The notes under the pieces: generated by a model
Seen by the model: the letters and a program-made list of their open reading frames with translations, nothing else
What the model was told of the DNA's origin: nothing
The model's database searches: none
Program-made: the position numbers and the translations under genes
Source: PVC group bacterium
GTDB lineage: Bacteria; GCA-001730085; JADFSZ01
Reading direction: 5' to 3'
Length of the DNA: 6,722 bases
NCBI GenBank assembly: GCA_022560555.1
Contig: JADFSZ010000097.1
Coordinates: 1-6,722 of the forward strand
Part shown: one piece after another, positions 1-6,722 of the stretch
Numbering within the stretch: the stretch's first letter is position 1
Layout of the letters: each line of letters opens with the position of its first letter

Positions 1-850
1 CATTTTCTCCCTGACTTGCGGCCACTTGAGAAACCAACGTTTCCGCCATAATCCAGATTTCACCCCCAACATCCACAAAAACGTACGTTTGCTCATCATG
101 AACTGAAACCGCCCGGTTCGCAGGCAAAGTCCAAGGGGTCGTTGTCCAAATGAGAAGATACACAGGCTTTTTTAGGCCCTGGTCATCCTCACATCGAAAT
201 TTGACAAAAATCGACGGGCTTGTTTTAGATTCATGTTCTACTTCGGCTTCCGCGAGAGCCGTCTGACAGGTGCAACACCAATGAATGGGACGCAATTTCT
301 TATAAACAAATCCGCGCTCGACCAATTTTCGAAAACTTTTTAAAATCGCCGCTTCGTAACTAGTATCCATCGTCAAATACGGTTTTTCCCAATCACCAAA
401 AATTCCCAAACGCTCAAACTCTTCCTTCTGTATTTTGATAAATTTATCCGCGTATTCACGGCACTTTTTTCGAATTTTTAAAGTGTCCTCAACGTCTTGA
501 CCCCCTGGAGATTTGACAACCTGGTGCTCGATCGGAAGGCCGTGACAATCCCAGCCGGGGACATACGGACAATCGAAGCCATCCAAAGAATGAAATTTCA
601 CAACAAAATCCTTGAGTGTTTTATTGAGAACATGGCCTAAATGAATGTGACCGTTAGCATAGGGAGGGCCGTCATGAAGAACGTATTTCTTCTGCCCCTT
701 TCGTTTTTCACGCAGCGCGGAATACATATTAAGACTCGACCAATACCGGAGGATCTCCGGTTCTTTCATCGTCAAATTCGCCTTCATGGAAAAATTCGTT
801 GAGGGCAGATTGATCGTGTCTTTATAATTCGTTTTTTCTTGAGTACCCAT
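1..850 (-). CDS. ileS: Isoleucyl-tRNA synthetase, N-terminal ~283 codons; the 3' end runs off the left edge of the window
   Basis: This ORF is absent from the supplied track because the window truncates it. Hand translation of the reverse complement from the ATG at 850..848 gives MGTQEKTNYKDTINLPSTNFSMKANLTMKEPEILRYWSSLNMYSALREKRKGQKKYVLHDGPPYANGHIHLGHVLNKTLKDFVVKFHSLDGFDCPYVPGWDCHGLPIEHQ... It stays open to position 1. It carries the class I HIGH signature (PPYANGHIHLGH), then GWDCHGLPIE and later TTTPWTLPAN, all typical of bacterial IleS. Confidence 0.9.
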   Translation of the reverse strand, partial: MGTQEKTNYKDTINLPSTNFSMKANLTMKEPEILRYWSSLNMYSALREKRKGQKKYVLHDGPPYANGHIHLGHVLNKTLKDFVVKFHSLDGFDCPYVPGWDCHGLPIEHQVVKSPGGQDVEDTLKIRKKCREYADKFIKIQKEEFERLGIFGDWEKPYLTMDTSYEAAILKSFRKLVERGFVYKKLRPIHWCCTCQTALAEAEVEHESKTSPSIFVKFRCEDDQGLKKPVYLLIWTTTPWTLPANRAVSVHDEQTYVFVDVGGEIWIMAETLVSQVAASQGEN

Positions 851-913
851 TGTCAGTTCGGAGTTATGAATTTGTGATTTTTTTCGATTTACTATTTACC
901 ATTTACGATTTAC
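851..913. repeat. In-phase heptanucleotide tandem array: four clear NATTTAC units at 886-913, preceded by five degenerate heptads
   Basis: The plus strand reads GATTTAC(886) TATTTAC(893) CATTTAC(900) GATTTAC(907). On the minus strand this is GTAAATn x4. In the same 7-nt phase upstream lie TGTCAGT(851) TCGGAGT(858) TATGAAT(865) TTGTGAT(872) TTTTTCG(879). The array covers the mtnP stop codon (903-905) and fills the whole mtnP-ileS gap. Confidence 0.8.
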
Positions 914-1778
914 GGTCTTTCAGATGTTTCCCTATAATGAGTTCCAGCTTTTTTTTAGTGGCATCCGGAATAGCACTTACCTCCGTGATAATGGCTTTGT
1001 CCAGGGCATGAGCGCAAGAGCAATTCCGCTCAACAGGTATCTCGGGAACAATCCGGCGGATCATTTTTTTGGCCTTATCCACATTGGCCAAAAGGTGCTG
1101 AACCACCGTCTCCACCGTAACGTCTTCTTCTTCCTCGTGCCAGCAATCATAATCCGTCACCATCGCCATGGTGACATAACATATCTCGGCTTCTCGCGCG
1201 AGCTTCGCTTCATATAGATTCGTCATCCCAATCACATCCATGCCCCAACTTCGATAAAGTTGCGATTCGGCCTTCGTTGAAAACGCGGGCCCTTCCATGT
1301 TCACATATGTCCCCTTGGCGTGAACCCCCAGATGTTCTCGGCGACCCGCGGCTACCGCCTGTTCGGCTAAAACAGGACAAATCGGTTGGCCAAAGGAAAT
1401 ATGCGCCACACACCCTTCACCAAAAAATGTTCCCTTTCGTCCTTGATTTGTCCGATCCACAAACTGGTCCGGAACAACCATATCCCGGGGTTTATATTCT
1501 TCCTTGAGGCTGCCCACGGCGGAAATCGAAAGAATCCGCGAGACACCCAAAAATTTCATTCCGTAAATGTTAGCCCGGTAATTGATCTCCGACGGTGTTA
1601 AACGATGTCCTTTTCCGTGCCGAGCAAGAAAAACAACGTCCACACCGCCCAAGTTTCCCGTCACATATTCATCCGAGGCCGGTCCCCAAGGGGTATCTAC
1701 CCGAACAGAATTGATATCCATCAAGTCATCCATATTATAAAGTCCGCTTCCGCCAATAATTCCGATTTTTTGTCCCAT
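903..1778 (-). CDS. mtnP: S-methyl-5'-thioadenosine phosphorylase (purine nucleoside phosphorylase family 2)
   Basis: 291-aa ORF. The N-terminus reads [11 protein letters not shown]. It also contains [46 protein letters not shown] and VTDYDCW, which are characteristic MTAP motifs. A GAGG Shine-Dalgarno-like element sits about 10 nt upstream of the ATG, inside the end of the preceding gene. Confidence 0.9.
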
Positions 1779-1783
1779 TTCTG

Positions 1784-2020
1784 CTATGCCTCAATTTTTA
1801 ATGTCTTGTCCCTGGATCTTTTTCCTTTTACGATGGAAACAGCGGATATGCGCACATGATACATTTTCGCAATCATCTTTTTTAGAGCCTCATTGGCTTT
1901 TCCGTCTTCCGGTACCGCGGTAAGCTTGGCCCGAAACCGGTTTTTTCCCAACAAAATCAATTCATTTTTGCGGGCCCGAGGTATTACGCGCACTTCTATC
2001 ACACGAACACTTTGACTCAA
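1784..2020 (-). CDS. yggU: DUF167 (YggU-like) small protein
   Basis: 78-aa ORF containing [13 protein letters not shown]...[25 protein letters not shown]...[16 protein letters not shown]. This matches the DUF167 pattern (V.P.A..N......L.V....P.DGKAN.AL...L........V.I..G..SR.K). The assigned start is a TTG that overlaps the yggT stop codon as TTGA, so the exact start is uncertain. Confidence 0.75.
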
Positions 2021-2337
2021 AATATTCCCATGGAGGATGAACTTAATTGAACAATGTAAATATAAAAATTCTGCAGAATTTCCCGCAGAATATTAATCCC
2101 CACAAGCACAACCCAAGGGGTCAAGTCCATCATACCAATTTGCAAAAACGGCATCAGACGTTTGGCTTTTTGAAGAACAGGATCCGTTAATGAACACAAA
2201 ATGCGCACAACAGGATTATACGGATCTGGATTGACCCAGGAAAGGAACACACGGATAAGAATAATCCAGAAATATCCCGACAAAAGCATCATGCCGAAGC
2301 TTAAAATTCCTTTAAGAATAGGACCTAGTACAATCAT
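2017..2337 (-). CDS. yggT: YggT/Ycf19-family integral membrane protein
   Basis: The ORF contains LIRVFLSWVNPDPYNPVVRILCSLTDPVLQKAKRLMP, the YggT signature, flanked by hydrophobic helices. The track begins it at a TTG (2349). I prefer the ATG at 2337..2335, which is preceded by GGAG (2347..2344) with a 6-nt spacer. That start gives 106 aa. Confidence 0.8.
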   Translation of the reverse strand: MIVLGPILKGILSFGMMLLSGYFWIILIRVFLSWVNPDPYNPVVRILCSLTDPVLQKAKRLMPFLQIGMMDLTPWVVLVGINILREILQNFYIYIVQLSSSSMGIF

Positions 2338-2352
2338 GTTCCACTCCAAATT

Positions 2353-3177
2353 TTACGTGTTCAGTTTTGACAAATCATCCGCGCGTTTCGCTGCATTTTT
2401 AACCGTCTCAAGAATGATGCCGGAAAAATCTTTTTGATCCATCACACTCATGCCGGCCTCCGTTGTGCCGCCGGGAGATGTAACTTTTTTCCGGAGCTCT
2501 TCGGGTGGTACGGAAGATTCCGCGAGCAGCTTTGCCGATCCCAGGATCGTCTGAAGTATCAATTCCTTCGCAAGATCAGCCGCTAAACCCAGTTTTTCAC
2601 CAGCACGAATCAACTCTTCGGCTAAACGAAAAACATAAGCCGGGCCCGATCCCGAAAGAGCGGTAATTAAATTCATCTGAGACTCTTTCACCTCAACAAC
2701 CCGTCCGACGGATTCAAAAACAGCTCGAACCACAGAACGATTTTTATCGCTGACGTTCGCGCTAAACGCCAGTGCCGTCATCGCTTCTCCGATAAGAGCC
2801 GGCGTGTTCGGCATCACACGCACAACATCTGTGTCCGGACCTAAAACGTTTTTGATGACCTCCGATGAGACACCGGCCACAATGGAGACGATCACTTTGC
2901 CTTCGGTTTGGTTTGAAATTTCATCCAAAATAGTTTTAATCTGCTGAGGCTTAACGGCCAAAATCAAGATGTCACTGGCTTCAAGGATGGAAATATTCCT
3001 GGAGGAAATATTGATGCCGGTTTCTTCTTTGAGTTGGGTCAGTCTCTCGGGCCTGACATCGCTTGCGTGAATGTTGTCAGGAATAGTAATCTTTTTCTGG
3101 AGCATCCCTTTTATCAGGGCCTCGGCCATATTGCCGGCACCGATAAAACCGATAATTTTACTGATTTTTTTAACCAT
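2353..3177 (-). CDS. proC: Pyrroline-5-carboxylate reductase
   Basis: 274-aa ORF. It has an N-terminal Rossmann motif IGFIGAGNMAEALIKG, the block LAVKPQ, and the C-terminal ProC signature VTSPGGTTEAG. Confidence 0.92.
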   Translation of the reverse strand: MVKKISKIIGFIGAGNMAEALIKGMLQKKITIPDNIHASDVRPERLTQLKEETGINISSRNISILEASDILILAVKPQQIKTILDEISNQTEGKVIVSIVAGVSSEVIKNVLGPDTDVVRVMPNTPALIGEAMTALAFSANVSDKNRSVVRAVFESVGRVVEVKESQMNLITALSGSGPAYVFRLAEELIRAGEKLGLAADLAKELILQTILGSAKLLAESSVPPEELRKKVTSPGGTTEAGMSVMDQKDFSGIILETVKNAAKRADDLSKLNT

Positions 3178-3183
3178 TTTATG

Positions 3184-3288
3184 AGTTCAGATGTCAGAGA
3201 CCAGCGGTCAGAGTTCAGAAGTCAGATACTGTCTTCTGTTTTCTGTTATCTGTCTTCTACCTTTGTCATTTATCATTTCTCATTGGTT
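3184..3288. repeat. About 15 contiguous in-phase heptanucleotide units in three sub-families; the first two are inverted relative to each other
   Basis: Plus-strand sub-family 1: AGTTCAG(3184) ATGTCAG(3191) AGACCAG(3198) CGGTCAG(3205) AGTTCAG(3212) AAGTCAG(3219). Sub-family 2: ATACTGT(3226) CTTCTGT(3233) TTTCTGT(3240) TATCTGT(3247) CTTCTAC(3254). Sub-family 3: CTTTGTC(3261) ATTTATC(3268) ATTTCTC(3275) ATTGGTT(3282). The array fills the yggS-proC gap and extends into the last codons of yggS. Confidence 0.85.
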
Positions 3289-3959
3289 TCTAAGACTCCC
3301 TCAAAAACGGCACTGCCGATTCGAAGTATATCCGCGCCTTCTTCCAAAGCCAACGGATAATCGTGACTCATCCCCATAGATAATTTCCATCTTGAATTGT
3401 ATTTTAGCCGCATGTTGTGCAATGCCTTAAATGTGCTGCGAATCCATTCAGCATCATCGGTTAAAGGCGCCATCGTCATCAGACCCAGTATGCGAATATT
3501 CTGACAAGACTCTATCTGATTTAAAACGCTTTCGACCTCTTCGGGGCGGAGGCCCCATTTAGCCTCCTCACCGGATGTGTTCACCTCCAAAAAAACATCA
3601 ACCTTCTTGCCAACTTTTTCGGCTTGTTGATTTATCGCTTGGGCCAATTTCAAACTATCCACAGAATGAATCGTTGAAAATATTTCGAGAGCCGTTTTGA
3701 CTTTGTTGGTCTGCAAATGACCGATCATGTGCCAGCAAAAAGGTTCTTTGATATGACGTATCTTTTCTTTCGCTTCTTGGACTCTATTTTCACCCAAATC
3801 CTGAACATCCAGAGCCATCAATTCACGCACCACTTCGGCAGGAATTGTTTTCGTAACGACAACGAGTCTAATCTCTTGGCTGTTCCGGTGATGTTTCTCA
3901 CAAATGTGCCGGATATGTGTGCGTATCCGATCAAGATTTTCCCGAAGACGCTCCTTCAT
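3273..3959 (-). CDS. yggS: YggS/PLPBP-family pyridoxal-phosphate-binding protein (alanine-racemase-N fold)
   Basis: 228-aa ORF containing [56 protein letters not shown] and [28 protein letters not shown]-like blocks. These are typical of YggS, including the PLP lysine in the VTK motif. Confidence 0.9.
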   Translation of the reverse strand: [228 protein letters not shown]

Positions 3960-3967
3960 GGGGGGCT

Positions 3968-3995
3968 ATTATAGTGAAAACTTTAGAAAAATCAA
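3968..3995 (-). promoter_or_regulatory. Putative sigma70-type promoter for yggS and the downstream minus-strand genes
   Basis: The minus strand reads TTGATT (3995..3990), a 16-nt spacer, then a perfect TATAAT (3973..3968). Only 8 nt (AGCCCCCC) separate the -10 box from the yggS ATG at 3959. This is a motif-based prediction only. Confidence 0.5.
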
Positions 3996-4012
3996 TCCAA
4001 TTATATATATGT

Positions 4013-4022
4013 TGCCCGGGCA
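4013..4022. promoter_or_regulatory. Perfect 10-bp palindrome TGCCCGGGCA directly abutting the -35 box of the plus-strand promoter; possible operator
   Basis: TGCCCGGGCA equals its own reverse complement. It is GC-rich within an otherwise AT-rich spacer and ends 1 nt before TTGACA (4023-4028). Confidence 0.35.
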
Positions 4023-4051
4023 TTGACATTATCTTAATAATTTGATAATGT
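4023..4051 (+). promoter_or_regulatory. Putative sigma70-type promoter for the 813-aa gene
   Basis: A perfect -35 TTGACA lies at 4023-4028. Two -10 readings are possible. One is TAATGT (4046-4051) after a 17-nt spacer, preceded by an extended -10 TG (4043-4044). The other is GATAAT (4044-4049) after a 15-nt spacer. Either puts the transcription start within about 3 nt of the ATG at 4059. Confidence 0.5.
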
Positions 4052-4058
4052 TAAACTT

Positions 4059-6500
4059 ATGAGGAACTCAACCGGAGCTTCTCTCATGGCGGCCATCGTC
4101 ATCATGGTTCTAATAGCCACTTTGGGAGGCACGTTTACATTTCTGATGTCCACGCATTATCGGGCTTTGCCGCTCGATACAGACTTCGCCCAAGCCAACA
4201 GCATCGCACATGCGGGAGTGGAGTGGACCTTAAAAAATCTCATTCCGACTGCGAGTCCCATCCCATTTGCCGGAGGGACATTCAGTGTGACTCAAGATGG
4301 AAACGTATTTACGGTTACCGCACGTCATGGATCTGCCCGTGTCATTTTTACGGTGTCGCCTCCAGCGGTTCTGAGCCTCATCCTCATACCTTCTAACGGA
4401 CCAACAGGAACACTTCTTACGATTCAGGGGCAGGGATTTCAATCAAATGAAACCCTCAACTTAGCCAGCTCGAAATATGGAACGGAACCTCCTGTGCTTT
4501 TGATCAATCTTACCGACACGGGAACATTTGCCGGGGATTCCATATCCGGCACGAACAATGAACTCGTCACAACGGACACAATCGGAAATTTTGAAGTGAC
4601 ATGGGTTGTGACATGGATCACGGATCCCGGGGGAGTGTCGGTCCCCTATGAAATTGATTCCGCCAATGGAACCTCGGACCCGAGTTCGGTTGTCTTCACC
4701 GTAACCCAAGATCCGAGTTATGTCATATTGATTTCGCCCATTTTTGGGTATCCGGGCACAATACTCACTATCACGGGTTTTAACTTATCGGCAAGTACCA
4801 CTTACAACCTTGAAGATGGATTTGGAACCCGTTTAACAACGTTTACGGATGTGGATAACGGAACCTATGATGGCGATGCTGTGGGCGGTCCATCCAATCG
4901 AGATATTACAACAGATATTTCGGGTGGATTTCAAATCACATGGCGGGCCAATCAAGAACCAACAGCAGACTTTGGTGATACCATTGATATCCGGGGAGGT
5001 GGCTTTACGGCCGGGTTTCTTTTTACAGCTTTACGCCCCCTTCTCACATTAACTCCGTCATCCGTGGAAGAAGACGACACCATGCTCGTCCGAGGTGATG
5101 GCTTTTACAGAAACAATGCTGCAGAAACAGGTTTTCGTATGGATTATGACTCGGGTCCTGACCGGCTTGAAAATATGTTGGATACATCCACATTTTTCGG
5201 CGATAGTATTTCCGGCGGAGCCAATGATCGTGTCAATGCAAATGCGGACGGTAAATTTGAATTTGTTTGGACGGTTAATTCATCGAACCTTAGAAAGGGA
5301 TCAACCATCTCGTCCGGAACCCACAATATCGATAAAAAAGGCGGCGGTCAAGATCCGGCCGCGGCTGAATTTACGTTTACTAAACCCGGCGTTATTCGTC
5401 AGCTGACAATAGCCATTACAGGAGAAGTACAAGCCCTTCAAGTTGGATTCTTGAATGACGATTCCGGGGACACGCAGTTTCCGGATGTGGCCATTGGGAC
5501 AAAAACAGGCAAAAATTCCGGCAGGGTTGAGATTTGGCTCAATACCGCGGATGAAACCGGTAACATCACGTCTCATAGCACATTCACTGCGAACAACAGT
5601 GTCAATGCCCTAGCTCTTTCAGCCATTCAAGGGGGTGATACCGACGACGATATCATGGTCGGGAACAACGCTAAGGGATCCAATGCCATTGAAATTTGGA
5701 TCAATGATGGGACAGGAACTTTTACAGAAGATAACAACAGTCCTTACAATGCCAATAAAAAAGTTCTTGCGGTAACCCATGCCGACATGGATGGTGACGA
5801 TACGGATGATCTGATCTATGGGGACGATGATAAGAAAATTACGGTCCGACTTCATACGGGGAATGCTGATTTTGGCTCCGCATTAACAGTGTCACTTAAT
5901 AAAAAACCCTTAGCCCTTGCGGCAGGCAATATCTCTGAAGACACAAATGGAGACATAGATATTATGGCTGGCACTGATGATAAAAACGGCGAAATTAAAG
6001 TGACCGAAAACGATGGCGCGGGAAATCTCAGTGAGGAAAGCAGCAGCCCCTACAATACCTCCGGTAAACAGGTGCGAGCCATAGATGCGGGTGATATGAA
6101 TGCGGACGGATTTATTGATATCGTTGTTGGGACACGCAACGGAGCTGCGAATCGCGAAATCGAAGTCTGGCTCAACAATGGAGATGGGACTTTTACGAAG
6201 GATGATGATTATGAAATTGCATTAAAAATTAATGCATTGAAGCTTGGAGACATAGATAATGATGGTGACTTGGACGTAGTTATTGGCGTTGAAATCCCGG
6301 GAAACACGGGGCAGGTGGAAGTATGGCTGAACGATGGCAGCGGAAATCTTACAGAAGACACGAACAGCCCCTTTGCGGTCGATGGGAAAGTCCTTGCTCT
6401 TGATCTTGGCGATATGGATCAAGATGATACAATCGATATCGTGGCAGGAACAAAAACAGGAGGATCAACAGGCAATATTGTCATTTTATTTTTAGATTAA
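4059..6500 (+). CDS. Large secreted or pilus-associated protein: PilX/GspK-like hydrophobic N-terminus, 3 IPT/TIG-like modules, and a seven-blade FG-GAP/VCBS beta-propeller
   Basis: 813-aa uninterrupted ORF. Residues 1-60 include TGASLMAAIVIMVLIATLGGTFTFLMS followed by AQANSIAHAGVEW. Residues ~103-443 hold three ~110-aa modules opening with IPT-like LILIPSNGPTGTLLTIQGQGF, ILISPIFGYPGTILTITGFNL and LTLTPSSVEEDDTMLVRGDGF. Residues ~444-813 hold seven repeats of the type GDIDNDGDLDVVIG...GQVEVWLNDGSGNLTE. I saw no cysteine on reading; the protein is rich in D, T, G and N. An alternative start exists at the ATG at 4086. Confidence 0.85.
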   Translation: MRNSTGASLMAAIVIMVLIATLGGTFTFLMSTHYRALPLDTDFAQANSIAHAGVEWTLKNLIPTASPIPFAGGTFSVTQDGNVFTVTARHGSARVIFTVSPPAVLSLILIPSNGPTGTLLTIQGQGFQSNETLNLASSKYGTEPPVLLINLTDTGTFAGDSISGTNNELVTTDTIGNFEVTWVVTWITDPGGVSVPYEIDSANGTSDPSSVVFTVTQDPSYVILISPIFGYPGTILTITGFNLSASTTYNLEDGFGTRLTTFTDVDNGTYDGDAVGGPSNRDITTDISGGFQITWRANQEPTADFGDTIDIRGGGFTAGFLFTALRPLLTLTPSSVEEDDTMLVRGDGFYRNNAAETGFRMDYDSGPDRLENMLDTSTFFGDSISGGANDRVNANADGKFEFVWTVNSSNLRKGSTISSGTHNIDKKGGGQDPAAAEFTFTKPGVIRQLTIAITGEVQALQVGFLNDDSGDTQFPDVAIGTKTGKNSGRVEIWLNTADETGNITSHSTFTANNSVNALALSAIQGGDTDDDIMVGNNAKGSNAIEIWINDGTGTFTEDNNSPYNANKKVLAVTHADMDGDDTDDLIYGDDDKKITVRLHTGNADFGSALTVSLNKKPLALAAGNISEDTNGDIDIMAGTDDKNGEIKVTENDGAGNLSEESSSPYNTSGKQVRAIDAGDMNADGFIDIVVGTRNGAANREIEVWLNNGDGTFTKDDDYEIALKINALKLGDIDNDGDLDVVIGVEIPGNTGQVEVWLNDGSGNLTEDTNSPFAVDGKVLALDLGDMDQDDTIDIVAGTKTGGSTGNIVILFLD

Positions 6501-6527
6501 TACTTGCAGCTCATGACACCATGCTCA

Positions 6528-6722
6528 TCACCGGCCCCGCGCCCAGACAAACACATGTACATCTTTGGCCGAGGATTGTTTCAATGTTTTCGCACACTCG
6601 TTGAGAGTACTTCCTGTTGTCATGACATCATCCACGATAAGAATCGTTTTTCCGGCAACAACATTTTTTTGGGGCACGTCAAAAGCGCCCTGAATCACAG
6701 AAATGCGTTCATGTTTATTTAA
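6528..6722 (-). CDS. comF: ComF-family protein / type I phosphoribosyltransferase-fold protein, C-terminal 64 codons; the 5' end runs off the right edge
   Basis: This ORF is absent from the supplied track because the window truncates it. The reverse complement from 6722 reads LNKHERISVIQGAFDVPQKNVVAGKTILIVDDVMTTGSTLNECAKTLKQSSAKDVHVFVWARGR, ending at a TGA stop (6530..6528). The R..N..GAF...GK.ILIVDDV.TTG.T pattern is the ComFC/PRTase C-terminal signature. Confidence 0.8.
   Translation of the reverse strand, partial: LNKHERISVIQGAFDVPQKNVVAGKTILIVDDVMTTGSTLNECAKTLKQSSAKDVHVFVWARGR

Follow-up and report, generated by a model that had tools for sequence, protein, structure and literature searches.

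The spacer between yggS and proC in this uncultured PVC-group bacterium is probably a hypermutable cassette of tandem heptamers, of the STRR or long-simple-sequence-repeat kind and driven by slippage and recombination, with a hairpin that arises incidentally or has a modulating role at most. Between strains, whole repeat units are gained and lost, and whole cassettes are exchanged at fixed boundaries. Tandem heptamers have been reported since 1990 in cyanobacteria and from 2007 to 2015 in other phyla, and the cassette is best read as a further case of this known kind, with no sign of a conserved RNA function. The alleles compared form a natural series at one operon junction in one species, comprising no cassette, 2, 6 or 8 arm units, and two unrelated cassettes. 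This series adjoins the easily assayed proC and is suited to testing mRNA stability and Shine-Dalgarno-independent translation against tolerated hypermutable DNA.

Gene setting and heptamer arrays

The window, i.e. the whole stretch of 6,722 nt that was analysed, carries the gene order yggS-proC-yggT-DUF167-mtnP-ileS on its minus strand, with the element inside this string. Open reading frames and Pfam domains bear out the placement given in the preliminary description, as yggS and proC are co-directional minus-strand genes within a tightly packed string. One member of the yggS cluster is titled ‘YggS family pyridoxal phosphate-dependent enzyme [PVC group bacterium]’, and the sibling MAG GCA_022561295.1 bears the label ‘PVC group bacterium’. 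The window ProC has no exact copy in the assembly index, and a ProC-based scan found no relative in GTDB genomes. The features of the window are as follows.

3273-3959, minus strand: yggS (PLP-binding YggS/PLPBP family), the upstream gene (ORF; Pfam PF01168)
3262-3284, minus strand: heptamer array 1, AATGAGA AATGATA AATGACA, about 3.3 units (AATGANA; Tandem Repeats Finder)
3229-3260, minus strand: heptamer array 2, the mRNA 5' arm, purine-rich, (T)AGAAG ACAGATA ACAGAAA ACAGAAG ACAG (sequence, Tandem Repeats Finder, lag-7 identity)
3216-3238, minus strand: core hairpin, CAGAAGACAG-UAU-CUGACUUCUG, 9 of 10 pairs, arms at 3216-3225 and 3229-3238 (fold, alignment)
3226-3228, minus strand: hairpin loop, UAU on the mRNA (fold, allele comparison)
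3184-3225, minus strand: heptamer array 3, the mRNA 3' arm, CTGACTT CTGAACT CTGACCG CTGGTCT CTGACAT CTGAACT (sequence, Tandem Repeats Finder, lag-7 identity)
3178-3183, minus strand: CAUAAA, the stretch from the last heptamer to the proC AUG, without a Shine-Dalgarno sequence (sequence)
2353-3177, minus strand: proC (pyrroline-5-carboxylate reductase), the downstream gene (ORF; PF03807 and PF14748)
881-914, minus strand: heptamer array 4, CGTAAAT in 4.9 copies, in the mtnP-ileS spacer (Tandem Repeats Finder)
855-911, minus strand: 57-nt segment (GTAAATGGTAAATAGTAAATCGAAAAAAATCACAAATTCATAACTCCGAACT), which recurs near-identical in the yggS-proC spacer of allele L001 (local alignment)

The 95-nt yggS-proC spacer and the end codons of yggS consist over their entire length of three abutting heptamer arrays, and array 4, in the next sizeable spacer of the string, brings the window total to four. 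Array 1 overlaps the yggS stop codon (3273-3275) and array 4 the mtnP stop codon (903-905); the final codons of yggS (…LETNEK*) come from the repeat cassette, of which array 1 is the conserved left boundary. At the other end, the TGA triplets of array 3 stop all three reading frames ahead of proC, and the last CTGAACT unit stops 6 nt short of the proC AUG, with no GGAG-like motif there.

Eleven in-phase heptamers at 3184-3260 were already recognised in the preliminary description, and the periodicity is well founded. Lag-7 identity over this stretch is 0.63, against 0.26 ± 0.06 in 5000 dinucleotide shuffles, none of which reached the observed value. The left half scores 0.66 (0.25 in shuffles, one reaching it) and the right half 0.71 (0.37, none reaching it). 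When lags 4-12 are scanned across the whole window, stretches with at least 22 of 28 matches occur at lag 7 only, at 879-919 and 3229-3263. Tandem Repeats Finder reports 3183-3226 with a best period of 14 (3.1 copies) and 3229-3258 with a period of 7 (4.3 copies). Read from 3184, the register comprises six nnnYCAG units (AGTTCAG ATGTCAG AGACCAG CGGTCAG AGTTCAG AAGTCAG) followed by five nnnCTGT-like units (ATACTGT CTTCTGT TTTCTGT TATCTGT CTTCTAC).

The finer claims of the preliminary description hold in part. The left units (array 3) had been written as nnGTCAG and the right units (array 2) as nTTCTGT; these forms are literal in only three of six and two of five units, respectively, although each half does have a common core, YCAG and CTGT. 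The right half was described as an inverted copy of the left family, which is roughly so, but the arms are imperfect inverses, with ACAGAAN in the mRNA 5' arm facing CTGANNT in the 3' arm and leaving a systematic A/A mismatch in each period. The unbroken 7-nt phase at the junction is a property of the window allele and is not conserved, with a loop of 3 nt in the window allele and L251 and of 4 nt (GUAU or GCAU) in L005 and L008. Finally, the arrays do lie at 3184-3260, but the repeat-built region is larger, with array 1 adjoining.

Allele series among strains and relatives

The window allele (WIN) was compared with nine public contigs of same-species strains and one contig of a 90%-identical relative, the alleles being drawn from independent assemblies. 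Type A comprises WIN, L005, L008 with L249, and L251, which have 5/6, 6/8, about 5/8 and 5/2 arm units (mRNA 5'/3'), respectively; these copy numbers come from short-read assemblies in which partial mis-assembly is possible, the arrays being shorter than a typical read and type A occurring in four samples. The type-A alleles differ through indels of 7, 14 and 28 nt. Variation of relatives' spacers in repeat-unit steps had been set in advance as a test of a DNA-level repeat family, which the preliminary description had also considered, and that reading is upheld. Copy numbers of the two arms vary independently, and in the 5' arm L005 has one unit more than the window while L008 has about the same count with a different unit series.

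Other strains bear different cassettes between the same boundaries. Type B (L001, with L250 beginning likewise) has a GTAAATN array, the 57-nt segment and then a GAAACTG array. Type C (L006) has a GACACAA array with a G/T-rich partner, i.e. its first arm is A-rich and its second is partly complementary to the first. Types A, B and C thus have common boundaries and different interiors, and the boundary CTTAGAAACCAATGAnAAAT is found in every cassette-bearing allele and is absent from L007. Strains with 96-98% proC identity bear unrelated heptamer cassettes. Between WIN and L006, proC is 98.3% and yggS 98.9% identical and the mtnP-ileS spacers are identical, yet the yggS-proC cassettes are unrelated; because the flanking genes are near-identical, the cassettes must turn over within one species. 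Such strain-specific cassettes could act as fine-scale strain markers.

Two relatives are without the cassette. L007, the 90%-identical relative, has an 11-nt gap with the Shine-Dalgarno sequence AAGGAAG and a YggS of 223 aa ending in …FEGVV*, and L002, 60% identical, has a short spacer with the Shine-Dalgarno sequence AAGGAA. Every cassette-bearing allele is devoid of a Shine-Dalgarno sequence ahead of proC and nonetheless persists, proC being an essential-pathway gene.

The mtnP-ileS spacer shows similar behaviour. Array 4 is identical in L006, and in L008 it has 3.4 units followed by an AACAGAG array of 4.7 copies. At the two spacers, the strains together show four arrays and no fewer than six families of unit. 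The 57-nt segment at 855-911 aligns with positions 27-86 of L001 with one mismatch and three gapped positions, and is thus common to both spacers; a 22-mer from it found no match in JGI metagenome contigs. Seven contig ends of these assemblies lie within or at the edges of cassettes, as expected if the arrays are dispersed repeats, and the arrays explain why the public assemblies of this lineage are all broken into contigs of at most 7 kb. Judging by the two spacers, the common segment and the contig breaks, the arrays may be dispersed genome-wide in the lineage. Ectopic sharing is also seen in the AACAGAG array of the L008 mtnP-ileS spacer, whose unit resembles ACAGAAN.

A mechanism can be proposed for the hypermutable cassette. 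Slipped-strand mispairing would account for the gain and loss of units, ectopic recombination or gene conversion among dispersed arrays for the swapping of cassettes, and strand-switching on a first array for the inverted arm. The cassette would be transcribed within the operon, and its RNA would form an imperfect hairpin comprising a core of 10 bp and, at intervals of 7 nt, CAGA/UCUG helices of 4 bp. This hairpin may be a tolerated by-product, or at most a non-specific intercistronic stem-loop, as has been proposed, though never demonstrated, for STRR hairpins. Translation of proC would proceed without a Shine-Dalgarno sequence from the A/U-rich CAUAAAAUG region. There is a hint of selection, as opposed to pure drift, in the A- or purine-rich character of all arrays on the sense strand, the conserved boundaries and the tolerated loss of the Shine-Dalgarno sequence.

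Hairpin, translation and mobility as alternatives

The preliminary description preferred a specific RNA-level element, i.e. one that determines processing or stability or that binds protein as an array, and this preference gains no support. Its structural observations were accurate: the core hairpin forms as listed above, and the CAGA/TCTG pairings recur outward every 7 nt as 4-bp CAGA/UCUG helices in the minimum-free-energy fold. For 3170-3290, the predicted fold of the minus-strand RNA has a free energy of -26.2 kcal/mol (z = -3.0); the plus-strand score is z = -4.0. The question is whether the arms are selected as a stem-loop in the polycistronic mRNA, where they could protect yggS mRNA against 3'-exonucleases, guide processing or determine the expression ratio of yggS to proC, like the REP/BIME elements of E. 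coli. This is unlikely, although a role in stability or translational coupling has been suggested in the literature (PMC2670836) and the fold is stabler than shuffles both in the window and, more so, in L005 (z = -7.2). The 10-bp core persists in all four type-A alleles, alone among the parts of the stem, and in L005 an A-to-T change makes it perfect; the remainder of the extended hairpin is not conserved, with arm copy numbers that vary independently (5/6, 6/8, about 5/8, 5/2). A change of ACAGATA to ACAGACA in L008 disrupts the pair with CTGTTAT without compensation, and no compensatory change in the stem was seen among the alleles compared. While type C resembles type A in that an A-rich arm precedes one partly complementary to it, type B has no inverted arms and folds weakly (L001, z = -1.8), and L007 and L002 manage without the element altogether. 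Adjacent inverted heptamer arrays do occur in many phyla, mostly in co-directional gaps among the matches listed; the yggS-proC spacer itself matches no Rfam 15 covariance model at E ≤ 1.

Start-codon accessibility likewise gives the hairpin no conserved role. In WIN and L251 the yggS tail and the proC AUG form a perfect 5+5-bp closing helix, of which the other alleles have only 8 of 10 pairs. Alleles with and without a cassette cannot be told apart by the predicted probability that bases near the AUG are unpaired (0.55-0.70). Sequestration of the proC start as a conserved mechanism was rejected on these two grounds.

Beyond this lineage, three tandem copies of ACAGAAN occur at no fewer than 120 loci in metagenomes and at least 120 in GTDB genomes, across many phyla. 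In 1.44 Mb of sequence around 240 listed loci, period 7 is the commonest tandem period outside the seed arrays, with 300 arrays against 73 of period 6 and 103 of period 8 among the matches listed. There, 57% of arrays are intergenic, compared with about 18% of sequence that is non-coding, and the non-seed heptamer units at the 240 loci gave no strong signal of a common trinucleotide core such as CAG/CTG. The arrays have a polarity, again among the matches listed: the purine-rich arm is the 5' one in 27 of 33 scorable inverted pairs across phyla (six being opposite), and among unpaired arrays those that are purine-rich on the sense strand outnumber the opposite kind by 45 to 14. This polarity of inverted pairs counts against pure slippage, because symmetric slippage does not predict polarity, and both tallies support a reading in which palindromic heptamer-array cassettes are a distinct cross-phylum class of intergenic element with constrained polarity and not random microsatellites. 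Such a class is a rather doubtful proposition. Its layout, itself equally doubtful, would run from an upstream stop through a purine-rich array, a short core or loop and a complementary pyrimidine-rich or CTGA-type array to a start codon. If the class is real, the cassette displaces the Shine-Dalgarno sequence in the window's lineage, and the polarity reflects either a function in polycistronic mRNA (Shine-Dalgarno-independent re-initiation, tuning of expression) or a directional process at the DNA level in which arrays grow outward from a break or hairpin.

A translation-control array of the TAACTGA type has also been weighed, in which CTGANNT units replace the Shine-Dalgarno sequence as a landing pad for ribosomes or an RNA-binding protein (S1, Csp, CsrA-like) and the ACAGAAN arm could serve as anti-sequence. 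Its position is suggestive: the array lies 6 nt from a proC AUG without a Shine-Dalgarno sequence, where cassette-free relatives have AAGGAAG or AAGGAA, and ileS, also preceded by a cassette, has no Shine-Dalgarno sequence and carries CCGAACT 4 nt before its AUG, whereas the cassette-less yggT and mtnP carry GGAG and GAGG. Moreover, every cassette type terminates in CYGAAYT, then 4-8 A-rich nt, then ATG. In ‘Maribeggiatoa’, sets of TAACTGA (equivalent to CTGATAA) are mostly forward and lie directly before start codons with no RBS (PMC4679880). However, TAACTGA has no copy in the window, where the nearest units, CTGAAAT and CTGACAT, are two positions off the rotation CTGATAA, and CYGAAYT is unenriched there (5 found, 5.3 expected). 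A 3' arm ranging from 2 to 8 units, with other units in type B, is also hard to square with a tuned binding array, and the function of TAACTGA is itself a hypothesis. This kind of control is accordingly held to be quite unlikely.

The cassette is present or absent at one fixed site and its boundaries are conserved, as could also be expected of a miniature mobile element, i.e. an inserted MITE- or SDR-like unit moved by an enzyme encoded elsewhere, with the arrays as its arms or preferred target. Small dispersed repeats nested in heptamer arrays of Nostoc are said to have been described by Elhai et al. in 2008, and in two Chthonomonadaceae genomes several loci have inverted heptamer arrays on either side of partly similar cores of about 60 nt. 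The 57-nt segment in two different spacers of the present lineage fits the same picture, but its 22-mer is missing from the JGI metagenome contigs, and neither target-site duplications nor array-independent terminal inverted repeats were recognised by eye. Pfam found no transposase or RAYT-like domain or gene in the window. The cassette types are alike at their boundaries and not in their interiors, so recombination within arrays fits better than transposition of a defined unit, and insertion of a mobile element is improbable.

A classical regulatory signal, whether terminator or attenuator, internal promoter or phase-variable (contingency) switch of proC, is hardly credible: a hairpin exists and unit number varies between strains, which contingency loci also show, but the stem is A/U-rich and not GC-rich, AACUCUGACC and no U-tract comes after it, a scan of 3178-3272 (terminators on both strands) found no terminator-like or promoter-like site, in keeping with the preliminary description's view that this is no simple intrinsic terminator, the tract lies outside ORFs and not between promoter hexamers, and the genes are of the housekeeping kind, with no surface or restriction-modification gene among them. 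A leader peptide or attenuator was rejected because the sole ORF of the spacer has only 7 codons (AUG ACA AAG GUA GAA GAC AGA UAA) and no proline codons.

Comparison with known systems

The hypermutable heptamer cassette shares features with several described systems to differing degrees. An intrinsic terminator has a G+C-rich stem and a U-tract, neither of which the window hairpin possesses. Phase-variable SSR contingency loci are likewise hypermutable tandem repeats with copy numbers polymorphic between strains; their tracts, however, switch genes on and off from within the ORF or the promoter, typically those of surface or restriction-modification functions, whereas the window cassette is intercistronic, lies between housekeeping genes and is replaced as a whole, so that polymorphism is the only feature in common. 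REP/BIME and REPIN elements of Proteobacteria are also imperfect intercistronic palindromes, transcribed, dispersed, strain-polymorphic and possible mRNA stabilisers. They have a single conserved consensus of 20-40 nt in place of tandem 7-nt units, in contrast to the mutually unlike cassettes found here, and REPs are linked to RAYT transposases (PMC3116915), none of which was seen in the window.

Direct repeats of the heptamer TAACTGA occur in marine Beggiatoaceae, some Cyanobacteria and Bacteroidetes (MacGregor 2015, PMC4679880). Like the array at proC, they form short forward intergenic sets just before starts that have no RBS, some extend over the end of the preceding ORF, and other heptamers are mixed in. 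Steps of 7 nt between strains, short repeat-free spacers in relatives and contigs ending in repeats are found in both systems. The unit differs, being CTGANNT or ACAGAAN here, and a single inverted set was reported for TAACTGA in ‘Maribeggiatoa’, whereas the inverted arrangement is the main feature of the yggS-proC element.

Long simple sequence repeats, as summarised in PMC4679880 from Mrazek 2007, have units of 5-11 nt in excess of chance with heptamers commonest, and slippage has been proposed as their source. The period census above agrees on the prevalence of heptamers among the matches listed. The class is a statistical one with no defined architecture and, as far as that summary goes, is silent on inverted pairs and operon position.

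In the STRR (short tandemly repeated repetitive) sequences of filamentous cyanobacteria, too, 7-bp tandem units of several families occur together. The host here is a PVC-group bacterium and not a cyanobacterium, and the units are ACAGAAN, CTGANNT, AATGANA and CGTAAAT, which we take not to be canonical STRR1-3 heptamers. To our knowledge, strain-level replacement of cassettes is not part of the STRR description. As in STRR arrays, the window has tandem 7-bp repeats beyond chance (Tandem Repeats Finder; 0 of 5000 shuffles), in non-coding sequence on one strand, with hairpin potential ranging from z = -3.0 in the window to -7.2 in L005. A GTCAG-type unit, TTGTCAG, is listed in three copies for Nostoc PCC 7120 (PMC2408588, Table 3). 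The STRR analogy offered in the preliminary description was apt, as hairpin-capable 7-bp STRR arrays are intergenic within co-transcribed cyanobacterial gene pairs, e.g. hupS-hupL (PMC2670836).

Heptamer architecture of the yggS–proC spacer

All genes at 1-3959 lie on the minus strand and are transcribed in the order yggS, proC, yggT, DUF167 gene, mtnP, ileS. The cassette, i.e. the heptamer-array spacer between yggS and proC, is listed with the genes and the other repeats (TRF, Tandem Repeats Finder).

3959-3273, minus strand: yggS (PF01168)
3177-2353, minus strand: proC
2337-2017, minus strand: yggT
2020-1784, minus strand: DUF167 gene
1778-903, minus strand: mtnP, MTA/purine-nucleoside phosphorylase
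850 to contig end, minus strand: ileS
From 3184, plus strand: left-half heptamers AGTTCAG ATGTCAG AGACCAG CGGTCAG AGTTCAG AAGTCAG
To 3260, plus strand: right-half heptamers ATACTGT CTTCTGT TTTCTGT TATCTGT CTTCTAC
3183-3226: repeat of period 14, 3.1 copies (TRF)
3229-3258: repeat of period 7 (TRF)
3262-3284: AATGANA x3.3 array, period 7 (TRF)
881-914, minus strand: CGTAAAT array, period 7, 4.9 copies (TRF)
3216-3225, loop, 3229-3238: core hairpin, 9/10 pairs

A -35/-10 consensus pair stops 8 nt short of the yggS ATG. This TTGATT-16-TATAAT match (3960-3995, minus strand) is a consensus match only, and a promoter there would yield a yggS mRNA with no leader or almost none. Divergent from yggS, 4059-6500 (plus strand) encodes an FG-GAP/VCBS-repeat protein of 813 aa whose N-terminal segment is hydrophobic and pilin-like; its exact sequence is absent from a 15-billion-protein collection. 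This neighbour is also present upstream of yggS in L002 (a 60% relative) and in the same-species contigs L006 and L249-L251.

Lag-7 identity over 3184-3260 is 0.63 versus 0.26 ± 0.06 in dinucleotide-preserving shuffles (0/5000 as high), and 0.66 and 0.71 by half. When lags 4-12 were tried over the whole 6.7-kb window, stretches with at least 22/28 matches appeared at lag 7 only (879-919 and 3229-3263). These statistics and the unit listing bear out the in-phase half-arrays of the preliminary description, and its core hairpin is confirmed. Its unit types, nnGTCAG and nTTCTGT, hold as consensus descriptions but not as literal matches, and its halves are mutually inverted overall, although the arms differ systematically at one position. 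The unbroken 7-nt phase over the junction is present in the window but is not kept in other alleles, and the array occupies 3184-3260 as described, whereas the repeat-built region runs on to 3284.

The mRNA reads UGA, AAUGANA units, (ACAGAAN)x ~5, UAU, (CUGANNU)x6, CAUAAA, AUG; its CUGA units give stop codons in all three frames, and proC starts without a Shine-Dalgarno site. The minimum free energy fold of the minus-strand RNA (-26.2 kcal/mol, z = -3.0) contains 4-bp CAGA/UCUG helices every 7 nt. No array precedes the yggT and mtnP starts, where GGAG and GAGG are present.

Cassette alleles in the species and its relatives

The window is an entire 6722-bp NCBI contig. Sibling proteins, labelled 'PVC group bacterium', come from MAG GCA_022561295.1; the nearest ProC outside its own 90% cluster is 60% identical, and all named ProC matches are at most 47% identical. 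Contigs from independent samples encoding members of the ProC/YggS 90% clusters formed the allele series.

Alleles of the cassette, with 5'/3' arm units (ACAGAAN/CTGANNT in the mRNA) counted from short-read assemblies
Window: type A; 5/6
L005: type A; 6/8; +7 nt in 5' arm, +14 nt in 3' arm; core stem perfect 10 bp
L008 with L249: type A; about 5/8
L251: type A; 5/2; 28-nt deletion
L001: type B; GTAAATN x3, then AAAAAAAATCACAAATTCATAACCCCGAACT, then GAAACTG x5
L006: type C; GACACAA x4.6, 20-nt centre, G/T-rich partner arm
L007 (90% relative): no cassette; 11-nt gap containing AAGGAAG; YggS five residues shorter at its end
L002 (60% relative): 9-nt gap containing AAGGA

The start of L250 matches type B. 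At the nucleotide level, proC matches the window at 98.4% in L005, 98.3% in L006, 96.1% in L001, 95.9% in L008 and 90.5% in L007; in L006, yggS is 98.9% identical and the mtnP-ileS spacer identical. Near-identical flanks around differing cassettes therefore indicate wholesale cassette replacement within what the usual identity criteria class as one species. Parsimony makes the cassette a derived insertion, and it has displaced a Shine-Dalgarno site. The last YggS residues (…LETNEK*) are encoded by the AATGANA array at 3262-3284, and because cassette-free L007 YggS ends …FEGVV*, the C-terminal tail has been rewritten by insertion.

The other sizeable co-directional spacer, mtnP-ileS, also lacks a Shine-Dalgarno site, and its CGUAAAU x4.9 array fills it and overlaps the mtnP stop codon. 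Window 855-911 of this spacer, a 57-nt stretch that takes in the array, is found again in the yggS-proC spacer of L001 (27-86), differing by one mismatch and three gapped positions. In L008 the mtnP-ileS spacer carries AACAGAG x4.7, an array resembling ACAGAAN. As with YggS, the last mtnP residues (…DRKS*) come from array sequence, here CGTAAAT.

Heptamer cassettes contain or border seven contig ends (among L001, L005, L008, L249, L250 and L252), and short-read assemblies of this lineage are probably broken up by the arrays. All public contigs of the species are at most 6.7 kb. In L002, with repeat sites at 1140-1165 and 1991-2009, the 9-nt repeat ACAAAAAAT x2.9 lies within the first proC codons and an AAAAAGG x2.7 heptamer array in the proC-yggT spacer; short A-rich tandem repeats thus mark gene junctions in more distant relatives too.

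Heptamer arrays across phyla

The pattern ACAGAANACAGAANACAGAA occurs at no fewer than 120 loci in JGI metagenome contigs and at least 120 in GTDB genomes. Hosts among the matches listed include Omnitrophota, Planctomycetota, Verrucomicrobiota, Parachlamydiaceae, Bacteroidota, Acidobacteriota, Nitrospirota, Desulfobacterota, Gallionella, Chthonomonadaceae, several cyanobacteria, Saccharibacteria and a Vibrio. In a 1.44-Mb census of the 240 loci listed, all picked for one unit family, the commonest tandem period even with seed arrays excluded is 7 (300 arrays, with a further 96 at period 14 and 43 at period 21; period 9 n=196, 8 n=103, 6 n=73). Gene calls across phyla were crude (longest non-overlapping ORFs), and they place 57% of 512 heptamer arrays between genes, versus ~18% non-coding sequence. 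The arrangement of the window, (ACAGAAG)n-loop-(CTGACTT)n, recurs in several contigs of G+C 0.45-0.69 (e.g. L032, L037, L050, L097, L116).

Among the matches listed (L009-L248), 27 of 34 adjacent inverted pairs have the purine-rich arm 5' and 6 have the pyrimidine-rich arm there (p = 3e-4); a stricter regex gives 13 vs 0. Unpaired arrays in co-directional gaps of these loci have a purine-rich sense strand in 45 vs 14 cases (p = 6.5e-5) and tend to adjoin the upstream stop codon. Array polarity is not predicted by symmetric slippage.

Chthonomonadaceae MAGs carry inverted heptamer arrays around ~55-62-nt cores (L207 6715-6839, L241 7106-7232; L168 1652-1775 and 3214-3335). The cores are partly alike within a genome (GTCAGAGTTTGCAA…AAGTTTGCA…GGCATT, and GAAnTGCCCTGCTG), and the flanking units differ (AGAAAAC, AGAAGAC, GGTAGAC).

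Origin of the cassette and comparison with known repeats

The cassette is made of heptamer arrays whose alleles differ by whole units; cassettes have been swapped at fixed boundaries, and sequence is shared ectopically between spacers. Slipped-strand mispairing may explain how units are gained and lost; the swapping may stem from recombination or gene conversion between dispersed arrays, and the inverted arm from strand-switching. The hairpin is probably either tolerated as a by-product or a weak, non-specific stem-loop between the cistrons. Purine-rich sense strands (also in the unpaired arrays), conserved cassette boundaries and inverted-pair polarity across phyla do not fit pure neutrality. 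They feed a less likely reading in which palindromic heptamer-array cassettes would be a distinct class of intergenic element with constrained polarity.

That the RNA hairpin itself is selected is unlikely: arm counts, substitutions, folds and start accessibility across alleles gave no sign of selection on RNA structure. An L005 substitution betters the core stem, and fold z is -2.4 to -7.2 in type A, -1.9 (moderate) in type C and -1.8 (weak) in type B. The arms change copy number independently, ACAGATA to ACAGACA in L008 breaks the pair opposite CTGTTAT, and no compensatory changes occur among the alleles. Around the proC AUG the predicted unpaired probability is 0.55-0.70 in all alleles, the cassette-free one included. 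A helix of 5+5 bp is predicted in minus-strand RNA of 3170-3290, where AACCAAUGAG in the yggS tail pairs perfectly with CUCAU…UGGUU in the window and L251, closing the entire cassette and taking in the proC AUG. Two non-synonymous substitutions give the perfect form, one replacing Asp by Glu in YggS and one replacing Ala by Val in ProC; the remaining alleles pair at 8/10 positions.

A translation module like the TAACTGA repeats is less likely still; proC does start without a Shine-Dalgarno site. Slimmer again is the chance of a miniature mobile element, which would be compatible with the main reading; the Chthonomonadaceae loci have the look of a core-plus-arrays element that is dispersed. Highly improbable is a classical signal such as a terminator, promoter or phase switch, a site scan of 3178-3272 having found no promoter-like or terminator-like site. 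Rfam gives no match in this interval.

Sets of TAACTGA heptamers lie directly upstream of start codons lacking a ribosome-binding site, at times overlap the upstream ORF with other heptamers mixed in, differ between strains in 7-nt steps, and are absent from close relatives, with contigs breaking there (MacGregor 2015, PMC4679880). Among long simple sequence repeats the heptamer class is the most frequent, with slippage as the proposed cause (Mrazek et al. 2007, as summarised in PMC4679880). In several filamentous cyanobacteria the hupS-hupL interval holds hairpin-forming STRR arrays of 7-bp units, with suggested roles in transcript stability or translational coupling (PMC2670836), and TTGTCAG x3 is listed for a Nostoc spacer (PMC2408588, Table 3). 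The architecture of the window is therefore already known in kind, and its host lineage is new.

Follow-up and report, generated by a model that had tools for sequence, protein, structure and literature searches.

A lone gene of a PVC-group bacterium encodes a candidate one-piece pilus-tip adhesin with a minimal pilin-like module, Ig-like modules, and an FG-GAP propeller

Introduction

Modular type IV pilins, in which a small N-terminal pilin module is followed by a short linker and by bulky binding modules expected at the filament tip, have been surveyed in a set of 1,219 proteins, and include PilB with a vWA domain and PilC with a lectin domain in S. sanguinis (Raynaud et al. 2021, PMC8179133). 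In Dataset S1 of that survey, the pilin motif is combined with FG-GAP repeats (IPR012902-IPR013517) in about 15 proteins of 9 architectures, with three intervening IPR033764 repeats in one entry, and with IPT/TIG in 5 proteins (PMC8179133). None of these FG-GAP examples has been characterised.

The minor pilins GspK, PilK, PilX, MshP, and ComGG begin with a short leader whose last residue is Gly, lack Glu5, and are encoded last in a series of minor-pilin genes. It was reported that the K slot is always apical and devoid of Glu5, and that MshP is the equivalent of PilK/GspK (PMC12918778). In the Tad (type IVc) pili of Caulobacter crescentus, a minor-pilin-like module of the GspK/PilK slot and a large adhesin-type domain are joined in the single chain of CpaL, which has been proposed to stand at the tip and to do alone what PilK and PilY1 do, its extreme C-terminal strand complementing its own pilin sheet (PMC12607857; PMC12918778). 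The tip pilins of the Myxococcus Kil system (Tad), such as KilN, have variable exposed domains, are interchangeable, and are encoded at several loci away from the machine (PMC12075869). On the other hand, PilY1/PilC and MshQ are large proteins with a Ca-binding beta-propeller that act at the pilus tip together with the apical minor pilin; PilY1 is not a pilin. FG-GAP repeats are also present at the N-terminus of some PilY1 proteins (Dataset S2, PMC8179133).

The window analysed here is an entire contig of 6,722 bp from a PVC-group bacterium, and one of its genes encodes a protein with the general layout of the modular type IV pilins. The surveyed pilins were found via the N-methylation motif IPR012902, whereas this protein has neither a match to that motif nor Glu5, and no entry of Dataset S1 shows exactly its combination of three TIG-like modules and a full seven-blade propeller (PMC8179133). 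CpaL belongs to a Tad system and has a vWA domain with MIDAS as its cargo, in place of Ig modules and an FG-GAP propeller; the Kil tips are likewise of the Tad type, with other cargo folds, and are encoded as three-gene sets (KilL/M/N), in contrast to a lone gene. In comparison with GspK, PilK, PilX, MshP, and ComGG, the protein reaches none of their HMMs, has a minimal pilin body (one helix and four strands) without the alpha-domain of GspK, bears a cargo of about 710 aa, and is encoded without adjacent partner pilin genes. The preliminary description of this DNA did not recognise the combination as a described family, which was overstated in view of the pilin plus FG-GAP proteins of Dataset S1 (PMC8179133) and the single-chain precedent of CpaL; the protein adds an example to the modular pilins already known and is not a new kind of system.

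The gene and its neighbourhood

The coordinates of all features are listed in Table 1. The preliminary description had proposed a single 813-aa ORF, standing alone in the window and made of a hydrophobic N-terminus, three modules, and a propeller, and this anatomy was borne out. The ORF, which starts with ATG and agrees exactly with an entry of the ORF list, is a real gene under purifying selection, with dN/dS of 0.13 (aa 1-376) and 0.17 (aa 415-813) in comparison with a sister-strain MAG. Its product comprises an N-terminal module (aa 1-100) with a hydrophobic stretch at aa 7-30, three Ig-like modules that form repeats of about 113 aa (aa 101-444), and a propeller of seven FG-GAP repeats (aa 445-813). 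Within the gene, constraint is strongest in the pilin module (omega 0.05, dS 0.37 in the sister-strain comparison). Since Cys is absent from the whole 813-aa protein, a lipoprotein reading was dropped.

Table 1. Features of the gene and of its direct neighbours in the 6,722-bp window
Feature	Residues	Positions	Strand	Basis
Whole gene, 813-aa modular protein	1-813	4059..6500	+	NCBI MCH7505105.1, "VCBS repeat-containing protein", 804 aa from Met10
Putative class III (prepilin) leader MRNSTG ending in Gly6	1-6	4059..4076	+	Family alignments
Alternative start Met10	10	4086..4088	+	NCBI annotation; fragment P0012 call
Alpha-1 helix (predicted)	7-60	4077..4238	+	Hydropathy, AF2, hhalign
Tract of about 15% nucleotide divergence, nearly all silent, within the pilin module		4196..4358	+	Sister-strain comparison
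Four-strand antiparallel beta-meander (predicted), then Pro-Pro linker	68-99	4260..4355	+	AF2
Ig-like (IPT/TIG-like) module 1	101-213	4359..4697	+	Internal repeats; TIG E 0.0021 (below cutoff)
Ig-like module 2	214-326	4698..5036	+	Internal repeats; TIG E 0.016
Ig-like module 3	327-444	5037..5390	+	Aligns to modules 1 and 2
Seven-repeat FG-GAP/VCBS beta-propeller	445-813	5391..6497	+	Pfam, seven-blade alignment
Best Ca-binding-type loops DMNADGFID and DIDNDGDLD	679-687, 731-739	6093..6275	+	Motif scan
yggS, divergent upstream neighbour		3273..3959	-	Pfam, NCBI names
ComF-type phosphoribosyltransferase C-terminus, convergent downstream neighbour		6528..6722	-	Six-frame translation

With regard to the neighbourhood, one flank is occupied by a housekeeping run (yggS-proC-yggT-yggU-MTAP-ileS) that opens with yggS, and the other by a ComF-type phosphoribosyltransferase, which is supported by a Pribosyltran match on sister contig L015 and is followed in the sister MAG by LptF/G. 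No pilus genes are visible on the contig or on the sister contigs; the gene does not follow Glu5-bearing minor pilin genes, and it is the only examined family member without pilin neighbours. Sister contig L001 covers only positions 3273-5187 of the window, is interrupted at one end by an IS1595 transposase and at the other by a NAMPT-like fusion, and was set aside in the assessment of gene structure. Scans of the 6,722-bp window for Rfam families and tRNAs gave zero matches, the counts of a promoter/terminator scan were near the shuffled expectation, and a -35/-10 pair picked by eye upstream of Met1 failed the rule of that scan.

Start codon and N-terminal module

Translation from Met1 would give a short, positively charged leader with Gly at -1 before the hydrophobic segment (MRNSTG|ASLMAAIV), and Gly6 would be the -1 residue after which a prepilin peptidase cuts. 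This Gly is invariant in family alignments of 12 and 18 sequences (19-38% identity), and a basic residue precedes its column in most members. The NCBI start at Met10 deletes both the leader and Gly6, so that a pilin-type leader depends on the Met1 start. A GGAG motif (4074-4077) lies 8 nt upstream of Met10, while no Shine-Dalgarno motif stands in front of Met1; other genes of the contig likewise lack clear motifs of this kind. The family alignment favours Met1, because residues 2-9 fit the leader pattern of the family.

Hydropathy reveals one strongly hydrophobic segment and no further TM-like segment in the protein. In the predicted alpha-1 helix, this segment is followed by an amphipathic half that carries the family motif A-x-A-G-x-E-W. 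No Ala-x-Ala site follows the hydrophobic stretch, and the AF2 helix runs unbroken to residue 60. A single-sequence AlphaFold2 model of the full-length protein was unusable (pLDDT 32). Modelled with the 18-sequence family alignment, the N-terminal module gave a pilin-like fold with an overall pLDDT of 89.5, comprising a helix of 57 residues (4-60, pLDDT mostly >90) and strands at 68-70, 73-80, 83-90, and 93-99 (pLDDT about 96). A lollipop fold, with the alpha-1 helix on an antiparallel beta-sheet as a minimal pilin body, is therefore predicted with confidence. A Foldseek search of this model against the PDB returned no significant match (best E 0.37, TM 0.30-0.46); the only long matches, EpsI/GspI and the Thermus pilin TTHA1218, have E values of at least 0.37 and are a hint only.

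The residue at mature position 5 is Ala11. Only pilins of the apical K slot regularly lack Glu5; this residue, if the mature N-terminus is placed correctly, therefore excludes the major and the H-, I-, and J-type pilins and not the K type. In Pfam and NCBIfam, neither the full protein nor aa 1-104 matched PilX_N, N_methyl (PF07963/IPR012902), T2SSK/GspK, or any other pilin HMM at E<=10, although a PilX_N match had been expected in the preliminary description; the link to that class is transitive, via the relatives described below. A Tad TadE/G-type N-terminus, which was also considered, was rejected in view of the absence of a Pfam match and of the MshE-type ATPase, PilM, and secretin genes in the clusters of relatives.

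Relatives sharing the N-terminal module

Word-indexed searches for homologues, whether of the entire protein or of aa 1-104, recovered only near-identical fragments and FG-GAP proteins, and locus scans with the protein found zero relatives in GTDB representative genomes or JGI metagenomes. Of the scans with family alignments, one was empty and another gave just two MAG loci. An exhaustive phmmer search of 1.8 billion proteins with aa 1-445 identified 11 proteins that share the first 100 aa or so only, always at their own N-terminus (E 9e-10 to 7.5e-4). Their C-terminal cargo varies, for example a Cys-rich region of about 430 aa in P0015, a repeated domain in P0042, and a domain of about 150 aa in P0031 and P0041. 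The homology runs well beyond the hydrophobic part and includes the A-x-A-G-x-E-W motif and the beta-sheet, and no family member has Glu at +5. Homologues of the FG-GAP and Ig-module cargo, on the other hand, begin with ordinary-looking Sec-type signals (judged by eye) that have Ala-x-Ala-like ends, and the N-terminus of the present protein is therefore a distinct graft.

In all seven loci that were read (L002, L003, L004, L006, L007, L010, and L014), the family member comes after one to four prepilin genes that encode the canonical G/A|FTLIE motif or one close to it, which is exactly the last position held by GspK, PilK, PilX, MshP, and ComGG. The tail of a homologue of the third pilin lies upstream of P0015 in L005. 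In L007 and L010-L012, the cluster is complete and includes genes for an MshE-type ATPase, T2SSF, PilM, and a secretin; the Pfam content of such clusters does not by itself separate type IV pili from type II secretion systems. These comparisons indicate that the N-terminal module is homologous to a family that occupies the apical minor-pilin position of pilin operons.

Links to named families were obtained through the relatives. The family profile finds MshP-like proteins of 142-160 aa (E 1.6e-6 to 4e-4), one of which is named MshP by its source; these nearest named relatives belong to MSHA-type pilus operons that also encode a large MshQ-like protein, and hhalign of the family against MshP-like pilins gave 98.3% probability (E 2e-14, 69 columns). 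P0047 spans the whole PilX_N (PF14341) profile with 24.5 bits against a cutoff of 25.5, 7 of 10 relatives match the N-terminus of NCBIfam GspK (NF037980) at E 1.6e-5 to 0.6, all far below its 130-bit cutoff, and N_methyl is matched by P0042 only (E 0.2). In a comparison of the family profile with PDB sequences, the weak matches at E<=1 are all type IV filament subunits.

The assignment of the N-terminus to the PilX/GspK class without Glu5, as made in the preliminary description, is thus supported indirectly for the broader apical class (PilX/GspK/PilK/MshP), by remote homology, the operon position of the relatives, profile-profile comparison, and the AF2 model, while a direct HMM match of the protein itself is lacking.

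It was also observed that profile scores of this kind are inflated, because the hydrophobic helix supplies part of the similarity.

Ig-like modules and propeller

The three internal repeats have 28-33% mutual identity (E 2e-13 and 2e-12), and the third module is the most divergent. Pfam TIG matches modules 1 and 2 only, with 18.5 and 15.6 bits against a gathering threshold of 20.9 and over profile positions of about 6-31 of 84, and module 3 alone matches no Pfam family at E<=10. A profile of the modules matched neocarzinostatin (E 1e-3), a plexin IPT domain (7e-3), and Bacteroides IPT/TIG proteins (0.14-0.16) among PDB sequences, and the homologous modules of P0014 and P0039 have significant TIG matches. 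The claim of three IPT/TIG-like modules therefore holds with regard to the repeats and their Ig-like matches, but the TIG label itself stays below threshold and reaches two modules. The IPR033764 repeat that intervenes in one surveyed pilin is presumably an Ig-like SD-repeat B domain.

The seven-repeat propeller was confirmed by sequence. Its seven blades (about aa 453-505, 506-559, 560-607, 608-661, 662-713, 714-767, and 768-813) align cleanly, and FG-GAP_3 is matched in 5 stretches (E=5.8e-25; 88 bits, cutoff 26.9); FG-GAP was also matched, and together with the BBS7 propeller, TIG, and BBS2_Mid these are the only Pfam matches of the protein at E<=1. There are four DxDxDGxxD-like loops, those at aa 679 and 731 being of the exact type and those at aa 576-584 and 785-793 weaker near-matches, and such loops may bind Ca. 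The two exact-type loops align to the Ca loops DLNADGFSD and DIDNDGFED of integrin alpha-4, the only PDB sequence match of the propeller (E 6e-4). The integrin alpha head, part of a eukaryotic heterodimeric receptor, has the same repeat family and DxNxDGxxD Ca loops, although similarity at the sequence level is limited to two blades. No PilY1 chain appeared in the PDB sequence search, and Neisseria_PilC/IPR008707 was unmatched in Pfam; by sequence, the propeller is of the FG-GAP/integrin type and is not homologous to that of PilY1/PilC, which is a different family. For this reason, the proposal that one chain joins the roles of PilX and PilY1 can be kept only as a functional analogy.

Proposed role and alternative explanations

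We lean somewhat towards the explanation that the gene encodes a modular minor pilin that takes the apical slot, as GspK, PilK, PilX, MshP, and CpaL do, and that would serve as a one-piece pilus-tip adhesin. Briefly, translation would begin at Met1, the hydrophobic alpha-1 helix would insert the protein into the inner membrane, and a prepilin peptidase would cut off MRNSTG after Gly6. Because Glu5 is absent, and in line with the literature on the apical slot, its only place in a type IV filament would be the uppermost one. There it would prime assembly together with Glu5-bearing minor pilins whose genes lie at other sites in the genome. Extension of the filament would then display the Ig spacers and the seven-blade propeller at the tip, and the propeller, by analogy with other FG-GAP propellers and modular pilins, may bind a surface, glycan, or protein ligand. 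A lone gene is compatible with such a role, since Kil tip genes sit away from their machinery.

The alternatives differ mainly in what the N-terminal module does. It may be a pilin-derived signal-anchor, cleaved or not, that no longer enters a filament. The product would then be a binding protein attached to the cell, with its Ig stalk and propeller kept on the external side of the cytoplasmic membrane or within the periplasm. The isolation of the gene among housekeeping genes, unlike every examined relative, and the missing direct pilin HMM match speak for this reading, as does the existence, to our knowledge, of many PVC-group proteins with pilin-type N-termini and no demonstrated filament role. 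However, a simple anchor would need neither Gly6 nor A-x-A-G-x-E-W nor the beta-sheet, all of which are kept, and the pilin module is the part under strongest constraint (omega 0.05); tip-pilin genes remote from their machinery are moreover known from the Kil system, and we regard the anchor as doubtful. A protein that simply starts at Met10, an ordinary secreted or anchored VCBS-repeat protein whose pilin resemblance is a by-product of the hydrophobic N-terminus, would agree with both existing start calls (NCBI and P0012), with the GGAG motif 8 nt upstream and none before Met1, and again with the missing HMM match. Yet the nine codons before Met10 are open and encode a basic residue and a Gly at the family-invariant column, clear Shine-Dalgarno motifs are lacking in other genes of the contig too, and a Met10 start leaves no charged n-region. 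As there is also no Ala-x-Ala after the hydrophobic stretch, the helix being unbroken to residue 60, as homology reaches past the hydrophobic part to A-x-A-G-x-E-W and the beta-sheet, and as chance cannot explain the operon positions of the relatives, this start is most unlikely to account for the protein.

If the module does enter a filament, the filament may instead be a short, periplasmic T2SS-like pseudopilus, which the protein would cap in the manner of GspK, the propeller recognising secreted substrates or the secretin in place of external ligands. The GspK N-terminus matches of the relatives, their clusters (MshE-type ATPase, T2SSF, PilM, secretin), which fit either system by Pfam, and the best, non-significant fold matches, to the T2SS pseudopilin EpsI, are consistent with this. 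Against it, the GspK-specific alpha-domain is missing, the nearest named relatives are MshP-like and from MSHA-type operons with an MshQ-like protein, and cargo of about 700 aa with a long Ig stalk would better suit reach beyond the cell, so that a pseudopilus appears improbable. As to the favoured apical-slot pilin, a wider form of the proposal can be put forward only tentatively. The N-terminal modules may represent a clade of minimal K-slot minor pilins, unseen by current HMM libraries and with freely swapped cargo, and the present gene may be a free-standing plug-in tip that does the jobs of PilX and PilY1 in one polypeptide, is encoded away from pilus loci, and caps any type IV filament of the cell. 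Were this the case, a cell could change its tip specificity by acquiring one gene.

If located at a filament tip, the protein would extend the range of modules that determine binding specificity at type IV tips by a propeller with integrin-type Ca loops, borne on Ig modules as a stalk. It suggests that apical-slot pilins can escape current HMMs entirely, as the NCBI name refers only to the VCBS repeats and the annotated start codon deletes the leader, and surveys of modular pilins based on IPR012902 therefore undercount this class. It also offers a compact test case for the proposal, made in 2026, that tip complexes need a strand from the adhesin or from the K-slot pilin itself. As the organism is an uncultured PVC-group bacterium, these points will be of limited practical use before a cultured relative or the remainder of its genome becomes available.

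In addition, 24 of the 58 differences from the sister strain are located within the pilin module, in the tract of nearly all silent divergence listed in Table 1. This silent-site mosaic could mark recombination that keeps the pilin module matched to the resident machinery.

The Gene and Its Contig

The window is the complete 6,722-bp contig of an NCBI MAG named 'PVC group bacterium', and the 813-aa ORF of the preliminary description was recovered in the ORF listing. In the sister MAG (GCA_022561295.1), the copy of this gene is divided between two contigs, L001 and L015. Comparison of the two copies gave dN/dS values of 0.13 (aa 1-376) and 0.17 (aa 415-813), so the focal gene is real and constrained, and purifying selection is strongest in the pilin module (omega 0.05). 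The gene stands alone, as had been described, since all other genes on the contig are housekeeping genes. The nearest downstream neighbor encodes a ComF-type phosphoribosyltransferase, which is followed by LptF/G in the sister MAG. The ComF family takes its name from the DNA-uptake systems of competence, and these employ type IV filaments; its orientation here and the housekeeping surroundings suggest coincidence. No relative of the full-length protein was found in the scanned GTDB representatives or JGI metagenomes.

Coordinates of the features in the window and on contigs carrying relatives
Feature	Location	Strand	Remark
ileS (partial), MTAP-type phosphorylase, yggU, yggT, proC, yggS	window, upstream of focal gene	minus
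Focal gene from Met1	window 4059..6500	plus	813 aa
Alternative start at Met10	window 4086	plus	804 aa
Divergent tract	window 4196-4358		codons 46-100
ComF-type phosphoribosyltransferase, 3′ end	window 6528-6722	minus	convergent, 27 nt downstream of focal gene
ComF-type phosphoribosyltransferase, sister MAG	L015 1230-1979
Stretch alignable to L001	window 3273-5187
Stretches of L001 not matching the window	L001 1-438 and 2354-2584
Separate FG-GAP/VCBS gene	L014 100-1425
P0016 gene	L014 4217-4567		116 aa
ORF following P0016	L014 4637-5827		396 aa
P0015 gene	L005 329-1927		532 aa
Wzy_C gene	L010 7059-8885
Wzy_C gene	L012 2389-4215
Partial gene upstream of P0032	L009 1-333

The N-Terminal Module

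Pfam placed no pilin family on the focal protein, and the predicted PilX_N, N_methyl or GspK match was absent even when aa 1-104 were searched alone at E<=10. Word-indexed homologue searches for the N-terminus returned near-identical fragments only. An exhaustive phmmer search with aa 1-445 detected eleven proteins that share the first ~100 residues only (E 9e-10 to 7.5e-4); in all of them the shared segment is their own N-terminus, and the C-terminal parts (0 to ~430 aa) are unrelated. The family alignment contains four invariant glycines, including Gly6 directly ahead of the hydrophobic helix and usually preceded by Lys or Arg. The hydrophobic part is followed by the motif A-x-A-G-x-E-W and then by G-G-G-T-F-x-V, which opens a small beta unit.

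Against the PDB, the family profile gave weak matches, all of them to type IV filament subunits at E<=1, and in a large protein collection it matched 142-160-aa proteins (E 1.6e-6 to 4e-4), one of which was named MshP by its source. Profile-profile comparison with this MshP-like group gave 98.3% probability (E 2e-14), covering the leader and the whole helix. The MshP-named relative scored 24.5 bits against the complete PilX_N profile (cutoff 25.5), and the first ~55-79 positions of NCBIfam GspK were matched by seven of ten relatives. The hydrophobic helix contributes part of the profile similarity; what speaks against a composition artefact is the conserved polar motif past the helix, together with the constancy of the operon positions. 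On L009, the partial gene preceding that of the family member P0032 ends in a domain like the C-terminal cargo of P0032, which suggests tandem paralogues.

Modelled with an 18-sequence family alignment, aa 1-111 reached pLDDT 89.5, and the predicted fold is that of a minimal pilin lollipop, with a single helix from 4 to 60 and, at 68-99, four antiparallel strands. Foldseek of this model against the PDB gave no significant match. Long matches were limited to EpsI/GspI, a T2SS minor pseudopilin (ranks 1, 2 and 4), and TTHA1218, a Thermus pilin, at E 0.37-0.88 and TM 0.30-0.46; they offer a hint of resemblance only, and the remainder were short hairpins. A single-sequence model of the full-length protein was discarded (pLDDT 32).

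Operon Context of the Relatives

All seven of the relatives' loci that were read are consistent with one another. The MshP-like proteins are encoded by the last gene of MSHA-type minor-pilin operons, and the L002 operon adjoins genes for the MshE ATPase and a 1,250-aa MshQ-like protein. The relatives P0031 and P0041 lie within complete clusters comprising an MshE-type ATPase, T2SSF platform, 109-aa pilin, more prepilins, the family member, PilM and secretin. The P0042 gene follows a prepilin gene; for P0015 and P0016, the closest of the long relatives, the gene is fourth in line, behind three prepilin genes. Direct inspection of the N-termini showed Glu5 in every upstream gene, within G/A|FTLIE or a close variant of it, and never in the N-module members themselves; these operons have an H/I/J-then-K order. 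A 2026 tip-complex study equates GspK, PilK, PilX, ComGG, MshP and CpaL, whose slot is the most apical and invariably lacks Glu5 (PMC12918778).

L014 comes from a MAG labelled Deltaproteobacteria bacterium. The closest N-module relative belongs to a minor-pilin operon on this contig, and a gene of its own for an FG-GAP/VCBS protein lies ~1.3 kb upstream of the operon, so FG-GAP and the N-module family co-occur there as separate chains. P0016 and the next ORF together correspond to the single protein P0015; in one MAG the gene is interrupted, by either a stop or a frameshift, which could reflect a pseudogene or an error of assembly. A Wzy_C (O-antigen-ligase-like) gene between the 109-aa pilin and minor-pilin genes in the L010 and L012 filament cluster may point to pilin glycosylation.

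Ig-Like Modules and FG-GAP Propeller

The three IPT/TIG-like modules of the preliminary description were recovered as repeats, namely three copies of a ~113-aa module in aa 101-444 with 28-33% mutual identity (E 2e-13 and 2e-12), and their family assignment fell short of the Pfam TIG gathering score (18.1 bits vs. 20.9). Searched singly, modules 1 and 2 matched only the first ~20-25 positions of TIG (E 0.002 and 0.016), and module 3 alone matched no family. A profile of the three copies and matched segments of other proteins retrieved Ig-like sandwiches from the PDB, namely neocarzinostatin (1e-3), plexin IPT domains (7e-3) and Bacteroides IPT/TIG proteins (~0.15), and two proteins bearing homologous modules have significant TIG matches. 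'IPT/TIG-like Ig modules' is accordingly a fair label, of marginal significance.

The seven-blade FG-GAP/VCBS propeller was confirmed: aa 445-813 form seven cleanly alignable FG-GAP repeats, and Pfam detected FG-GAP_3 (E=5.8e-25 over five stretches) and FG-GAP; an NCBIfam search of the protein added nothing further. Two DxNxDGxxD loops are of the exact type (aa 679 and 731) and two are near matches (aa 576 and 785). The sole solved structures matched by sequence were integrin alpha-4 chains (E 6e-4), aligned at the Ca loops. Pfam and PDB sequence searches detected no PilY1/PilC family, and the proposed link to that propeller was not borne out by sequence. Homologues of the cargo start with ordinary-looking Sec-type signals (judged by eye), and the focal protein thus looks like a K-slot pilin module grafted onto a normally Sec-secreted cargo.

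Comparison with Known Systems

IPR033764 is an Ig-like SD-repeat B domain. The focal design is one that Raynaud et al. 2021 named the 'modular pilin' (PMC8179133), so the combination, earlier not recognised as a described family, has precedents. Dataset S1 of that study contains nine architectures, with about 15 proteins, in which a pilin motif is combined with FG-GAP; in one of the entries, three IPR033764 repeats stand ahead of the FG-GAP repeats. It also contains a pilin motif with IPT/TIG (PMC8179133). None of these proteins has been characterised, and all were found via a motif to which the focal protein gives no match. Further precedents are CpaL, whose published single chain unites an apical-slot pilin and an adhesin-type vWA domain (PMC12607857; PMC12918778), and the KilN pilins, which have variable tip domains and genes away from the machine (PMC12075869). 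For GspK and CpaL, completion of the pilin sheet by a further strand has been reported. The propeller of PilY1 belongs to a different family, so PilY1 is no more than an analogue. Distinctive in the focal protein are an N-module family invisible to HMMs, with swappable cargo, the K-slot FG-GAP propeller on an Ig stalk, and the lone-gene location.

Proposed Role and Alternatives

On balance, the focal protein is probably a modular minor pilin of the apical slot, given its anatomy, N-module homology, the operon position of its relatives, the predicted fold and purifying selection. Prepilin peptidase would cleave after Gly6, and the product would assemble with Glu5-bearing partner pilins encoded elsewhere, so that the filament tip would display the Ig stalk with the Ca-loop propeller and bind a ligand. 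A pilin-derived anchor with no filament role draws its main support from the orphan location of the gene; we regard it as rather unlikely. A T2SS-type pseudopilus tip, to which the GspK and EpsI/GspI matches could be related, is improbable alongside the MSHA-type operons.

An ordinary VCBS protein starting at Met10 appears more improbable still. The start calls conflict: Met10 is used in the NCBI record (MCH7505105.1, 'VCBS repeat-containing protein') and the fragment P0012, and Met1 in the sister MAG copy P0001. With the Met10 start, the invariant Gly is lost together with the putative prepilin leader. GGAG lies 8 nt upstream of Met10, and no SD-like sequence lies ahead of Met1; SD-based start prediction may be unreliable in this organism, because Shine-Dalgarno motifs cannot be recognised at most other gene starts of the contig either, and two genes start with TTG. 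The nine codons upstream of Met10 are open, and Arg2 and Gly6 fall on the basic-residue and invariant-Gly columns of the family. Codons 1-17 are identical in both strains and hence carry no selection signal. We judge Met1 to be much the likelier start.

Differences between the Two Strains

Comparison with sister contig L001 (JADFRM010000301.1) shows 58 differences, and 24 of them are concentrated in codons 46-100, where nucleotide divergence is ~15%, compared with 1-3% in the flanks. Twenty of these 24 differences are silent (for the module, dS is 0.37 and omega 0.05), and the stretch resembles a mosaic tract or one produced by recombination, or else a mixed-population consensus. L001 is alignable to only part of the window: an IS1595-type transposase takes the place of proC upstream of yggS, and beyond codon 376 the focal gene passes into NAMPT-like sequence. 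Two explanations fit this structure, a rearrangement or a chimera formed in assembly at the repeated Ig modules.
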